A stretch of DNA of 64,000 bases. Origin: Alphaproteobacteria bacterium. GTDB lineage: Bacteria > Pseudomonadota > Alphaproteobacteria > RUG11792. The notes under the pieces were generated by a model. It searched no databases. It saw nothing but the letters and a program-made list of their open reading frames with translations, and was not told the origin of the DNA. The stretch is taken from assembly GCA_017481035.1 (NCBI GenBank), contig JAFUQI010000060.1:159-64158 (forward strand). Reading direction: 5' to 3'. Shown piece by piece: positions 1 to 64,000 of this stretch (positions are counted from its first letter, which is position 1; the number at the start of each line of letters is the position of its first letter). The translations under genes were made by a program, and so were the position numbers.

Positions 1-207
1 AAGATCTCTAAAGGTAAGAAGGTTACTATAACAGGATCTAAACCTTTATATATAGATAGTAATATAAATGTATATGGTAGAGTTATATTCAATACTCCTG
101 TTAAAGGTAAGGGTAGTATTACTATATATCCAGGAGGATCTTATAGATGTTCTAAACCTATAGGTATTAAGGTTATTAATAAAGGAGGTAAGATAGTGTT
201 TAAGTAA
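1..207 (+). CDS. C-terminal end of a secreted repeat protein (partial, runs off the left edge); paralog of 52067-54556 and 63230-64000
   Basis: Frame 1 is open from base 1 to TAA at 205-207 (...VTITGSKPLYIDSNINVYGRVIFNTPVKGKGSITIYPGGSYRCSKPIGIKVINKGGKIVFK). The Cys...GIKV...VF tail resembles the ECQY...TGIKFINKTVNITVEF and DCTY...TGIKFDGDRDHVVFVL modules of the 601-aa ORF. A hairpin terminator follows. Confidence 0.55.
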   Translation, partial: KISKGKKVTITGSKPLYIDSNINVYGRVIFNTPVKGKGSITIYPGGSYRCSKPIGIKVINKGGKIVFK

Positions 208-240
208 GAGAAAGCCTATTTATAGGCTTTCTTTTGTGTT
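208..240 (+). terminator. Rho-independent terminator between the convergent partial CDS and recN
   Basis: gagAAAGCCTAtttaTAGGCTTTctt stem followed by a TTTTGTGTT run. The stem is palindromic, so it could act in both directions. Confidence 0.6.
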
Positions 241-325
241 GGGGGGGTGTTGGTTGGTAATACAACCAATCAAATACGCATAGGATGTAGATGAGCTAAC
301 GATAAAATACCGTAGATAACAATGT

Positions 326-1951
326 TTAATCAACTATTAATTTTCTAGCAGTTTCCAATGCTTCATTATTGATTGATTTTCCTGAAATCATTCGAGCTAT
401 CTCTTGAAGTTTATCTGATTCAGACAAAATCTCAGCATTAACAACGGCTATTGATTTTTGAAAACTTTTCTGTATTTTTATATGTTGATTTGATTTGGCT
501 GCAACCTGAGGAGAGTGAGTAATTGAAATTACTTGTATCGTTTCGGCAAGGTTTCTCATCTCGATTCCCATTGAATATGCGGCTAATCCACCTATACCAA
601 TATCAATCTCGTCAAAAATTATCGTTTTGGCGTTGAGGGTTTTGCCGACTACAACTTTTAAAGCAAAATTTAATCTGGCTAATTCACCTCCAGATGCTGT
701 AGTTTTAATCGAATTAAATACTGAAGATGTGTTATTAAAATTTGCCATAAAGTCTATAAAATTTTTGCCTTCCTGTGTTTCAACACTATCCGACTCTGCA
801 ACAAATATCTTAAAAACTGCATTTTGAAGCATAAGCTTTGGTAAAAGTTCATTTATTAAGTTTGAGAGATGTTCCGCGGCCTGAGCTCTATAGGAAGTTA
901 GAATTCCTGCATATTTCTCGTATTCTGTTTTTGCCTTGTCGTAATCATCTTGTAAGCTATTTAGTTTGTCTGAAAAGTCTTTGGAAATATTTAATTTATT
1001 TTTTATTTCAAGTAAAAATTCATACAATATACCAGGCGAAACGTTATACTTTCTTGCAAGTGTACGTATCGTTGACAATCGATCATCTATTTCTTGTAGC
1101 TTTTTAGTGGCGTCTTCGCCTTCAGATGAGATTGACAGTAACTCTGATGAAATATCTGCTAATTCGATTGATATCGCGTCAATTCTTTCGCTTAAGCTTG
1201 CTATAGAAACATCATCGACCCTTGACAGGTATTTTGATATCAATGCAAATTTGTTGTCAGCATTTATTGCATTCATTATATCTGCAGATCGCTTAATTGC
1301 CTCAATATTAGATGAAAGTTTTGCAATTTTTATTCTTGATTCAAGTAAAGTTGTTTCTTCATTTATTTGTATATTCGTATCTTCCAATTCTTTTGCTGCT
1401 TGCAAAAAATATTCCTTATCGCGTTCAATTAATTTTGCATCATCTTTTATTTTTTGAAGTTCTTTTTCTATATCCTTTAATGTAATGAACGTATTTCTAA
1501 CTTTGTTTAATACATCTAGAGAATCCTTATTAATCGAACTCATAAATCTATCCAACAAAATAAGTTGATCTTCGCTTTTTCTTATTGTGTCAAGTTGTCC
1601 TGTTATATCTACGATATCGTTAAAAATCTCTTTCAAATGCTTAACACTTGCGTTAAGTTCGTTTATATACACTGAAGATTTGCCGTTTTTGTCTATAACC
1701 CGTTTTATTGAGTGTATTGGATTTCCAATGCTATCATATTGATCTTTAAAGCACAGCTCTACAGATGTTGTTAAATCTTTGTTTTTTTGTATATCCTTGC
1801 TAGATAAATTTCCAAAACAAAATTTTATCGCATCTATGATAATTGATTTTCCAGCACCAGTTTCTCCTGTAATCACATTAAAATCTTTCGAAAAATTTAC
1901 TTCTAATTCGTCTATAATTATAAAGTTAGTTATCGATATTGTTGTAAGCAC
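326..1951 (-). CDS. recN: DNA repair protein RecN
   Basis: 541 aa. Has N-terminal Walker A GETGAGKS, a long coiled-coil middle, a C-terminal SMC/ABC signature ASGGELARLNFALK and Walker B IIFDEIDIGIGG. Confidence 0.9.
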   Translation of the reverse strand: MLTTISITNFIIIDELEVNFSKDFNVITGETGAGKSIIIDAIKFCFGNLSSKDIQKNKDLTTSVELCFKDQYDSIGNPIHSIKRVIDKNGKSSVYINELNASVKHLKEIFNDIVDITGQLDTIRKSEDQLILLDRFMSSINKDSLDVLNKVRNTFITLKDIEKELQKIKDDAKLIERDKEYFLQAAKELEDTNIQINEETTLLESRIKIAKLSSNIEAIKRSADIMNAINADNKFALISKYLSRVDDVSIASLSERIDAISIELADISSELLSISSEGEDATKKLQEIDDRLSTIRTLARKYNVSPGILYEFLLEIKNKLNISKDFSDKLNSLQDDYDKAKTEYEKYAGILTSYRAQAAEHLSNLINELLPKLMLQNAVFKIFVAESDSVETQEGKNFIDFMANFNNTSSVFNSIKTTASGGELARLNFALKVVVGKTLNAKTIIFDEIDIGIGGLAAYSMGIEMRNLAETIQVISITHSPQVAAKSNQHIKIQKSFQKSIAVVNAEILSESDKLQEIARMISGKSINNEALETARKLIVD

Positions 1952-2187
1952 AAGAGAATCTCAGGCACATTATAATACAAAAACATTTTACACAATTTAC
2001 ATGTTTCCATGCAATTTTCTTCATCACAATAAATGCCACCTGTAAAGCTGGCACTAACAAGCACCTTAACAACTAATAAGTTTTAGTAAGAAGAAAAACC
2101 AGTCGTTGCATTGATAATGATAAACTTCTAGATACCTAAACAATACAAGCGTTGATAGGCATTACGATAACAATGTATTGATAGCAT

Positions 2188-2245
2188 GTGGCGTCAAGCG
2201 CCATTCACAGCCGCATGCCTATGCGCGATACAATAAATCGATATA
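2188..2245 (+). repeat. GC-rich hairpin module with a tgcctatgcgc..caata tail (intergenic repeat family)
   Basis: gtggcgtcaagcgccattcacagccgcatgcctatgcgcgatacaata. The same module type recurs at 2563-2605, 41896-41947, 44352-44400, 45049-45097 and 58706-58750. Confidence 0.7.
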
Positions 2246-2268
2246 CTAGCCATAGTACCAACATCTTA

Positions 2269-2605
2269 CCTAAGCCACCTTAACTTCGTAAGAAGTGAAC
2301 CAGTTGCGGTCGCAGCGCGACAGCCGTACTACAACAACTATATATAAACAAACATATAAGACTACTACTATATTATTTTTGAAAAAGTATTGTAGTATCA
2401 CATCGTTTCTTACTGATAATATATAACATTATGTAAGCTTAATGTTTAATGCGTCTCGGTATAGGACGATATTTAAAGCCGGCCGCGCCTCGCGTATTTT
2501 CAGCGGCCGGCTTATGAAAGAATAAGCATCCTATAACGTTTTATAATCATTAAGCATGCCGTGAAAATGGCGCTTTGCGCCGCATGCCTATGCATAATGC
2601 AATAA
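2269..2605 (+). repeat. Left copy of a composite repeat of about 337 bp; inverted partner at 58706-59042
   Basis: By-eye alignment to the reverse complement of 58706-59042 shows roughly 15 differences. One central stretch, of which I checked well over 100 bp, is identical (cggtcgcagcgcgacagccgtactacaacaactatatataaacaaacatataagactac...). It contains the GCCGGCCGC...GCGGCCGGC and GGCGCtttGCGCC hairpins. Confidence 0.85.
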
Positions 2606-2699
2606 TTACAACACGTTATAATTAGCCTGACTATAGTGATTTTCATTGTTTTTGTTAACTGTACCATTAAGACAGTGTAAAACTACTATATCAGTAGTT

Positions 2700-3371
2700 T
2701 TACATTACAATTAATTTGCCATTTTTAATACGAACGATCTTATCCATCTGCGTCGCAAGTTCAACATTATGTGTTGCAACTAATAAAGATGTTTTTTTGT
2801 TTTTAAGAATTTTGATGAAAAGTTCAAATATTTTAGATGCGTTTTCTGGATCTAAATTTCCAGTTGGCTCATCTGCAATCACGAGTTTCGGATCATTAGC
2901 TAAACTACGAGCTATTGCTATTCTTTGACGTTCACCACCTGAAAGTTGATTTGTCTTATGATTAAGCCTGTGACTCATGCTAACTTCACATATAAGTTCC
3001 TCTGCTTTTTTCTTTGCATTTTTAAAGGTTTTGCCATTAATTATCTGGGGCATTATAACGTTTTCCAAAGCTGTAAAGTCTGGAAGCAAGTTATGAAATT
3101 GATACACGAATCCTAATGTGTTGCAACGTAATTTTGTCTTGTCATTATCAGACATTTTTTTTGTATTTATTCCATTAAAGATTACATCACCAGACGTTGC
3201 TGAATCTAGAAGTGATGCAATATGTAAAAGCGTCGATTTTCCAGATCCGCTTTGTCCAAGAAGAGCTAAACTTATTCCTTCTCTTATTGATAAGTTTACA
3301 CCATCTAAAATCTGAATTTCTGTAGCAGCGGTCCTATATGATTTTTTTATATCTTTTAATTCTAATATCAT
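2700..3371 (-). CDS. lolD: Lipoprotein-releasing ABC transporter ATP-binding protein LolD
   Basis: 223 aa. Has Walker A GQSGSGKST, signature LSGGERQR and Walker B LVIADEPTGNLD. Overlaps the rnc stop by 4 nt. Confidence 0.75.
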   Translation of the reverse strand: MILELKDIKKSYRTAATEIQILDGVNLSIREGISLALLGQSGSGKSTLLHIASLLDSATSGDVIFNGINTKKMSDNDKTKLRCNTLGFVYQFHNLLPDFTALENVIMPQIINGKTFKNAKKKAEELICEVSMSHRLNHKTNQLSGGERQRIAIARSLANDPKLVIADEPTGNLDPENASKIFELFIKILKNKKTSLLVATHNVELATQMDKIVRIKNGKLIVM

Positions 3372-4012
3372 GGTAAGTTTCCAAGTTTTTTTAGCATTTC
3401 TAATGCCGCTACAGTTTCTGCTTCTTTTTTAGATCGGCCTGTAGTAACTATCTCAGAACCTAAAGCTGTAAGTTGCACAGTAAATGTCAGCGAATGCTGA
3501 GGCCCATTCATTGATATCACTTTATATTCCGGCAATTCTCCGCTCTTTTTTTGAACAATCTCTTGCAATCTTGTCTTTGGTTCTTGGAGGTTTTCTTGAT
3601 AGCTTAATAATATATTTTGCCACATATTTAAAACTATCGATTTTGCCGTATTGTAATCAGAGTCAAGTAATATTGCTCCAATAATAGCTTCCATCGCATC
3701 TGCAAGAACAGTTTTGTTATTTTTTAATTCTTTGTGAGCTGTTTGTATCTTTTGATGTATACCAATACGTGTAGCTACTTCACAACAAGAATCAGCACAA
3801 ACCGCAGCCGCGTGACGTCTTGATAGTTTGCCTTCTGGTTCCTTAAATTTATCATAAATATACTCTGCTATAATCAGTCCTAAGACTCTATCTCCAAGGA
3901 ACTCTAAACGTTCAAAATCTTTTGATTTCTTTATGCTGGAATGATGTAACGCAGCAGAAATCAACATTTTGTCTTTAAATGTATAATTTAAATTATTTTC
4001 TATGGTTTTCAT
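3368..4012 (-). CDS. rnc: Ribonuclease III
   Basis: 214 aa. Has the RNase III signature ERLEFLGDRVLG and a C-terminal dsRNA-binding domain. Sits in the canonical lepB-rnc order. Confidence 0.9.
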   Translation of the reverse strand: MKTIENNLNYTFKDKMLISAALHHSSIKKSKDFERLEFLGDRVLGLIIAEYIYDKFKEPEGKLSRRHAAAVCADSCCEVATRIGIHQKIQTAHKELKNNKTVLADAMEAIIGAILLDSDYNTAKSIVLNMWQNILLSYQENLQEPKTRLQEIVQKKSGELPEYKVISMNGPQHSLTFTVQLTALGSEIVTTGRSKKEAETVAALEMLKKLGNLP

Positions 4013-4767
4013 TTTATCAATGTTGGAATGCGCTCATATCTAATCGAAAATGGCCATTTTAAAACTTCGAACAATGAACAGCTAGACGAAAAGAATATAA
4101 GTTCTGCGCGTCCCATAATTCTATCTTCAGGAACATAGCCGACACCTTCCAAAACGCGGCTATCCTTTGAGTTATCTCTATTGTCTCCCATCATAAAATA
4201 GTGTCCTTCTGGGACATAGTACGGACCAACGTTATCTAACATACCTTTTCCAAACTCTTCTCTTTTGATCATTACATGTTCTCCTCCGTCTGGAAACTTT
4301 TCTGTATACTTTTGATAAACGGTATATTGTCCTCGATCTATAATTGAAAATTCCCCTTCTGATTTTAATTCAACAGGCTTGTCATTAATATGCAAAACTC
4401 CTTGTATGATCTCTATTTTTTCTCCAGGCATACCGACTATTCTTTTGACGTAATTGTTGTTGTTATCTAAAGGATTTCTAAAGACAGCAACATCTCCTCT
4501 TTGTGGTTTTTTGAATCCTAAAATTCTTTCTTTTATTTTTGGAAGTGGAAATGTAAAGTTACCTATCCTAAATGAATCATTCGAGTATCCATAGCAGAAT
4601 TTATTAACTACAAGAAAATCACCAACAAGCAATGTCGGTATCATTGAGCCAGAAGGAATTTTAAATGGCTGATAAAGAAAACAACTTATAGTAACGAACG
4701 TTCCGATAACTACTATCCATTCCTTTAGATTTTTCCATATCTTTTCTTTGAAATTATGCATCGACAT
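4009..4767 (-). CDS. lepB: Signal peptidase I
   Basis: 252 aa. Has an N-terminal TM helix and S26 motifs SGSMIPTL, RGDVAVF and GDNRDNSKDSR. Confidence 0.9.
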   Translation of the reverse strand: MSMHNFKEKIWKNLKEWIVVIGTFVTISCFLYQPFKIPSGSMIPTLLVGDFLVVNKFCYGYSNDSFRIGNFTFPLPKIKERILGFKKPQRGDVAVFRNPLDNNNNYVKRIVGMPGEKIEIIQGVLHINDKPVELKSEGEFSIIDRGQYTVYQKYTEKFPDGGEHVMIKREEFGKGMLDNVGPYYVPEGHYFMMGDNRDNSKDSRVLEGVGYVPEDRIMGRAELIFFSSSCSLFEVLKWPFSIRYERIPTLIK

Positions 4768-4999
4768 TTTTATGTTTAATAATCTATAAAATTATTTTAA
4801 CATTCATTTAATTTTCAGCAAGTTTTTTATCAAACCTTAAAGCCTATATCATTCTTTTTTGAAAGCACTAAATCAATGTACAAGTTATAATACGCCAACA
4901 AAAAATAATATTTAGTGTATGTTTATTCAATATAATAATTTTATCATTAACTTAAATGAACAATATTTAATACAGAAATAAACCTGCCGCAAACGTTTA

Positions 5000-5026
5000 T
5001 GCAAAAGCAACAAACTTGCTTTTGCA
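5000..5026. promoter_or_regulatory. Perfect 11-bp inverted repeat (TGCAAAAGCAA-caaac-TTGCTTTTGCA) upstream of the M48 peptidase gene
   Basis: Read directly. It lies in the divergent lepB/M48 intergenic region, about 48 nt before the ATG at 5074, and has no flanking T-run. Confidence 0.35.
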
Positions 5027-5073
5027 GAGTTCATCGATTAGACTCTTATATATGATGCTATTTATAATGCTAT

Positions 5074-6396
5074 ATGTTGCTTGTAAAGAAAATTATTTTT
5101 TTTATATTAATTTCATTTGCATCTTTTTGTTATGGTAGCTTGCTGTGCGATGAAGAATCAGAGATATTTTTAACCGATATTGTAAATGAGTTAAAAGGTG
5201 CACTAAAATACAAGCAAAAAATAAATATATATATTTTAAACGACAAAACACTAAATGCAGCAGCAACTGAAAATGGTGATATTGTTGTAAATGCTGGAGC
5301 AATTATAAATTGCAAAGACGTCAAAGAGCTAATAGCTATACTAGCTCACGAAGTTTCTCACATTTCCGGATGCCATATAGCTAACTTCTCATCACATATC
5401 AATACATTTTCAAAAGCAGGACTCGTTCCGGCTGTAATTGGAGCAATCGCTTCTGTCGTTGCAGCAAATCCAGCACCTTTGATGTTCGGAGCAATGACTG
5501 GAGAAACTGTAACCCAAAAACTTGCCTTTAGCAATCTTAGACAAAAAGAAAACATAGCAGATACCAAAGCTGTTGAGGCGGTTACGATTTTGGGATGGCC
5601 AGTAATGGAAGGATACGTAACACTTTATGAAAAATTTGAATCTCAATCTATAATGTATAATGAATACTTTTCAACACACCCACTATCAAGTTCAAGATTG
5701 TCAAAAGCAAAAAATGCAGCCCAGAAGGAAAAACAGAAAAATTTTTCAACTGAATCTCAAAATAAAATCAAACATCTGGAAGAGCGCTTTAAAGTTATAA
5801 AAGAAAAAATCAAAGCATTAACCTTATCACCTGAAGAGTCGTTTCAGCTATATAACAAAACAAACGCAAATGAATATGCAAAGGCTATATCATTATATAT
5901 AAACAAAAAATATACAGACTCTATTGGCATATGCGATAAGTTGCTAAAAAACTCACCGACTAATTTTATACATATAGCAGAAATCAAGTGCTTAAACATG
6001 ATAGCAACAAATCAGACGAAAGAGGCTCAAACATTTGCTTACAAAACACTGCAAAATTCAAAAAGACATTATCGCGATTTGGGAATGATATTCGCTGAAA
6101 CTATCATACAAAACAACAATACAAAGTTATTAAAGTTTGCAATATCGTATATTGAAAAGCTAAGTAACATATACAGCGATGATCCATCAATTATTAATAT
6201 GCTTGGGAACCTGTATTCAATATCCAAAGAAGATGACAAATCAAGCTTATGCTTGGCAAAAACATATATGATGATAGGTGATATAGAAACAGCAAAAGTT
6301 CATGCCAACAAAACGTTAAAATCGCCTAAAAGCCAAATAAAACAACAAGCTATGGACATTTTAAATGAAATATCACAAATGCAACAGGCTGCGTAA
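5074..6396 (+). CDS. Periplasmic M48-family Zn metalloprotease with a TPR-like C-terminal domain (BepA/YfgC-like)
   Basis: 440 aa. Has a signal peptide, the HExxH motif in LAHEVSHISGCH, and a helical-repeat C-terminal half. Confidence 0.7.
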   Translation: MLLVKKIIFFILISFASFCYGSLLCDEESEIFLTDIVNELKGALKYKQKINIYILNDKTLNAAATENGDIVVNAGAIINCKDVKELIAILAHEVSHISGCHIANFSSHINTFSKAGLVPAVIGAIASVVAANPAPLMFGAMTGETVTQKLAFSNLRQKENIADTKAVEAVTILGWPVMEGYVTLYEKFESQSIMYNEYFSTHPLSSSRLSKAKNAAQKEKQKNFSTESQNKIKHLEERFKVIKEKIKALTLSPEESFQLYNKTNANEYAKAISLYINKKYTDSIGICDKLLKNSPTNFIHIAEIKCLNMIATNQTKEAQTFAYKTLQNSKRHYRDLGMIFAETIIQNNNTKLLKFAISYIEKLSNIYSDDPSIINMLGNLYSISKEDDKSSLCLAKTYMMIGDIETAKVHANKTLKSPKSQIKQQAMDILNEISQMQQAA

Positions 6397-6400
6397 AGAA

Positions 6401-7024
6401 CTAAGAGGAGTGGCTAAATATATCATAGTTTTCTCCAACCATAAGATCTAATTTTATCCTTGTGCTTAGAAAGTAAAAACAAGCCTTTGCTATATCTAAA
6501 CGATTTTCTCTAACCAGCATCGAATCTAGAATATCCTTAATCTTATGAAGATAAAGAACATCATTTGCCGCATACTGTTTTTGTTCTTCCGTTAAATCTT
6601 GTTTGCCCCAATCTGTACACGTTTGTTCTTTGCTAATCTCGATATTTAATAATTCTTTGCAAAGCTCTAAAAGGCTGTGTTTTTGCGTATATGTCCTTGA
6701 TAGTTTTGAGGCAATCTTTGTGCAATATACGTTAGTAGTCATAAATCCAAGATATTTAAAGATCATCATCATATCAAACCTTGCATAATGAAAGATTTTT
6801 AAAATCGAATTGTCTTCAAGTATTTTTTGTATATTTTTAGCTTTGTCGAATGTGTCAAATTGAACAAGCGCTACTTTTCCGTATTCATCTGCAAACTGAG
6901 CTAAACATAACCTGTCTCTATAAGGACAAAGTCCCATCGTTTCCGTATCTATAGCAAAGCTTTTTTTGCTTTCTATAAATTCTAAAGGCAAATCATTTTT
7001 GTATAATTTTATTGTCATAAACAT
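6401..7024 (-). CDS. Short RNase D-type 3'-5' exonuclease (DEDDy)
   Basis: 207 aa. Carries the motifs AIDTET, HYARFD and YAANDVLYL. Confidence 0.75.
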   Translation of the reverse strand: MFMTIKLYKNDLPLEFIESKKSFAIDTETMGLCPYRDRLCLAQFADEYGKVALVQFDTFDKAKNIQKILEDNSILKIFHYARFDMMMIFKYLGFMTTNVYCTKIASKLSRTYTQKHSLLELCKELLNIEISKEQTCTDWGKQDLTEEQKQYAANDVLYLHKIKDILDSMLVRENRLDIAKACFYFLSTRIKLDLMVGENYDIFSHSS

Positions 7025-7070
7025 CTCCTAAAAAATGAAAGATTTTCAAAAATTGAATATTTTTATTGGT

Positions 7071-7145
7071 AAAAAAATTTGATGCGTTGAACAACTATGC
7101 GTGCAACAATGCGAAGCATAGAAAACTGACTCAACATCTTTTTTA
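7071..7145 (-). terminator. Nested stem-loop flanked by A7 and T6 runs; candidate bidirectional intrinsic terminator about 205 nt after the HD-domain gene
   Basis: aaaaaaattt-GATGcGTTGA...CTATGC..GCATAG...TCAACATC-tttttt. The outer and inner stems were read directly. Confidence 0.4.
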
Positions 7146-7349
7146 AGATTAACATAGTTCTGCATTATTGTCAAGCCCCTTCATTGAAGGACACTGACAT
7201 AAGTTCACTTCATTAGGCATTATTTTTCGAACATTTTTCAAAAAACATGATGGTAGACGGATTGTTCCACTTATGTGAAATCTGACTTATGTTATATAAA
7301 TTTATATAATATTAATTATAAATACACATTTTATTAAAAACTTTGTTAT

Positions 7350-7928
7350 TTAGACACATAACAAATCGTATATATTAGTTTGTGTATACTTGTCGAATTT
7401 GTTTTTTATTTTATTTAATTTTGTCGAATAGCACTTTACTAATTCATCTTTAGGAATGTTATAAGTTTTTAAATACCAATCAAGTTTTTCTTCGAATTTA
7501 ACATACCCATCAATAGTTGATATTTTGTCGCAAAACTGTATAAGTTCGATATAGTCATTTGTCTTAATAGTCTTTAGTATATCAAATACTTTATCTGCCT
7601 CACTTTTATCGTTATGACAATAATGTAAAACATGCTCATAAAGATCAAGGTTAGGAAAACCATGAGTTATACATATGATAGCAATATCTTGATGCTTTTC
7701 TTTCGACAATTCGTAGCCAATTCGCGGATGCTTGTACGATTCTTCTTTCGAAAGATAAAACTTTCCTATATCGTGCATTAAGCCCATGTTATAAGCGATA
7801 TCTTGATCAAGCGATGACGTCTTACTTGCTATTATTTTTGCTGCATTTGCAACCATTTTTGAATGATTAAGTGTCTTTATGTTTTTTTCTGTTTGGTCCC
7901 AATTTTCAGGAAGATATGAATGTATCAT
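7350..7928 (-). CDS. HD-domain metal-dependent phosphohydrolase
   Basis: 192 aa with an HD motif in GLMHDIGK. Its start overlaps the mlaF stop by 1 nt. Confidence 0.6.
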   Translation of the reverse strand: MIHSYLPENWDQTEKNIKTLNHSKMVANAAKIIASKTSSLDQDIAYNMGLMHDIGKFYLSKEESYKHPRIGYELSKEKHQDIAIICITHGFPNLDLYEHVLHYCHNDKSEADKVFDILKTIKTNDYIELIQFCDKISTIDGYVKFEEKLDWYLKTYNIPKDELVKCYSTKLNKIKNKFDKYTQTNIYDLLCV

Positions 7929-8689
7929 TATTTAGTATCAGTAAATGGACCATGTGGCGACCCGCTAATGAACTGTTTAACATAAAGGTCATCTGTTGTA
8001 AATAAGCTTTTATTTGTTCCTTCCCATATTATTTTGCCTTTATGTAGAAGTCCTACTCGATCGCTTATATGTTTTAGGCTATTTATATCGTGCGTAATTG
8101 TTATAGCTGTTAAACCTAGTTCTTTCGTACATTTTGTTATTAGTTCATTAATTGTTCCGCTAGTTATCGGGTCAAGGCCTGTTGTTGGTTCATCAAAAAA
8201 TATAATATCAGGTTTAGTCGCTATTGCTCTTGCTAATGCAACCCTTTTTTTCATACCGCCAGAGAGTTCTTCTGGATATATTTTTGCTATACTTTCATCA
8301 AGGTTTACAGCCTCTAGTTTTTCAATTGCAATCTTGTAGGCTTCTTTTTTGGGCGTACCATAACCATGAATAAGACCAAACGCGACATTATCTATAACAG
8401 TTAAACTATCAAATAGAGCTCCACCCTGATATAATATTCCACACTTTAATAAAAGTTTTTGTGCCGTTCTTTGTGATACGTTATATAAATTTTTTCCGTT
8501 TATCTTTACAATGCCAGTATCTGGTTTAATTAAATTTAGTATACATTTTATTAAAACAGATTTGCCTGATCCAGATCCACCTATTATTACATATGACTCC
8601 CCTTGCAAAATTTGAAGATTTATATCAGATAAAACCTGTTTTGTTCCAAACGACCTTGCTAGATTTTCAACCTCTAAAACGTAACTCAT
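7928..8689 (-). CDS. mlaF: Phospholipid (Mla) ABC transporter ATP-binding protein
   Basis: Has Walker A GGSGSGKS, signature LSGGMKKRVALARA and Walker B FFDEPTTGLD. I moved the start to the ATG at 8689 (MSYVLEVENL) because it is preceded by GGAGGTATAAA. Confidence 0.8.
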   Translation of the reverse strand: MSYVLEVENLARSFGTKQVLSDINLQILQGESYVIIGGSGSGKSVLIKCILNLIKPDTGIVKINGKNLYNVSQRTAQKLLLKCGILYQGGALFDSLTVIDNVAFGLIHGYGTPKKEAYKIAIEKLEAVNLDESIAKIYPEELSGGMKKRVALARAIATKPDIIFFDEPTTGLDPITSGTINELITKCTKELGLTAITITHDINSLKHISDRVGLLHKGKIIWEGTNKSLFTTDDLYVKQFISGSPHGPFTDTK

Positions 8690-8699
8690 TTTATACCTC

Positions 8700-9476
8700 C
8701 TAGAACAAAACAAATGTCAATACACAGTCAAGCAAAAGAATAATTATAGAAGAAGAAACAACTGAATTTGTGGTTGAGCGTCCAACACCTTCTGCACCTC
8801 CTTTTGAATTGTAACCATGGTAACATCCCATCAGGCATATCATAAATCCAAAAACTGCACCTTTAATTAATCCTGATATTACGTCCCAATTATCCATAGC
8901 CATAAATGTGTTATGAATATAGTTTGCTGCGTTAAAGTCAAGATAATAAACACCAACTAGATACCCTCCAAGTATGCCTATGATATCATAGACAAAAACA
9001 AGAAAGGGCAGAAAAATTGTTCCTGTTATAATCCTTGGGAAGACAAGATATTTATAAGAGTTAACAGATAATGTTTTTAATGCATCTATTTGTTCAGTTA
9101 CCTTCATAGTCCCTATTTCTGCAGTCATTGAAGCGCCAAGTCGTCCAGCAACCATCAATGCTGTTAAAACAGGACCAAGTTCTCTTGTCATTGCGATCAT
9201 AACAACAGCAGGGATTGCGTTTTCTGCTGTAAAGTCGGAGAACCCAGCATAGCATTGAAGTGTTAAAGCTATTCCTGTAAAGATAGCTGTCATACCTATA
9301 ACTGGCACAGAAAAGTATCCAATTTGAATGGCTTGATTTATTATTTGTTTAAAATAATATGGAGGCATAGCGCCAGAGAAAATGCTTCTTGAAAAAAACG
9401 TTGAAACACTGCCGATTGAAGAAAGGAACGACAAAAACATGCGCCCTACCTTTGCAAGGGCTTCAAACACAAACAT
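8700..9476 (-). CDS. mlaE: Mla/Ttg2 ABC transporter permease
   Basis: 258 aa multi-pass membrane protein directly upstream of mlaF. The length and layout are typical of MlaE. Confidence 0.75.
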   Translation of the reverse strand: MFVFEALAKVGRMFLSFLSSIGSVSTFFSRSIFSGAMPPYYFKQIINQAIQIGYFSVPVIGMTAIFTGIALTLQCYAGFSDFTAENAIPAVVMIAMTRELGPVLTALMVAGRLGASMTAEIGTMKVTEQIDALKTLSVNSYKYLVFPRIITGTIFLPFLVFVYDIIGILGGYLVGVYYLDFNAANYIHNTFMAMDNWDVISGLIKGAVFGFMICLMGCYHGYNSKGGAEGVGRSTTNSVVSSSIIILLLDCVLTFVLF

Positions 9477-9575
9477 TCAAGTTCTCAATATAAAAAACAC
9501 CACTACTATATATAATAGCACATTTTTTTACCGTACAGGAAGAATAAAAAGCATCGTTTATTATTCTCTTTTACG

Positions 9576-10850
9576 TTATTTAAGATTTGCTATTCTAGAA
9601 AACATAGTTTTGCAAGTTTCGTATTGTTTTATTAGTTTGTTCACATCCGAAACCTCCTGAGCACATCCTTTTGCTATTCTCCTTCGTCTTGAAGCGTTTA
9701 GTATTGATGGATTATTTCGTTCTTGTTTAGTCATTGATTGTATGATTGCGATTTGTCTAGATATTGTTTTATCGTTTATATTTGCTTCTTTAAGCTTGTT
9801 TTTAATTTGTCCAAGGCCAGGTATAAATTTTAATATTCCGCTTAATCCGCCAATCTTTTGCATTTGCCTGAGATATTTTTCCATGCTGTTTAGATCAAAG
9901 TTTTTGGCATTTGGAATATCTGTTGCAGACATGTTTTCATTTGCTTCTATAGCCTTTTCAACAAGTGTTATTACATCGCCTTGATCAAGGATCCTTGAAG
10001 CTATACGGTCCGGATGAAATTGTTCAATATCGTTAATTTTTTCGCCAGTTGTCATATATTTGATTTGACAGTTAGTAACAGTCTTTGCAGAAAGCGCCGC
10101 ACCACCTCTCGAATCACCATCAACACGAGTCAATATAAGGCCTGTAAGGTTTAGCAAATCATTAAAAGTCTTAGCTGTATTGATTGCATCCTGTCCCATC
10201 ATGCTGTCTATTACAAGCAACGTTTCAGATGGTAAAACTATCTGATGAATCTCTTTAATTTCATTAAGCATTTCCTCATCGATACTTAATCTTCCGGCTG
10301 TATCATAGATAACATAGTCATAGTTTCTTTGAATGGCCATAGACTTCTTTGCAATTTCTATAGGCTTATCTTTTGAATCAAAATCTTTAAAAAAATCTAA
10401 GTTATTTGCTTTGGCTATTTTTTGAAGCTGTTCTATTGCTGCTGGTCTATAAGTATCAAGAGAAACCAAAAGAACTTTATGTGACTTTGAAAGTATCTTT
10501 GCTAATTTCGCTGATGTTGTTGTCTTTCCGGTTCCTTGCAGCCCAGCCATTAAAATCGCACCTTGTTTCAAAGAGACCTTAGACTCATCACCTAGTAATT
10601 TTACAAGCTCGTCATAAACAGCTTTTATTATAGTCTGCTCAGGACTTACGCTATTTATAACTTTTTGGCCTATAAGCTTTTCTTTAAGATTTGATGTTAT
10701 TTGTCTAACAACTTGCAATGCAACGTCAGCTTCAAGAAGAGATACCCTAATTTCACGAATTGTTGATTCAACTATATCTTCTGTTAAGATACCTCGTTTT
10801 CTTATATTTGAAAAAACGTTAATTAGCTTCGATGTTAAACTTGAAAACAT
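9576..10850 (-). CDS. ffh: Signal recognition particle protein Ffh
   Basis: 424 aa. Has an N domain, G-domain motifs GLQGTGKTTT, DTAGR and TRVDGDSRGG, and a short Met-rich M domain. Confidence 0.9.
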   Translation of the reverse strand: MFSSLTSKLINVFSNIRKRGILTEDIVESTIREIRVSLLEADVALQVVRQITSNLKEKLIGQKVINSVSPEQTIIKAVYDELVKLLGDESKVSLKQGAILMAGLQGTGKTTTSAKLAKILSKSHKVLLVSLDTYRPAAIEQLQKIAKANNLDFFKDFDSKDKPIEIAKKSMAIQRNYDYVIYDTAGRLSIDEEMLNEIKEIHQIVLPSETLLVIDSMMGQDAINTAKTFNDLLNLTGLILTRVDGDSRGGAALSAKTVTNCQIKYMTTGEKINDIEQFHPDRIASRILDQGDVITLVEKAIEANENMSATDIPNAKNFDLNSMEKYLRQMQKIGGLSGILKFIPGLGQIKNKLKEANINDKTISRQIAIIQSMTKQERNNPSILNASRRRRIAKGCAQEVSDVNKLIKQYETCKTMFSRIANLK

Positions 10851-10867
10851 AACATTACTTCAAGAAA

Positions 10868-11941
10868 CTATATACGCTTCATTTTTAACATATTTTTTAA
10901 GATCTGTAACTTGCTTAATTTGGCTGTGCCTTTTACTAGATTTGCAAGCTCAACGTTTTGCTTGTGCCACTGCATTATTCCAACAGCTGGTGTTCCGCCT
11001 ATTTTTGATCCATCTTCAACATTTCGCATTATTCCACTTTGAGCCGCAACTGTCACTTTATTGCCGATAGATAAGTGACCAGCAATTCCTACCTGTCCAC
11101 CAAAGAAACACATTTTTCCAACTTTAACGCTTCCTGCTATTCCTGTCTGTGCTGCTATTACTGTGTATTCTCCAAGTTCAACATTATGGGCTATATGAAC
11201 CATATTATCCAATCTTGAGTGACTTCCTATAATTGTGTCTTCCATACTTCCTCTGTCTATTGTACAGTTAGCTCCTACTTGAACATCGTCTCCAATTATA
11301 ACTTTGCCAATTTGCATAACGTCTGTTATTCCAGTTTTGCCTACATGGAAACCAAATCCCTGTTGTCCAATTCTTGCTCCTGTTTTGATATACGCATTCT
11401 TACCAATAACTGCAAATCCTATTGTTACATTAGATTCAATATGAGAATTTTCTCCAATTTCTACGCCTTCAAGGATTGTCGTATGCGGACCTATATATGT
11501 TCCTTTCTTAACTACCGCTCCATCTGAAATCGTAACAAAATCTGAAATAGTGCATCCTTCCTCTATCGTAGCACTTTTCGATATAGATGCTTTGTCTGAT
11601 ATTGAACTTTGTTTTTTTGATTTAATTTTATAGAATTCCTTTAAAAGCAATGCATGGGCAAAGTAAGGTTCATCAACAACTAATGCTATCGTACCTGTTG
11701 GAACCAAAGATTTGTATGCTTTTGAAACTAAACATGCAAATGCTTTTGTATTCTTGAGCATATCTTTATATTTTGCGTTATGAAAAAACGTAACATCTGA
11801 ATCTGTTGCCGCGTCAAGCTTTGCTATGTTTAATATCTTCTTATCTGAAAGGGATTGATCTGGAAGATCAATTCCGATAGTATCGCAAACTTTTTTAAGG
11901 GTTAAAAACTCTTGCTTGTCGTAAAACCTAGTATCTATCAT
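10868..11941 (-). CDS. lpxD: UDP-3-O-acylglucosamine N-acyltransferase
   Basis: 357 aa. Has an N-terminal LpxD domain followed by a left-handed hexapeptide-repeat region, and lies immediately downstream of skp/ompH. Confidence 0.85.
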   Translation of the reverse strand: MIDTRFYDKQEFLTLKKVCDTIGIDLPDQSLSDKKILNIAKLDAATDSDVTFFHNAKYKDMLKNTKAFACLVSKAYKSLVPTGTIALVVDEPYFAHALLLKEFYKIKSKKQSSISDKASISKSATIEEGCTISDFVTISDGAVVKKGTYIGPHTTILEGVEIGENSHIESNVTIGFAVIGKNAYIKTGARIGQQGFGFHVGKTGITDVMQIGKVIIGDDVQVGANCTIDRGSMEDTIIGSHSRLDNMVHIAHNVELGEYTVIAAQTGIAGSVKVGKMCFFGGQVGIAGHLSIGNKVTVAAQSGIMRNVEDGSKIGGTPAVGIMQWHKQNVELANLVKGTAKLSKLQILKNMLKMKRI

Positions 11942-11942
11942 T

Positions 11943-12518
11943 TTATAATTCCTCTATATTAATATCCGATATTTCTTTGTCAAGCTGACTTATAATGATA
12001 TCTGTTATATCGTGTTCAGGCTTATTATAGAAAACATTGATAGATTCTTGAGAACCTTTACTAAAAACTATATCAATGTTTTGTGCCCTAGCTGTTAATT
12101 CTATAATTTTATTAAGCTTTGATTGAATAAGTTCTGAAAGCTTTGAATCTTTGTTTCTAATGTCTTGCACCTTATTTAAATAACTTGATGCTACTTTATT
12201 CCATCGTTGTTCGATTCTATTTCTCTCATTATCTTTTTGTTTTGCGCTAAGTTTTTTATTTGACTTTACATCTTGTGACATTTTACGTATTTCTGACTCA
12301 AATTTTCTAAGTTCAGTGACAAGACCAGAAAGCTTCTCGGCAAGCTTGTCATGCCCTTTAAAACACTTTGCTGTACTTTTTAACTTTTGTCCATCTATGA
12401 TCGCTATATTAAAACTTGAACATTTTGGCGCTTTGGTGTTTTTGTATGATAAAACAAAGCTGCTAACAACACTTGCAAAGGCAACAATTGTGATCAGAAT
12501 ATTTCTTAAGCTAAACAA
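11943..12518 (-). CDS. OmpH/Skp-family periplasmic chaperone
   Basis: 191 aa. Has a signal anchor followed by a Lys/Glu-rich coiled-coil, and sits in the position upstream of lpxD. Confidence 0.7.
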   Translation of the reverse strand: MFSLRNILITIVAFASVVSSFVLSYKNTKAPKCSSFNIAIIDGQKLKSTAKCFKGHDKLAEKLSGLVTELRKFESEIRKMSQDVKSNKKLSAKQKDNERNRIEQRWNKVASSYLNKVQDIRNKDSKLSELIQSKLNKIIELTARAQNIDIVFSKGSQESINVFYNKPEHDITDIIISQLDKEISDINIEEL

Positions 12519-12827
12519 TTCTTATTATCTAAGACAAAACAGCTGTAAATATATTAACAGATTAATGTTAAAACTTTCAACAAGCTATGGAAATAGGCAT
12601 TGATAAAAAACTTATTCGTGGCACGTTACATTCTAGCAGTCTGCTTTAATACAGTCACAATATCTTATAAGTAGAATTACTATCTATACTTTTAAAAGGC
12701 TTAGGTTGCAATACTATAATCATTATATCAATTCTATTAAGCCTTACCTGTCAATGTTCACTTACATAAGGTTATATATTATCAGCAAAAAAAGGATGTG
12801 GAAGGTTAATTGTTTCTAACACTAATG

Positions 12828-13313
12828 TTATGGACATTTTTTATCGTTTGAAAATAAGCTAAGAACTATCAATAATACTGCGCATACTGATATGAATGAG
12901 TCTGCAACATTAAAAGCTGGCCAATGTAAATCCATATAATGAACGTCTATAAAATCTACAACTGCTCCATGTAAGAATCTATCGATTAGATTTCCTATAG
13001 CTCCTCCTATAATTCCAGCGCAAAGGATCTTCTCTGTATTATTTGTCATTCGGAAAAAAACATAAATTAGAAATATAATTAGAAGAATGGATACACCAAC
13101 TAGTATACAGCTTTCGATATGAGTTTCAGGGTTCAGTAACCCAAAGCTTGTTCCAAAATTAAATACAAGACATAAGTTTAGAAATTCAGTTATTTTTATT
13201 GAAGAACCCTTTGGCAAAAATGCTAGTATAGAGAATTTGCTTGCTTGATCGAAAATTATTGCAAAAACAGCTATAATCAAACCAAATAACTCAGCCTTTT
13301 TCTTGTTAGTCAC
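12828..13313 (-). CDS. lspA: Lipoprotein signal peptidase (signal peptidase II)
   Basis: 161 aa. Carries the motifs NFGTSFG, GGAIGNLIDR and FNVAD. Confidence 0.9.
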   Translation of the reverse strand: MTNKKKAELFGLIIAVFAIIFDQASKFSILAFLPKGSSIKITEFLNLCLVFNFGTSFGLLNPETHIESCILVGVSILLIIFLIYVFFRMTNNTEKILCAGIIGGAIGNLIDRFLHGAVVDFIDVHYMDLHWPAFNVADSFISVCAVLLIVLSLFSNDKKCP

Positions 13314-13381
13314 TTGTATACCGCTCCGTATCGAATTTTAGAAAAACAGATTTCCTTTTACTTTATAATGATACCCGTAAT

Positions 13382-14245
13382 TTAGCAAAATGACAAAATG
13401 ATAATAAGTAATGGCATCATAATTTTCCATGCCAAACTTGTCATATTATCTTGAGTAGATCTAAATGTTGTTGCTCTTATAACGATACATAAAAATATAA
13501 CAACAAACGAAGTTAATGTAATTAAGTATATATTTGACGTTCCTATAAAGATATAAGATATTAAGAGTGCGAAAAAAAGTATATTTAAATAATCAGCAAG
13601 GTATATCATTGCGAACATTATTCCCCCATATTCTGTATAGCATCCAGCGACTAATTCTGATTCAGATTCTGCAAAATCGAAAGGCAACTTATTTGTTGAT
13701 ATTAGAAAAATAATAAAAAATAAAACGGCAAATGGTATTGATACGTATATTGGCATAGTATCAGTTACAGGCATGTTAAGTGAAAAATCTTTTTTATACA
13801 TAGCTATAACGAGAATGGATATTATAAAAGGAAGGTGATTTGCTATATTTTGAAAGTAACATCGAATTCCACCCATAATTCCATATTTTGATCTACTTAA
13901 TAATCCAAGACCTGTTTCTGAGAATAGTATTATGCTGTGTGATATAGCGATAAGTAATAGTGCATATTTATTCTCATTTATCACTGGCAATAAAGTAAGT
14001 TGAAATAAAGAAGCAGAAAGCAAAATCCATATTATAAATATACTTAGTTTTGAGTGGTTTTTGATAGCGTTTCTTTTCAATATCAGTTTTAATGAATCTG
14101 CAATAGGCTGTGTTACCCCTGCAATTCCGCATTGATCTGGGCCGTATCTTTTTTGTATTTTTCCTATAAGTTTCCTTTCGAATAATGACATATAGGCTGC
14201 TGTAAAAATACAGCACACTATATAGACTAAAGTTTTTAAGATCAT
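13382..14245 (-). CDS. ND1/NuoH/HycD-family membrane protein (orphan within this window)
   Basis: Carries the family motifs FERKLIGKIQKRYGP...QPIADSLKL, SRSKYGIMGGIR, LPFDFAESESELVAGCYTEY and RATTFRSTQDNM. I chose the ATG at 14245, which forms an ATGA overlap with the tolB stop. Confidence 0.65.
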   Translation of the reverse strand: MILKTLVYIVCCIFTAAYMSLFERKLIGKIQKRYGPDQCGIAGVTQPIADSLKLILKRNAIKNHSKLSIFIIWILLSASLFQLTLLPVINENKYALLLIAISHSIILFSETGLGLLSRSKYGIMGGIRCYFQNIANHLPFIISILVIAMYKKDFSLNMPVTDTMPIYVSIPFAVLFFIIFLISTNKLPFDFAESESELVAGCYTEYGGIMFAMIYLADYLNILFFALLISYIFIGTSNIYLITLTSFVVIFLCIVIRATTFRSTQDNMTSLAWKIMMPLLIIILSFC

Positions 14246-15621
14246 TTGTTTAAAACCTTTTCGCTTGGAGACCATGCTGGATATGATGCATCTTTCGATG
14301 TTTTTATAATACGTGAATAATTTCCAGTCAAATCTGTAATAGCAATTACAGATTTCGATTTTTTATCTGGTTGCGCTGAATATACGATGTAACGTCCATT
14401 TGATGACCAATCTGGACATTCTACTAAATATCCGTTTGATATTAGTCTTTCTGATGAACCATCAGTCTTCATAACCCCTATAAAAAATTGACCTGCTGTC
14501 TGTTTCGCAAATGCTATTAGATCTCCTCTTGGAGACCATCTTGGTTGAGAATATTTACCTCCTTCTTTGCTTATTCGTTTGACATCGGATCCATCAGAGT
14601 TCATTACGTATATTGCTTCCGTTCCTTCTCTGTTAGATGTAAAAACTATTTTTGTTCCATCGTTTGAAAAACATGGAGATGTGTCAATGCCGACATGTTC
14701 TGTTAATTGTGTAAGTGAGTTAGATAGAAGATTCATTTTATATATGGCAGATTTGCCATCAAATATAATCGCTAAAACTACTTCTGTTCCGTCTGGTGAA
14801 AAGTGAGGCGCATATGTCATCTGTATAGGTTTACCGTTGTTTTTTTTGATTAATGATTTCATGATCTGCTCTGATATCAGTAATGTCTTTGACCCACTTC
14901 TTATATCAACCAAATAAACGTGAGCGGATTGTCCTAATGGACTCCTTTTGTCATCGCTACATGATATAATTGCTATTTTGTTATTAGAGTTGGAAAACTT
15001 TGGCATAATGTCAAGGCACTTTCCATTCGTTAGGTCTCGAGGATTGAATCCATCCTGGTCTATTAAAACTATTTTTGTTTTTCTTTTTTCAGGGTTTTTG
15101 TTATCTGCAGTTTCGACGTAGGCTATTTTTGTGTCAAAATATCCTTGCTCATTATGAACTCGTTCATATATATAATCTGCTATTTTATGGGCTATTTCTC
15201 TAGTATTTGACTTATTTCCGCTAACGCTTACAGAGAGCATAGTTTGTCCAGTGATGACGTCTATGAGGTTAAATGAAATATTTAATTTGCTTCTGCTCTC
15301 ATTTGCTATTGTTCCGTATACCAAAAACCTTGCTTTTAGTATTGACCAGTTTTGAAGATTTGGTTTTGTTTTTGATAACGTTTCCTTATCTTCTATAAAT
15401 GCATTCTTGTCTATCGGTGAAAACAGTCCTGATAGAGAAAGGTCTGATATAATAATGTTTGATATTTCTGTTCCTTCGTCTGATGACTCTCCTGTTTCAG
15501 TGAAAAAATCTACTATTGCTATTGGATCTGGAGAAACAACGCCTTTATTTATTTCAACTTTAAGAGCATAGCAATTTAAGTATATTGATCCTAAAAATAT
15601 ATATAATATTTTATATAACAT
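14242..15621 (-). CDS. tolB: Tol-Pal system beta-propeller protein TolB
   Basis: 459 aa. Has a signal peptide, a TolB N-domain, and PD40 repeats (FSPDG, WSPRGD, WSSNG). Confidence 0.9.
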   Translation of the reverse strand: MLYKILYIFLGSIYLNCYALKVEINKGVVSPDPIAIVDFFTETGESSDEGTEISNIIISDLSLSGLFSPIDKNAFIEDKETLSKTKPNLQNWSILKARFLVYGTIANESRSKLNISFNLIDVITGQTMLSVSVSGNKSNTREIAHKIADYIYERVHNEQGYFDTKIAYVETADNKNPEKRKTKIVLIDQDGFNPRDLTNGKCLDIMPKFSNSNNKIAIISCSDDKRSPLGQSAHVYLVDIRSGSKTLLISEQIMKSLIKKNNGKPIQMTYAPHFSPDGTEVVLAIIFDGKSAIYKMNLLSNSLTQLTEHVGIDTSPCFSNDGTKIVFTSNREGTEAIYVMNSDGSDVKRISKEGGKYSQPRWSPRGDLIAFAKQTAGQFFIGVMKTDGSSERLISNGYLVECPDWSSNGRYIVYSAQPDKKSKSVIAITDLTGNYSRIIKTSKDASYPAWSPSEKVLNK

Positions 15622-15855
15622 TTTGTTATTTTGAGTATCATATCTATAATCATTGATTTTACATTATATATCCAAAACTTGCTATACAGTAATTGTTTTT
15701 GTCGTTGGAAACAGTGCTAAAAATGAAACAACACACACTATAGCAACCAAAAGAAGAAAACCAGTGTTGCGGTAGCCGTGAGGTAGCCATCTAACGCATC
15801 TAGAAACAACACGACATCTGCAACAATGTTAATCAAAAAGATTATGTTAGATCAA

Positions 15856-17175
15856 TCAATTGCAGATAAACTTAACAAGTATGAAGCTAACAGGCAATAT
15901 TATCGCACAGGACCATAGCATATATCCTACAAATGATGGCATTTTTATATTCCTTTTTTCAGCTATTGATCTAACCATCATATTTGGAGCGTTGCCTATG
16001 TATGTCATGGCTCCCATTACAACTGAGCTTATCGATATTGCTTTTAGTACATTTGGATATACATACATTAATTCGTTTGCGTCTCCACCTGCCATATTAA
16101 AGAACAAAAGATATGACGGAGCATTATCCAAAAACGAGGATGCCAGAGAACATAGCCAGAAATAAATGGATGATCCATCTGTTCCGTTGCTTGCATCTAT
16201 TATATATTTATGAATAGAGTCTGAATGAACGTTTAGGATATAGAGTACTGGAGCTATAACAATAAATATAATAAAAAAAGTCGTTGCTACTTCTTTAAAT
16301 GGAGCAAAGTCTATGTTTTCTGAATGTTTCTTAGAATTATACAACGAAATTGTACAAAAGATAATAAGTATTATGTTTTTCAAACATATGTGTGGAACTA
16401 TGCAATCACACACGTATGGTAAGTGCATTACTATATCTCCGTCAAAATCTAAGAATAAAATTAAAACTGTAGCAATTATTAAATATATATTTACCCAACC
16501 ATTAACCTTTAATGAAAAACGTTTGCCTGGAATTTCGAAAACTTCATTGCGACTTTTTATATAATCAATTATCGCCATTATTGCAAGGCAAGAAGATACA
16601 TATGCAAGCCAATAAATAGTTAGATTTTCAAGTTCCCAAGAAAATTCAACTCCATGAAGATATCCAAGCAAAAGTGGAGGATCTCCAAGAGGCGTCAAAA
16701 GTCCGCCTATATTGGCAACAATAAATATGAAGAATATTATCAAGTGAGCTTTGTTTTTTCTTTGTTTATTCAGTTCTAAAAAAGGTCGAAGAAATAACAT
16801 TGCTGCACCCGTTGTTCCTATAATCGAAGAAAAAACACTGCAACATCCCAAGAAACCAACGTTAACTAATGTAGTCGGTTTTGCTTTGATTTTTATATGT
16901 ATTCCATGACTCAATACGTATAGCGTAAATAGCATGATTATAAAAGGCAAATAATCATCTATTATTGCATCCTTTAAGATAGCACTTGCATTATGCGTTA
17001 TTAGGTATGTTGATACGATTGAAAACAAAGATACAACTGAAAAAATTATAGTTTCGTTCCTATGCCAAAATTTGCTAGCGATTAAAGGCAAAAATGCTAT
17101 TGAAAACAAAACTATTACAAGAGGCGATGAGAGCAAGATTATCTCTAATTGATTCATACGCTTATACGTAAGCAA
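15856..17175 (-). CDS. ArsB/NhaD-superfamily permease (putative Na+/H+ antiporter-like transporter)
   Basis: 439 aa and polytopic, with about 10 or more TM helices. The call rests on general resemblance only. The track start is TTG; an ATG alternative lies at 17157. Confidence 0.4.
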   Translation of the reverse strand: MLTYKRMNQLEIILLSSPLVIVLFSIAFLPLIASKFWHRNETIIFSVVSLFSIVSTYLITHNASAILKDAIIDDYLPFIIMLFTLYVLSHGIHIKIKAKPTTLVNVGFLGCCSVFSSIIGTTGAAMLFLRPFLELNKQRKNKAHLIIFFIFIVANIGGLLTPLGDPPLLLGYLHGVEFSWELENLTIYWLAYVSSCLAIMAIIDYIKSRNEVFEIPGKRFSLKVNGWVNIYLIIATVLILFLDFDGDIVMHLPYVCDCIVPHICLKNIILIIFCTISLYNSKKHSENIDFAPFKEVATTFFIIFIVIAPVLYILNVHSDSIHKYIIDASNGTDGSSIYFWLCSLASSFLDNAPSYLLFFNMAGGDANELMYVYPNVLKAISISSVVMGAMTYIGNAPNMMVRSIAEKRNIKMPSFVGYMLWSCAIILPVSFILVKFICN

Positions 17176-17430
17176 AACAACATTTTAAATTATAACATAT
17201 AACTATTGAGTTGCTTTGCTATTTTTTATTTACCTAGCTGTTCTTGTTTGATTCAAAAGTATCAGTTGTTTTGATAACAATTTATTTTTATTCAAGATAT
17301 AATAACTCAGTTTTTTTTGTTGCATAGTGTTTTTTACTTTGACATTATTTTCCTTTTATATTAAACGTAGCGTCAATTCTTTGTGTGTTAAACAATATAC
17401 TTTGTGTTGTATATATACCTGTTATACAAT

Positions 17431-18546
17431 CTATCTTTTTGAGTGATTCAAATCTTTGTATTCAAGTTTTAATGATTTTGCAATAGGCTTGCATGTTATG
17501 TTGCCTTTATATATGTTTAACCCAAAACGTAATGCAGAATCTTTTTGCAAAGCATCTTTTAATCCGAGGTTTGCTATTTGTTCAATATATTGATGAGTCG
17601 CATTGTTAAGAGCAATACTGGCAGTTTGCGGATAAGCTCCAGGCATATTGGTAACACAGTAATGTAATACGCCTGAAACGACAAAGTATGGAGCATCGTG
17701 TGTTGTAGGTTTGCTAGTTTCACAGCATCCTCCTTGATCTATTGATACATCGATTATAACGCTCCCCTTTTTCATATTTCCGACAGTATTCCTTGAAATT
17801 ATTTTTGGAGTAATAGCTCCAGGAATAAGCGCACTGCATATTAGTATGTCTGTTTTTTCAATCAATTCTGCAATTTTCGATTCCGAATAAAACGTTGTTT
17901 TAACACGACCACCAAACATTTTGTCTATACTATTAAGAGTATGCTGATGTGTATCGATAACAGTAACTGAAGCACCTATTCCTTTGGCTATAAAAGCTGC
18001 ATTTTTTCCTACATTACCTGCGCCTATAATTGTAATGTTACCTGGTTCTACACCTGGAATTCCCGAAGCTAAGATACCTTCACCACCATATTTTTTTTGC
18101 AGCAAATTTGTTGCTATTAAAACAGACATTCTTCCTGCAATAGCGCTCATTGGTGCCAACAAGGGAAGTTGACCATTGTTATTTTGTACCGTTTCGTAAG
18201 CTATACAAGTCGCTCCTGAGTTAATGAGAGCTTCTGTCAACTTTTGGTTTGAAGCTAAATGCAAATATGTAAACAATATATGTTTTTCTTTTATCTTGTT
18301 GTATTCAATTGGTAATGGCTCTTTTACCTTGACTATTAATTCTGACTTATCCCAAATTTCATCAGCAACATCAAAAACTGTTGCTCCAACTTTTATATAT
18401 TCTTCATCAGGAAAACCAGCATTTAATCCAGCATTTCTTTCAACAAATACCGAATGTCCATTATTGATAAGTTTTTCAGCAAAGCTTGGGATTATCGATA
18501 CCCTAAATTCTTGATTCTTTATTTCTTTTGGAACTCCAATAATCAT
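17431..18546 (-). CDS. ald: Alanine dehydrogenase
   Basis: 371 aa. Has the N-terminus MIIGVPKEIKNQEFRV and the NAD-binding motif GAGNVG. Confidence 0.85.
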   Translation of the reverse strand: MIIGVPKEIKNQEFRVSIIPSFAEKLINNGHSVFVERNAGLNAGFPDEEYIKVGATVFDVADEIWDKSELIVKVKEPLPIEYNKIKEKHILFTYLHLASNQKLTEALINSGATCIAYETVQNNNGQLPLLAPMSAIAGRMSVLIATNLLQKKYGGEGILASGIPGVEPGNITIIGAGNVGKNAAFIAKGIGASVTVIDTHQHTLNSIDKMFGGRVKTTFYSESKIAELIEKTDILICSALIPGAITPKIISRNTVGNMKKGSVIIDVSIDQGGCCETSKPTTHDAPYFVVSGVLHYCVTNMPGAYPQTASIALNNATHQYIEQIANLGLKDALQKDSALRFGLNIYKGNITCKPIAKSLKLEYKDLNHSKR

Positions 18547-19043
18547 AAAAAACCTCCTTTTGAACTGTCAACACAGTATTGCAATCGTCCCTCAATGTTC
18601 ATAACTCTTAGAGCAATGTTTTTAGTAGCTAAAGCGCATGCATGTTCTTTAACAATTAATTCTCCATGTCCAAAAATTGGCACTAGGAATTCAGCACGTC
18701 CAAGAACTGTTAATTTTCCGTCAATCCATAACGGTTCTTCTCCCAAAACTATAAATCTAACATTTTTATCGATTGTCAGATTGAATTTTATAGAAACAGG
18801 AATTGGCAATAATGTCGTGTTAATTTCTGGTTTTAAATTTAGGTTTTGCGAAAAAGTATAATCATTACCTGAAGTATTTATTTTTTCGTCTAAAATTATA
18901 TCAGAAAAATTTCTCTGATAAGTTGATATATATTCTCCATTAATAAAATTTCTTGGAGTAGAAAATCCACATAATTCAGTTGATGTTGCTAAATCAGTAA
19001 ATAAATATGTCGCAAATACAATATAAGGAAGCTTAATTAACAT
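18543..19043 (-). CDS. Hypothetical protein with a hydrophobic N-terminus, translationally coupled to ald
   Basis: 166 aa with no motif I recognise. Overlaps the ald start by 4 nt. Confidence 0.45.
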   Translation of the reverse strand: MLIKLPYIVFATYLFTDLATSTELCGFSTPRNFINGEYISTYQRNFSDIILDEKINTSGNDYTFSQNLNLKPEINTTLLPIPVSIKFNLTIDKNVRFIVLGEEPLWIDGKLTVLGRAEFLVPIFGHGELIVKEHACALATKNIALRVMNIEGRLQYCVDSSKGGFL

Positions 19044-19189
19044 TGCTAGTATTCTCCTGTGACTATATTTATATTTTACTATGTTTTGATAGTATTTGCA
19101 AATTTTGTGTGTATTGTGAAAAATATTTTGTTAACAATTATTGTTGTTGATTTTTGAACTTTCAGATTACATTAAACTTTCCATCAATC

Positions 19190-19238
19190 TTTATGGGAGT
19201 ATTAAATTCTTTCTTTAATACAAGCATTTATGTTAAAC
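19190..19238 (+). promoter_or_regulatory. Copy 1 (weakest) of the TTTATGGGAGT-N9-hexamer-N17-TTAAC-type upstream element
   Basis: TTTATGGGAGT(19190-19200)-N9-TTTCTT-N17-TTAAAC(19233-19238). A canonical TATAAT lies at 19240-19245 and the ATG is at 19274. Confidence 0.45.
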
Positions 19239-19273
19239 TTATAATGTGAACTAAATCAAATAAAGTAACTGTT

Positions 19274-22117
19274 ATGAATAAACTTTATACATATATGTTT
19301 GTGTTATCTATATCACGTATGATATATTCATGTGATGATATGTATTATATGTACGAATGTGATGATGATATACAACCTATAACTTTAATAGATAACAATA
19401 TAACTTTAAAGGATGGAGAAATAACATTAGATGATATCTCTAGACAGACAGATAGTGCAAGTACTTTAACAGAGGAAGAGAAGCAAGTTAAGTATATATT
19501 AGACTTTGACTTACCTATTGGAGAAGGAAAGTATAGAGAATATGAATATAAGATAGAAGAAATAATTAAGACTGTTACAGATGAAAACGGAAATATGTCT
19601 TATTCTAAGTATGTTGAGGCTTGGAATAATAAACATAGAGACAATAGAATAGATATATCAAAAGATTGGTTCTATGGTAATACTGTTGAGGACTTGTTGG
19701 GATTAAATATAAATAATCAAGAAGAACTAAGAAATTATTATCATAATATTCTAGTTAAACGAATTGCCAGCGATGAACGTAATCATAGAATGCTGCCAGA
19801 GTTTACTTCTTTTATAACATATGATCTTAATAATATGAAAGACGAAGAGTTTAAAGCTACGATACTTCAAGGAATACTCGTAAACATGCTTTACGGAGTA
19901 AGTCTTTCAACTTATATTGAAAAACTGAAGCATAAAATTACTAAAATGAATTATGAAGGGTTTAACGTTGCTGTAAATACACTGAAGTTAAAATTAGAAG
20001 AAGCATTTCCAAATAGCAATCCTAATGATTTAAAAAAGGAATTGTTTGGGTTTCTGCTAGATAATGACTTGATAAAGGACAACTTTGATCTTTTTGCACA
20101 AGTATACGATGCTTTCATACAATCAAACGCAACTGAACCGAAAATATATGCAGAAGAAATATCAAAAAAATTAGGGAAAGACGATAAACGGAAAGAAATT
20201 GATGGAATTATAAAAGAACTACTTAAATTAGATGCAAAGAAATTACACGAAGATGTAAACAAAAAAGAAATGTCTTTTTCTCAGTATAGAAAATATTTTT
20301 ACGTATATCCATACAATAAGAATTATAATAACAAACAAAAAATTATACAAAGAATTGACGAAGTAAAGGATGAAATATATAAAACAATTAATGATTCAGG
20401 GCTTCTTGGATTCTTAAATACTGCTTTTGTTAAGGAAGGCAATGTAGAATATGCAGATGGATTTGCGCGAGCTGAAATATTGAGTCCAACTTTTCAAGGT
20501 TACGCCACGAAGAACCAACATGGTTATATTTTAGGAAAACAAAATGTTGTTATGCTGTTCAACATAATACAACAAAAATCAGAAAACGAATATACGTACG
20601 ACATGTCGCTATGCAAAGCTATAGATTTTTCGAATTGTTTTGAAACAGATGATTACGGAGTTCCAACTGAGAACTTTTGTAATTATGTCAATTATATATG
20701 CGAACAAATAAACAAGGCTTTAAATCATGGTGTTGAAATAAAGAATGTAAATAAAGATGAAGAAATGGTTGAAAGAATATGTGTTATAAAGTCTAATAGC
20801 ACAAATGATGACATTCTTGTTACAGTAACGCAATTTTTTCCAGGAGATAGTAAGACATGTCATTTTGTATTTAACACTATCTTTAAATATCCATTTTGCA
20901 AAATTTCTGGAAACGAAGATGAACACAAAAACTTTATGGGAAAAATTTTAAAAGTAATGGGTGAACTTAAAAGAAAAAATTTTTCTAACTATGACCTGTG
21001 TCTAATAAAATCACAAGATATTTTTGAATCAAAGGAGGAATACAACAACGCTAGAGATGAATACAAAATATTTTTTGATTTTGAAAATCTTCTCAAATCG
21101 TATGAAATATGCGGTATAAATAATCTGAAAATAAATGAATTAACTTGTGATGATACAAACAAATTAATAAGCATATCTTTCGTTCAAAAAGATAATCATA
21201 GTCAAGGTAAATTTATAACAAAAAAAACAGAAGAATTGTCTATAAGTGAAGCTAATGCGTTGTTAACTAAAAATAATTATCAAGGTACAACAAACGGACT
21301 GAAAACAATAAGAATAACAAGAGATCAAGTTAAAAACGAAACAAAAATTGAAGTTGATTTTGACACAGAAAAAAAAGCTAGAACAATAAAAAAAGCTGGA
21401 ACAATTAAAGTTATAACTGATACTTGCGACACACTAACTGATGATAAACTTAAACTACTGAGATATCCAGTTTCTCTAATCCCTAGTGACTTAACGTCAT
21501 CTGAAGTACATTATAACTTTAACGGCAAAGTGATCAAAATTCAATGTCCATTTGACAAATATGAAGAATATTTGTTTAAACTTATAAAGTTATCAAATAG
21601 CGACATACAACAAGACACTTACATAGAAAAAAACGGTATATTCTTATCAGATGGAATGAATATATTGGATGACTCTGATTATGAAAGTATCAAAAAAGGT
21701 GAAATATATAGGCTTTATACTAGTACCAAAACATCACTTCATGATAAGTATAATCCATATTTTTATCAACTGGATACTAGTAACAAAGATAAAGATATAA
21801 AGGTATTAAATCCTATTAAATACGCTTATGCTAAACGCCTTTCCAAACTTTCGCCTAGTAGGATTCCAGATAAAATAAACATAATGTCGAAATCAACAGC
21901 CGAAAAACAAACAAAATTAAAATATATATTATGCACAGACGGACAGAGCTGCAAGTTTCCATTTTGGCAAATAGCAAATTTATACTATAAAGAAAATGAG
22001 TCTGGATACTTATTAATTGATAGAATAACAAAAGATTATAAAGCGAGAGGAGAGTATCGAAAGGATGTTCGGGTTTGTGCAATTAAGTCTTTACATCAAG
22101 CGACAGAGTTAGAATAG
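19274..22117 (+). CDS. Large Cys-rich orphan protein with a hydrophobic N-terminus (possible secreted or effector protein)
   Basis: 947-aa uninterrupted ORF. The N-terminus is MNKLYTYMFVLSISRMIYSC, with well over a dozen Cys, mostly in the middle and C-terminal parts. I recognise no catalytic motif. Confidence 0.6.
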   Translation: MNKLYTYMFVLSISRMIYSCDDMYYMYECDDDIQPITLIDNNITLKDGEITLDDISRQTDSASTLTEEEKQVKYILDFDLPIGEGKYREYEYKIEEIIKTVTDENGNMSYSKYVEAWNNKHRDNRIDISKDWFYGNTVEDLLGLNINNQEELRNYYHNILVKRIASDERNHRMLPEFTSFITYDLNNMKDEEFKATILQGILVNMLYGVSLSTYIEKLKHKITKMNYEGFNVAVNTLKLKLEEAFPNSNPNDLKKELFGFLLDNDLIKDNFDLFAQVYDAFIQSNATEPKIYAEEISKKLGKDDKRKEIDGIIKELLKLDAKKLHEDVNKKEMSFSQYRKYFYVYPYNKNYNNKQKIIQRIDEVKDEIYKTINDSGLLGFLNTAFVKEGNVEYADGFARAEILSPTFQGYATKNQHGYILGKQNVVMLFNIIQQKSENEYTYDMSLCKAIDFSNCFETDDYGVPTENFCNYVNYICEQINKALNHGVEIKNVNKDEEMVERICVIKSNSTNDDILVTVTQFFPGDSKTCHFVFNTIFKYPFCKISGNEDEHKNFMGKILKVMGELKRKNFSNYDLCLIKSQDIFESKEEYNNARDEYKIFFDFENLLKSYEICGINNLKINELTCDDTNKLISISFVQKDNHSQGKFITKKTEELSISEANALLTKNNYQGTTNGLKTIRITRDQVKNETKIEVDFDTEKKARTIKKAGTIKVITDTCDTLTDDKLKLLRYPVSLIPSDLTSSEVHYNFNGKVIKIQCPFDKYEEYLFKLIKLSNSDIQQDTYIEKNGIFLSDGMNILDDSDYESIKKGEIYRLYTSTKTSLHDKYNPYFYQLDTSNKDKDIKVLNPIKYAYAKRLSKLSPSRIPDKINIMSKSTAEKQTKLKYILCTDGQSCKFPFWQIANLYYKENESGYLLIDRITKDYKARGEYRKDVRVCAIKSLHQATELE

Positions 22118-22150
22118 CTATTATGGCATTTGTAACAGAATAAACCGAAA

Positions 22151-22258
22151 CAAATAGAATCATTATAGTTGTGCTAATAATATATAGTTATTGAGCATAA
22201 GCCGGCTGCGGAAAATGCGCGCGGCGCAGCCTGCTTGAATGTTCATCTTATACTAACA
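22151..22258 (+). repeat. Intergenic element of about 105 bp, copy 1 (tagaatcattatagtt...GC hairpin...tatactaa)
   Basis: Aligns by eye in the same orientation with 38225-38328. The core is ataAGCCGGCTGCggaaaatgcgcgcgGCGCAGCCTGCTTgaa. Confidence 0.75.
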
Positions 22259-22428
22259 ATCATAAAATGTTAAGTTTATAAAAGGTTTTATAATATAATA
22301 ATATACTGTGTGGTACTGTTTATCTGTTGTTATATTTGTTTGTTTTAATCGCGACAGCGATTGATTAATTTTTTGCTAAAACTTATTGGTTGTTAGAATA
22401 ACTGTTAATGAATGCATTGTAAATATCG

Positions 22429-22457
22429 TTGACAGAAAAGTGCAAAATTTTTAGAAT
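22429..22457 (+). promoter_or_regulatory. Sigma-70-type promoter for tRNA-Pro
   Basis: TTGACA(22429-22434)-N17-TAGAAT(22452-22457), ending 9 nt before the mature tRNA 5' end. Confidence 0.6.
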
Positions 22458-22466
22458 CTAAGCTAT

Positions 22467-22543
22467 CGGGAAGTAGCGCAGCCTGGTAGCGCACTTGCTT
22501 CGGGAGCAAGGGGTCGGCAGTTCAAATCTGCTCTTCCCGACCA
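22467..22543 (+). tRNA. tRNA-Pro (anticodon CGG), CCA encoded
   Basis: CGGGAAG acceptor stem pairs with CTTCCCG. The anticodon stem-loop is CTTGC-TTCGGGA-GCAAG, the T-arm is GGCAGTTCAAATCTGCT, and the 3' end is ACCA. Confidence 0.9.
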
Positions 22544-22648
22544 CAAATGAAAGCAACTTTGTTTATAATGCAAGAATGTTGTGAAAAATGAAATTTTGTT
22601 ATATATTTTATACGGCTTGTTTTTGTCAAAATTCCACCTTAAATCGTT

Positions 22649-23083
22649 ATGAGTAATTTAATGCATCCGAAACGCATAGCTCGTATTGCAGCTATTCAGT
22701 TTTTATATAGAATTTCATTGCTGCAGTCAGATGTAAAAAATTTATTTCAGCTTGAAGAGTTCGTTGATACTCATATAAATAACGATGATTTTTATAGTGG
22801 TATGTCGAAAAGTTTTTTTAGAAAGTTGATTAGCTTTATATCTGATTTAAATTCATTAGATACATACATTTCTGGTGATATTGTAAGCAACCTTTCGTCA
22901 ATGCCTATAGTAACAAACTGTATTTTAACATCTGCATTAGCTGAATTAATATATGGGAAAGCAGATATTCCTGTTATAATTAATGAGTATATTGAGATAA
23001 CAAAACAATTTACAGATTATAGTACGGCCAAATTTGTAAATGCTGTTTTAGATAGAGCATCAAAGACATGTCGAAAAAACTAA
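22649..23083 (+). CDS. nusB: Transcription antitermination factor NusB
   Basis: 144 aa. The N-terminus [16 protein letters not shown] is typical of NusB. Confidence 0.8.
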
Positions 23084-23529
23084 TAATATATAGATCTGAA
23101 TCGAATTTTATAGATGTTGCAGTTAAAGTTATCGAAAAATTATACAATGATAGTGAAAATGTTTTATTTCTATGTTTGACAGAAGAAGAAGTAAAGGCAT
23201 ACAATCAAAAGTTATGGACATACTCTCAGCTGAGTTTTATCCCAAGCGGTAATATCTATGATATGCCTATTGAAGATGCTGCTTATTGTCATACTTGGTT
23301 TTCAACAAATATAGTTTTTGATAATCATCCAGTTGTGTTGCTACATAACGGTATAAATATTGACACGTATTCAGATATTGATAAATTTTATAAAATAATA
23401 GATATAGCAATTAAACCTAAAAATCAAGATATAAGCGATATTCTAAAAAAATACAAAACTGCAGGATTTAATGACCAAAAAGTTTGGATTCAACGTGGAA
23501 AAACGTGGGAACAGGGAGAAGCTATATGA
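23068..23529 (+). CDS. holC: DNA polymerase III chi subunit
   Basis: 153 aa. The layout resembles HolC (LIIYRSE...VLFLC...E..KAYNQKLWTY...FIPSG). Confidence 0.6.
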   Translation: MSKKLIIYRSESNFIDVAVKVIEKLYNDSENVLFLCLTEEEVKAYNQKLWTYSQLSFIPSGNIYDMPIEDAAYCHTWFSTNIVFDNHPVVLLHNGINIDTYSDIDKFYKIIDIAIKPKNQDISDILKKYKTAGFNDQKVWIQRGKTWEQGEAI

Positions 23530-24551
23530 AAGTTTTAGGTATTGAATCAAGCTGTGACGAGACATCTGCATCTGTTGTAATTGATTCGAAAGATCCAGAA
23601 AAAAGAATACTGTCAAATGTTATAAATTCACAGATACACATCCATGCCGAATATGGTGGAGTAATTCCTGAATTTGCTGCCAGAAATCATGCAGACATGA
23701 TAGACAAAGTTATAAAAGAGTCTTTGGATAAAGCAAATTGTAAAATCCAAGATATTGATATTATTGCAGCAACTGGAGGGCCAGGTCTGATAGGTGGATT
23801 GTTGGTTGGTATGGTAACAGCAAAAACGATAGCGGTAATGCTAGATAAACCGTTTATGGCAATAAACCATTTAGAAGGACACCTATTAACAACAAGACTT
23901 TGTTATGATGTAGAGTTTCCATATCTTTTGCTTTTAACATCTGGAGGGCATTTCATATTTGCCGAGGTCTTTGGTGTTGGAAATTACAAGGTACTTGGCG
24001 AAACACTTGATGATGCTGCTGGAGAAAGCTTTGATAAAGTTGCAAAAATGCTTGGTTTTGAATATCCAGGTGGTCCTGCAATTCAAAAATACGCAGAACT
24101 TGGTAATCCAAATAGATTTGAGTTTACTATGCCACTTCAGCGAAGGAGTGGATGCGATGCGTCGTTTTCAGGATTAAAAACAGCAGCAAGATTACAGATC
24201 GAAAAATTAGAAAAAGTGACAGATCAAGATAAATACGATATGGCGGCTTCTTTTCAAGGTATAGTAGTAAAATTTATAACAAGGCAGATAGAAAAAGCAT
24301 ATCATATGACAGAGTCTTTACCAAAAAACGTTGTTGTTGCTGGAGGGGTTGCAGCAAATAAATCGCTTCGAGAATCTTTATTAAAATTTTGCCAAGAAAA
24401 TAATTTAAATTTTTTTGCTCCACCTTTATCACTTTGTTCAGATAATGCAGCAATGATAGCTTGGGCAGCAATAGAGCGGAAAAAAGCTGGTTTTTCTTAT
24501 TCTGACTTAGACATTCAAACACGTCCTAGATGGAGCATCACTGAATGCTAA
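23526..24551 (+). CDS. tsaD: tRNA N6-adenosine threonylcarbamoyltransferase TsaD
   Basis: Carries the motifs MKVLGIESSCDETS, NHLEGH and GGVAAN. I set the start at ATG 23526, which overlaps the holC TGA. Confidence 0.9.
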   Translation: MKVLGIESSCDETSASVVIDSKDPEKRILSNVINSQIHIHAEYGGVIPEFAARNHADMIDKVIKESLDKANCKIQDIDIIAATGGPGLIGGLLVGMVTAKTIAVMLDKPFMAINHLEGHLLTTRLCYDVEFPYLLLLTSGGHFIFAEVFGVGNYKVLGETLDDAAGESFDKVAKMLGFEYPGGPAIQKYAELGNPNRFEFTMPLQRRSGCDASFSGLKTAARLQIEKLEKVTDQDKYDMAASFQGIVVKFITRQIEKAYHMTESLPKNVVVAGGVAANKSLRESLLKFCQENNLNFFAPPLSLCSDNAAMIAWAAIERKKAGFSYSDLDIQTRPRWSITEC

Positions 24552-25777
24552 AATTTATAAAAAAGTTTAGAAGAAATAAACTTTTTAAATTGCAGGATAG
24601 CACTTTAGAACGTGTGCGAGAACGCGCGAAAAAGAGACATATACGGGTTGCATTTCTAAGTAGCGAAAATGCAAAATGGCAATATCAATCACTTTATGAA
24701 GATATGCTAAAAAATGATAGGTTTGATCCGTTTGTTTTAATAACAGTAAGAAAGTCATTAACAAAAACTAAGTATAGTTTTTTGAATTATAAAAAGATAA
24801 CTCAAGATAACTTTGATTCATTTAAACTTCAAAATATGAAAGTGTATTATGCTCATGATATTGCGCGTAATGAACCAATAGATATAGCTGAATTTGCTCC
24901 AGATATTGTCTTCTATGAACAACCATGGGATATATTTGAAATTCATGACATTGAACACGTTTCAAAATTCGCAGTTCCAATGTTTGTTAGTTATGGTTCA
25001 TCAATAGATAATGGAACTTACGAATCAACGCATCCTTTCTTTCAGGAAGTTTATAGATATTTTATGGATAACGATGTCGCTAAGACGAGACTCATAGATG
25101 GTGGAGCTGACAAAGCGAGAATAATTACTACAGGTAGCTTATCTCTTGACGCGTATAGAAAGCAAGTTGACATTTCAAAAATAAATTGGACATCGAAAGG
25201 TAAACCAAGAATTATCTGGTGTCCACATCACTCATTTTATGAAGGATCTGCTTTAAATTTTGGTACTTTTGATTGGAACTATCGTTTCATGCTTGAATAC
25301 GCAAAAACTCATAATGATATTGAATTTATATTAAAACCTCATCCTGAACTAAAAAGACAAATAGTTAGACATAACTTAATGAACATAAAAGAGGTAGAAG
25401 ATTACTTTAATTTATGGTCTTCTTTAAAAAATGCCAAAGTAATAGAATCTGGAAATTATATAGATATGTTTAGAACTTCTGATTTGTTAATAACTGATTG
25501 CAATTCGTTTGTTTTAGAGTATTTTCCAACTAAGAAGCCAGTTATACAGTTAATTAATAAAAATTCTGTTGGACACAACGAGTTTGGGCAAATGATAACG
25601 AATACATATTATAAAGCGTATACAGTTGAAGATATAGAAAGTTTGTTCAATACTCTTATATATCAAAAACAGGACAACAAAAAGTTTGATAGATTAAAAG
25701 TTCTTGAATCATTAAAACTTGATTATAATACATCAGGTAAAATTATTAATCATATTCTTAACCTTGTTATACAGTAG
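24545..25777 (+). CDS. CDP-glycerol glycerophosphotransferase (TagB/TagF)-family protein
   Basis: 410 aa. The C-terminal half carries family-like motifs RIIWCPHHSF, FILKPHPELK and SDLLITDCNSFVLEYFPTKKPVIQL. Overlaps the tsaD stop. Confidence 0.55.
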   Translation: MLKFIKKFRRNKLFKLQDSTLERVRERAKKRHIRVAFLSSENAKWQYQSLYEDMLKNDRFDPFVLITVRKSLTKTKYSFLNYKKITQDNFDSFKLQNMKVYYAHDIARNEPIDIAEFAPDIVFYEQPWDIFEIHDIEHVSKFAVPMFVSYGSSIDNGTYESTHPFFQEVYRYFMDNDVAKTRLIDGGADKARIITTGSLSLDAYRKQVDISKINWTSKGKPRIIWCPHHSFYEGSALNFGTFDWNYRFMLEYAKTHNDIEFILKPHPELKRQIVRHNLMNIKEVEDYFNLWSSLKNAKVIESGNYIDMFRTSDLLITDCNSFVLEYFPTKKPVIQLINKNSVGHNEFGQMITNTYYKAYTVEDIESLFNTLIYQKQDNKKFDRLKVLESLKLDYNTSGKIINHILNLVIQ

Positions 25778-26120
25778 CCTTATAACAATTCTTGCGTCTT
25801 GTTGTTAACCGAAAGGTTGCAATGGATTTAGTAACAGAATTAATGAAAAACAACTAGAATCATTGCTGATTATAATATATTGTTTCGTGTTAATAATAAC
25901 CAGTATGCATATTATGCTTAAATAATTGATATTGTGCTGTTTGTATGGAAAATACGTAATATTGTCTATATATGTTTATCGTTCTGCAGCATAAACTTAT
26001 TGTTTGTTAAGGCGATTGTAAATTCCTATACAATAATAGCATTGACAAGCCAATAACGTTTATGATAAAAGATAAGGGTACGTATAGCCGAAAAGTCACT
26101 ATATTTTTAATAAGGAAATT

Positions 26121-26435
26121 ATGTTTGCAGTAGTTAAGACTGGTGGTAAGCAGTATTGCGTTAAGCCAGGAGATGTAGTAAAAGTTGAAAAAATTGAAGC
26201 AGAGTTGAATGCAACCGTTTCTTTAGATGATGTCTTGATGACAACGTTAGACAATGGAGAAGTTGTTGCTGGCGACTCTGTAAAGGCGGTAGTTAGCGCC
26301 GAAGTAATGAAGCATATGAGAAATCCGAAAGTCATAGTATTCAAGAAAAAAAGGCGTCATAACTATCGTAGAAAACATGGACATCGTCAATGGATGACTG
26401 TTTTAAGAATTACGGATATTAAATTAGCAAAATAA
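26121..26435 (+). CDS. rplU: 50S ribosomal protein L21
   Basis: 104 aa starting [18 protein letters not shown]. Confidence 0.95.
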
Positions 26436-26447
26436 TAGGAGAAGAAA

Positions 26448-26705
26448 ATGGCGACAAAGAAGGGTGGCGGTAGTTCTAAGAACGGAAGAGATTCTGTTAG
26501 CAAGAGATTAGGCGTTAAGAGATTTGGTGGTCAGTATGTACTAGCAGGAACAATAATTGTTAGACAGAGAGGAACCAAGTTTGGAGTTGCTGACAATGTT
26601 GGCCTTGGAAGAGATCATACAATCTATTCACTAGTTGATGGAAATGTATTCTTCAAAAAAGGTCGTGACAACAAAACATATGTTGGTGTAGAGCCGCTTA
26701 TATAA
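26448..26705 (+). CDS. rpmA: 50S ribosomal protein L27
   Basis: 85 aa. Carries [13 protein letters not shown] and the RQRGTKF motif. Confidence 0.95.
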
Positions 26706-26708
26706 CAA

Positions 26709-28466
26709 ATGCAAACAACCTGGAAACTAGAGGATATTTATAATTCTCCAAGTGACGAACAATTGAGAAAAGATCAAGAGTTCGTCAAGTCCAGTGTTTC
26801 AGATTTTAAACAAAAATATCAAAATAAGCTTTCTGTAGATTTTCTCGTTGCATCGATCAATGAATATGAATCCATAATAGGGATGATTGAGAAAATCGCA
26901 TCTTATTCGTTTTTGTATACGCAAACTAGATTAGACGATTCAGATGCACTTGCATTCTATCAAAAAACAGTTGAGTTTTTAACATCAGTTGAATCTGAAT
27001 TGGTTTTTTATGAACTTGAAGTTGCCAAACTTGATTATAATAAAACAATTGAAGTTAGCGGCGATTATAGGTCTTGGATTGAAGGGCTTTTCAGGTTTAA
27101 AGACCATATGCTTTCAACTCAAGTTGAAGAAACCTTATCGAAAAAAAGTATAACGTCTATAATTGGGTGGATTCGTCTTTACGATGAGATTTTGAGTCGT
27201 ATTGATTTTGACTTTGAGGGTAAGACAATTAGTTTGCCAGAGATAATGGAAATAGCAAGCCATTCCAATAATTCAGAAAAACGAGAAAAAGCATCACGTA
27301 TAGCAGGCGCAAGGCTTGAACAAGAAAGTTTTTATATAAAACATATCTATAATAACATATTAGTTGATAAGTCAACAAACGATAAGTTAAGAGGATATGC
27401 AAAGCCAGAATCGTCTAGGCACCTTAATAACAATATAGATCAAATTTCTGTAGATAACTTGGCAGATGCAGTAGTAGATGGATATAAAGAAACTTCTCAG
27501 AAGTACTATAAGCTTAAAGCAAAACTATTAAATAAAACGAATTTTGAATATTGGGATAGAAATGCTCCTGTTCAGTTAAGCGAAATTTTAAATAGAAAGT
27601 TTGAATATAGAGAAGCATGCGATATTGTTCTGAACATGTTCGGTCGGTTTTCGCGTGTGTTTCAAGACATAGCAAGAGACTTTATAGAAAAATCTTGGAT
27701 AGACGTTTATCCAGCCAAGAGCAAGACATCTGGAGCATTCTCTCATAGCTGCTGCTGTGATGTTCATCCATATATACTTTTAAATTACTTTGGAAGCGTT
27801 CGTGATATTTCAACATTAGCCCATGAACTTGGACATGGGATACACCAAACCTTGAGTTCAAAGAATGGGAGTCTTTTGTCAAATACTCCTATTACGCTTT
27901 CAGAGGTTGCTTCACTATTTTCTGAGAAGCTTCTGTTTGAGGATATGTATCAACAAACAAAGAATGATCTTGAGAGGATTGATTTAATTTGTTCTAAATT
28001 GGATGATACTATTAACTCAGTAATGAGACAAATCGCATTTTTCGAATTTGAAAGAAGAGCTCACGAATTAAGGAAAGAACGCGAACTTTCAAATCAAGAC
28101 TTTTGTAAAATTTTCCTAGACACGCAAAACGAGTGTTTAGGGAGTGCAGTCAACATAGATCCTGTTATAGGAAATTACTGGACATATATATCGCATTTCT
28201 TCCATTCGCCATTCTATGTTTATGCATATGCATTTGGTGAAATATTTACAAATGCTCTCTATGAGACATACAAAAAATCAGGATCAGAATTTGTTGAAAC
28301 GTACATAGATGTTCTATCACGTGGAGGTATTGATCGGTATGATGTTGTGGCTTCAAGGTTTGGTCTTGATACAGGTAGTGTAAAATTTTGGAAAAGTGGT
28401 GTAGAATTAATAAAGGATCAAGTTAATAACCTAGAGACGCTCTGTGATAGCGCAAAGATTATTTAA
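26709..28466 (+). CDS. pepF: Oligoendopeptidase F (M3B family)
   Basis: 585 aa. Has a Zn motif in LAHELGHGIH, and the length and layout fit M3B. Confidence 0.8.
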   Translation: MQTTWKLEDIYNSPSDEQLRKDQEFVKSSVSDFKQKYQNKLSVDFLVASINEYESIIGMIEKIASYSFLYTQTRLDDSDALAFYQKTVEFLTSVESELVFYELEVAKLDYNKTIEVSGDYRSWIEGLFRFKDHMLSTQVEETLSKKSITSIIGWIRLYDEILSRIDFDFEGKTISLPEIMEIASHSNNSEKREKASRIAGARLEQESFYIKHIYNNILVDKSTNDKLRGYAKPESSRHLNNNIDQISVDNLADAVVDGYKETSQKYYKLKAKLLNKTNFEYWDRNAPVQLSEILNRKFEYREACDIVLNMFGRFSRVFQDIARDFIEKSWIDVYPAKSKTSGAFSHSCCCDVHPYILLNYFGSVRDISTLAHELGHGIHQTLSSKNGSLLSNTPITLSEVASLFSEKLLFEDMYQQTKNDLERIDLICSKLDDTINSVMRQIAFFEFERRAHELRKERELSNQDFCKIFLDTQNECLGSAVNIDPVIGNYWTYISHFFHSPFYVYAYAFGEIFTNALYETYKKSGSEFVETYIDVLSRGGIDRYDVVASRFGLDTGSVKFWKSGVELIKDQVNNLETLCDSAKII

Positions 28467-30947
28467 GAGTATATTAATATCAGGCGCAATTGTCGTAGGA
28501 GTCGTTGGATCTCTACAGCTTTCGTATATCCAAAAAAAGATTATAGGTTTTGCTGTAGGAAATCATGCTAAGATAGATTTTAAAAGCACAGAAGGTTTTT
28601 TCCCATTTTTATTCAAAGTAAATGGACTACGTATAGATGTAGACTCAACAAATATAGATATTGATTATGCTAATGTTAACTTGAGTAAACATCTTTTTAA
28701 TCTTAAAAGACTAGATATTGGATCTATAAATATACAGCAAGGCAAAAAAACTGATAGTATGCCTTTAGATTATATTTGCGCAATAATACCTGCTTTTAAT
28801 CAAAAGTTAGTCAAGAATTTTTCGATCAAAAAAATTAAGTCAGGAGAACTTGAGTTTTCTGATATAGAGTATAAGACTCAGAAAAAAACACACAATAGAT
28901 CATTGACAATGCTTACTCCATTTGGAAAAGCAGATGCAGCTTGGAGTTTCAAAAAAGGAGATGTTCAAGTCGATGCTGTATGTGGCACATTATTTAATTT
29001 AAAGCTTGATTACAATAATTCGAACAAAGCAGTTAACCTTGATGCAAAATATAATGGTTCTGAGTACAAAGCTGATGGTAAGCTTAAAAAATTTAAAGAA
29101 TTTGAGGGAAGCGTTAAAATTCCATTTTTTAAAGACGGGATTAAGACGAAGCTTTCGTTAAAGAAGGACGAAGTGTTTGCAGATATAACTCTTAAAGAAC
29201 CAAGCATTAATGGTAAGGTTTCTTATAATATCTCAAATTCAAAAATTATTGTTCAAAGTATCGATATACCTGAATATAAGGCAAAAGTTGCATCATTTTC
29301 TATTCCAGCTAATCAGAAGGTTCCTGAGCTAAAATTAAATTTTGAAAAAGGTTCTGTAATTGCAACAGATGTCTTTCTGGACATTGATAAATTTAATTTC
29401 GATAAACTAAAGATCATTGACGTTGCAATTGAACAGTTCGGAGATTTCGGAGTAACTGGACTTGTTAGCGGAACTGGGATATATCATGGAAATTATATGG
29501 ATCTTGATCTTGTCGCTAAAAATTGCAAATCACCTATAGGCAAGCTTCCAGAAGTCGATGTAAAAGCAATTTGTAAAAAGGATATTATAACTGCCGATGT
29601 AGAATTTGATTTCTTTATGAAACGTCATAGAGTGCGTATTGATATATCTGCAGATAACTGGATTCCGAATAAAGATAGCAAAATAAAACTTAATACAAAA
29701 GGAGCTTTGAATTTTTTGGGGAGCAAGATTTTTAAAAAAGGATTAATTAGCTATAACATTGGCGTTGGTGGATCTATTGCAAATCCTAGTGTATTAGGTA
29801 ATATAGATTTTAAGAATGGGATGTATGTAAATCCAGAGAATGGCGTTTATATAAAAGATATAACTGCTAATTGCGTGCTAAATAATAATGCAATTGTTAT
29901 AAAAAACATAAAAGCCTTCGATTGCTTTAAACAAAAAGGAAACGTAACAGGTAGCGGAAAAATATCTTTATCTGATTCGACTCTTGATACTGATATTTCT
30001 TTAAAAGTAGATAAGTTAAGACCAATAACTGTTCCATGGCTTGATGCAACGTTTTCTGGTAATTTATCATTACAAGGAGACATGTTCGGATCACTGAAAC
30101 TTGCTGGTTCCTTGTTTTCAGAAAAGCCAACAATAGATATAACTGGTCTTGTTATTTCGAATGTAAGGAATTTTGATATTGCACAACAGACATCAAAGAG
30201 TTATCTAAAAAAAAAAATTCATTTGAAGGTTTGAAAAAATATATATTTGATGTGCGTCTTGATATAAAAGATAACATGCAGATAAAGGGATTAGGCATTG
30301 ATAGCATATGGAATGGATCAGGCACGCTAACTGGTAGCTTCTATAACCCACGATATGATTCTAAGATAACTTTTAAAAAAGGTACATTTAAGCTTACAGA
30401 CGCATCCTTTAAGCTAAAGAGAGGCGAGATGATATTTGACTCGGATGGACAGAATATAGATGTATCTGCTGAAAAGAAAATTGATTCAATAATCGTTGGA
30501 GCAAGACTAACTCAAAATAAAAGCAGAACATCTAATGTTAAGTTTTATTCAACTCCGTATATGAGTCAAAGAGATATATTGTCTTATATTCTTTTTGACA
30601 AGAATGCAACAGATATATCGATGAGTGAAAGTATGGCTCTCTTTTCCATTATGGGCAAGCTAACGAATGCAACAGCTGGATTTAGCCTTGTAGATAAGAT
30701 CAAAGATGTTTTCGGTATTGATTCAGTAACGATCAAAAAAAATACAAGTGTTAAAAATGGAGAATATAATGCATTAAGTATCGGAAAGAAGATAGGAAAG
30801 CTAAACATATCTGTTGATCAAGGATCTGCAAAAGATACAACCAATGTTGCGATTGACGCAAAGATTGCTAAGAACGTAAAGGTATCAGTTGATATGTCAG
30901 GAAAAAACTCTGTTGGGGCAGGAATACTATGGAGCAAAAGATATTAA
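28444..30947 (+). pseudogene. tamB: TamB-like translocation/assembly module protein, split by a frameshift at an A11 tract
   Basis: The N-terminal ORF (596 aa, TM anchor) and the C-terminal ORF (238 aa, DUF490-like ending GAGILWSKRY) abut at 30231-30234. The frames can be joined across the A run at 30207-30217. Confidence 0.6.
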
Positions 30948-32890
30948 AATATCAAATAGCAACTACAAGGGATCTTGATGATTTATATACGTATTCATCT
31001 GATATTGAACTTAATGTAGGGCAACTTGTCATAATTGAATTTAGAAGAAGTGAGACAATAGGAGTTGTTGTATCTATAGGCTCTGATTATGACGGAGAGA
31101 TAAAAAGTATATCAGCATTGCTTCCGTATCAAATGTTAGAAACATATGTTGAATTTGCTAAGTTTGTATCGAAATATACACTAATAAAACTAGGCAGTGT
31201 TTTTAAGCTGTTCCTGCCATTTTCTATTGATTTGGTGCTTAGACCAGAAAAAGATATAAGACCGATAAAATCAACAAAAGACGATGCGATTATTCTAAGC
31301 GAAAGTCAAAAAGATGTTGCTGATGAATTTCAGAACTTCATAGGTTCATATAAGACTATTTTGCTGCATGGTATAACAGGATCTGGTAAGACTGCTGTTT
31401 TTATTGAATGTGCAAAGCTTGCCATGCGAGATCATAATAGTCAAATTTTAATATTAGTTCCTGAAGTAGCTCTATCTTCAGAGCTTGCAAAGATAGCTGC
31501 TTCAAAACTTAATGCTGATGTTTTTATATGGCACAATTCAATAACTCCTGCACGAAAGTTAGCTATATGGAAGAAGGCAATCAATGGAGATCCTATAGTT
31601 ATCGTTGGGGCAAGATCAGCTCTTTTCATACCGTTTTCTAATCTTAGGTGTATAGTAATCGATGAGGAACATGACGGATCTTTTAAACAAAATGAAGGAT
31701 CAATATATAACGCAAGAGATATGGCAGTTTGTTTAGCCTCAAAACTTGATATACCAATTATATTGTCTTCTGCCACGCCTTCTATTGAGTCATATAATAA
31801 TGCTATGTCTGGGAAATATATCTATCAAAAGCTTGATTCACGTTTCCATAAAAATGCAAGCTTGCCAAAGACAATTATCTATGATTTAAGAAAAGAGAAA
31901 AACATAAAAGGAATATTAAGCTCACTAGCAATTTCAGAGATAAACGAATGCCTTAATAAAGGCTTGCAAAGCTTGATATTCGTAAACAGACGAGGACATA
32001 CTCCCAAAATACTATGCAAGTCATGCGGATGGAAGGTTGAGTGTCCTGGGTGTTCTGCTTGGCTTTGTTATCATCGTAATACAAATGAGTTCGTTTGCCA
32101 TTATTGCGGTTTTAGAACAAAAGCTAAAAACGAATGTCATGAGTGTGGAAAACAAGACCTTATAGGAATTGGGTCTGGAATCGAAAAAGCAGAACAAGAA
32201 TGCAAAGAGCTTTTTCCGAACGCTCGAATTCTGACCTTATCAAGCGATACTATTAATACGCCACAAAAAATATCAAGAGCTATTGAGGCTATTAAGAACA
32301 ATGAAGTAGATATAATATTGGGCACACAAATTGTATCAAAGGGACATAATTTTAATAGCTTAAGTTTAGTTATTATAACGTGTATAGATGCCATGCTTTA
32401 TGGAGATGACTTTAGATCTCTTGAGAAGACTTTTCAGCTAGTTCATCAGGTATCTGGAAGGGCAGGGCGTATAGGTAATATACATGGTAAAGTTATAATT
32501 CAAACATATAATCCAGACGATAAAATTATGCATATAATTTCAAACAATAATATTTCAGATGTTTATGAAATTGAAATGATAAATAGAAAGCGTCTTGGTA
32601 TGCCTCCATTCGCGAAAATTGCATCAATTACATTATCTTCATTTAATGAACAGTTTCTTTTAAAGTTCTCAAATAAACTAGCAGCTGATCTTCCAAAAAT
32701 AAAAGGCTTAAAAATATTGGGTCCGATTCAGCCAGCTATATATAAAATCAAATCTCGATATCGCCAAAGAATTATTCTTTTAACACAAAGTGTTTCTTTG
32801 CAAAAATATATTAAATCAACATTAGGAAAGTTCAAGGTTCCTAAAGATATAAAATTAACTATAGATATTGATCCGTACGACTTTATGTAA
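30929..32890 (+). CDS. priA: Primosomal replication protein N' (PriA helicase)
   Basis: 653 aa. Has Walker A GITGSGKT, a DEEHD box, and the Cys cluster CKSCGW..CPGC..CHYCG..CHECG. Confidence 0.9.
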   Translation: MEQKILKYQIATTRDLDDLYTYSSDIELNVGQLVIIEFRRSETIGVVVSIGSDYDGEIKSISALLPYQMLETYVEFAKFVSKYTLIKLGSVFKLFLPFSIDLVLRPEKDIRPIKSTKDDAIILSESQKDVADEFQNFIGSYKTILLHGITGSGKTAVFIECAKLAMRDHNSQILILVPEVALSSELAKIAASKLNADVFIWHNSITPARKLAIWKKAINGDPIVIVGARSALFIPFSNLRCIVIDEEHDGSFKQNEGSIYNARDMAVCLASKLDIPIILSSATPSIESYNNAMSGKYIYQKLDSRFHKNASLPKTIIYDLRKEKNIKGILSSLAISEINECLNKGLQSLIFVNRRGHTPKILCKSCGWKVECPGCSAWLCYHRNTNEFVCHYCGFRTKAKNECHECGKQDLIGIGSGIEKAEQECKELFPNARILTLSSDTINTPQKISRAIEAIKNNEVDIILGTQIVSKGHNFNSLSLVIITCIDAMLYGDDFRSLEKTFQLVHQVSGRAGRIGNIHGKVIIQTYNPDDKIMHIISNNNISDVYEIEMINRKRLGMPPFAKIASITLSSFNEQFLLKFSNKLAADLPKIKGLKILGPIQPAIYKIKSRYRQRIILLTQSVSLQKYIKSTLGKFKVPKDIKLTIDIDPYDFM

Positions 32891-32931
32891 ATATGTTATA
32901 ATCAATTTGCCTTGAAAACGAATTAGTAATT

Positions 32932-33798
32932 ATGGATGGAATAGTAATAATAGACAAACCTGAAGGACGTTCTTCTGGTTTTGTTGATATGGTTTGCAAA
33001 AAAATATTTCAAACAAAAAAGATAGGACATATAGGAACTTTGGATCCATTTGCAACAGGAGTTCTGGCTATAGCTGTAAATAGTGGGACTAAAGCGATTC
33101 CTTATATAAATCAAGCTAGTAAGATATATGAATTTGAAATACAATTTGGAACAAGAACTGATACCGGTGATAAAACAGGTACCGTTATTGAGGTTTCAGA
33201 TCGTATTCCAACAGAAACGAATATTATAAAATCAATTAAAAAGTTTGTTGGAGAAATCGAACAGATTCCTCCAATATATTCAGCAATAAAAATTAATGGA
33301 CAACCTGCTTACAAGCTAGCTCGGAGTGGAATATTACCAAATATCAAGAAACGCATAGTTTGTATAAGAAGCCTTGAATTATTATCATTTACAAGATGTA
33401 TAGCAAAGTTTGTCGCGGAAGTTTCAGCTGGAACTTATATAAGGACATTAGCAGAGGATATAGCAAAATCAACAGGAACTGTTGGACACACGTTGTCCTT
33501 ACGAAGACTTAAGGACGGAAAGTTCGATGTAAAACAAGCTATCCCACTTGACAGCCTTAGAGATTTTCAGGATAATTTAGATAGCGTTTTGATTCCGCTA
33601 GAAGATGTACTAGACGACATCCCTGTTATCTTCATATCGTGTCAAAATGCAGAAGACCTATCTTTCGGTCGTGATATACGTGTGTCTGATAAGTTTGTTG
33701 ACGGACTATATCTGGCAAAGTCAGATAGTGGTTTTCTATGTATAGGGTATGTTGAAACTTTTGTTTTTAGCCCTAAAAGATTATTAAGAAAAAAATAA
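32932..33798 (+). CDS. truB: tRNA pseudouridine-55 synthase
   Basis: 288 aa. Has the catalytic motif GHIGTLDPFATG. Confidence 0.9.
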   Translation: MDGIVIIDKPEGRSSGFVDMVCKKIFQTKKIGHIGTLDPFATGVLAIAVNSGTKAIPYINQASKIYEFEIQFGTRTDTGDKTGTVIEVSDRIPTETNIIKSIKKFVGEIEQIPPIYSAIKINGQPAYKLARSGILPNIKKRIVCIRSLELLSFTRCIAKFVAEVSAGTYIRTLAEDIAKSTGTVGHTLSLRRLKDGKFDVKQAIPLDSLRDFQDNLDSVLIPLEDVLDDIPVIFISCQNAEDLSFGRDIRVSDKFVDGLYLAKSDSGFLCIGYVETFVFSPKRLLRKK

Positions 33799-33815
33799 AT
33801 TGAAAGGAGTTTAAG

Positions 33816-34085
33816 ATGTCGATCACAGCAGAAAGAAAAATAGAAATAATTAAAGAGTACGCATTACATGAGGGTGATGTTGGTTCTCCAGAGGTTCAGG
33901 TTGCAATTTTGACAGAACGCATTAAAAATTTAACAGAACATATGGCTATTCATAAAAAAGATTTTCATACAAGACGTGGTCTATTAGTCCTTGTCGGGAA
34001 GAGAAGAAGCTTATTGGATTACCTAAAGAAAGTAAGTGATGCTAGATATCAAGATCTAATTAAACGTTTAGGTCTAAGAAAATAA
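33816..34085 (+). CDS. rpsO: 30S ribosomal protein S15
   Basis: 89 aa. Contains [17 protein letters not shown]...[11 protein letters not shown]. Confidence 0.95.
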
Positions 34086-34096
34086 TAGTCATAAAT

Positions 34097-34119
34097 AGAG
34101 GGATTCCCCTCTTTTTTTA
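34097..34119 (+). terminator. Rho-independent terminator after rpsO
   Basis: AGAGGG-attc-CCCTCT followed by a T7 run. Confidence 0.65.
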
Positions 34120-34137
34120 GGAGTTTCTATAAGAAAA

Positions 34138-35091
34138 ATGGGTATAGCATTTATATTCCCTGGGCAAGGTTCGCAGAAGGTTGGAATGGCTTCTGTATTC
34201 ACTAACGCATTTAAAACTGGACATGAAACGCTTCAAGAAATAGAGGATGCCGTTTCTATAAAAATTTCAGATGTTATAGAAAATGGACCAATAGAAGAAT
34301 TGACAAAAACACAAAATGCACAACTTGCAATTTTTGCCGTTAGCATGATTTGTTTTCGAGTTTTAGAAAGAGAGTTCGGACTTGATGCTTCTAATAGTTG
34401 TAACTATCTAGCAGGACATTCGCTAGGAGAATACTCCGCATTGTGTGCGTCAGGTTGCATAGATTTGCAATCATGCGCTAAACTTGTGCGGTTTAGAGGA
34501 GAGCTAATGGCTAATGCTTTTCCAGATACTTCTGACTGTGCAATGGCCGCCGTTATTGGTCTAAAAATTGAAGATATGGAAGACATAGTGGAACAATACT
34601 CAACTGGAGAAAGGATATGTGTTATAGCAAACGATAATTCTTCTTCTCAAGTTGTATTAAGTGGACATAAGGATAAAGTTTTGGAAGCTGGAGATAAATT
34701 AAAACAAGAAAGAGGAGCATTCAAAGTTATACAGCTGAATACCAGTGGCCCATTTCATAGTCCTTTAATGACAAAGGCAATGATTGAACTTGATGACTAT
34801 ATATCAAGTAATATAACTTTTAATAAATTAAAGGTACCTGTGATAATGAACATTGTGGGTAAGCAGATTACTGATTCATCAGAAATTCATGCTTTACTAT
34901 TAAATCAGATCACTGGAAGAGTTCAGTGGCGAAAGACTATGGATATTATTTTAAACGATAAAAATGTTGATAAAATAGTCGAAGTCGCTCCAGGAAAAGT
35001 TTTGTCGTCAATGGCGAAGAGAGATTATCCAGAAAGAGATTTTGTTAATTTAGAATCTATATCACAAATAGAGGCTTTTATGAAAGGATAG
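34138..35091 (+). CDS. fabD: Malonyl-CoA:ACP transacylase
   Basis: 317 aa. Carries FPGQGSQ and the active-site motif GHSLGEYSAL. Confidence 0.9.
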   Translation: MGIAFIFPGQGSQKVGMASVFTNAFKTGHETLQEIEDAVSIKISDVIENGPIEELTKTQNAQLAIFAVSMICFRVLEREFGLDASNSCNYLAGHSLGEYSALCASGCIDLQSCAKLVRFRGELMANAFPDTSDCAMAAVIGLKIEDMEDIVEQYSTGERICVIANDNSSSQVVLSGHKDKVLEAGDKLKQERGAFKVIQLNTSGPFHSPLMTKAMIELDDYISSNITFNKLKVPVIMNIVGKQITDSSEIHALLLNQITGRVQWRKTMDIILNDKNVDKIVEVAPGKVLSSMAKRDYPERDFVNLESISQIEAFMKG

Positions 35092-35095
35092 GTAT

Positions 35096-35860
35096 ATGAC
35101 TTGCAATTACTTGAAACCATTAGAAGGAAAAAGAGCATTAATTACAGGTGGAGCTGGTGCTATCGGCCGTGCTACATCTGTTATCATGGCAAATAAAGGA
35201 GCAGAGCTTGTTCTTGTTGATATCAATCAAGAATCATTAGAAAGGGCACAGGCAGAAATACATCAAAAGACTGGGACAACCGCAGGAATCATCAAGTGTG
35301 ATCTTTCAAATACCGAAGAAACTAAAGAATTGTTTTCAAAGGCAGAATCCGAGTATGGAGATATAGATATTCTTGTCAATAATGCAGGGATTGACAGAGA
35401 TAAGCTTTTTATGAGAATGACTGAAGAGGATCTTGAGATAGTAATGAATGTCAATCTTCGGGCAGCATTTACGCTTTCAAGGACGGCTGTTATGTCAATG
35501 TCTAAGCGCAAGTACGGGCGTATTATAAATATATCGTCAGTTGTTGGATATATGGGAAATCCAGGACAGGCAAATTATTGTGCAAGTAAGGCAGCTATTG
35601 TTGGAATGTCAAAGGCTATAGCACTTGAATATGCAAAACGTGGAATTACAGTGAACTGTATAGCTCCTGGAGCTATAAGAACTCCAATGACGGACGTATT
35701 AAGTGATACAGCAAAGGAGAATTTTTTAAACAAGATTCCTATGGGATATATGGCAGAACCTGAAGAAATTGGTTATGCTATAAGCTTCTTGGCATCAAGT
35801 GAGGCGTCATATATAACAGGACAAACACTTCATGTAAATGGAGGAATGTATACAATATGA
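35096..35860 (+). CDS. fabG: 3-oxoacyl-ACP reductase
   Basis: 254 aa SDR. Has TGGAGAIG, NNAG and YCASKAA. Confidence 0.85.
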   Translation: MTCNYLKPLEGKRALITGGAGAIGRATSVIMANKGAELVLVDINQESLERAQAEIHQKTGTTAGIIKCDLSNTEETKELFSKAESEYGDIDILVNNAGIDRDKLFMRMTEEDLEIVMNVNLRAAFTLSRTAVMSMSKRKYGRIINISSVVGYMGNPGQANYCASKAAIVGMSKAIALEYAKRGITVNCIAPGAIRTPMTDVLSDTAKENFLNKIPMGYMAEPEEIGYAISFLASSEASYITGQTLHVNGGMYTI

Positions 35861-36762
35861 TAAAAGATGTTGTTATCATAGGCTCAGGACCAGCAGGTTT
35901 AACTTGTGCTATATATACAGCGCGTGCTGGTAGATCAACTTATATTATCGCCGGAAACAATCCTGGTGGACAGTTGGTCAATACAGATATGATTGAAAAC
36001 TTTCCTGGCTTTGAATCTATACGAGGTTCTGATCTTATGATGACAATGATCTCACAAGCCGAAAAGCTTGGAGCAAAATTTATATATGAAACAGCAGCAT
36101 CAGTTTCAAAGGATAATGATCTGTTTCATATTACTTTGTCATCAGGAGAGGAATTGATTGCCAGAACAGTCTTGGTCGCAACAGGTGCTAAGCATAAACA
36201 TCTTGGAGTTTCAGGAGAGGCCGAATTTACTAATAAGGGAGTTTCTTGGTGTGCGACATGTGATGGACCTATGTATCGCGACAAAACAGTAGCAGTAGTT
36301 GGTGGTGGGAATACAGCAGTCATGGAGGCAATATTCCTTTCAAACTTTGCAAAGCAAGTTTTTTTAATACATAGAAGGGATACACTTAGAGCTGAGAAGG
36401 TTAATCAAATCAAGTTGCTTGATAATCAAAAGATTCGTTGCATTTGGAATTCAGAAATAGTCGAAATAAACGGATCTGAAAAATTAGAATCAATCAAATT
36501 AAAAAACAATATAACAAAAGAAATACAAGATATAAATATAGAAGGTTTGTTTATAGCAATAGGTACAATCCCTTCAACTGATTTTTTAGCCAATATAATT
36601 GACACAGATAGTGAAGGGTATATAATAACAGAACATATTGCGACGAATGTACAAGGACTTTTTGCAGCAGGTGATGTTGTAAGTGGTTCTTTAAAGCAGG
36701 CCGTATACGCAGCAGGGCAGGGTGCAGCAGCTGCAAAACAGATCGAAGAATATATAGGCTAA
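35857..36762 (+). CDS. trxB: Thioredoxin reductase
   Basis: 301 aa. Has GSGPAG, the redox motif CATCDG, and GGGNTA. Confidence 0.9.
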   Translation: MIKDVVIIGSGPAGLTCAIYTARAGRSTYIIAGNNPGGQLVNTDMIENFPGFESIRGSDLMMTMISQAEKLGAKFIYETAASVSKDNDLFHITLSSGEELIARTVLVATGAKHKHLGVSGEAEFTNKGVSWCATCDGPMYRDKTVAVVGGGNTAVMEAIFLSNFAKQVFLIHRRDTLRAEKVNQIKLLDNQKIRCIWNSEIVEINGSEKLESIKLKNNITKEIQDINIEGLFIAIGTIPSTDFLANIIDTDSEGYIITEHIATNVQGLFAAGDVVSGSLKQAVYAAGQGAAAAKQIEEYIG

Positions 36763-36768
36763 GGTTTT

Positions 36769-37857
36769 ATGACTCCTCAGGATTTAAGGAATATAGACGT
36801 AATTGAAAATTCAATAAAGCATATAAAAAACTTTATTAATTTTGATGATATATCTACTAAATTAGCAGGTCTCAAAGTAAAGTCAGAAGCTCCAGATTTT
36901 TGGGATAACTCGGAATCAGCTGTAAAGATTATGAAAGAGATAGACAGGATTAAAACTTTGCTTGATCCTGTCGAGTATCTTGAAAAAACTCTGAAAGATA
37001 TGCAAGGGATGATAGAGCTTGCGGAACTTGAATCTGATGAATCTTTGATTAAAGAGTTATCAGACGAACTTCAGAAGCTAGCAGAAAAATCTGTTTCATT
37101 ACAGATCGAATCAATCCTAAGTGATAAGCATGATGCAGCAAATTGTTTTATTGAAATTAATGCTGGCGCTGGTGGCACAGAAGCTCAGGATTGGGCGGAA
37201 ATGCTTGCAAGGATGTATGCGAGATGGTCAGAAAAGAAAGGCTATAGTTTAGAGATAACAGATAAGAATGATGGTGATGAAGCTGGAGTTAAGTCTATAA
37301 CAATGCATATCAAAGGAAACAAAGCATATGGATGGCTTAAGAAAGAATCAGGAGTCCACAGACTTGTCAGGATCTCACCATTCGACTCAAATGCAAGGCG
37401 TCATACAAGCTTTGCTTCCGTGTTTGTATCCCCTGAAATTGATCAGGAAATTGAAATAGAAATCAACGATAGCGATTTACGTATTGACGTTTATAGGGCT
37501 TCAGGTGCAGGAGGCCAACATGTTAATAAAACCGAAAGTGCAGTTCGTATCACCCACATTCCTTCAGGTATAGTAACGGCATCTCAGATAGACAGGTCTC
37601 AACATAGAAACAGAGAAATAGCTATGAATATGCTAAAATCAAAATTATATGCAATGAAGCTGAAAGAACAAGAAGATGCAGCTAATGCTAATACAAACAA
37701 AACAGATATAGCTTGGGGGAACCAAATAAGATCATATGTTCTTCAACCATATCAAATGGTTAAAGACACCCGTACAGGCGTTGAAAAAGGAAATGCAGCT
37801 GCTGTTTTGGATGGAGAAATACAAGAGTTTTTAGAAGCAGCAGTCGCTAATTGCTAA
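36769..37857 (+). CDS. prfB: Peptide chain release factor 2 (single ORF, no programmed frameshift)
   Basis: 362 aa. Has the SPF tripeptide (RISPFDS) and the GGQ motif (SGAGGQHVNKTESAVR). Confidence 0.9.
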   Translation: MTPQDLRNIDVIENSIKHIKNFINFDDISTKLAGLKVKSEAPDFWDNSESAVKIMKEIDRIKTLLDPVEYLEKTLKDMQGMIELAELESDESLIKELSDELQKLAEKSVSLQIESILSDKHDAANCFIEINAGAGGTEAQDWAEMLARMYARWSEKKGYSLEITDKNDGDEAGVKSITMHIKGNKAYGWLKKESGVHRLVRISPFDSNARRHTSFASVFVSPEIDQEIEIEINDSDLRIDVYRASGAGGQHVNKTESAVRITHIPSGIVTASQIDRSQHRNREIAMNMLKSKLYAMKLKEQEDAANANTNKTDIAWGNQIRSYVLQPYQMVKDTRTGVEKGNAAAVLDGEIQEFLEAAVANC

Positions 37858-38224
37858 CGGATAACGGCATGGATACGCACTATAATACCCAAAAAGTTTT
37901 AGCAAGAAGAAAAACAATTATTGTAGCGGCACTATTACAGTAAACACATATAATTATGTAAATACAATATTAACACACCTAATTATTAATATTTTTGTTA
38001 TAATTGGTATAACTATACCTTTTCTTGTTAACGTTATTGATAATGCCAAGTTGATCAGGGCATTGACGATCATATTAATATTACGTAAATAGTGATCGCG
38101 TAATGATATCAATTGCGTAAAATTCATGCAATTATATGTTTTTTAAAAGATTTAGATTATGATGCTACATATACAATTACTCTTATTACAGCACGCTAGT
38201 TATTTTGCACAGAATTAACAAGAA

Positions 38225-38328
38225 CAAGTAGAATCATTATAGTTATACTAATTAAAAGTACATTGCTCCAAGGCAAGCAGCTGGAATTATGCAATGCGCA
38301 GCCTGCTTAAATATCTCATTATACTAAT
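38225..38328 (+). repeat. Intergenic element of about 105 bp, copy 2
   Basis: caagtagaatcattatagttatactaat...aaGGCAAGCAGCTGgaattatgcaatgcGCAGCCTGCTTaaat...attatactaa aligns with 22151-22258. Confidence 0.75.
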
Positions 38329-38452
38329 ACACATTTAATTTTATATTTATATATTGCTGTAATTGTGCCACTATAGCAACTAGCTTTATTTTTAATGTTT
38401 GTCGATAATTATGTTATACTGTATATAAATAGTATTCAACAATACAATTAAC

Positions 38453-38995
38453 ATGTCACAAAAAGAACGATTTATATGTTACGATATTATTGTTGGTATA
38501 GCTGTAATAGGATATCTCGAGATATTACAAATTTATTAGATATCAATACGCAAGATCATATTAATAAATGTTTTCTAAAACAACAGGGCGATGTTGATAA
38601 AGTTATTAAATCATTAGTCGCATCAGGTATTAATATGTCATCTATAACGTATTCTAAGAGTCTGGGAGACTGGAGTAAAGGTAAGACCATCGATTCAACA
38701 ATAGTTGTTAGAACAAAGAACCTTAAGTTCTTAGATACACTTGATTTGCCAATTAGTAATGCAAGTGTTTCTAGATTTGATTATGATTATTCTGATTCTG
38801 AAAAACTAATAGAATCATTAGAAGAAAGAGCAACTGATGATGCACAGCATATCTAAATTAGCATTAGAAAAGAATGTCATTATCGATTACATAAAAGATT
38901 ATCATATCTATCAATTTCAAAGCTCATTAAAAAACTTACAAGACGGTAACATAAAATATACAGTTAATGTATATATGCGCAAACATATTAGGTAA
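38453..38995 (+). pseudogene. Degraded SIMPL/DUF541-like periplasmic protein gene spread over three reading frames
   Basis: A TM-anchor peptide (MSQKERFICYDIIVGIAVIGYLEILQIY*, 38453-38539) lies in one frame. The 126-aa ORF lies in a second frame and ends ...EERATDDAQHI*. A third frame continues SKLALEKNVIIDYIKDY...GNIKYTVNVYMRKHIR* to 38995. Confidence 0.45.
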
Positions 38996-39009
38996 CATTT
39001 TCATAAACT

Positions 39010-39058
39010 TTTATGGGAGTTTTTAATTTTTGACAACATTTAAGTATGTAGGTTAACA
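39010..39058 (+). promoter_or_regulatory. Copy 2 of the TTTATGGGAGT-N9-TTGACA-N17-TTAACA upstream element (before tkt)
   Basis: The box is at 39010-39020, TTGACA at 39030-39035 and TTAACA at 39053-39058. The ATG at 39094 is 35 nt further on. Confidence 0.6.
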
Positions 39059-39093
39059 TATTGATATACCAATAAACAGATTATAAATATATT

Positions 39094-40989
39094 ATGGAAA
39101 ATAAAAATTTAGAGCTTTTTGCTAATACAATACGTTGCCTTTCAATAGATATGGTAAATGCTGCAAATTCTGGCCATCAAGGTGCTCCATTAGGATTTGC
39201 TGACGTGATGTCAGTTTTATTCAATGGTGCAATGAACTTTAATCCAGGTTGTGAAAATAGAGACAGGTTTATTTTATCTATAGGTCATGCAAGTGCTATG
39301 TTGTATTCATCTCTCTTCTTATCAGGAAAAACCTCTTTAACAATAGGTGACTTAAAGAGTTTTAGAAAGATAGGCTCTGTATGTCAAGGACATCCTGAAA
39401 TAAATAAAGATCTTGGGATAGAAATGACTACAGGTGCTTTAGGACAAGGAATAGCAACAGCTGTTGGTTTTGCGATAGCTCTTAAAAAGAAACATATAAA
39501 AAGCAAAGTTTTTGTTGTAGTCGGAGATGGAGACCTTATGGAGGGGGTATCTCATGAGGCTATGACGCTTGCATCTAAATTAAATTTAGATAATTTAATA
39601 GTGTTATTTGATGATAATGATATATGCATAGATGGTAATGCTTCAGAATTTACTACATGTAATATAGAAAGATTCAAAGCTTATGGTTTTGATATATTTA
39701 AGTCGGATGGACATGACTATGATCAAATTAAAAATACGATTGCTCAAGCTAAATCAAGCAACAGACCATCATTCATCTCATTTAAAACAAAAATTGGAAA
39801 GTTTACAGAGAAGGAAGGAACGAATAAATGTCACGGAAAATTTGTATCGCTTGAGGAAGCAAAAGCAATAAGGACAAAACTAGGACTACCAGAAGAGCCA
39901 TTTTCAATTCCAACAGAATTTATGAAAAGCAATACAACAAAACAAATTAGCAAAACAGATATAGATTTTACAGAATTGCGCAAAGTTATCAATGAAATAA
40001 AAGTCGGATTTATTAATAATCCAGAGGAAAAGTCGACTCGATACTTTGCTGGAAAAGTCTTCGAAAAACTTTCCGAGAAATTTAAATGGTTGATTGGCGG
40101 ATCTGCAGACCTATCTTCATCAAACTGCACTATATCAAGCAATAGCAAAGCTATTACAAAAGAATCATTTGAGGGTAATTATATTCACTATGGAGTAAGA
40201 GAGCATGTTATGGGGTGTATTATGAATGGTCTTGCTATAGAAGGATTTATTCCTTATGGTGGAACTTTTTTAGTGTTTAGTGATTATATGAGACCTGCTA
40301 TTAGGAATGCTGCGCTAATGGGATGCTCTCCAATTTTCGTTTTAACTCATGACTCAATTGCAGTCGGGGAGGATGGGGCGACTCACCAGCCAGTTGAACA
40401 TATTAATTCATTACGGCTTATTCCGAATCTAAATGTATTTAGACCATCATGCGACATAGAAGTTGCAGAATGTATTGAGCTTGCTATCATGAATAGAGCA
40501 ACTCCATCAGCAATACTTTTATCGCGTAATAATGTTAAAAATATAAGAATAACGCATTTTGACGATAACTTATCTTCAAAAGGTGCATACTTGTTATCAG
40601 ATTTTTTGTATAACGGAAACGAACAACTAACCATTTTTGCAACAGGTTCTGAGGTTTCATTAGCATATGAACTAAAGGAATCATTAGAAAGCTATGATAT
40701 AAGAATAGTCTCAGCTCCATGCCTCGAGATATTTAATAAACAGCCAGGAAGCTATAAATCTGATATTTTGTGGTTTAGAAAGTTATTCATAGAAGCCGGA
40801 AACACAGACTTGCTATATAAATACAAAAATAGAGATGATGATAAAGTTATAGGGATTTCAAGTTTTGGCGAATCAGGTACAGCCAAAAATTTATTTGAAA
40901 AATTTAGAATAGATGCAAAAAGCATTATAGAAGATCATTTTGAGTGCGATATATCAAAACGAGATAGAATTAATGTATACTTAAAATAA
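39094..40989 (+). CDS. tkt: Transketolase
   Basis: 631 aa. Has SGHQGAPLG and the ThDP motif GDGDLMEGVSHEA. Confidence 0.9.
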   Translation: MENKNLELFANTIRCLSIDMVNAANSGHQGAPLGFADVMSVLFNGAMNFNPGCENRDRFILSIGHASAMLYSSLFLSGKTSLTIGDLKSFRKIGSVCQGHPEINKDLGIEMTTGALGQGIATAVGFAIALKKKHIKSKVFVVVGDGDLMEGVSHEAMTLASKLNLDNLIVLFDDNDICIDGNASEFTTCNIERFKAYGFDIFKSDGHDYDQIKNTIAQAKSSNRPSFISFKTKIGKFTEKEGTNKCHGKFVSLEEAKAIRTKLGLPEEPFSIPTEFMKSNTTKQISKTDIDFTELRKVINEIKVGFINNPEEKSTRYFAGKVFEKLSEKFKWLIGGSADLSSSNCTISSNSKAITKESFEGNYIHYGVREHVMGCIMNGLAIEGFIPYGGTFLVFSDYMRPAIRNAALMGCSPIFVLTHDSIAVGEDGATHQPVEHINSLRLIPNLNVFRPSCDIEVAECIELAIMNRATPSAILLSRNNVKNIRITHFDDNLSSKGAYLLSDFLYNGNEQLTIFATGSEVSLAYELKESLESYDIRIVSAPCLEIFNKQPGSYKSDILWFRKLFIEAGNTDLLYKYKNRDDDKVIGISSFGESGTAKNLFEKFRIDAKSIIEDHFECDISKRDRINVYLK

Positions 40990-41065
40990 TATCAGCGTTT
41001 ATCACGATTATCTATGAGATTGCATTTACCACGAAAATATAATAGTTGACACAGATACATAAACA

Positions 41066-41114
41066 TTTATGGGAGTTTTTAGAGTTTGACTTATATCTTT
41101 ATACTAAGCTAACC
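41066..41114 (+). promoter_or_regulatory. Copy 3 of the upstream element (before the OMP gene)
   Basis: TTTATGGGAGT(41066-41076)-N9-TTGACT(41086-41091)-N17-CTAACC(41109-41114). The ATG is at 41152. Confidence 0.55.
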
Positions 41115-41151
41115 TATTTATATAAAGATTAAATTTTTAAGGAATAATTTT

Positions 41152-41875
41152 ATGAAACACACTAAGTTAGTTATGTTAGGTATTCTAACCTCAAGTCTAT
41201 ATGCATCCGGATTCTATGGAGGTGTTGATATAGGTGCCTCAATAATTAATGCTAAGGCTAATGGTTACGCAGGAATAAATGTACAAGAACTATTGTTTGA
41301 TATAAATAAATCCAAAGTTAAGTTAGCACCAGGAGCTTTTGTTGGTTATAAAATCAACTCAGAGGCGAATGGGGGGGGTAGAACTATCTTTTAATGCGAA
41401 TATTGGCAAGACTACATATAAGCTAGCAGACTTATATAAGTTTCGAGAAATGATAGGACAAGCTGATATGTATAAATTTACATATCTTTGTTTAAAATTG
41501 TATGAACGATTTTCTGGAACGCTGAAAGGATTAATATCGCATAAGTTCGGAGGTATAGAATTATATATAACTGGTGGGATTAAAGTTAAAAATGTTAAGT
41601 ATAGCTGTGTTGATGTGGCACAATTTAGTACAGTAAGATATACACATAATATGAACTATCAATCAAAAAAGAAAACACATATGACTCCAGTGTTAGGTTG
41701 CGGCATTAAATTTCCTTTTAAAGACAGTTGTTTTATGCGATTAGAATATACATTTGAGTTTCCAGTAAAATTGAAATTAAGCTTGGCTGAAGATCAATCA
41801 ACATGGAAGTTTGGAAGCGAACGCGTTAAACATAATGTTCATAGTATGAAACTTGGAATTGGCACAATGTTTTAA
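41152..41875 (+). pseudogene. Outer-membrane beta-barrel protein (OmpA-like/Opa-like surface antigen fold) interrupted by a G8 tract frameshift
   Basis: Has a signal peptide (MKHTKLVMLGILTSSLYASG) and a C-terminal ...MKLGIGTMF (terminal Phe). The two ORFs overlap at G8 (41371-41378). Removing one G gives ...SEANGGVELSFNANIG... as one protein of about 240 aa. Confidence 0.65.
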
Positions 41876-41895
41876 ATTTCGAGTTTCATACTATT

Positions 41896-41947
41896 AGTGC
41901 GGAGCACCGCGCCATTTTCGCTGGCTGCTTATGCGCAATGCAATAAC
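41896..41947 (+). repeat. GC-rich hairpin module with a ctgcttatgcgcaatgcaata tail
   Basis: agtgcggagcaccgcgccattttcgctggctgcttatgcgcaatgcaataac, located downstream of the OMP gene. Confidence 0.65.
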
Positions 41948-42141
41948 GAATATATGTTATAGTTAGCATAATTATGATGCTTGTCAGTGACGAACTCATA
42001 GATTACTTGTTTCAAACATATAAAAGCTGCTATTATAAATGTTGAGATTTTATATGCTGCATAAAAACAGGAAATTTGCTAAAAGATGCTTTTAGTTTCC
42101 ATAATACACATTATGCGGACATATTCTAGAAAGGATATTTT

Positions 42142-42561
42142 ATGATAGAACGTACATTTTCAATTATTAAACCAGACGCCACAGGCAGAAATATTACTGG
42201 CGAAATAAACTCAATGATAGAATCAGCTGGATTTAGAATAGTTGCTCAGAAACGCGTAAAATTAACGATTGAGCAGGCTCAAAAGTTTTATGAAGTTCAC
42301 AAGGAAAAACCATTCTATAATGATTTATGTGAATTTCTAAGCTCTGCTCCTATAATTGTGCAGGTGCTTGAAAAAGAAAACGCAATAGCAGATTACAGAA
42401 CGTTAATGGGAGCAACTAACCCACAAAATGCAGAAGAAGGAACTATTAGAAAAAAATATGCTTTATCTATAGATCAAAATTCTGTTCATGGATCTGACGC
42501 TCCTGAAACAGCAACTAATGAAATAAGATTTTTCTTTAGTGATACAGAAATTGTTGGATAA
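42142..42561 (+). CDS. ndk: Nucleoside diphosphate kinase
   Basis: 139 aa. Has [11 protein letters not shown] and the active-site motif NSVHGSD. Confidence 0.95.
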
Positions 42562-42563
42562 AA

Positions 42564-43097
42564 ATGATTAATAAGATAAAAAGGCATATACCAAATATAT
42601 TGTGTTATTTAAGAATAATAGTTGTGCCTTTTTTCTTATTGTGCCTATTGAATAACTTTGAAACACTGTGTTTTATTTTGTTTCTATTTGGCAGTTTAAC
42701 AGACTTTTTTGATGGATACCTTGCAAGAAAATGGAAAGTTGAATCTAAGCTAGGTGCTCTACTCGATCCACTCGCTGACAAAATTTTTTCGAATAGTGCT
42801 TTATGGGGAATTTATTTTAAAACTCATAATCCTTACTTTTTTATTATAGCCACCATATTAACATGCAGAGACACACTGCTTGTATTTGGTGCTTTGATTG
42901 TTTTAGTAAAAAAAATTCACATAGAGCTAAAGCCAATATTCTTAAGCAAAGCTTGTACAGCTATGTTGTTTACTATTATTGCAAACTATTTGCTTTTTGG
43001 AGATAAACAAAAATTTTTTGACGTGCCTATTATTGCTTGTATCGGACTTATATGTTTAACCGCCCTACTCTACTTTACTAGATTATTTAAGCGTTAG
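42564..43097 (+). CDS. pgsA: CDP-diacylglycerol--glycerol-3-phosphate 3-phosphatidyltransferase
   Basis: 177 aa. Has the CDP-alcohol transferase motif DFFDGYLARKW...GALLDPLADK. Confidence 0.8.
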   Translation: MINKIKRHIPNILCYLRIIVVPFFLLCLLNNFETLCFILFLFGSLTDFFDGYLARKWKVESKLGALLDPLADKIFSNSALWGIYFKTHNPYFFIIATILTCRDTLLVFGALIVLVKKIHIELKPIFLSKACTAMLFTIIANYLLFGDKQKFFDVPIIACIGLICLTALLYFTRLFKR

Positions 43098-43189
43098 TTA
43101 TATAAATAACTATCTATTGTCATTGTATTAAATTGACTGACAACCATTCCATAGCAAAGCGATTATAAATTCAGTTTTTGTTAAATAAT

Positions 43190-44149
43190 TTACATTATCA
43201 AAAATTCATCACCTATTGTTTTGAACTTCTGACGTCTGCGAATTTGTCGTGATTTTGAATCTAAAGATAATTCTTTTTGTATATTTTTTATTAACACTTG
43301 TTTTAACGTGTCGGCAGCTAACTTTTTATTCCTATGCGCTCCACCAATTGGCTCCTTTACTATTTCGTCAATCACTCCTAATGCCTTAAGATCTTTCGCT
43401 GTTAGTTTTTGAACTTCTGCTGCTAAGTTGTTTTTTGTTTCATCCTTCCATAGAATCGAAGCACATCCTTCAGGTGAGATTACAGAATATATTGAATGTT
43501 CAAACATTAAAACTTTATCTGCTGTTGCTATAGCTATAGCTCCGCCTGAACCACCCTCCCCTATTATTGTACTTATGAATGGTACTTTTAGTTGAAAGCT
43601 TTTTTCCATGCATTTTGCAATAGCTTCTGCGACTCCGCGTTCTTCTGACTCTAATCCTGGATAAGCTCCAGCTGTATCGATAAACGTTAAAATTGGTAGA
43701 TTGAATTTGTTTGCTAAATCCATAATTCGTATTGCTTTACGATATCCTTCTGGTTTTGGCATTCCGAAATTATGTTTTAACCTGCTTTCTGTATCTATTC
43801 CTTTTTCTTGTCCTATAATACAACATTTTATATTGTCTATTGTTGCAAAACCTGTAATTATAGCTTGATCGTCTGCGAATAATCTATCTCCAGCTATTTC
43901 GATAAAGTCCTCAAAGATATTATCGAGATAATATGTAAATTTTGGACGGTCTGGATGTCTTGAAACTTGCACAGTTTGCCATGGTGTTAATTTTTGATAG
44001 ATTTGTGTAAGCATGCGATCTATCTTGTTTTGCATCCTAGTTATCTCGTTAGCTACGTCTATATCGCCTATTTGTGCTGCGTTACGCAATTCTATGATTT
44101 TTTTTTCAAGTGCAGAAACCTGTTCTTCAAAATCAAAAACTATACTCAT
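43190..44149 (-). CDS. accA: Acetyl-CoA carboxylase carboxyltransferase alpha subunit
   Basis: 319 aa. Contains RHPDRP, FIDTAGAYPG and GEGGSGGA. Confidence 0.9.
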   Translation of the reverse strand: MSIVFDFEEQVSALEKKIIELRNAAQIGDIDVANEITRMQNKIDRMLTQIYQKLTPWQTVQVSRHPDRPKFTYYLDNIFEDFIEIAGDRLFADDQAIITGFATIDNIKCCIIGQEKGIDTESRLKHNFGMPKPEGYRKAIRIMDLANKFNLPILTFIDTAGAYPGLESEERGVAEAIAKCMEKSFQLKVPFISTIIGEGGSGGAIAIATADKVLMFEHSIYSVISPEGCASILWKDETKNNLAAEVQKLTAKDLKALGVIDEIVKEPIGGAHRNKKLAADTLKQVLIKNIQKELSLDSKSRQIRRRQKFKTIGDEFLIM

Positions 44150-44168
44150 TTTTTAAACTGAAAATTAC

Positions 44169-44244
44169 TGGAGGCCGAGACCGGAATCGAACCGATATAC
44201 AAGGATTTGCAGTCCTCTGCATAGCCATTCTGCCACTCGGCCGC
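44169..44244 (-). tRNA. tRNA-Cys (anticodon GCA), CCA encoded
   Basis: The reverse complement GCGGCCGAGTGGCAGAATGGCTATGCAGAGGACTGCAAATCCTTGTATATCGGTTCGATTCCGGTCTCGGCCTCCA folds as a cloverleaf with GCA in the anticodon loop. Confidence 0.85.
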
Positions 44245-44351
44245 TTTTGAAAAAGCTGTTCATATACTAACATGAAAATAATGTTATTTTCAATAAAAAA
44301 AATCTTCCTAGTATTGACAATCATCTTAGAATTGAGAAGCATTCTAACATT

Positions 44352-44400
44352 AACAGGCAGCGCCCAGCGCCCTTCCAGCTGCCTGCTTGTGTGCAATACG
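44352..44400 (+). repeat. GC-rich hairpin module (aacAGGCAGC...GCTGCCTGCTTgtgtgcaatacg)
   Basis: Read directly. Belongs to the same family as 41896-41947. Confidence 0.65.
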
Positions 44401-44514
44401 ATAACGTGCATTAAACTATATATTCATAGATATAATTGCTATACTACATTATGAAACTATATGATACGTACAATTTCGTAGTATCTAAAATGAAACAACC
44501 AAACCACTCCACTA

Positions 44515-44550
44515 TTAAGCCGGCAGCTCCATTTCCCGCCGCCGGCTTAT
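44515..44550 (+). repeat. GC-rich hairpin module (ttAAGCCGGCaGCtccatttcccGCcGCCGGCTTat)
   Basis: The stem is the same as at 2475-2515, 22197-22238 and 58795-58834, but the loop differs. Confidence 0.7.
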
Positions 44551-45048
44551 AAACAAAGAAGCATTTTATAACATTTTATCATAATTAAGCACACAGCACA
44601 GAATAGCGCTAATAGCAGCATGCTTGCTGATATGTCAAACTTATAACAAACACGCATAAAATAAACATAAAATTTACCGAACATCACAAAGCAACATATG
44701 CAACCGCAATCGAAAATAGCAGACAGCTCAAAGCGACATCACAAACCTAAAATATCAACAACAAAACCTAAGCCACCTTCCACGCAAGTGGAACCAGTGG
44801 CTGGGACACAACGACTATATCAAACACAAAACCTTACCTATACTATATATCATTATTCCTACTACTATATTTTTTTGAAAAAATGGTGGCAGTGCCACTT
44901 CCATTTCCTTAAACCAATATATAACCTTAACGTGCCTTGACATATAGTGAAGCTTCATTGATATAATGCGAACAGCCTTTTTGAAATATATAGTTATCAA
45001 AGCATCATAATAGCCATGCATTCAATATGTAGCAGTATAATGCAATAT

Positions 45049-45097
45049 TTAAGCTGGCGGCGTCACGCGTCATTCCCGCATCCTGCTTATGCGCAAC
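45049..45097 (+). repeat. GC-rich hairpin module with a ctgcttatgcgcaac tail
   Basis: ttaagctggcggcgtcacgcgtcattcccgcatcctgcttatgcgcaac. Confidence 0.6.
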
Positions 45098-45185
45098 AAT
45101 AAACTATAATCTTCATTGATATAATTGCCATAGTATGGCAACATAAGCCTTTTTGAAAATATATATAGTAATCATATTGATAGTG

Positions 45186-45208
45186 CGCAATTGATATTAT
45201 CAATTGCG
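45186..45208. repeat. 23-bp perfect palindrome CGCAATTGATA-T-TATCAATTGCG
   Basis: Read directly. A second perfect copy lies at 58608-58630 and a degenerate copy at 38097-38117. Confidence 0.85.
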
Positions 45209-45292
45209 TCTAAGAAATAGCAGTATTAAAGATGTCTTCTACAATATAGCATTTTATTGCTGTATTTATGTAATATAACAATAATAGAATGT

Positions 45293-46411
45293 TTAATATT
45301 TATAATGTTCACTATCTTTTAGTATCGCATAATATATATCTTTTAATTTATATAGTTCTTCAACTTCTATTGATTCATTAACCTTATGCGCACCATCTAT
45401 CTTTGATCCTATTTCAACAACCTGTGTTATGTTGCGTATAGATACAGCATCTGAGTTGCCTCCACTTGTACCTATCGAAGGGATTGTTCCATTTATACGT
45501 TCTAAGGTTTTTGACAGTGAATTTATTAAATCTTGTGAACAACCTACAAATGGTGTTCCAAATCTTTCAAATATACATTCTATGTTTTTTGGAAGCTTTG
45601 TTTTTATATGTTTTTCCAATGATTCAAATGTCCATTCATTATTAAACCTTACATTTAATTTTGCTGTAATCTTGGATGGTATTATATTCCTGACATTATT
45701 ATTTGTATCTATAGAAGTTATTTCTATATCTGATGGATCAAAGAAATCATTTCCACTATCTAATTGTTTTAAGATGAACTCATTAAGAAACGATATAAAT
45801 CTGTGCAGATGATTTTTATATTTTTTTCCATTTACGACATGACATTGATCTCCTGTTGAAATTAAATCAACATTAAGGCTACCTTTGCATCCGATCTTTA
45901 TATATTCGCCAGACTCATTAGCCGAACAACTTTCACATAAAATACATAAAGAAATTTTTTCGTTTTTACTTAAAAGGTGCTCTACTAACTTTTTTGTACC
46001 ATTATCGCCCATGATCTCTTCATCACTTGTTAACATGATGCTTATGGAAAAATCAGGATTTTTTGTTTTAATAAATTCTTTGATGGCTATAATTGCTGAT
46101 ACGAGAGGCCCCTTCATATCATTTACGCCTCTCCCATATAAAACGTTGTCAATTATTTCAAGGTTAAAAGGATCAGTTTTCCAACCGTCCATAGGTGGCA
46201 CTACATCAATATGACCTGCAAAGCAAATATTTTTATCACTATCACCATACTTCGCATAAAGATTTGTTACGCCATCAAATATATATTTTTGGCAACAAAA
46301 CCCTATTTCTGAAAGAATTCCAGAAACATAATCGATAGCTTCTTCTCCGTTTGGAGTTATGGTTTTAAAACTAACTAAGTCTGACAAAATTTTTAACAAT
46401 TCTTTACTCAT
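45293..46411 (-). CDS. dapE: Succinyl-diaminopimelate desuccinylase (M20 family)
   Basis: 372 aa. Contains LVSFKTITPN, FAGHIDVVPP and GRGVNDMKG. Confidence 0.8.
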   Translation of the reverse strand: MSKELLKILSDLVSFKTITPNGEEAIDYVSGILSEIGFCCQKYIFDGVTNLYAKYGDSDKNICFAGHIDVVPPMDGWKTDPFNLEIIDNVLYGRGVNDMKGPLVSAIIAIKEFIKTKNPDFSISIMLTSDEEIMGDNGTKKLVEHLLSKNEKISLCILCESCSANESGEYIKIGCKGSLNVDLISTGDQCHVVNGKKYKNHLHRFISFLNEFILKQLDSGNDFFDPSDIEITSIDTNNNVRNIIPSKITAKLNVRFNNEWTFESLEKHIKTKLPKNIECIFERFGTPFVGCSQDLINSLSKTLERINGTIPSIGTSGGNSDAVSIRNITQVVEIGSKIDGAHKVNESIEVEELYKLKDIYYAILKDSEHYKY

Positions 46412-46424
46412 ATCCTTTTTCCCT

Positions 46425-47003
46425 TCAGCTCAATAATTTTAAACAAGCTACTATAATCTCATTTGTTGATAAATCCTGAGTGTTATTCTTTGAAACTTCC
46501 TCTATTGCCTTCATTATGTTATGCTTTTGATATCCTAAACTTACAAGGCCAAGTATTGCATCATTAACATTTGAGTTGTGTTTCTCGCATATATCTCGAA
46601 CCTTGCCAAGGTTTTTATCCTTTAGTTCTAGGAGTATTCGTTCTGCAGTTTTCTTGCCTATTCCACTAACCTTGCAAAGAGTAACTGTATTTTGGGTAGC
46701 AACAGCTGTAGCGAACTCTTCTATAGAAAGATGAGAAAGAACTGCCATAGCAGATTTAACTCCAATCCCTGGAACATCTAAAAGAGCATTGAATATGTTT
46801 ATCTCTTCATCGTTTGTAAAACCGCATAGATACTGAGTTTCTTGCCTAAAAATATGAGCGATTCTGACAGAAACGTTATCTCCAACAGATAAGTCGTCTA
46901 GCATCTTTGATGATAGAAAAACATGGTATCCTACTCCTGATACATCTATAATAACACTATCATCAAACTTTGTATCTATTATGCCTTTTAGCTTTGCTAT
47001 CAC
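46425..47003 (-). CDS. ruvA: Holliday junction DNA helicase RuvA
   Basis: 192 aa. Starts MIAKLKGII and has HhH motifs (PGIGVKSA, VSGIGKKTAERI). Its GTG start overlaps the upstream TGA. Confidence 0.9.
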   Translation of the reverse strand: MIAKLKGIIDTKFDDSVIIDVSGVGYHVFLSSKMLDDLSVGDNVSVRIAHIFRQETQYLCGFTNDEEINIFNALLDVPGIGVKSAMAVLSHLSIEEFATAVATQNTVTLCKVSGIGKKTAERILLELKDKNLGKVRDICEKHNSNVNDAILGLVSLGYQKHNIMKAIEEVSKNNTQDLSTNEIIVACLKLLS

Positions 47004-47704
47004 TTCTTACACGCTCCGTTGCACCCTTGACATGGCTTATGGTTTTTGTTTGTAACGATAAAGCCGTGTCCAAAACTATTTTCAACTATATCTATATTTG
47101 TTCCATTTATAAGAAGTTCTATTTTTGGATCATAAAAAAATTTGATTCCATCGATATCTATAAATGAATCTGAATCGATATCTGTTTTATAAGCCATCGT
47201 ATATTCAAAACCTGAGCATCCACCAGAGACAACTTTAATCTCGATACCAATTGCATTTTGTTCGTTTATTAATTCTTTGAGTTTTTTCTTTGCACTTTCT
47301 GTTACTGTTATCATATTATTCTCCTTTCTAAGTTTTGCTTTATAGTTATTTATAGCAGCTTCAATAGCTTCCTTTGCAAGAACAGAGCAGTGTTTCTTTA
47401 TATCAGTTAATTCAAGAGAATCCGCAACGTCTTCATTTCTAATTTTTAAAGCTTCATCAATAGTTTTTCCCTTAAGAAGTGTTGTCGTAAGTTCCATCGA
47501 TGCTATTGCTGAAACGCATCCAAATACTTTATATTTGGCATCTACGATAATATCATTTTCATCGAAAAATAATTGCAGCTTCATTACATCGCCACATAAA
47601 GGAGATCCTACAATACCTGTTCCTACATTTTCGAGGTTTTTATCGAATTCGCCTATGTTTTTCATAGCTTCATAGTATTTCATAGTCCTATCGCTGTATT
47701 GCAT
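47000..47704 (-). CDS. Fused Fe-S cluster scaffold IscU and A-type carrier IscA/HesB
   Basis: The N-terminal half is IscU-like (GSPLCGDVMKL, VFGCVSAIAS, KKHCSVLA). The C-terminal half is IscA-like (ITVTESAKKKL, VVSGGCSGFEY, ...CQGC), with no stop between them. I chose the ATG at 47704 (MQYSDRT). Confidence 0.75.
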   Translation of the reverse strand: MQYSDRTMKYYEAMKNIGEFDKNLENVGTGIVGSPLCGDVMKLQLFFDENDIIVDAKYKVFGCVSAIASMELTTTLLKGKTIDEALKIRNEDVADSLELTDIKKHCSVLAKEAIEAAINNYKAKLRKENNMITVTESAKKKLKELINEQNAIGIEIKVVSGGCSGFEYTMAYKTDIDSDSFIDIDGIKFFYDPKIELLINGTNIDIVENSFGHGFIVTNKNHKPCQGCNGACKK

Positions 47705-47708
47705 ACAC

Positions 47709-48902
47709 TCACCTCTTAAATACGCTATCAATATCTATTCCAGACTTTATCATATCCCAAATCGGGCTCATTTTCCTTAACTTATTTGTTGCATTTATAA
47801 GAGCTTCGATTGCTACATCTATATCTTCTTTTGTTGTCATTCTACCAATCGAAATTCTCAATGATGACTGTGCTATATCTGGCCTTATATTCATTGCTGC
47901 TAGAACATGTGAAATTGATAGCTTATTTGATGTACAGGCCGATCCAGAAGATATAGCTATTCTATTTGCCTCCATCATTAGCGCTTCACCTTCACACCCC
48001 CTAAAGCTTAGGTTTATTATTCCGGGATAGTTAGAAGATCCTGAACCATTAATATAAATCTCTTCTAATTGTGCTTTTATCGAATCTATCAAATACATAC
48101 GAAGATTCTTAATTCTATTATAATCACTCTCCATAGACTCTTGAGCAATGTTCGCTGCTGCGCCAAATCCAACACACAAAGGAACTGGAATGGTCCCTGC
48201 CCTTATTCCAAACTCAACATCATAGTTTGCATTTGGAATCCTTATGTATTTTCGTTTTGTTTTTTTGCAGAAAAGAATTCCTATACCTTTAGGGCCATAT
48301 ATCTTATGTGCAGAAGCGCTTAGGAAATCTATATCGAGAAATTTAACATCTATTGGAATTTTGCCAAATCCCTGCGTTGCATCTATATGCAGCAAAACAT
48401 CATTTTTAGTACACATTTCTGAGATTCGTTTTATATCTTGTAGAGCCCCAGTTTCATTGTTAACAAGACAAATAGACAATAACCCAACATTTTCCAATAA
48501 TGTTTCTAAAGCTTCAAAATTCAACAACCCATCACTATTTATATCAAGGTATTTTACAGCTACGCCACCTCTTCTCAATGTTTCGGCACAGGTTAAAGTT
48601 GCCTTGTGTTCTGTCTTGATAGTTGCAAAAAAGCGATCCTTAATGTGTTCCATTGCTCTTAGTATAGCTATGTTGGATGACTCGGTCGCTCCACTAGTAA
48701 ATATAACTTCATCAAAATCAGCATTGATTAAATTTGCTATCTGTTGTCTAGCTCTATTTTCACCACCCTTCGCTTTTTCTCCATACAAATGCAGTGAATT
48801 TGGATTACCGAAGTTTTCAGAAAAGTATGGTATCATAGCGTCAATAACCCTATTATCACAAGGCGTTGTTGCAGCATAGTCTAGATATATTTTGTCCTGC
48901 AT
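47709..48902 (-). CDS. iscS: Cysteine desulfurase (IscS/NifS)
   Basis: 397 aa. Has the PLP lysine motif SASAHKIYGPKG and the active-site Cys in SSGSACTS. Confidence 0.9.
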   Translation of the reverse strand: MQDKIYLDYAATTPCDNRVIDAMIPYFSENFGNPNSLHLYGEKAKGGENRARQQIANLINADFDEVIFTSGATESSNIAILRAMEHIKDRFFATIKTEHKATLTCAETLRRGGVAVKYLDINSDGLLNFEALETLLENVGLLSICLVNNETGALQDIKRISEMCTKNDVLLHIDATQGFGKIPIDVKFLDIDFLSASAHKIYGPKGIGILFCKKTKRKYIRIPNANYDVEFGIRAGTIPVPLCVGFGAAANIAQESMESDYNRIKNLRMYLIDSIKAQLEEIYINGSGSSNYPGIINLSFRGCEGEALMMEANRIAISSGSACTSNKLSISHVLAAMNIRPDIAQSSLRISIGRMTTKEDIDVAIEALINATNKLRKMSPIWDMIKSGIDIDSVFKR

Positions 48903-48960
48903 AATCTTATCTTCCTAAAAGAAAAAACTACATTAGACATTATATTATTAAACTTTGAAA

Positions 48961-49674
48961 TTATATTAGAAAATTTTTTTTACATTGTATGATTTGTCCT
49001 GGCTTTAAGTCTCCAAGTTCATACGGACCGTATTTTGTCCTTATAAGTTTATTCACTTGTATATCAAAATAGTTCATTAGTTTTCTAATTTCTCTGTTTT
49101 TCCCTTCTCTTAAGGTTAATTCAATCCAAAAGTTTTTTCCATCTCCTGTTTTTATTGTATTTACTTCAACTGGAGCATAGCATATTCCTGAAATTGTTAT
49201 GCCTGATTCAAGTTGCTTGATAATTGCATCATTAATTGTTCCAAAGCACCTAACTCTATATTTTCGTTCCCAAGCGGTTTTTGGCGACTCTGCTAATCTC
49301 GCAAAATCAGCATTATTTGTAATTAAAAGCAACCCTTCTGAATTTAAGTCAAGTCTTCCAACTGATATTACTCTTTCACTAATTTTTGTTTTTATGTTAT
49401 CAAATACAGTCGGTCTATTCTTTTCATCTCTATGAGTTGTTATTAATCCATTAGGTTTATAATACTTCCAAACTTTTATTTTTGAAGCTTTTGTTAAAGT
49501 ATATAGTTTATCGTTGTACGTTATTTGATCTCCATAATAAACTTTGCTACCAAGAGCGGTAATCGTTTTTTTATTCACAGTTATTTCGCCTGTTTGAATT
49601 AATCTATCTGCATCTCTTCGTGAACAAATACCCAAAATCGATAATGCCTTATTTAGTCTTATAGTTTCTGTCAT
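48961..49674 (-). CDS. rluB: rRNA pseudouridine synthase (RsuA/RluB family)
   Basis: 237 aa. Has an S4 domain (RLNKALSILGICSRRDADRLI) and the catalytic motif VGRLDLNSEGLLL. Confidence 0.8.
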   Translation of the reverse strand: MTETIRLNKALSILGICSRRDADRLIQTGEITVNKKTITALGSKVYYGDQITYNDKLYTLTKASKIKVWKYYKPNGLITTHRDEKNRPTVFDNIKTKISERVISVGRLDLNSEGLLLITNNADFARLAESPKTAWERKYRVRCFGTINDAIIKQLESGITISGICYAPVEVNTIKTGDGKNFWIELTLREGKNREIRKLMNYFDIQVNKLIRTKYGPYELGDLKPGQIIQCKKNFLI

Positions 49675-49741
49675 TATATGAATCTTTTTTTTGATTTATT
49701 ATAGCACATCAATTGATCCGTGATGTGCCATAATAATAAAA

Positions 49742-50581
49742 TTAGAAACCAAGTGCGTTCTTAAGCCACTTGAAAGGCTTTAATATAATATCGAAAAATG
49801 AAAAAGTGTTATTATTTGTGTTCAATAATGTATTGTTATCATTTGTATTCAATTTTGAGATATGATTATTCCAAATTATTTGAGCTTCTTCTTTTGTGGC
49901 ATTTACCAATGATTCTGCAAGTCTTCTATTTGTCTGAAATATCATATAACACATAGGTTGTCTCCAGTTACCACCCCAAATATTAAAACCATGTTTTTTG
50001 AAAATTTGTGCGATTTCTGGTGTTATCATGCCAGGACGTTGAAGGCCTCGGTTCATAAACCTATCATCTGAACCTTTTTCTTGTATTATTGTTTTATGTA
50101 TTGCATCTAACTCTGCTGGATCTGATATATACCTGCTCAAATCATCTTTTACTTGTTTTTTGTCTTCTTCATAATCTGAAGATCTTTGTGGAATTACATA
50201 ATTATGAATAGCATCAAAAGACGGATTCATATATGGGTTTACATCGATAGCAAGTCCAAAGGCATGAATAGATGGAGTTTTTGTTGGGTCGTTTCGTATC
50301 TCTCTATGATTATAAATACCAATTGAATAAATTGGAAAATTCATATCATATAGTTCTTTAAAAATTTCCTGGATTGAATCGCAAGCGACATCCAAAGCCT
50401 GGACCTTCATTGTTGATTCTCCCCCTGAAAAAGTTCTGTGTTGTATTTCTATTGTTTGTATTCGTCCTCCTATCTTTCCTTCTAATTCTTCTAGTTTCAT
50501 AAATTCCGCAGAATTAATTGCATTCGCAAAAAGCAATAACCCACAAATTTTTTTTACCATATTCATAATAACAATAAACAT
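49742..50581 (-). CDS. Secreted M15-family (VanY/DD-carboxypeptidase-like) peptidase homolog
   Basis: 279 aa. Has a signal peptide, the SxHxxGxAxD motif in SIHAFGLAIDVNP, and the later block GFNIWGGNW...MCYMIFQ. Confidence 0.6.
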   Translation of the reverse strand: MFIVIMNMVKKICGLLLFANAINSAEFMKLEELEGKIGGRIQTIEIQHRTFSGGESTMKVQALDVACDSIQEIFKELYDMNFPIYSIGIYNHREIRNDPTKTPSIHAFGLAIDVNPYMNPSFDAIHNYVIPQRSSDYEEDKKQVKDDLSRYISDPAELDAIHKTIIQEKGSDDRFMNRGLQRPGMITPEIAQIFKKHGFNIWGGNWRQPMCYMIFQTNRRLAESLVNATKEEAQIIWNNHISKLNTNDNNTLLNTNNNTFSFFDIILKPFKWLKNALGF

Positions 50582-50623
50582 CTACTTGCGAAAGTATAAT
50601 ACTTAACTGCAAAATAGTCAATA

Positions 50624-50917
50624 TTAAAAAGATTTTTCAAATATACCTTTAAAAAAGATATTATTAAAAGGCGTTAATTTTGAAGTAAGCTTATATTCAT
50701 TACCGTTCCATCTAATAGCAGATATTCTTTTATATCTGAACGATGGAGGTGGTTTTGGAAAAATGACATTATATTGAGATTTATTTAGTTGATCTGGAGC
50801 TATATTCGCTCTTGTGTTTATAATATCATTATAAATTTTTGCTGTTGTTGAAGTTATGTCTTCATTTTTTTCTAGCAATACTATGCGTTCATATAGTGTA
50901 GAAATTAGTTTCTTCAT
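50624..50917 (-). CDS. Phage/GTA head-tail adaptor (head closure, RcGTA g7-like)
   Basis: 97 aa. The pattern LYERIVLL...TRANIAP...ISAIRWNGNEYKLTS...FFKGIFEK fits the Phage_H_T_join layout. Directly follows the g6-like gene. Confidence 0.5.
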   Translation of the reverse strand: MKKLISTLYERIVLLEKNEDITSTTAKIYNDIINTRANIAPDQLNKSQYNVIFPKPPPSFRYKRISAIRWNGNEYKLTSKLTPFNNIFFKGIFEKSF

Positions 50918-50932
50918 TTTATGCCTCCATTT

Positions 50933-51460
50933 TTAATGTAGAGTTAATGGACGATGGCTATGTATAATATGTTTGACATATTTTGACTCGAGAACGTCCT
51001 CATCAGAACATTCGTAGATATTTTTTGCTATTTGAAGAACTGCAAATTGTAAGTCACAAGATACCTCAAATTGCTTATCAGTTATGCCTGCTGTATATAT
51101 AACTTCAATTGGATCCTTGTATCCATTTGTAATTATTATCGTTTTATCATTGCATGAATCTACTCTATATTCTATATCTTCCTTTGTTTTTTCATTAATG
51201 CGTTTTACAGAATATACTTTTATAACTTGTCTTATCGGAAGGATAACTTTTCGTGTTGGAGAAATTTCATTCGTATAATCTGTATATTTGAACTTTTTCT
51301 TTAAAATAGGTCTTTCTATATTTTTTTCTAATATATCAGTTGCCATATTAATAATTGTTTTAAGGTAACCATCTTCATGATCATGATCAATTCTTAGATG
51401 CGCTTTTAGTATTGAGATTGGTAAAACATAAGAGTTTGCCTGTTCTATTACTATATTCAT
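50933..51460 (-). CDS. Phage gp6-like head-tail connector (RcGTA g6-like)
   Basis: 175 aa. The N-terminal SILKAHLRIDHDHEDGYLKTIINMATDILEKNIERPIL is the typical connector motif. Confidence 0.6.
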   Translation of the reverse strand: MNIVIEQANSYVLPISILKAHLRIDHDHEDGYLKTIINMATDILEKNIERPILKKKFKYTDYTNEISPTRKVILPIRQVIKVYSVKRINEKTKEDIEYRVDSCNDKTIIITNGYKDPIEVIYTAGITDKQFEVSCDLQFAVLQIAKNIYECSDEDVLESKYVKHIIHSHRPLTLH

Positions 51461-51521
51461 AATTTATTTCCTTTCAAAAACGATATTTAAAACGATGGTT
51501 TTTATCTCCATCCTAAAAATA

Positions 51522-51570
51522 TGTTAACGTAGGTTAATTTTTCGTGTCAAAAAATAAAAACTCCCATAAA
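51522..51570 (-). promoter_or_regulatory. Copy 4 of the TTTATGGGAGT-N9-TTGACA-N17-TTAACA upstream element (before the GTA g6-like gene)
   Basis: On the minus strand the box is at 51570-51560, TTGACA at 51550-51545 and TTAACA at 51527-51522. The start codon is at 51460. Confidence 0.6.
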
Positions 51571-52066
51571 AATTTATGTTTTTATAAATCTTACACGTCA
51601 GAAAATGCTTTGTTTTCAATAGCTGTTAATATCTCTGTGACCAAATATATTATGCTTGGGTGCTACTATAATAGTATCGCACAACCGACATAAGTCGAAT
51701 GCAGGTATAAAGAAGATTATTAAAAGAAATGGATGTTTTCTGTGGTACTGCAATCATTTTTAGTATTATTTGCCGTTGTTTTGCTAGTGACGCATAAGTT
51801 CATTTTTTATTAATTTGATTGTTAATTCATGAACTAGCTGCCTAATATCAGCTCGACAAAAAACATATAACTTTATGTAAAAATATTATTTAATAGGTAT
51901 CAAGAGCAATATTATTTTGCGACGTATAGCTCAATTTCAGCAATCTGCTTATCGTAATGCGATTGCTATCATACAAAATACTTGTATACAAGCTTCATTG
52001 ATATAATTGAACAGAAATAAATATAATTATTAATGATTTTTGTAAGTGTTTTTTTTATTCGTTTTT

Positions 52067-53872
52067 TCAACACTCACTCGTTTCAGAGTCACAGTCTTCA
52101 TAATACTCTTGATCGCATGAATCTGTTTCTATGTTAGAAGTCCTACGATGTTGGTTTAGATAATCTATTCTATTTTGTGGCAATACAAAAACTACATGAT
52201 CTCTATCACCGTCAAATTTTATACCTGTATTATTCTCTAGCGTTTCCAACCGCATATCTTTTCTTACATTTTTTGTTAAGTATGTACAATCTAAAGGCAC
52301 CCTAAATCGAACAGGACTATCTTCTGTACCTTGTAAAGTTATTGTAAAGTTTTGTGTTTGAGTTTCTATGTATTTTGGAAGTACGCATATTGAGTCTGCT
52401 TCAAATATACATTTGCCGTTAGACGCAAATGATTCAAGATCTCTAACATCAGTAAAATCTATAATCGATTCAGATCTATTTATTAATGTCCCATTTTCTC
52501 CAATATATAAAAATGTATTGTTTGCAAATTTCATATTCCCACAATTTTCAAATTCTGCTGAACTAGATGATATGCTTAGACCAGACTTTTCTGATATTGT
52601 ACTTTTAATATCGATCTTTCCAGTAGTTGGGATGTATTCGATGATGTCAATGCCATTTTCTCGCTCGGTGAAATATTCTTTTATTATTGTTTCATTTGTT
52701 ATATTGTTATCTGCTTTCCATTTAAGTAGAGCTATATTAATTAAATTTTTTAGTGTTTTATTTGTATCAATATCTTTAAGTTCATTCATCGCAATTATTT
52801 TGAAGGAATGGGCATTCTTTTCTAGCCACTTTTTATTGTCTTTTTGCCATTTTAATATTGAATTAGCTAGATCGCTTGCATTAATGCACTCATCTATGCC
52901 TAGTTTTTTATATGTTATATGTTTGATGCCACTTTGAACTTTTTTGTGACCGTTGTTTAGAAATTTATCATTAACTATTAATGTTCCACCAGTTATATCA
53001 ATGCTATTATAATTTATTGAATCTTTTAGCAATCTTAAATTTACAAAAGTTTTATCTTTTCCTGGCTTTAAAATTATATGTCCATAATTTTTAAAACCAT
53101 TTTTATACTCAAAATTTTCTCCATTTTGGCTACCAATTATTTCCAATGTTTCATTTTGAGAAATGTGTTTTTTATCTAGTTGATCTTCTTCAAATTCAAC
53201 TGTAATATTAACTGTTTTATTAATAAACTTTATTCCTGTTTCGTCTCTAATTGCTTGTAACAAGTTCTGGTAATTTTTATTAATATATTGACATTCCTTT
53301 GGTATGATTACAATCAGTGTCTTTTTGACCTCTTTTATATTGTATAAATCTACCGTTATACATTCAGCTCTTTTAGTTATTTTCTTTGGTATTATGATTC
53401 TAGATAACTCTTTCGGTTCAAGTAAAAAATTATGCTTAGAAAGATCATAACTTTCAGACATATCAAATATACTACCTGATTCACCAATAATAACAGCACT
53501 ATCGTCAGAGCCTATAGTGCTGTTCTCTTTAAGCTTTATTATTCCACTATTGTTAATATTAATTTCACTATTAAGTATGCCTGATATATTTATTATTCCT
53601 TTTTTGCCATTATTAAAAATTCCATTTCCTGTAATTGAAACATCAGAATTTTTGCTTGTATTAAAAGTACCGTGGTTATTTATTTCTCCATTTATGACAA
53701 AAGTTATACCGGATCCGTTATTTTCAATAGAACCACCTTCCAGAACATTTATGGTATTCTTTTCTGCTAAGTCTATCGTACTGTTAACATCGCATTTTAG
53801 TTTACCGCTAATAAAAAGTCCAGAACCTGGATCGTAGTAAGCTGTGGTTTTCTTTGTAGGTTTGCCATACAA
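52067..53872 (-). CDS. Asn/Gly-turn (beta-helix-like) repeat protein with two Cys-containing GIKF modules; the frame stays open upstream to 53944
   Basis: 601 aa. Has repeats such as IENNGSGITFVINGEINNHGTF..GNGIFNNGKKGIINISG. Shows an internal duplication (...IIPKECQYINKN...ETGIKFINKTVNITVEF versus ...RVPLDCTYLTKN...NTGIKFDGDRDHVVFVL). The tail is acidic and Cys-rich. The track start is a TTG. Confidence 0.65.
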   Translation of the reverse strand: MYGKPTKKTTAYYDPGSGLFISGKLKCDVNSTIDLAEKNTINVLEGGSIENNGSGITFVINGEINNHGTFNTSKNSDVSITGNGIFNNGKKGIINISGILNSEININNSGIIKLKENSTIGSDDSAVIIGESGSIFDMSESYDLSKHNFLLEPKELSRIIIPKKITKRAECITVDLYNIKEVKKTLIVIIPKECQYINKNYQNLLQAIRDETGIKFINKTVNITVEFEEDQLDKKHISQNETLEIIGSQNGENFEYKNGFKNYGHIILKPGKDKTFVNLRLLKDSINYNSIDITGGTLIVNDKFLNNGHKKVQSGIKHITYKKLGIDECINASDLANSILKWQKDNKKWLEKNAHSFKIIAMNELKDIDTNKTLKNLINIALLKWKADNNITNETIIKEYFTERENGIDIIEYIPTTGKIDIKSTISEKSGLSISSSSAEFENCGNMKFANNTFLYIGENGTLINRSESIIDFTDVRDLESFASNGKCIFEADSICVLPKYIETQTQNFTITLQGTEDSPVRFRVPLDCTYLTKNVRKDMRLETLENNTGIKFDGDRDHVVFVLPQNRIDYLNQHRRTSNIETDSCDQEYYEDCDSETSEC

Positions 53873-53944
53873 ATCTATCTGAGTTTCTTCTTTTCCAAAA
53901 CTAAATATTGTATTCGATATTTGAAAATATTCACCATTGTCGTT

Positions 53945-54556
53945 TTAATAAAATAAACCGTTTAGGCCAAAAACATCATCTTTTCTGTATAGTTTTAATA
54001 TTTCTTGGTCGTCAACTAGTATAGTAGATTTTTTGTTATCAATGTTGACAGTAATTTCTGTAGTTTTGGGGAGCAGTTGAATTATTCCTCCACTATTATT
54101 CGTAAGTGTTCCATTTAAGAAAATCGCACTATTAGTTGAAAAATGACCTGTATTTGTCATGTTGCCCCAAATAGTAAATTCAGTGTCTGGTGATTTGGTT
54201 AATTTATCAACTGGTATGATTACATCTGCTGAGCCTACTACGTGCTGCCTATCAATAGGCTGTAAGATATGGATAAAATCATCTTGGCTGATATCGCTAT
54301 GTTTATCTGTATGATATTTTATATTACCTTCATTTTTAAAAGTACCTCTATCTGATATAACGATTTGACTTTTATTATTTACGATAATCGTATTGTTTTG
54401 TAAATTAGAGTAATCTCCATATATATTGAGTTTTTCTCCATTTAAAGTTATATCGCTATACTCATATGCTCGAGTGTTTTTGTTGTTGTTTAGGTCTGTT
54501 ATTGTTGCGGCATTAATAGTCCCAAACAGTATAAAACAGAAAAACAGACGAAACAT
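53945..54556 (-). CDS. Signal-peptide-bearing N-terminal part of the same repeat protein (ends at an in-frame TAA)
   Basis: 203 aa. Has the signal peptide MFRLFFCFILFGTINAA and motifs FKNEGNI, MTNTGHF and LTNNSGGII. It is in the same reading frame as 52067-53872. Confidence 0.6.
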   Translation of the reverse strand: MFRLFFCFILFGTINAATITDLNNNKNTRAYEYSDITLNGEKLNIYGDYSNLQNNTIIVNNKSQIVISDRGTFKNEGNIKYHTDKHSDISQDDFIHILQPIDRQHVVGSADVIIPVDKLTKSPDTEFTIWGNMTNTGHFSTNSAIFLNGTLTNNSGGIIQLLPKTTEITVNIDNKKSTILVDDQEILKLYRKDDVFGLNGLFY

Positions 54557-54589
54557 TTGATATTAATATAAATGGTTCCAACATTTATA

Positions 54590-57163
54590 TTATACTAAAT
54601 ACTTCTTTAAAAATCTACCAGTATAGCTTTGTTCACAATTAGCGACATCTTCTGGTGTGCCTTCGACGACTATATTTCCGCCACCAGCGCCACCTTCTGG
54701 CCCAATATCGATTATCCAATCTGAAACCTTTATAACATCCATATTATGCTCAATAACAACAACTGAGTTTCCTGCTTCGACTAATATTTGCAGAATCTCA
54801 ACTAGTTTTTTAACATCATCTGCATGAAGACCTGTTGTTGGTTCGTCTAGAATATACAGTGTGTTACCAGTTGATTTTCTTGATAGCTCTTTTGCAAGCT
54901 TAACTCTCTGTGCCTCTCCTCCTGAAAGCAAAGTTGCTTTATGTCCAAGAGTTAAGTATCCGAGACCGACTCTACACAGGCTGTTTAACTTTTGATAGAT
55001 AGCTGGTTGATTTTTAAAAAACGCAGCCGATTCTTCTATCGTCATATCAAGAATGTCTGATATACTTTTACCATTGTATTTTATTTCTTGAGTTTCTCGA
55101 TTAAATCTACGTCCTCTGCATTGATCACATTCAACGTATACGTCTGGCAAAAAGTGCATTTCTACCTTAACGACACCATCTCCCTTACATGCCTCGCACC
55201 TTCCACCTTTAACGTTGAAAGAAAAACGACTACTTGTGTATCCCCTAGCTCTTGCTTCTGGGAGTGATGCAAAAAGGTTTCTTATATCTGTGAAGCATCC
55301 AACATATGTTGCTGGATTTGATCTTGGTGTTCTTCCTATTGGGGCCTGACTTATATCTATAACTTTATCTATAAGATCTATATTGCGAATGCTTCCAAGT
55401 TCTTTAACTTTTGTTGAACCTCTATTCAGTGTTTCGTATATAGCTCTAAAGAATGTGTCGATTATTAATGTTGACTTTCCCGATCCAGAAACTCCAGTCA
55501 CACAGACAAATGCTCCAAGTGGAATTTTAACATCTATGTGTTTAAGATTATTTGCATAGACATCCTTAAGCCCTATCGACCTATTTGGATTAATTCTGCG
55601 GCGTCTCTTTGGAACCTCTATCTTTTTTTCTCCTGAAAGATATTGTCCTGTTAAACTATTCGGATTTTTCTTAATTTCATCGACTGTTCCGACTGCACAT
55701 ATCTCACCGCCATGAACACCTGCCTTTGGACCTATATCAATAATCCAATCTGATGCATTCATAGTGTCTTCATCATGCTCAACGACTATAACAGAATTAC
55801 CGTAGTCGCGAAGCTCCTTTAGAGTCCCAATCAATCTATCGTTATCTCTTTGATGCAACCCTATTGAAGGTTCATCTAGAACATACATAACGCCTGTTAA
55901 ACCTGATCCTATTTGAGATGCTAGTCTGATACGTTGGCTTTCTCCGCCTGAAAGAGTTTCAGATGCTCTTGATAGTGTTAAATACTCAAGCCCAACGTTT
56001 ATTAAAAATTGTAGCCTTAATCGTATTTCATTCAAAATTTTTTCTGCTATAGATTGTTCTTTTTGTGTAAGTTTGTCCCAAACATCATCACACCATTTTC
56101 TGGAATCGACTATCGACATGTTTGATATTTCGGCTATATTCTTGCCGTCGATTTTGACACATAATGCCTCTTGAGATAACCTAGTTCCATTACATGTTGG
56201 ACACACCTCTCGATCATCAAATGTTATATCTTCCATATCGTCAACATCGATTCTTAGTTTTCTGCCGAATGGTAAATTTACGGTAATACCCTGCCTAAAA
56301 CCAAGACCTCCGCAGTCCTTACAAGCTCCCATTGGCGCGTTAAATGAAAATAATCTTGGCTCTATTTTTTCAATACAAAATCCAGATACAGGACAAGCAA
56401 ACCTTTCTGAAAAAAGCTTATCTTTATTTGTGTCAAACTCTCTGGCTATAAGAATGCCATCAGATTGCTTTAATGCTATCTCAACTGAATTTGCCAATCT
56501 TTCTTTTAACTCAGCTATCTCTTCTTTTGTTTCTGGAATAGATATTCGATCTATGACTACAAGAATATCATGCTTAATATTTTTTTCGAGAGGTGGCACA
56601 CTGTCAGTATCATAAAGTTCACCGTCAACAAAAACCTTACTGAAGCCGTCACTAACTAAGTGAGCCAGTTCAACTTTAAATTCACCTTTCTTTTTCCTTG
56701 CAATAGGCGCTAATAGATAGTACTTTTTGCCTGCTGGAAATGCAGCTATATCATCTACTATTTGCGATACCGTTTGAGCCGTTATTGGAAGACCGGTTGT
56801 AGGTGAATACGGAATGCCTATCCTTGCAAAAAGCAGTCTTAGGTAATCATATATTTCTGTTATTGTTCCAACGGTTGATCGCGGGTTTTTAGATATGGTT
56901 TTTTGCTCAATCGAAATAGCTGGACATAAACCTTCTATTTTTTCGACATCTGGCTTTGGCATTAAATTAAGGAACTGTCTTGCATACGAAGAAAGGCTTT
57001 CCACATAACGTCTTTGCCCTTCAGCATATAATGTGTCAAATGCCAACGTTGATTTTCCTGATCCACTCAAACCTGTTATAACAACAAGCTGATTCTTAGG
57101 AATATCAACATCGACATTTTTTAAGTTATGCTCTCTAGCGCCTCTAACTTTTATGTATTCCAT
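54590..57163 (-). CDS. uvrA: Excinuclease ABC subunit A (short form)
   Basis: 857 aa. Has two ABC modules ([42 protein letters not shown]) and Zn modules. Confidence 0.9.
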
Positions 57164-57179
57164 ATCTGTACTCTTTTAA

Positions 57180-64000: not shown

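Follow-up and report, generated by a model that had tools for sequence, protein, structure and literature searches.

The two near-identical sequences that lie some 56 kb apart and in opposite orientation in this DNA are the two youngest copies of a species-specific, non-coding and mosaic family of intergenic repeats, rather than unique sequence that was duplicated only here. There is nothing unusual in kind about the pair: the two youngest copies of a dispersed repeat happen to be inverted around a 56-kb segment. The stretch analysed here (the window, 64,000 nt) has a GC content of 32% and belongs to an uncultured alphaproteobacterium found in metagenomes of the animal gut. Its closest GTDB representative (L001) has a UvrA protein that is 81% identical, followed by rumen MAGs at 67-69%. 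Relatives of its RecN are merely 40-45% identical, and the more distant ones are labelled Paracaedibacteraceae or Rickettsiales.

The left arm (2271-2604, plus strand) occupies the 748-nt intergenic region between recN (326-1951, minus strand), its outer flank, and lolD (2700-3371, minus strand), its inner flank. The right arm (58705-59038, minus strand) occupies the 671-nt region between a bioY-like gene on the outer side (59135-59710, minus strand; PF02632 was found on the gene called in contig L088) and rpsT, the gene for S20, on the inner side (58185-58463, minus strand). Both intergenic regions are unusually long, and both arms are non-coding and carry modules A to E. According to a repeat finder, MAFFT and BLAST, 2271-2604 aligns with 59038-58705 over 334 nt without gaps, at 96% identity and with 14 mismatches, and the two inverted arms are spaced 56,100 nt apart. 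The BLAST match between them has an E-value of 1e-156 and, if one gap is allowed, reaches out to 2268/59042. The left arm is bordered by CTTACC and TTACAA, and the right arm by AAACCT and GCTAGC. The arms are by far the longest and most similar repeat in the window, the next-best intergenic pair being 131 nt long at 79%.

The 14 differences, seven transitions and seven transversions, fall at positions 2282, 2306, 2437, 2451, 2455, 2464, 2490, 2502, 2531, 2584, 2588, 2594, 2595 and 2599. They leave an identical core of 130 nt at 2307-2436 on the plus strand (58873-59002 on the right), which includes spacers specific to the pair. If the 14 differences were placed at random, an identical run of this length would have a probability of P = 0.013. 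The initial annotation had placed the repeats at 2269-2605 and 58706-59042, which is right to within a few bases, and its estimates of roughly 15 differences and of one long identical core agree with these counts. Gene calls likewise bear out its description of the bracketed segment as core genes running from lolD to rpsT, since the 56 kb carry housekeeping genes, including rnc, lepB, ffh, lpxD, mlaEF, tsaD, priA, tkt, an iscS-like gene and uvrA.

Each arm reads as a string of hairpins, with modules in the order A, B, C, D and E, sometimes followed by x and P. Module A (2271-2304, plus strand) consists of TAAGCCACCTT, a hairpin of the form (C/A)ACTTC-GTAA-GAAGTG and the sequence AACCAGT. In the arms its stem is CACTTC/GAAGTG and its loop, GTAA, is of the GNRA type; in a third copy a GCAA loop of the same type caps a different stem. 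Between modules A and B lies a GC-rich hairpin (about 2307-2325, plus strand). Module B (2358-2401, plus strand) is an AT-rich hairpin with CTAC...GTAG arms, of which partial copies occur at 44859-44882 and 62969-63008, and module C (2409-2447, plus strand) has a further copy at 12761-12800 on the minus strand. Module D (2472-2556, plus strand) features a GC-rich hairpin of 9-10 bp (GCCGGCCGC...GCGGCCGGC) followed by the hairpin GCTTAT-GAAAGA-ATAAGC, and its copy at 22201-22236 on the minus strand shows one compensatory stem change. Module E, the tail (2558-2604, plus strand), is a small GC hairpin joined to TGCYTATGCGCAATACAATA. The window contains six E-type modules, one of which, a solo E-like module (2167-2238, plus strand), sits 35 nt upstream of the left arm, where it creates an E-then-A adjacency.

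On the right, family homology continues past the arm into module x and palindrome P (CGCAATTGATAWTATCAATTGCG; 58606-58704, minus strand), so that the match between the right arm and the third copy extends beyond 334 nt. Palindrome P itself is found at 58606-58647 and at 45172-45210, accompanied by a conserved ATATTGATAG neighbour. A near-perfect GC-rich hairpin, GTGGCGGCTGCAA...TTGCAGCCGCCAC, lies at 58563-58599 between the repeat array and the promoter region of rpsT, and may be either the terminator of bioY or another repeat module.

Beyond the two arms, the window holds a third array at 44767-45210 on the plus strand. This array is diverged but colinear (A, B, ..., E, x, P), as seen by alignment and by nhmmer (E = 3e-118, with this copy included in the profile), and the order of the modules is colinear across all three arrays. 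A fragment comprising modules C-D lies at 22194-22318 on the minus strand and is 73-76% identical to the arms, and a profile search of the window placed fragments in 8-9 further intergenic regions. The same search found no family match inside genes, with the fragments at E < 0.001 and the three arrays all being intergenic. Five of the six intergenic regions of at least 600 nt clearly carry family sequence, and the sixth (51461-52066) has only a weak match.

The abundance of the family in the genome was estimated by placing Logan contigs of gut-metagenome run X1 on the arm at a likeness of at least 80% and summing their depths. Unique sequence in X1 has a depth of about 11-12 (10.8 for the comparison with P). 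The summed depth is 230-420 over module A (2264-2305), 220-325 over module B (2348-2389), 95-312 over module D (2474-2557), about 300 over module E, and about 1090 over palindrome P as against about 11 for unique sequence. These sums indicate about 10-35 copies of each of the four modules (about 20-35 of A, 20-28 of B, 10-28 of D and 25-30 of E) and about 100 copies of P per genome, all of them being figures that co-occurring relatives could inflate, as they derive from summed metagenome contig depth. The spacers at 2306-2333 and 2390-2403 have a depth of just 12-16 in X1, on one collapsed contig, and segment 2446-2473 has a depth of 28 made up of two variants, 13 and 15, which are the two arms. 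From this near-unique depth in X1 it follows that the inter-module spacers are restricted to the pair. As to whether the pair is special, which the initial annotation had made a matter of its orientation and of the number of equally similar copies, the outcome is divided: a single orientation is seen in the assemblies and modules exist in many copies, but there is no equally similar full-length copy.

The loose ends of contigs show where other members of the family depart from the arms. No fewer than six have the 59038/2268 boundary in common with the arms, and beyond it their flanks differ; for others the departure comes after 2304/59005, where a GC hairpin of another kind (GGTGGCAGTGCCACC) follows. 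A short unitig of single-copy depth, present in all of runs X1-X4, joins 59038 to 58698 and thereby links the end of an E module to the start of an A module. Since this joint is a short single-copy unitig flanked by multi-copy modules, the simpler reading is that it represents another locus at which family members stand head to tail, rather than the junction of a circle or a tandem.

Exact-pattern searches with module A, module B and palindrome P gave no match in GTDB representatives or JGI metagenome contigs, and BLASTN of the arm against plasmids and phages returned nothing. Judged by its sequence, the family appears to be new in sequence and ordinary in kind, and from the 64 kb of the genome read here it looks closest in kind to the REP/BIME mosaics of Enterobacteria and Pseudomonas. 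As those elements are described (PMC2817692, PMC3333891, PMC3116915), the two have in common a strictly extragenic location, short palindromic hairpin units in tens to about 100 copies (here depth-based metagenome estimates), mosaic arrays in which units and linker motifs recur in a set order, and GC-rich stems on an AT-rich background, with one stem showing a compensatory change. They differ in that REP/BIME sequences have no similarity to the family described here, and in that the array here is longer (334-440 nt) and is composed of at least five different modules, as opposed to alternating REPs. REP palindromes are further described as carrying a GTAG or CGTC tetranucleotide tag at one end (PMC3733652). 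Here such a tag is seen only in the CTAC...GTAG arms of the AT-rich module B, and the GC-rich hairpins of A, D and E are without it. Our inference is that these repeats are REP/BIME-like DNA, either selfish or structural.

Neisseria intergenic mosaic elements (NIMEs), Correia elements and Rickettsia palindromic elements are also dispersed non-coding hairpin repeats that fill the longer intergenic regions of small genomes, where they occur as mosaics and fragments and serve as substrates for recombination. The family described here resembles them as a set of dispersed intergenic hairpin mosaics and their fragments. Correia elements, however, are characterised by terminal inverted repeats of 26 bp and by a TA duplication, both of which the arms lack, and Rickettsia palindromic elements can also be inserted in frame within genes, whereas all copies seen here are intergenic. 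The PATEs derived from IS200/IS605 are similar to the arms in being non-coding, in lacking terminal inverted repeats and target duplication, and in having hairpins near their ends. Nevertheless, the end hairpins here (A versus E or P) are unrelated in sequence and the 5' flanks vary (TCTT, CAAA and ACAA before ACCTAAGCC) without a conserved target tetranucleotide. With both the conserved 5' target and similar end hairpins missing, assignment to the PATE class was rejected; neither tnpA nor tnpB was seen within the 64-kb window. Assignment to the MITE class was rejected as well: the head (TAAGCCACC...) bears no relation to the tail (...GCAATACAATA, or P), so that there are no terminal inverted repeats, the left and right flanks share no direct repeat that could be a target-site duplication, and the spacers at 2306-2333 and 2390-2403 and segment 2446-2473 exist only as a pair in X1.

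The age of the pair can be gauged from four further runs (X5-X8) that contain strains about 95-97% identical to the window at a coverage of 3-5x. A contig of 745 nt in X5 extends from recN across the spacer and enters module A at the same position (to 2300), and thus a family member was already present at the left site. Segments 2460-2487 and 2558-2571 have no contig at a likeness of at least 85% in any of these four runs (coverage 3-5x), in which the contigs over the arm cover the multi-copy modules only. As these pair-specific segments have no contigs in X5-X8, the present composite appears to be lineage-specific. The identical core includes spacers that otherwise evolve fast, and it therefore points to recency rather than to constraint. 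Furthermore, the stretch of 96% identity begins and ends where the conserved modules A and E have their outer edges. These boundaries fit gene conversion, because homology in A and E would allow a conversion tract to begin and end between members that have otherwise diverged.

On balance, we lean towards the arms being the most recently homogenised members of the family, made alike through gene conversion between copies that already existed. Under such a scenario, two members of the family would have been present in the recN/lolD and bioY/rpsT spacers, in opposite orientation, before one was copied onto the other by a non-reciprocal homologous event. The conversion tract would have had both its ends in the conserved outer modules, A and E, and would have carried along the otherwise fast-evolving spacers, and a later, shorter conversion patch may account for the 130-nt identical core. 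The resulting pair could then be a substrate for RecA-dependent inversion of the 56 kb between the arms. Conversion is probably the copying mechanism, which we infer rather than observe. The recent duplication or gene conversion that the initial annotation had proposed thus has some support as to its recency, from the clustered differences (P = 0.013), from the spacers within the core and from the segments lacking in X5-X8, and is amended in that no unique DNA was privately duplicated.

Several observations bear on how the second copy came about, and a transposition-like copy is the main rival to gene conversion. Copy-and-paste by some transposase would yield the same pair, and since both arms seem to be without close counterparts in the strains of X5-X8, a simple conversion from locus to locus explains the data incompletely. 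It is conceivable, though on present evidence rather unlikely, that a transposase encoded elsewhere in the genome recently inserted either the 334-nt unit or the longer array from A to P (about 440 nt) at its second site, as a non-autonomous element like a MITE, PATE or REPIN. Such an element would be in keeping with a dispersed family confined to intergenic DNA, with the sharp boundary at 59038/2268 common to at least six other copies, and with subterminal hairpins in the absence of terminal inverted repeats, as in elements derived from IS200/IS605. The CTAC...GTAG arms of module B recall the GTAG-tagged REPs (PMC3733652), and the single-copy unitig from E end to A start could mark where a mobile element is joined in tandem or as a circle, which would tell against conversion. 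Neither arm, however, shows terminal inverted repeats or a target-site duplication, the bases 5' of module A vary among copies without a conserved target tetranucleotide, and the window has no transposase gene. Moreover, the genome has just two copies of the unit's spacers, meaning that the full unit has not proliferated, and the left site already held module A in a strain about 95% identical. Because of these features (no terminal inverted repeats, no target duplication, no 5' target, two spacer copies and a left site that was already occupied), gene conversion is favoured over transposition. A bolder version, which we regard as unlikely, is that the A-to-P array of about 440 nt is an undescribed and still active non-autonomous mobile element, or a lineage-specific multi-copy structured RNA, of which the 96% pair would be the latest copy and the E-end/A-start unitig the intermediate. 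If this were true, copies of the family would drive extensive loss of synteny among relatives. A further alternative attributes the similarity of the arms to selection on a duplicated functional non-coding unit, namely a small RNA gene or a regulatory leader/terminator cassette, and this we consider quite improbable. Both strands of the repeat do fold better than shuffled sequence (z of about -3), a GNRA loop caps module A in the arms and a different stem in the third copy, module D at 22201-22236 shows its one compensatory stem change, and the right arm is directed towards rpsT. The GNRA loop and the compensatory pair in module D are hints compatible with REP-like DNA or with RNA hairpins. 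On the other hand, the covariation term of RNAalifold on the three copies is unfavourable (+7.2), and Rfam gave no match at gathering score over the window and, at a permissive E of up to 10, only chance-level hits (E > 2) over 1952-2699. The arrays have no consistent orientation relative to the genes beside them, being in sense at rpsT and in antisense at both the left arm and the 45-kb copy, and the identical core spans spacers that are not conserved in the family, which again speaks for recency and not for constraint. A search for RNA runs with the repeat returned none, and contigs of the X10 metatranscriptome cover recN and lolD, not the repeat. Promoter-like sites were not in excess in the left region (3 versus 4.4 expected); the right region had 9 versus 4.0 +/- 2.4 expected, and only two of these lie within the arm. 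No terminator was found in a scan of the two regions. The arms contain no tRNA or tmRNA and no open reading frame longer than 61 aa, and none of their reading frames is kept in the third copy.

The orientation of the 56-kb segment was followed in contigs from five samples, recovered by exact-protein look-ups. Contigs L081, L082 and L083 join lolD, the 748-nt spacer with its arm, and recN, and L087 and L088 join eno/bioY, the 671-nt spacer with its arm, and rpsT. Where they align, these contigs match the window at 99.9-100% identity. They read through the arms without any Ns and preserve all 14 differences, the left arm being identical in L081-L083 and the right arm in L087 and L088. Each flank stays linked to its own diagnostic variants on both sides of the core, and these contigs contain neither recN-rpsT or lolD-bioY joins nor chimeric arms, although assemblies give the majority arrangement and a minority inverted subpopulation would be invisible in them. 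A search for Nanopore DNA runs with the repeat returned none. GC skew tracks gene strand: it changes at about 19 kb and 43 kb and runs through both arms without a break. Neither the contigs of the five samples nor the GC skew gave evidence of inversion. Gene strand and GC skew switch together (-/+/-) at about 19.1 kb and 43.1 kb, and the plus-strand block is centred at about 31.2 kb, close to the midpoint between the two arms (about 30.65 kb), a match that could be coincidence or the trace of nested symmetric inversions.

A comparison of synteny with relatives, which the initial annotation had proposed, is uninformative on inversion. L001 keeps rpsT-trxB-uvrA and has unrelated DNA upstream, relatives of RecN fall into three different neighbourhoods, and almost no gene order around recN is conserved among relatives of the lineage. 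The relatives are too rearranged for the ancestral order to be read from them.

A perfect core of 130 nt is well above the minimal length that RecA needs, and the pair is consequently a legitimate potential substrate for inversion. It is a possible substrate and not a demonstrated one, since the sampled assemblies all have one orientation. The suggestion in the initial annotation that recombination between the repeats would invert everything between them accordingly holds as a potential, by virtue of the 130-nt core, and not as an occurrence, given the one arrangement in five samples and the continuity of skew and strand. Like the rRNA operons, IS copies and prophages between which large inversions take place (PMC9584773), the arms form an inverted pair with ample perfect identity that brackets tens of kb of housekeeping genes; however, they are much shorter than rRNA or IS repeats, and no inverted isomer was detected. 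It is highly improbable that the pair acts as an active switch, with the 56-kb segment repeatedly inverted by RecA-dependent crossover within the 130-nt core and both orientations coexisting. The inverted orientation, the 334 nt at 96% identity and the perfect core would all suit such a switch, as would the presence of recN and priA, which suggests that recombination functions are at least partly retained, and inversions between inverted repeats are common in bacteria (PMC9584773). Yet the contigs of five samples show one arrangement only, the chimeric arms expected from crossover were not seen, and GC skew has no discontinuity at the arms. No invertase gene adjoins either arm, the neighbours being recN, lolD, rpsT and bioY. 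A site-specific invertible segment was considered and rejected, as the ends of the segment have no recombinase and each arm, at 334 nt, is a member of a dispersed family. It is harder still to believe that the pair is an assembly artefact, with a collapsed or mis-joined repeat placing the 56-kb segment arbitrarily. Short-read unitigs at k = 31 do break within the repeat, and bubble-popping merges the arms in some runs. An apparent A>C change at 59003 in all Logan contigs is best put down to the loss of the rarer arm variant through such popping, given that the ENA contigs have A at this position. The artefact is nonetheless largely refuted by the contigs of the five samples, which cross each arm without Ns and agree base for base with the window, and by the 14 fixed differences and the separate arm variants at single-copy depth (13.2 and 14.9) in X1. 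In addition, the two contig-naming schemes (k141_ and XIEF21 scaffolds) suggest two different assemblers, and the 130-nt core is shorter than k = 141, assuming that the k141_ prefix denotes k-mer length.

The pair is of interest chiefly to annotation and as a warning to assemblers. In this small, AT-rich alphaproteobacterium of the gut, a private family of mosaic hairpin repeats fills the long intergenic regions; these repeats break short-read assemblies and could seed rearrangements. The inverted pair is the clearest site at which to ask whether such repeats invert segments of core genes, and in the present data they do not. At the window ends, two contigs of other samples stop near 185 and 314, and L087 reaches only about 290 nt past 64000; as contigs of other samples stop there, repeats appear to bound this contig-sized block. 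A palindrome of 30 nt lies at 206-235 of the window.

Other features of the window were also recorded. Phage- or GTA-like genes lie amid housekeeping genes at 49742-51460 on the minus strand, among them a head-tail connector (PF05135; 50933-51460) and a Peptidase_M15_4 (49742-50581). Three large open reading frames have no Pfam match at E <= 1e-5: 19274-22117 (947 aa), 28444-30234 (596 aa) and 52067-53872 (601 aa). A motif of the form ...CATAAAC.TTTATGGGAGT... occurs at 19175-19214, 38995-39034, 41051-41090 and 51514-51579 (minus strand), in sense orientation and 60-100 nt 5' of four gene starts, and is a candidate for a common promoter or leader element.

Follow-up and report, generated by a model that had tools for sequence, protein, structure and literature searches.

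A lineage-specific 947-codon gene of a small alphaproteobacterial genome and a putative N-terminal tag that it shares with other proteins

The window analysed here, a whole stretch of 64,000 nucleotides, carries on its plus strand an uninterrupted ATG-to-TAG frame of 947 codons, as an earlier note on this DNA had read it. This target ORF and the features to which we refer below are as follows.

19274..22117, plus strand: target ORF of 947 codons (frame, chance estimate, intactness in assemblies L125, L126 and L127)
19175..19214, plus strand: degenerate copy of a genome-wide upstream box (repeat family D4, core TTTATGGGAGT kept)
19179..19705, plus strand: 5' block, from the upstream region through the leader to about codon 143 (DNA alignment with remnants)
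19274..19330, plus strand: signal-peptide-like leader, residues 1-19 (paralog alignment, leader geometry)
19331..19369, plus strand: putative post-cleavage motif C20-DD-M-Y-Y-M-Y-E-C29-DDD (two-Cys module in 12 ORFs)
20276..20713, plus strand: best-conserved paralog core, residues 335-480 (alignment and conservation profile)
20612..21148, plus strand: local cluster of 10 Cys within residues 447-625 (copy-specific, none kept in the paralogs)
21161..21433, plus strand: largely copy-specific insertion, residues ~630-720 (paralogs with little or no aligned residue)
21506..21973, plus strand: conserved C-terminal region, residues 745-900 (paralog alignment)
22128..22296, no strand: dispersed non-coding repeat modules 3' of the stop (repeat families D2, D10 and I2)
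22467..22543, plus strand: tRNA-Pro(cgg), 350 nt 3' of the target ORF
12852..13274, minus strand: lspA, signal peptidase II (Pfam PF01252, 119.6 bits; G000:C37:13010-13432)

The surroundings agree with the earlier description. Indeed, the gene is divergent from a 166-aa ORF and from ald, both on the minus strand, and both the repeat modules (22128-22178 and 22196-22296, with a GC-rich hairpin at about 22202-22235 inside them) and the tRNA-Pro announced downstream were found. A tRNA lies nearby at 4 of the 14 loci that hold family or leader genes. A replication origin at the strand switch was considered and rejected, as there is no DnaA-box cluster and the GC skew tracks gene orientation.

The target ORF is a real gene, because a stop-free run of 947 codons has a chance of about 1e-35 in DNA of 29% GC and because three independent metagenome assemblies have the locus intact, with 99.9% identity (L125 is independent and intact; L126 and L127 are intact over the parts that they cover). 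All four SNPs between assemblies fall within the ORF and three of the four are non-synonymous, counts that are too small for a test. The mature protein is predicted at about 108 kDa, with a pI of about 5.5.

The gene had also been placed behind a conserved upstream box. The core of this box is present, but the copy is degenerate, being 70% identical to the reference copy, with diverged flanks and without the TTGACA found after the canonical box, of which about 40 intergenic copies exist genome-wide. No sigma-70-like site was scored 5' of the target ATG, and the leader genes described below share no upstream DNA motif except a -10-like TATAAT.

Scans of Pfam, NCBIfam and PHROGs with the target and its paralogs gave nothing above cut-off; the best candidates, BURP (E 0.019; 15 bits, where the cut-off is 27) and DUF2200 (E 0.13), were each matched by one family member only and were rejected. 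PDB sequences, searched with both the protein and the profile of its family, yielded only Serpin48 (E 0.082). Similarly, an exhaustive phmmer search of 1.8 billion cluster representatives recovered only fragments of the same family and one protein of 4,429 aa, whose 21% identity in ten stretches was treated as compositional. Among 5.8 billion clustered proteins there was no match outside the organism's own lineage, word-index searches with protein and profile retrieved the target gene itself only, and the genome, metagenome and viral contig collections scanned held no relative of it. The other 40 genomes of the order have neither the family, nor the leader, nor a leader-bearing phosphatase that we describe below. 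The protein had been called a lineage-specific orphan with no placeable motif. Its lineage-specific character is strongly supported, with a homolog in no database searched nor in those 40 genomes, Pfam, NCBIfam and PDB searches place no family or motif, and no housekeeping family, which would have told against the proposal, was matched in profile or sequence searches. The word orphan is appropriate outside the organism's own genome but not inside it, where the gene belongs to a family of four genes with two remnants. An alternative genetic code was dismissed as well, the 'MWWW' starts of the database fragments P0003 and P0004 being code-4 gene calls on frameshifted remnants.

Besides the target, this genome of 0.89 Mb holds two further intact paralogs (C62:8362-11118 and C83:38622-41114), one paralog split at an A7 tract (C83a, C83:34157-36755) and two decayed remnants. 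Each paralog runs collinear with the target and is 23-28% identical to it, and all four family members align from its Met1. The best-conserved core includes the motifs PYNKN (346-350), NDSGLLGFLNT (373-383) and GKQN (421-424), and the C-terminal region, which carries NILDDSDYESI and HDKYNPYFYQLD, is predicted with low confidence to be strand-rich (AlphaFold secondary structure). Residues 691-720 of the insertion have a counterpart in no paralog; here lies the short tandem noticed earlier, KKARTIKKAGTIK (residues 700-712), encoded by 2.2 copies of an 18-nt unit at 21370-21409. No internal repeats were found in the target protein.

The label Cys-rich had to be given up: the 17 Cys among 947 residues amount to 1.8%, for a genome median of 1.39% and a 75th percentile of 1.99% (ORFs of at least 250 aa), and the paralog alignment shows no conserved Cys pattern beyond C20 and C29. 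With a Cys content near the genome median and a pattern that is not conserved, a Cys-rich secreted or disulfide-rich domain protein was ruled out. The first third may be helical, as had been proposed, the only basis for this being AlphaFold secondary structure of low confidence. The AlphaFold2 models of the full length (4 sequences, pLDDT 36.9) and of residues 325-546 (5 sequences, pLDDT 42.2) were unusable for fold assignment. Since no His, Glu, Arg or internal Cys is invariant across the family, the body is less likely to be an enzyme than to have a structural or binding role, either at the cell surface or in the periplasm.

Both remnants, C22 and C60, lie on other contigs of the same genome and repeat the 5' block (about 500 nt) at approximately 95-100% DNA identity, with dS of 0.04-0.11. 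They stop at one sharp boundary, beyond which the sequence is only remotely related. Both partial copies include the upstream region, the C60 copy beginning about 35 nt upstream of the ATG, and they exhibit an ATA start codon, deletions in the leader and stops. Variant fragments are present in relatives with a DNA identity of about 89-90%. Duplication, recombination of 5' segments and decay would together account for the turnover of this fast-diverging family.

Lineage-specific variable surface lipoproteins with conserved leaders and divergent bodies are known from the Vlp/Vsa systems of Mycoplasma and from the paralogous lipoprotein families of Borrelia. Here, likewise, a small-genome host-associated bacterium has a conserved leader, divergent bodies, remnants and signs of recombination, whereas the leader is conserved as a peptide only and not as a DNA cassette, and the bodies of the 12 leader proteins are mutually unrelated. 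The target could accordingly be read as a member of a contingency or antigen-variation surface family, in which the C22 and C60 copies would be donors or products of segmental recombination and homopolymers would act as switches. The near-identical 5' blocks with their common boundary, the split of C83a at an A7 tract, the location of all four SNPs in the ORF, three of them non-synonymous, and the variant fragments in relatives speak for such a family. However, there are just two remnants, both pseudogene-like, an array of silent cassettes is absent, the three assemblies carry the same allele at 99.9% with no allele switching seen among them, and the SNPs are too few for a test; we thus consider antigen variation very unlikely.

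The decay seen elsewhere in the family, in two remnants and one split copy, might also suggest that the ORF itself is a decaying or functionless relic, either a selfish gene or a recent acquisition being lost, all the more as no function is assignable and the upstream promoter box is degenerate. This is hardly probable for a 2.8-kb open frame with the above chance of about 1e-35, intact in every assembly that covers the locus, and the three paralogs, at about 25% identity, have kept their full length and their collinearity, for which purifying selection must have acted for long.

The hydrophobic N-terminus described earlier is present, the protein beginning with MNKLYTYMFVLSISRMIYSC. This leader has K3 in its n-region, a hydrophobic core broken by R15 and I-Y-S directly before Cys20. 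All paralogs keep a hydrophobic N-terminus followed by [YH]-S-C-D-[DE], and C20 and C29 are the only invariant Cys. One public gene call (P0002) starts at Met16 instead and gives a protein of 932 aa, which would lose the signal peptide and stay in the cytoplasm, the upstream hydrophobic stretch being untranslated. Arg15 does weaken the h-region, and neither Met1 nor Met16 is preceded by a visible Shine-Dalgarno-like sequence. Nevertheless, the alignment of all paralogs and of eight further ORFs begins at the upstream Met, their hydrophobic stretches match in length, the gene call in another assembly takes Met1 (947 aa), and the near-identical remnant copies retain the leader codons up to their deletions, so that we regard a start at Met16 as most improbable.

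The eight further ORFs extend the leader well beyond the family. In total, 12 ORFs of the genome share an architecture in which a signal peptide runs into a lipobox-like [YF][SA]C and C-DD-x-Y-x-x-Y-x-C-DD follows. In a search of 2,975 ORFs with a leader HMM, the members scored 21.5-61.6 bits and the next ORF 6.9 bits, and every member was within the top 13 of leave-one-out searches. The conserved Cys, Asp and Tyr are encoded by synonymous codons, which indicates that the constraint acts on the leader peptide and does not reflect a recent DNA copy. The bodies behind these leaders are unrelated, with hhalign probabilities below 1% and nothing found by blastp. One of them is a Pfam metallophosphatase (1.5e-10), whose 89%-identical ortholog in a sister assembly retains the leader. 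An OTU-like protease, seen by eye from motifs in the leader-bearing C83:41231-42682, was unsupported by Pfam, NCBIfam and PDB searches.

The first Cys stands at position 17-22 in 12/12 leaders; the residue before it is S, A or G in 11/12 and Cys in one. The second Cys is kept in 11/12, 6-9 (mostly 8) residues after the first; it is lost in the leader protein C13, which retains the first. From +2 to +12 the leaders have 4-7 acidic residues, compared to 0-4 in other ORFs with a lipobox pattern.

The leader resembles that of lipoproteins processed by Lgt and LspA (PROSITE PS51257-type), whose short leader likewise closes with a small residue just before an invariant Cys; the organism, too, has the genes for both enzymes, lspA and the one for Lgt (PF01790, 209.3 bits). 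In the target, Ser19-Cys20 puts a Cys after a small residue within 15-35 residues of the N-terminus. By contrast, position -2, which is A, S, T, V or I in such lipoproteins, is aromatic (Y, F, H) in the leaders here and therefore atypical for a lipobox, and the target further differs by an Arg at -5 and by a body that matches no known lipoprotein family. The PROSITE-type pattern excludes D, E, R and K from the six positions ahead of the lipobox; it is matched by the paralogs C62 and C83a as well as by two more of the leader proteins, whereas the target fails because of Arg15 at -5. Similarly, the best 10-residue hydropathy of its h-region (1.75) is the second weakest of the twelve, in a set that ranges from 1.66 to 3.08.

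If Cys20 carries a lipid, it is not obvious what the second conserved Cys would do. One may imagine a soluble periplasmic or secreted protein that signal peptidase I cuts after I-Y-S and in which Cys20 and Cys29 close an Asp/Tyr-rich disulfide loop, acting as a shared recognition or stability element with no lipid anchor. The residues at -3 and -1 (I/L/T/A and S/A/G) also satisfy the signal peptidase I rule, the spacing of the second Cys is as a disulfide loop predicts, and the genome encodes DsbB (67.6 bits) and a weak DsbA-like candidate. A secretin gene makes an exit through the outer membrane conceivable, but it adjoins a comF-like gene and not a type II secretion operon. A Cys at +1 in all twelve leaders is lipobox geometry, and C13 lost the second Cys yet kept the first. 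We judge the disulfide loop without lipid anchor to be rather unlikely. The earlier proposal of a secreted protein is borne out in part: the hydrophobic N-terminus with a Cys behind it, which all paralogs and eight more proteins retain, together with Lgt and LspA, indirectly supports export, whereas the geometry would fit a lipid-anchored envelope protein better than a freely secreted one.

Lipid anchoring in the envelope belongs to the reading that we prefer and to which we give a probability of about 0.5, namely that the target is a Sec-exported, probably lipid-anchored envelope protein whose acidic and aromatic Cys motif is a lineage-specific sorting tag. The Sec system would export the protein through its N-terminal signal peptide, Lgt and LspA would process it at Cys20 into a lipid-anchored mature form of the size predicted above, and the module C-DD-x-Y-x-x-Y-x-C-DD, which eleven other, otherwise unrelated proteins of the genome also have, would most likely act as a sorting, retention or tethering tag. 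On pure inference, the target may be located at the surface and may have a role in host contact. Two other routes were ruled out, that of an autotransporter (type V), which would have a beta-barrel translocator domain at its C-terminus and an aromatic last residue, by the lack of a Pfam or NCBIfam domain and by the C-terminus ...HQATELE, and that of a type IV secretion effector by the lack of a VirB4/CagE/TrbE match (PF03135) in this 96%-complete genome.

A short acidic motif after the +1 Cys of many otherwise unrelated surface lipoproteins forms the lipoprotein export signal (LES) of Bacteroidota, which serves as an address tag and has been reported as C-X-K-(D/E)2, SDDDD and SDDFE (Lauber et al., 2016; PMC5080379). 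The target leader likewise has an acidic motif directly after the Cys (C-D-D, then more acidic residues), on unrelated proteins. However, the LES has a K or polar residue and an acidic run at +2 to +6, whereas in the leaders here D-D occupies +2/+3 without a K, Q or S ahead of it. Their module is also longer, has conserved Tyr/Phe as well as a second Cys, and occurs in a single species-level lineage only. Moreover, the LES belongs to Bacteroidota and the organism here is alphaproteobacterial, its nearest named relatives by TsaD being a Holosporales MAG (68%) and other Alphaproteobacteria. The likeness is an analogy and not membership.

It is possible, although doubtful, that the signal peptide followed by [YF][SA]C and DD-x-Y-x-x-Y-x-C-DD constitutes an undescribed sorting signal of a reduced alphaproteobacterial gut symbiont, a counterpart of the LES that would mark about a dozen lineage-specific proteins (the 947-aa family, the metallophosphatase and several orphans) for surface display or release. 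If so, the leader set would define the host- or environment-contact proteome of the organism, a proteobacterial parallel to the LES would exist, and the surface proteome of the lineage would be readable from sequence alone. If the tag is an ordinary lipobox, the target gene is just another lineage-specific lipoprotein. Small-genome uncultured gut symbionts are known nearly only by their housekeeping genes, and the proteins by which they touch hosts and neighbours remain unannotated. In this case, one large ORF that could not be placed has led to a defined set of twelve proteins with a putative common N-terminal address tag.

The same genome also harbors an exported beta-helix family that is likewise lineage-specific and multi-copy. 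It is unrelated in sequence to the target, and the signal peptides of its members are of the ordinary kind and lack the Cys motif, as in MFRLFFCFILFGTINAATIT. Together, the two families suggest that variable envelope proteins take up a large share of this small genome.

The reading frame at 19274-22117 (plus strand) is real and lineage-specific, and it probably encodes an envelope protein. It is open for 947 codons from ATG to TAG; at a local GC content of ~29%, ~8% of random codons would be stops, so the chance of such a run is ~1e-35. The N-terminal sequence reported in the earlier note was recovered, as were the KKARTIKKAGTIK peptide, encoded by 2.2 copies of an 18-nt unit at 21370-21409, the repeat modules downstream and tRNA-Pro(cgg) at 22467-22543. 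The divergent layout was also borne out, against ald and a 166-aa ORF (18543-19043, minus strand; no match in Pfam or NCBIfam) whose N-terminus is hydrophobic. This ORF shares 4 nt with the beginning of ald and is therefore probably co-transcribed with it. A replication origin at this strand switch was considered and rejected, as there is no DnaA-box cluster and skew changes track gene orientation. The description "Cys-rich" did not stand: the protein has 17 Cys (1.8%), where long ORFs of the genome have a median of 1.39% and an upper quartile at 1.99%. Ten of them cluster in residues 447-625, none being conserved in the paralogs described below. As to the "conserved upstream box", 19175-19214 holds only a degenerate copy of the dispersed module described at the end: its 11-nt core is intact, TTGACA is missing, and scoring of the DNA before the ATG gave no good sigma-70-type site.

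No known family, housekeeping or other, was matched in any sequence search, including Pfam, NCBIfam, PHROGs, PDB sequences queried with the protein and with the family profile, 5.8 billion clusters searched twice by word index, and scans of genome, metagenome and viral contig collections. An exhaustive phmmer search of 1.8 billion cluster representatives found no outside family either; its sole true matches were fragments of the protein's own family, located either in this genome or on very short metagenome contigs from relatives at ~89-90% DNA identity. The genome itself is small (0.89 Mb, 83 contigs, 96% complete), and TsaD comparison places a Holosporales MAG closest to it among named relatives (68% identity), with various Alphaproteobacteria next. 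Within the GTDB order (41 species genomes, 23 genera), protein and family profile are without match in all 40 other genomes. AlphaFold2, run on a shallow paralog alignment, gave pLDDT 36.9 for the full-length protein and 42.2 for the conserved core, and a fold comparison is therefore not meaningful.

The term "orphan" has to be dropped, since the same genome carries three paralogs and two decayed remnants:

C62:8362-11118, intact paralog, 919 aa
C83:38622-41114, intact paralog (C83b), 831 aa
C83:34157-36755, split paralog (C83a), frames of 618 aa and 302 aa
C60:20628-21524, decayed remnant
C22:3300-3945, decayed remnant

The three paralogs are collinear with the 947-codon protein at only 23-28% identity. 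Conservation peaks at residues 1-33, 185-240, 335-480 and 745-900, the core (335-480) holding PYNKN, N-[DE]-S-G-[FL]-L-x-[FY]-[LI]-N-T and G-x-x-N. Residues 630-720 align poorly, and for residues 691-720, where the short tandem at 21370-21409 lies, the paralogs have no equivalent at all, so this stretch is largely a private insertion. Across the four members not one His, Glu, Arg or internal Cys is invariant, a weak argument against a conserved catalytic site.

Both remnants share with the gene a block of ~500 nt at ~95-100% DNA identity (dS 0.04-0.11), which begins 35-95 nt ahead of the start codon, extends to about codon 143 and ends in the two remnants at the same sharp boundary; past it, the C60 copy resembles the gene only remotely. 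In both, the start codon is ATA and the leader (the signal-peptide-like start, Cys20 and the acidic/aromatic stretch to Cys29) contains deletions. From the shared block, the common boundary and the decayed copies, the family is concluded to evolve by duplication, segmental 5'-end recombination and decay. This mosaic block would also suit a rival reading, a contingency or antigen-variation system, which is further suggested by the split of C83a at an A7 tract (C83:35940-35955, ACAAAAAAACAAC) and by four SNPs between assemblies that all fall inside the ORF, three being non-synonymous; on the other hand, three assemblies carry the same allele (99.9% identity) and the remnants resemble ordinary pseudogenes. 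The A7 split itself may reflect misassembly, recent pseudogene formation or slippage at the tract. Database fragments P0003 (C60 remnant) and P0004 (C22 remnant) begin with MWWWY; recoding was rejected, as this start is an annotation artefact, in which the CDDD codons, shifted in frame to ATG TGA TGA TGA, were translated under code 4.

In all four members the leader consists of a short hydrophobic segment ending in [YH]-S-C, after which comes D-[DE]-x-x-x-x-Y-[DE]-C-[DE]-[DE]. The 2,975 ORFs of at least 60 aa in the genome were searched with a regular expression and then an HMM, and twelve carry this module, a useful new result. Besides the four family members they are:

C9:13214-14341, 376 aa
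C13:7266-8069, 268 aa, second Cys replaced
C48:7920-8597, 226 aa
C49:1231-2583, 451 aa
C60:23965-25935, 657 aa
C67:1945-3135, 397 aa
C80:9503-10444 (minus strand), 314 aa, calcineurin-like metallophosphatase
C83:41231-42682, 484 aa, directly downstream of C83b

The twelve score 21.5-61.6 bits against 6.9 bits for the next ORF, every member ranks within the top 13 ORFs when left out of the profile, and the two ORFs outside the regular-expression set that ranked above some members are themselves among the twelve. Both synonymous codons are in use for the conserved Cys, Asp and Tyr, the likeness being therefore held at the peptide level rather than by recent DNA copying. Once stripped of their leaders, the bodies show no blastp match to each other and hhalign probabilities below 1%. 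Pfam identifies the C80 body as a calcineurin-like metallophosphatase (1.5e-10). In the sister assembly GCA_054293145.1 (93-97% DNA identity), its 89% identical ortholog (L124:10001-10945) retains the leader, altered by a single conservative substitution. Among the 40 other genomes of the order, this metallophosphatase is absent and the leader profile finds nothing convincing (best 17 bits). For C83:41231-42682, an OTU protease was proposed from motifs seen by eye (NRCLFESV ... GSHYTLL) and abandoned, as Pfam, NCBIfam and PDB sequence searches were unsupportive. Separately, a 766-aa ORF at C23:1109-3406 (minus strand), starting MKKLLYIFPMFSITTAMSSSYSDSYSYYDDGCDDST, looks leader-like with the first Cys lost (only 5.7 bits with the HMM).

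With an invariant Cys at position 17-22, preceded immediately by a small residue and before that by a hydrophobic segment, the leader has the layout of a bacterial lipoprotein signal, and the genome encodes both Lgt and LspA (lspA at 12852-13274 in the window), on which grounds we read the protein as lipid-modified and LspA-cleaved. The Sec system would export it, Cys20 would be lipid-modified with cleavage by LspA, and the acidic/aromatic stretch through Cys29 would form an N-terminal tether for a predicted body of 108 kDa. The earlier proposal of a secreted, lineage-specific protein was thus broadly right, its lineage specificity standing and its secretion being read instead as a probable envelope location. 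Arg15 in the h-region, a low hydropathy (1.75) and an aromatic residue at position -2 weaken the lipoprotein assignment, and the main rival is cleavage by signal peptidase I with a Cys20-Cys29 disulfide loop. DsbB, a weak DsbA-like candidate and a secretin gene are consistent with this rival, but the secretin adjoins a comF-like gene, outside any type II secretion operon. Start calls differ, one database gene call using Met16 and that of another assembly Met1; a cytoplasmic protein starting at Met16 is unlikely, as is a functionless relic, given the conserved leader and full-length, collinear paralogs. A type IV secretion effector and an autotransporter were rejected, as the genome has no detectable type IV secretion system and the protein no barrel.

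Acidic residues after the Cys number 4-7 in the leader set versus 0-4 in other lipobox-pattern ORFs, and other exported proteins of the genome have ordinary signal peptides without the Cys motif. The ORF adjoining der, which we take by position to be BamB, has a putative mature form starting C-D-K-K, suggesting that in this organism an Asp at +2 does not serve for inner-membrane retention. Since twelve proteins with unrelated bodies share the stretch under peptide-level constraint, the simplest explanation would be a common address or retention function. Bacteroidota offer the closest functional precedent, by analogy only: in their lipoprotein export signal, a short stretch of acidic residues directly behind the +1 Cys suffices to deliver lipoproteins to the cell surface (PMC5080379). 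The organism studied here belongs to the Alphaproteobacteria, and its motif has a greater length, with Tyr/Phe and a second Cys. As it stands, the set is a variation on a familiar theme: in small host-associated genomes, exported lipoprotein-like families peculiar to one lineage.

A tRNA gene lies within 400 nt of 4 of the 14 family or leader loci, compared to 6.9% of all long ORFs (binomial p ~0.013, uncorrected), a weak hint that these loci occupy plastic regions. The four are on C37, the contig carrying the window (tRNA-Pro), at C83b (Val), on C9 (Trp) and at the C60 remnant (Lys-Glu). A dispersed intergenic module with consensus cATAAACnTTTATGGGAGTTTTTAgnnTTTGACa has ~40 canonical copies genome-wide, including three in the window:

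38995-39034, module copy
41051-41090, module copy
51545-51578 (minus strand), module copy

Within it, a short palindrome (CATAAA/TTTATG) immediately precedes a -35-like TTGACA, and the copy on C83 (38542, minus strand) faces tRNA-Val, not the neighbouring paralog. In one independent assembly (ERZ28654267; L126:4805-6030), a 7-nt deletion (TTCGCAG, at about 24967-24973 of the window) splits a 410-aa glycerophosphotransferase/epimerase-like gene into frames of 151 aa and 265 aa, three other assemblies being identical to the window. Finally, an ORF at C11:13112-14272, running into the contig end, contains at least six tandem copies of AARKAKLEQQRKAE.

Follow-up and report, generated by a model that had tools for sequence, protein, structure and literature searches.

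The PmrA-regulated Dot/Icm effector genes of Legionella and Coxiella are transcribed from activator-dependent sigma-70 promoters, in which the site of the regulator is located at a fixed distance. In sigma-70-type promoters the -35 hexamer resembles TTGACA, 16-18 nt separate it from a -10 hexamer that has A and T as its second and sixth bases, and transcripts begin 5-9 nt past the latter. The UP element, which is typical of rRNA, tRNA and ribosomal-protein promoters, is an A/T-rich stretch from -59 to -38 (AAAWWTWTTTTNNNAAA). Sigma-32 promoters consist of CTTGAA followed, after about 14-17 nt, by a CCCCATNT- or CYTATNT-like -10 element, and the promoter consensus sequences of T7, T3 and K11 contain an initiating GGGAG. 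Among the genes considered below, dnaK and those of OMPs are typically highly expressed. Furthermore, sequences of at least 80% identity over at least 50 nt that are located upstream of non-paralogous genes were described as putative mobile promoters (Nijveen, Matus-Garcia and van Passel, 2012; PMC3575422).

In the whole stretch of DNA analyzed here (64 kb with a G + C content of about 32%, hereafter called the window), a 66-bp module was found upstream of four genes (Table 1). It combines a 25-bp upstream box with a -35/-10 pair and is best explained, at a probability of roughly 55%, by a box that serves as the docking site of a putative sequence-specific activator, is fused to a housekeeping promoter and marks a lineage-specific regulon. 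The lineage-specific instance is new and the regulatory architecture is of a familiar kind. Like the PmrA and class I sites, the module presents a box in fixed register at functionally mixed genes (surface, orphan effector-like) of a host-associated bacterium, and here the box ends 4 nt upstream of the -35 hexamer. Unlike PmrA sites, it has an unrelated sequence, no evident tandem repeat and a near-consensus -35 hexamer that is not replaced by the site. With the UP element it shares the position at -60 to -40 and A/T-rich flanks with phased T-tracts, whereas its invariant core is G-rich. An UP element was rejected for this GGGAG at the centre of the box and for the lack of the box at tRNA and ribosomal-protein promoters. 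Putative mobile promoters are similar in that related upstream sequences stand at non-homologous genes and that a promoter was replaced between sister genomes, but the similarity among module copies is confined to the functional boxes.

Table 1. Positions of the module copies in the window, of their promoter elements and of the genes downstream of them.
Feature	Position	Strand	11-mer	-35 hexamer	-10 hexamer	Predicted start	Start codon	Basis or location
Module copy upstream of tkt (focal copy)	39001..39066	+	39010	TTGACA 39030-39035	TAACAT 39054-39059	near 39066	39094	alignment, repeat search, 10/12 sigma-70 match
Module copy upstream of the OMP gene	41057..41122	+	41066-41076	TTGACT 41086-41091	TAACCT 41110-41115	near 41122	41152	alignment, homology edges
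Module copy before the gp6-like adaptor gene and the following genes of the same strand	51514..51579	-	51570-51560	TTGACA 51550-51545	TAACAT 51526-51521		51460	alignment, promoter scan, sister genome
Module copy upstream of the 947-aa orphan gene, most diverged in the window	19181..19246	+	19190	TTTCTT 19210-19215 (no match)	TAAACT 19234-19239		19274	alignment
tkt (transketolase)	39094..40989	+						downstream of copy 39001-39066
OmpA-like beta-barrel OMP gene	41152..41875	+						downstream of copy 41057-41122; frame broken at G8 41371-41378
gp6-like head-tail adaptor gene	50933..51460	-						first gene after copy 51514-51579
947-aa orphan gene	19274..22117	+						downstream of copy 19181-19246

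The core of the box is the 11-mer TTTATGGGAGT, for which the original prediction had listed four exact copies in the window, and all of them were found again at the same positions. Four exact copies versus 0.02 expected from dinucleotide-preserving shuffles, together with the lack of intermediate forms in the window (no copy with one mismatch, and copies with two mismatches at chance level with 24 versus 23.1 expected), argue that the copies are not due to chance. In a position-weight scan of the window the four copies reached 62-75 bits, and the next best site reached 3.9 bits, which equals the maximum in shuffled sequence. All four are intergenic, as had been claimed, with intergenic gaps making up about 12% of the window, and each is directed towards the next gene; the gene upstream of the copy at 19181 is divergent. 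The distance from the first base of the 11-mer to the start codon is 84 nt at 19190 and at 39010, 86 nt at 41066 and 110 nt at 51570.

The spacing of box and hexamers is identical across the four window copies, as originally described, and the focal copy at 39010 was given there as TTTATGGGAGT-N9-TTGACA-N17-TTAACA. In this register, the hexamer pairs are TTTCTT/TTAAAC at 19190, TTGACA/TTAACA at 39010, TTGACT/CTAACC at 41066 and TTGACA/TTAACA at 51570; the order of the hexamers had been listed wrongly, the copy with TTTCTT being that at 19190 and not that at 51570. The fixed geometry of the proposed 49-nt element could be verified, but its extent was too short, as an ungapped alignment revealed a conserved block of 66 nt.

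This block has sharp edges, reaches from about -65 to +1 and begins with ACATAAA, 9 nt upstream of the 11-mer. The box has the form (A)CATAAA-NN-TTTATGGGAGTTTTTA and occupies about -65 to -41. It is followed by a gap of N4, a -35 hexamer TTGAC(A/T) at about -36 to -31 from the predicted start, a variable spacer of 18 nt, which in the four window copies ends with TAnG-y and has the G at -14, a -10 hexamer TAAC(A/C)T at -12 to -7 and finally an A/T-rich, mainly ATT, sequence. The box is partially symmetric, since CATAAA-N2-TTTATG forms a 6-N2-6 palindrome, with the invariant GGGAGT located outside of it, and no clear direct repeat was found in the box. In the focal copy the box (39001-39025) reads TCATAAA-CT-TTTATGGGAGTTTTTA and is separated from the -10 hexamer by the -35 hexamer and the 18-nt spacer. 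The box of the copy at 19181 reads CCATCAA-TC-TTTATGGGAGTATTAA, and a TATAAT (19240-19245) follows directly after the -10 hexamer of this copy.

Contigs with OMP paralogs add about 40 kb of the same genome, and about 104 kb were covered in all. The OMP paralogs on contigs L041 and L049 carry the module 86 nt upstream of their start codons, and a fourth OMP paralog has no module. A profile search of the available sequence yielded two more copies, both on contig L046. The one upstream of an M16 peptidase gene has TTTATGGAAGT (one mismatch) and TTGACA-N18-TAACAT, and the one upstream of dnaK, which is degenerate, has TATAAACATTTGTTGGAGTTTT with an identical core promoter and is followed by a leader of about 180 nt. 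In total, at least eight copies were detected in about 104 kb, of which three belong to paralogous OMP genes and are therefore not independent; all eight stand between genes and point in the direction of the next one. The four genes named originally remain in the set, which is broader and also includes dnaK, the M16 peptidase gene and two more OMP paralogs. The designation of the gp6-like gene as "GTA" is based on its gp6-like adaptor domain only, and no homolog or paralog of the 947-aa orphan besides itself was found.

A second hexamer unlike TATAAT had been the argument for a separate promoter class. This hexamer resulted from a register error of one base: after the shift, the second hexamers are TAACAT, TAACCT, TAACAT and TAAACT, which all fit TAnnnT with an 18-nt spacer, and TTGACA-N18-TAACAT reaches 10/12 in a sigma-70 consensus scan (tkt and gp6-like copies). 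The -35 hexamer is TTGACA at tkt, the gp6-like gene, the M16 peptidase gene and dnaK and TTGACT at the three OMP copies, the copy at 19190 being the exception, and in every copy an 18-nt spacer precedes TAACAT, TAACCT or TAAACT. Promoters without the box were found in the same organism upstream of rpsT (TTGATC-N18-TAATAT), at the tRNA upstream of rpmI (TTGACA-N18-TAATCT), upstream of rpsF (TTGACT-N17-TATAAT) and at tRNA-Pro, where the TTGACA-N17-TAGAAT described before was re-found at 22429-22457. The box is also absent from the promoters of rplU-rpmA and rpsP. The rpsT promoter and that of the tRNA upstream of rpmI share the N18-TAAT(A/C)T form. For these reasons a separate promoter class is unsupported, and the core promoter is ordinary, with the 25-bp box as the special part.

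Another polymerase or sigma factor, for which the box would be the promoter itself, is a very improbable explanation. Such an enzyme could be a phage-type single-subunit RNA polymerase starting from GGGAG, since the box with its roughly 25 near-invariant bases and TAT-GGGAG resembles a T7-type promoter in size and in the initiating GGGAG, or one with sigma-32, sigma-54 or an ECF sigma factor, and the presence of dnaK in the set recalls heat-shock sigma factors. However, this leaves the conserved TTGACA-N18-TAACAT unexplained. Outside of GGGAG the box does not match the T7, T3, SP6 or K11 consensus, and viral and phage collections contain no similar sequence. Compared with a 23-bp T7-like consensus (-17 to +6), only GGGAG and the A/T-rich -4 to -1 agree, the genome at hand being incomplete. 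A sigma-32 (RpoH) promoter was rejected since the candidate CATAT/CCTAT, like every CCANAT- or CYTATNT-like element, lies 20-21 nt from TTGACA instead of the expected 14-17 nt or so, and for sigma-54 the GG-N10-GC is missing.

Several known sites were compared with the module as well. The TTAAC-like motif at the -10 hexamer recalls a CtrA box (TTAA-N7-TTAAC), but the halves are separated by N9 at tkt and by N6 in the gp6-like copy, and the copies at the OMP genes and dnaK lack the first half. Sigma-54 and ECF sigma promoters, the DnaA box, IHF and Fis sites, dif/Xer, DNA uptake sequences, the LysR motif T-N11-A and a tandem OmpR-type repeat were rejected on sequence grounds.

A feature at the level of RNA or coding, i.e., a very short upstream ORF or a leader with RNA structure, is scarcely probable. 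In three of the four window copies the mini-ORFs ATG-GGA-GTT-TTT...TGA (6 codons) and TTG...TAA (8 codons) are open, and GGGAG could be a ribosome-binding site 10 nt upstream of the TTG. The geometry of the promoter, however, produces these frames by itself, their peptides show no conservation and neither ORF is intact in the copy at 19190. As single strands, the module copies fold no better than shuffled sequences (z from -1.5 to +0.5), and in a search of the window against Rfam only two tRNAs were matched and no family was found for the module.

The conservation of the module is distributed block-wise. In the three best window copies the box is identical at 23 of 25 positions, whereas the spacer between -35 and -10 is identical at just 1-4 of 12 positions, which is random for the composition. 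A run of invariant columns of this length has a p value of 0.002-0.003 in column permutations. With random spacers next to invariant boxes, the copies are old and the boxes are under sequence-specific constraint, and this block-wise conservation points to selection and not to recent copying. All substitutions among paralog copies and sister genomes are located in the NN of the box, the spacer and the leader, and none in the boxes. The eight copies thus show what is expected of transcription factor sites, namely a fixed position at unrelated genes and variation at the free positions.

Over the full 66 nt, copies of non-paralogous genes share 50-76% of their bases, and no 50-nt stretch of them exceeds 76% identity; the OMP paralog pair is the only one at 94%. 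The best non-paralogous value of 76% lies below the 80% over at least 50 nt that define putative mobile promoters (PMC3575422). The copies also do not behave like MITEs or other dispersed repeats, as their similarity is block-wise, all of them lie between genes, in the orientation of the gene that follows, and neither terminal inverted repeats nor target duplications were found at the module. An edge of a dispersed repeat, which had been named as a possible trivial origin of the window copies, is refuted in that no adjoining repeat family was found.

The sister genome GCA_054293145.1 shares 97% identity with the window in ndk-pgsA-accA and 93% in the OMP gene. At the OMP locus its homology begins at 41125, about 3 nt past the predicted start, which this boundary indirectly supports, and farther upstream another promoter (TAGAAT), a Fis-family gene and mreC replace the module and tkt. 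The gp6-like gene of the sister keeps the module with a single substitution, which is located in the variable spacer. Among the three OMP promoters, homology starts (around 41055) no more than about 10 nt away from the module's left edge, and the sequences farther upstream are unrelated. Since the edges coincide with the homology boundaries of both the paralogs and the sister, the module acts as a discrete unit in rearrangements. The replacement of the OMP promoter between sisters offers a clean natural example of rewiring by promoter exchange.

These boundaries, from the left edge at the OMP paralogs to the different promoter joined at the predicted OMP transcript start in the sister, would also suit a portable or reused 66-bp promoter without a dedicated regulator, in which the box acts constitutively, e.g., by alpha-subunit contact or by the curvature of phased T-tracts. 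The same can be said of the two direct module copies that flank tkt, the presence of other dispersed intergenic repeats in the genome, the T-tracts TTTAT and TTTTTA about 11 bp apart and the downstream genes, as dnaK and the OMPs are of a typically highly expressed kind. We nevertheless consider a promoter of this type unlikely. Random spacers beside invariant boxes speak for a spread that is not recent and for a box constrained in its sequence, the GGGAG core is G-rich in contrast to the A/T-rich UP-element consensus, and the box is missing at tRNA and ribosomal-protein promoters. Moreover, the non-paralogous pairs stay below the 80% identity of putative mobile promoters (PMC3575422), and the module lacks terminal inverted repeats and target duplications.

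The original prediction had offered, as its second option, an activator site fused to a promoter, and this option is favored by the conserved box in fixed register, the random spacer and the box-free promoters of tRNA and ribosomal-protein genes. RNA polymerase with the primary sigma factor would use the -35/-10 pair, and a putative DNA-binding protein would occupy the box just upstream of the -35 hexamer. From there, in a position that is usual for activators contacting the C-terminal domain of alpha or region 4 of sigma, the bound protein would switch all module genes together. The set known so far would comprise three OMP paralogs, dnaK, the M16 peptidase gene, the transketolase gene, the string of genes with the gp6-like gene and an M15 peptidase gene, and the 947-aa orphan. 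From the sequence we infer the transcription start, the existence of the regulator and its sign, i.e., activation or repression, as well as the co-regulation of the set. An activator is most likely since the box abuts the -35 hexamer, and the copy at 19190, which keeps the box and has no -35 match, fits activation. An OmpR/PhoB-type response regulator and a Fis-family protein are encoded in the lineage as candidate regulators, neither of them being linked to the box.

Some properties of the box speak against a regulator site. Its 11 invariant bases in six copies are stricter than most collections of transcription factor sites, and with its partial symmetry and without a clear direct repeat it resembles neither the sites of classic dimers nor the tandem sites of response regulators. 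A near-consensus -35 hexamer is unexpected at a strongly activator-dependent promoter, and the box could be constitutive or could bind a repressor instead.

The latter, an operator of a repressor or nucleoid-type protein on an intrinsically active promoter, is quite unlikely. It would be in line with the three of four window copies that have TTGAC at -35 together with an acceptable -10 hexamer, with the partial palindrome CATAAA-N2-TTTATG, which suits a helix-turn-helix dimer, and with the Fis-family gene of the lineage. Most repressor sites, however, are found downstream of the core promoter or overlapping with it, whereas -65 to -41 is the usual position of an activator. Furthermore, the copy at 19190 keeps the box without a -35 match, as predicted by activation, and the invariant GGGAGT half lies outside the palindrome.

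The activator site could, as a tentative and rather improbable extension, be part of a portable cassette, in which the site of a lineage-specific master regulator is fused to a core promoter and which is moved or exchanged exactly where transcription starts. OMPs with phase-variable poly-G tracts, a chaperone and a protease as well as metabolic and orphan genes would then be put under one switch for host interaction or development, in a Holosporales-like bacterium that is uncultured and probably lives in association with protists. How uncultured Holosporales-like bacteria regulate their genes has hardly been studied, and a crisp cis-element is a direct handle on it. The module predicts a co-regulated gene set and can be scanned for across metagenome-assembled genomes, tested against rumen metatranscriptomes and used as a bait for the regulator among the few DNA-binding proteins of a reduced genome.

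The motif CATNAANNTTTATGGGAGTNTTNA was scanned against the GTDB representative genomes (185,579), JGI metagenomes and IMG/VR, the latter also with TTTATGGGAGT-N9-TTGAC. Singleton matches in unrelated taxa were obtained, nine in GTDB, nine in JGI and three plus four in IMG/VR. None of the genome or metagenome matches had a -35 hexamer in register, and for this reason the matches were regarded as chance. The matching copy of the sister was not hit, so the reference set evidently does not contain this lineage, and the negative result from reference genomes is therefore silent on close relatives. BLAST searches of plasmids and phages yielded no match, viral collections contained nothing similar, and a literature search returned the motif only in unrelated sequences such as primers. 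On the available evidence, the element is lineage-specific.

No other sequence shares more than 66% identity with the transketolase, whose best named matches are annotated as "Holosporales bacterium". In relatives at 64-66% transketolase identity the element was not found upstream of tkt, so that a deep phylogenetic footprint is not available. Contigs from other samples (XIEF21-1, ERZ2801xxxx) are 99.6-100% identical to the window, which leaves them without footprinting power. We take the label XIEF21 to refer to the ruminant catalogue of Xie et al. 2021 and the samples, accordingly, to be presumably from ruminant gut. On two contigs, from two other samples, that correspond to the window from 39094 onward (L052 3857-4102 and L053 535-780), tkt was called as an 81-aa fragment and the contigs run on. 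This hints at a frameshift in the tkt allele of some strains, and the upstream module is identical there. The region 52067-54556 of the window contains two ORFs (601 aa and 203 aa), and on matching contigs one 829-aa orphan product was called instead.

Within the OMP genes, a poly-G tract is located at a common codon position (window 41371-41378, L045 2812-2819, L051 1240-1247 and L049 404-413). A tract of G8 disrupts the frame in the OMP gene of the window, in its ortholog in the sister and in another paralog of the sister. The intact paralog on L049 has G10, and those on L046 and L041 have an interrupted GGTGGGG. Besides a C8 at L046 18-25, the OMP tracts are the only G or C runs of at least 8 nt in the examined sequence. 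As such runs are nearly confined to the OMP paralogs, slipped-strand phase variation of this surface-protein family is likely.

In the leader of dnaK (L046 4847-5026, about 180 nt), a hairpin resembling a terminator, GAAGACG...CGTCTTTTT, immediately follows the predicted start, and a second hairpin comes after it. These hairpins may represent an attenuator or a short transcript.

Another promoter-like intergenic block is shared by 22128-22178 and 38202-38252 of the window, which are 80% identical along 51 nt and about 71% identical when about 147 nt are compared. It contains (G/T)nnACA-N17-TAGAAT, and its copies are located after the orphan gene and before a SIMPL-domain gene.

Furthermore, short G + C-rich dispersed intergenic repeats (e.g., GCGGAGCACCGCGCCATTTTCGCTGGCTGCTTATGCGCAATGCAATAA) with palindromic hairpins were found at 2210, 2482, 2558, 41899, 44357, 45057 and 58726 of the window. 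The same repeats occur at L041 76-221 and L045 88-317, are common to different contigs and to the sister genome and recall REP- or RPE-like elements. Copies of this family are included in a pair of inverted repeats of 334 nt (2271-2604 and 58705-59038), which are 96% identical, are located in two long intergenic gaps and matched nothing in Rfam at the gathering threshold.

What the first reader, a model, noticed from the sequence alone, without database searches (positions are those of the whole stretch)
52067..54556. Lineage-specific family of secreted Asn/Gly-turn repeat proteins with a duplicated Cys-containing GIKF module
Three loci in 64 kb (1-207, 52067-54556, 63230-64000) encode related proteins.
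- They have a Sec-type signal peptide. This is seen at the two loci whose N-terminus lies inside the window (54556 and 63230).
- They have irregular repeats built around xNNGx(I/F) or NxTGx(I/F) turns, suggestive of a parallel beta-helix.
- They carry a module of about 50-60 aa with the pattern (I/V)P-x-(E/D)-C-x-Y-(I/L)...(T/I)GIK(F/V)...(V/I)xF. That module is present twice in the 601-aa ORF (IIPKECQYINKN...TGIKFINKTVNITVEF and RVPLDCTYLTKN...TGIKFDGDRDHVVFVL), once near the right window edge (IPEDCKYITD) and in shortened form at the left edge (YRCSKPIGIKVINKGGKIVFK).
- No autotransporter beta-barrel follows. The C-terminus of the 601-aa ORF is acidic and Cys-rich and has no terminal aromatic residue, so the export route is not obvious.
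This is a candidate adhesin or effector family.
Basis: seen in the sequence. Interest (0 to 1): 0.7.

Follow-up and report, generated by a model that had tools for sequence, protein, structure and literature searches.

The report
Variable secreted beta-helix protein family
An uncultured, small-genome gut bacterium of ruminants carries about twenty copies of a previously undescribed exported beta-helix protein that evolve fast and are often switched off. This is what a changeable surface or host-contact coat looks like, and the gene flagged here is a doubled copy broken by one stop codon.

Summary
The three loci encode related proteins of a family with no Pfam, NCBIfam, PHROG or PDB relative.

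The interval 52067-54556 is one 829-codon gene. In this genome a single in-frame TAA (53945-53947) splits it into 203-aa and 601-aa ORFs; the other public assemblies of this locus that were recovered read GAA there.

The window matches a contig of NCBI MAG "Alphaproteobacteria bacterium" (tags IJ481_*, 32% GC, ruminant gut). At least 18 IJ481 tags belong to the family.

AlphaFold2 models a typical member confidently (pLDDT 83, pTM 0.83) as a short-strand beta-solenoid.

The 829-aa protein holds two such units (cap1 vs cap2 z=10.3).

Paralogues show dN/dS 1.3-1.8 with ORFs largely kept open. Strain SNPs concentrate in family genes. Other copies carry an in-frame TAA or out-of-frame poly-G tracts in the signal-peptide codons.

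Best reading: Sec-exported, variable, adhesin-like proteins without an autotransporter barrel. Export route and function remain untested.

The parts
52067..54556 (-). One family gene of 829 codons plus stop. It is the NCBI ORF IJ481_02980 (601 aa) plus the upstream 203-aa ORF. It encodes a divergent 'double' family member: signal peptide, beta-solenoid with cap (unit 1), helical linker, second beta-solenoid with cap (unit 2), acidic Cys tail.
   Evidence: same frame; intact 829-aa product P0001/P0170 in other assemblies, and P0169 equals the window's 601-aa ORF; two profile matches.
53945..53947 (-). Premature in-frame TAA at codon 204. The other recovered assemblies of this locus read GAA (Glu); on the + strand, position 53947 is A here and C there.
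54509..54556 (-). Predicted Sec signal peptide MFRLFFCFILFGTINA|A.
   Evidence: Direct reading of the sequence. The AlphaFold model shows an N-terminal helix followed by a low-confidence stretch. No dedicated predictor was run.
53165..53710 (-). Unit 1 (aa 283-464): beta-solenoid turns built on NNG/NSG motifs, plus cap module 1.
   Evidence: family profile positions 75-263, i-E 5e-10; alternating short strands, pLDDT 55-79.
53192..53485 (-). Cap module copy 1 (aa 358-455): GSIFDMSESYDLS ... IIPKK ... IPKECQYI ... ETGIKF ... ITVEF.
   Evidence: cap1 vs cap2 z=10.3; cap1 vs right-edge cap z=12.6.
52652..52894 (-). Helical insert or linker (aa 555-635) between the two units.
   Evidence: helices 560-573, 575-593 and 600-616, at low confidence. 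A comparable helical insert occurs in the divergent member L091 11750-12670.
52157..52609 (-). Well-modelled part of unit 2 (aa 650-800): beta-solenoid turns plus cap module 2 (cap at 52181-52480: SIIDFTDVRDLES ... VLPKY ... VPLDCTYL ... NTGIKF ... VVFVL).
   Evidence: i-E 3e-21; pLDDT 86-94 for aa 670-790; cap2 vs right-edge cap z=20.7.
52070..52135 (-). Acidic Tyr/Cys-rich C-terminal tail NIETDSCDQEYYEDCDSETSEC, modelled as disordered.
   Evidence: pLDDT below 50 for aa 804-829. Similar tails occur in other members: NECEYVDEC, NEYEYVDECD, NEYESVGEC, NFEYCSYDQQVSCDDDE.
63230..64000 (+). First 257 of 299 codons of a typical family member: signal peptide at 63230-63298, beta-solenoid, and a cap module from 63743 that runs off the window.
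   Evidence: full 299-aa product from L001; profile E 2e-111; model of the close paralogue P0005.
1..207 (+). Last 68 codons plus stop of a family member of the second subtype. This subtype has a Cys-less cap followed by a C-terminal extension of about 110 aa ending ...KGGKIVFK. Only the extension lies inside the window.
   Evidence: L004 fragment, profile E 6e-27; same architecture in P0014, P0016 and P0017.

Best explanation
The three loci belong to a lineage-specific multigene family of Sec-exported proteins, typically about 260-370 aa. Each is a right-handed-type beta-solenoid of roughly 21-22-residue turns (xNNGxI / TLxNTGTIxL). Many members then carry a short disordered acidic Tyr/Cys tail.

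The host is an uncultured, low-GC alphaproteobacterium from the ruminant gut. Its MAG is small, with IJ481 tags seen only up to 03935.

I infer that these are exposed interaction proteins, either adhesin-like or a surface coat. Their sequence and expression appear to be kept variable in three ways: gene duplication (including the tandem two-unit fusion in the 829-aa protein), fast amino-acid change, and frequent on/off lesions.

In this genome the 829-codon gene is 'off'. A G-to-T change made codon 204 TAA. At most a 203-aa signal-peptide-bearing stub, plus a non-exported 601-aa remainder, could be produced.

Shown: family membership, the fold model, the duplication, the nonsense allele, the variation pattern. 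Inferred: export beyond the inner membrane, surface location, binding function, true phase switching.
For: - Family and orphan status. Profile searches recover about 20 clusters covering the whole profile. 18 distinct IJ481_* tags of the window's own MAG are among the hits. Nothing was found in Pfam, NCBIfam, PHROGs or PDB sequences.
- Restricted distribution. No relatives in GTDB species representatives, JGI metagenomes, phages or plasmids.
- Fold. AlphaFold2 of P0005 gives pLDDT 83.1 and pTM 0.83: runs of 3-7-residue strands, then strands plus one helix (249-260) in the module. Unit 2 of the 829-aa protein is modelled at pLDDT 86-94. The best fold neighbours, although not significant, are all parallel beta-helix proteins: autotransporter Ssp, PL3 pectate lyases, HxuA/HMW1, Ag43, tailspikes. 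Distant profile hits are the repeat parts of large proteins that carry Dockerin, PEP-CTERM, Ig-like (Big_3_5) or Hint domains.
- Gram-negative envelope context: LpxD, OmpH, MlaE, TolB, TamB.
- Selection. Nei-Gojobori dN/dS is 1.27-1.82 in all six pairs of four paralogues, with dS 0.13-0.32. Neutral simulations give medians of 0.84-1.10. Neutral drift of 9% per site would put a mean of 3.6 stops into such a gene, with P(no stop)=0.016. Of those four copies, two are fully open, one has a single stop and one a single frameshift.
- Strain SNPs cluster in family genes. 5 of 8 differences over 6.35 kb fall in the 207 bp of the left-edge gene. 2 of 3 differences over 21.9 kb fall in the middle and right-edge genes.
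- On/off lesions. TAA in this gene. An in-frame TAA (TTA to TAA) in another copy, seen in two assemblies. G7 and G8 tracts in the signal-peptide codons of two copies are one base out of frame, whereas a paralogue reads GGGAGGAGGC in frame.
- Family genes sit singly between housekeeping genes.
Against: - No experimental or read-level data. Poly-G length heterogeneity was not observed directly, so the frameshifts and stops could be plain decay.
- Only one dN/dS pair (1.82) exceeds the 97.5% neutral bound under every model tried. Gene conversion among paralogues can distort dS.
- No outer-membrane translocator, anchor, lipobox that passes the PROSITE rule, or adjacent secretion system was found. 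The proteins could therefore stay in the periplasm.
- The fold searches gave no significant match (best E 0.3), so handedness and kinship of the solenoid rest on the AlphaFold model and on weak neighbours.
- The MAG may contain strain-variant contigs that inflate the copy count.
Confidence: 0.55

Rival explanations
1. They are effectors delivered into or onto a eukaryotic host cell (for example a gut protist) by a dedicated secretion system. The disordered acidic Tyr/Cys tail would serve as the export or host-modification signal.
For: - The MAG is small and low in GC, which is at least compatible with a host-dependent lifestyle (locus tags; composition). Reduced-genome ruminant-gut Alphaproteobacteria are described in PMC8199421.
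- The acidic C-terminal tail recurs and is modelled as disordered.
- Fast evolution.
- An orphan GspE/PilB-type ATPase lies next to the right-edge gene.
Against: - Every complete member has an N-terminal Sec-type signal, which is unusual for type III, IV or VI substrates.
- The tail is missing from many intact members (P0002, P0003, P0006, P0009, P0010).
- No secretion-system cluster is seen near any of the six loci inspected.
- Association with a protist was not tested, and the one paper read on rumen-ciliate symbionts lists no alphaproteobacterium.
Confidence: 0.15
2. The family is decaying junk: recently duplicated genes drifting neutrally toward pseudogenes, without current function.
For: - dN/dS is near or above 1.
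- Nonsense and frameshift lesions occur in at least four copies.
- Many copies are annotated as partial.
Against: - Most copies keep open reading frames that neutral drift would have broken (P(no stop)=0.016 at half the observed divergence).
- A 35-residue core (GTIDISNITDLS...GSTFILPKSI) is nearly invariant across paralogues.
- The signal-peptide region shows dN/dS 0.25-0.57.
- The 829-aa gene is intact in the other recovered assemblies.
- Most 'partial' calls are contig ends, not lesions.
Confidence: 0.12
3. They are small secreted or periplasmic carbohydrate-active beta-helix enzymes, comparable to family-3 pectate lyases, that act on plant or host glycans in the gut.
For: Family-3 pectate lyases (about 195 aa) are among the top fold neighbours (TM about 0.25-0.34 normalised to the target). 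The habitat is rich in pectin.
Against: - Fold matches are not significant (E at or above 1).
- There is no Pfam pectate-lyase or Beta_helix hit.
- About twenty fast-evolving copies in a MAG this small do not fit a metabolic enzyme.
- Conserved residues lie in turns and in the cap rather than forming an evident acidic or basic catalytic cluster. This last point is from reading the alignment and was not tested on the structure.
Confidence: 0.06
4. They are receptor-binding or tail-fibre proteins of a prophage or gene-transfer-agent remnant.
For: The middle gene lies about 600 bp upstream of a head-tail adaptor gene (50933-51460) and near an M15 peptidase gene (49742-50581). Tailspikes appear among the weak fold neighbours.
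Against: - No PHROG hit for the family and no tblastn hit in 50,697 phage records.
- Other copies sit next to ribosomal, pheS, ubiA and pnp genes with no phage genes nearby.
- Members carry Sec signal peptides.
- A relative's uvrA-downstream region holds unrelated genes.
Confidence: 0.03

Closest known systems
Autotransporter (type Va) passenger domains, e.g. Serratia Ssp (PDB 8e7f), E. coli Ag43 (7koh), Salmonella BigA (Pfam PF27417 BigA_3rd)
   Same: Both have a Sec signal peptide and a beta-solenoid built from short Asn/Gly-turn repeats. Ssp is the top (non-significant) fold neighbour. Two members have precomputed BigA_3rd hits, labelled 'faint' where a grade is given.
   Different: This family has no C-terminal 12-stranded beta-barrel and no Pfam Autotransporter hit. 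The proteins are only about 260-370 aa (829 aa for the double one). They end in a distinct strand/helix/strand piece and an acidic tail instead.
Chlamydial polymorphic membrane proteins (Pmp)
   Same: Both are large paralogous families of predicted beta-helical exported proteins in a reduced genome. Some Pmp copies are switched by poly-G tracts or disrupted in some strains; that statement about Pmps is from my own knowledge.
   Different: Pmps are 90-180 kDa autotransporters defined by GGA(I/L/V) and FxxN repeats (Pfam Chlam_PMP). There was no such Pfam hit and no barrel here.
Two-partner-secretion TpsA proteins (HxuA 4i84, HMW1 2odl)
   Same: They are beta-helical exported proteins without their own barrel, and they appear as weak fold neighbours.
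   Different: No TPS-domain Pfam family appeared among the hits for family members. TpsA proteins are usually far larger. No TpsB gene is seen next to any copy.
Family-3 pectate lyases (C. bescii 3t9g/4z06, Bacillus 1ee6)
   Same: They are similar in size (about 195 aa) and are single-domain parallel beta-helices. They have the highest target-normalised TM scores (0.25-0.34).
   Different: There is no sequence or profile similarity, the fold E-values are at or above 1, and the multigene, fast-evolving, on/off behaviour is unlike an enzyme.
Phase-variable contingency-locus surface proteins (Neisseria Opa, Campylobacter and Helicobacter poly-G genes) and Anaplasma Msp2/P44 variable families
   Same: They resemble this family in behaviour: multicopy surface-protein genes with homopolymer tracts in 5' coding regions, truncated copies and high variability. 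Statements about those systems are from my own knowledge.
   Different: Those proteins are beta-barrels with unrelated folds. Switching here is inferred from assemblies only. No expression-site or donor-cassette arrangement was seen.

Membership tests
Classical autotransporter (type Va secretion) | C-terminal beta-barrel translocator domain (Pfam Autotransporter PF03797) | tested here: not met
   Pfam scans of the window proteins and seven family members gave no such hit. The proteins end in a roughly 100-aa strand/helix/strand piece plus a short tail.
Classical autotransporter (type Va secretion) | N-terminal Sec signal peptide followed by a beta-helical passenger | tested here: met
   Signal-like N-termini were read directly. 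The AlphaFold2 beta-solenoid has pLDDT 83. Two members have precomputed BigA_3rd hits, labelled 'faint' where a grade is given.
Chlamydial Pmp family | Pfam Chlam_PMP repeats (GGA[ILV], FxxN) | tested here: not met
   No Chlam_PMP hit at E up to 1.
Two-partner secretion TpsA | N-terminal TPS domain (Pfam Haemagg_act) and an adjacent TpsB transporter gene | tested here: not met
   No such Pfam hit. Neighbouring genes at six loci are housekeeping genes. Fold similarity to HxuA/HMW1 is not significant.
Pectate lyase family 3 / generic Pfam Beta_helix, PbH1 repeats | A profile match to a pectate-lyase or Beta_helix model above the curated threshold | tested here: not met
   Only a sub-threshold NosD hit (E 0.05, 13.4 bits against a cutoff of 23.6) in one member. 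Foldseek E is at or above 1.
Phase-variable contingency loci | A simple-sequence tract in the coding region or promoter whose length varies within a population and shifts the reading frame | tested here: inconclusive
   G7 and G8 tracts sit inside the signal-peptide codons of two paralogues and are one base out of frame. A third paralogue has an interrupted, in-frame version. Length variation at a single locus could not be tested without reads. The three window loci themselves have no such tract.
The new family itself (typical members P0002-P0018) | A significant match to the family profile that includes the core GTIDISNITDLS...GSTFILPKSI and the ...TG(F/L/I)xF...VxF cap | tested here: met
   Right-edge gene E 2e-111. 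Middle gene E 1e-23, with two units. Left-edge gene E 6e-27 through its part outside the window.

The most novel reading that the evidence does not exclude
This is a previously undescribed class of barrel-less, Sec-exported mini beta-helix coat proteins. The conserved C-terminal piece, with or without the acidic Tyr/Cys tail, would dock them to the cell surface or to a partner by an unknown route. A small-genome gut alphaproteobacterium would vary this coat through a repertoire of about 20 genes, using diversifying selection, unit duplication and poly-G or nonsense on/off switching. That would make it an antigenic or host-range variation system analogous to chlamydial Pmps or Anaplasma Msp2, but built from a new protein family.
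Probability: 0.3. Interest if true: 0.6.

Novelty: new variant of a known kind. Interest (0 to 1): 0.45.

Why it matters
Uncultured Alphaproteobacteria with reduced genomes are a recognised component of the ruminant gut (PMC8199421). How they live is not established by anything I examined.

At least 18 of this MAG's genes belong to one orphan family, in a MAG whose locus tags were seen only up to 03935. That family is fast-evolving, frequently switched off and predicted to be exported. It is the most obvious candidate for the organism's contact surface with whatever it depends on: host epithelium, a protist or other microbes.

It also offers a compact beta-solenoid-plus-cap scaffold with no known relative. 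And it is a case where export of a beta-helix protein across a Gram-negative outer membrane cannot be explained by an autotransporter barrel or a TpsB partner.

For genome annotation, it shows that the deposited '601-aa hypothetical protein' is a fragment of a nonsense-interrupted gene.

Tried and rejected
- Pfam, NCBIfam and PHROG scans, and a PDB sequence search with the family profile: no usable hit.
- Foldseek of the confident model against PDB and BFVD: no match below E 0.3, only generic beta-helices.
- Search of GTDB species representatives and of JGI metagenomes with the family's invariant peptides: no relatives.
- tblastn against phage and plasmid collections: nothing.
- Synteny check downstream of uvrA in the nearest relatives (81% and 69% UvrA identity): unrelated genes, so the locus is not conserved.
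- Stop-codon reassignment or readthrough as an explanation for the in-frame TAA: rejected. TAA is the commonest stop among the long ORFs of the window, and the site is a simple G/T polymorphism between assemblies.
- Promoter and terminator scan around the gene: counts no different from shuffles.
- Full-length AlphaFold2 of the 829-aa protein: poor overall (pLDDT 55; aa 82-244 below 50), so nothing is claimed for the N-terminal 250 aa.
- Literature search for rumen protist symbionts: the paper read covers other phyla only.
- The idea that the 947-aa orphan (19274-22117) is a family member: no profile hit.
Full report
**What is in the sequence**

The window is about 32% GC. It carries ordinary chromosomal genes of a Gram-negative bacterium: uvrA, eno, rpsT, lpxD, ompH, mlaE, tolB, tamB, priA, dxs and others.

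On the minus strand, a 203-aa ORF (53945-54556, ATG) and a 601-aa ORF (52067-53872, TTG) are listed separately. They are in the same frame. Only a TAA at 53945-53947 separates them, and the 24 codons between that TAA and the TTG continue the repeat pattern.

A search with the 601-aa ORF returned a single hit, an 829-aa protein (P0001). It is identical to the read-through translation except for Glu at codon 204. That protein is encoded on an ENA contig (L001) and a Logan contig (L002). L001 differs from the window at 3 of 21,934 bases and L002 at 1 of 3,792. One of those differences is the G/T at this codon. A third intact 829-aa variant also exists (P0170).

The 601-aa ORF is deposited in NCBI as IJ481_02980 (MBQ8651466.1) of 'MAG: Alphaproteobacteria bacterium', on a 64,426-bp contig. 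The window therefore matches that MAG contig. The finding's interval holds one gene with a nonsense allele.

**Are the three loci related?**

The right-edge gene is complete in L001. It is 299 aa and ends ...NECEYVDEC.
- It aligns to two regions of the 829-aa protein with composition-adjusted BLASTP E-values of 4e-12 (aa 673-822) and 6e-9 (aa 285-460).
- A profile of 18 family sequences (A2) scores the right-edge gene at E 2e-111.
- The same profile scores the middle gene at E 1e-23, with two separate units, aa 283-464 and 572-793.
- The two modules of the middle protein match each other at z=10.3 against 2000 shuffles.

The 68 residues of the left-edge gene that lie inside the window match nothing. 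Another assembly (L004) holds 207 residues of that gene. Its upstream part is 57% identical over 56 aa to the right-edge protein (E 9e-11) and hits the profile at E 6e-27.

The left-edge gene is therefore a family member of a second subtype. That subtype has a Cys-less module followed by an extension of about 110 aa ending ...KGGKIVFK, as in P0014, P0016, P0017, P0019 and P0026. Its Cys is Ser in L004.

**The family**

A profile search of 5.8 billion clustered proteins found 17 members. An exhaustive HMMER search of 1.84 billion representatives found about 20 clusters that cover the whole profile.
- Below those come roughly 120 large proteins that match only the repeat part of the profile (positions about 55-180).
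- Of the eight of these that I scanned, five carry Dockerin, PEP-CTERM, Ig-like (Big_3_5) or Hint domains.

A third search and a cluster look-up added more members. In total, 18 distinct IJ481_* locus tags of the window's own MAG belong to the family. The highest IJ481 tag seen is 03935, and many members are cut by contig ends. Strain-variant contigs may inflate the count.

A further divergent member was found by eye next to pheS in L091. It is 306 aa, has a helical insert and ends NFEYCSYDQQVSCDDDE. It was confirmed with HMMER's filters off (25 bits, E 2e-7).

No member has a Pfam, NCBIfam or PHROG assignment or a PDB sequence relative. The only label is a precomputed Pfam hit, PF27417 BigA_3rd, on two members, graded 'faint' where a grade is given.

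The family's invariant peptides are absent from GTDB species representatives and from JGI metagenomes. tblastn finds nothing in phage or plasmid collections.

By UvrA, the nearest genomes are uncultured Alphaproteobacteria or proteobacteria. Two of them are RUG-labelled MAGs (81%, 69% and 67% identity).

Several source samples carry the label XIEF21. I take this, without direct confirmation, to be the ruminant gastrointestinal survey of Xie et al. 2021, which describes reduced-genome uncultured Alphaproteobacteria of the order RF32 (PMC8199421). Whether this MAG belongs to RF32 was not tested.

**Structure**

AlphaFold2 of the typical member P0005, run with the family alignment, gave mean pLDDT 83.1 and pTM 0.83.
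- Residues 1-21 are of low confidence, consistent with a signal peptide.
- A run of 3-7-residue strands separated by 2-4-residue turns follows. By the strand spacing I read about three strands per turn of roughly 21-22 residues.
- Next come strands 191-234, a helix at 249-260 and a strand at 271-275. These coincide with the module and have pLDDT 92-97.
- The tail is disordered.

Foldseek found no significant neighbour in PDB or BFVD (best E 0.3). Nearly all the top weak neighbours are right-handed parallel beta-helices: Ssp, PL3 pectate lyases, HxuA/HMW1, Awp adhesins, Ag43 and tailspikes.

I therefore read the module as the C-terminal cap of a beta-solenoid. This is an inference from the secondary-structure string and the single-domain pTM; I could not inspect coordinates.

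The 829-aa protein folded poorly as a whole (pLDDT 55). Unit 2 was modelled at pLDDT 86-94 with the same order of elements. Unit 1 showed the same pattern at pLDDT 55-79. Three helices (aa 560-616) lie between the units.

**Evolutionary behaviour**

- *dN/dS.* For four paralogues with available DNA, Nei-Gojobori dN/dS over the whole gene is 1.27-1.82 in all six pairs, with unsaturated dS of 0.13-0.32. Simulated neutral evolution with this base composition gives medians of 0.84-1.10 and upper 97.5% bounds of 1.34-1.67. The values sit at or above neutrality, and one pair is clearly above it. The signal-peptide codons are the exception (0.25-0.57).
- *ORFs are kept open.* Neutral drift of only 9% per site would introduce a mean of 3.6 stop codons, with P(none)=0.016. 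Of those four copies, two are fully open, one has a single stop and one a single frameshift. A 35-residue core is also nearly invariant. Together these point to selection for change on a functional protein rather than to decay.
- *Strain differences concentrate in the family.* 5 of 8 SNPs between the window and L004 fall in the 207 bp of the left-edge gene, and 4 of them change the protein. 2 of 3 SNPs against L001 fall in the middle and right-edge genes.
- *On/off lesions recur.* The TAA here is one. An in-frame TAA (TTA to TAA within a TLNNTG turn) is present in a copy seen in two assemblies. In a subfamily with signal peptide MSK.INKYK..LYLAILGGGNIGEVYS, tracts of G7 (L093) and G8 (L094) are each one base out of frame. 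The intact paralogue in L095 reads GGGAGGAGGC instead.

Runs of seven or more G or C are expected 0.3 times per 64 kb at this base composition.

**Context**

Family genes lie singly between housekeeping genes: after uvrA, after the ribosomal-protein/rpoA/tsaE block, beside pheS, beside ubiA/ompA and before pnp. No secretion-system cluster is adjacent. The only nearby component is a lone GspE/PilB-type ATPase at 61178-62596.

The nearest relatives have unrelated genes downstream of uvrA.

**Interpretation**

The best-supported reading is a lineage-specific family of Sec-exported, adhesin-like beta-solenoid proteins. They are kept variable by duplication, rapid substitution and on/off mutation. 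The flagged gene is a two-unit member that is switched off, or dying, in this MAG.

Neither surface exposure nor binding nor true phase switching has been shown. Rivals are a host-delivered effector family, neutral decay, a PL3-like enzyme and a phage or GTA receptor-binding protein. They are weighed in the dedicated sections of this report.

The family fails the defining tests for autotransporters (no barrel), Pmps, TpsA proteins and pectate lyases. It works like their passenger or beta-helix parts but is not a member of any of them.

**Verdict**

The feature is real and the family new. Its kind, a variable exported beta-helix repertoire of a host-associated bacterium, is familiar. The unexplained parts are the export and anchoring route and the role of the cap and the acidic Cys tail.

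Noticed in passing
window 41152-41875 (+), G8 at 41371-41378: A small outer-membrane beta-barrel-like gene is split by a G8 tract. It has a signal peptide MKHTKLVMLGILTSSLYA and ends ...KLGIGTMF. A G7 tract would restore the frame (...EANGGVELSFNANIG...). The same G8 is present in another assembly, and two strain SNPs lie just downstream (41431, 41438). It is a candidate phase-variable OMP, currently 'off'.
   Followed up: partly
window 19274-22117 (+): A 947-aa orphan protein with no Pfam domain and a lipoprotein-like N-terminus (...SRMIYSCDDMYYMYECDDD). Its acidic Tyr/Cys motif resembles the family tails. All 3 SNPs between the window and L089 over 21 kb fall inside this gene. It does not match the family profile.
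   Followed up: partly
L093 55-61; L094 19690-19697; L095 1977-2076: Family paralogues of the 'MSK.INKYK' subfamily carry G7 or G8 tracts inside the signal-peptide codons, each one base out of frame. The intact paralogue has an interrupted GGGAGGAGGC.
   Followed up: partly
L091 9494-10525 and L092 3457-4488: Another family gene is split into 154-aa and 174-aa ORFs by an in-frame TAA (TTA to TAA in a TLNNTG turn). The split is identical in two assemblies.
   Followed up: yes
L091 11750-12670 (-): A divergent 306-aa family member with a helical insert and the tail NFEYCSYDQQVSCDDDE. It was missed by default HMMER filters and detected only with --max (25 bits).
   Followed up: yes
window 2268-2604 and 58705-59042: A 338-bp intergenic element is present twice, in opposite orientation, at 95.6% identity. 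It contains G+C-rich palindromic stretches and has no Rfam match.
   Followed up: no
window 208-330: A hairpin (AAAGCCTAT..ATAGGCTTT plus a T-rich tail) follows the left-edge gene, then an intergenic G7 tract at 241-247. Two independent assemblies break at window position 314.
   Followed up: no
window 49742-51460 (-): An isolated phage-type head-tail adaptor gene (PHROG 442, E 2e-13), a 97-aa orphan and an M15-family peptidase with a signal-like N-terminus lie just downstream of the middle gene. They may be a prophage or gene-transfer-agent remnant.
   Followed up: partly
window 61178-62819 (-): A lone GspE/PilB-type secretion ATPase (472 aa) is preceded by a 71-aa signal-peptide-bearing ORF. 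Both are transcribed divergently from the right-edge family gene. No other secretion or pilus genes are nearby.
   Followed up: no
L009 5215-7688: In the closest relative (UvrA 81% identical), the position downstream of uvrA holds a 265-aa and a 351-aa signal-peptide-bearing orphan instead of a family gene. This suggests the site is a variable slot for exported proteins.
   Followed up: no
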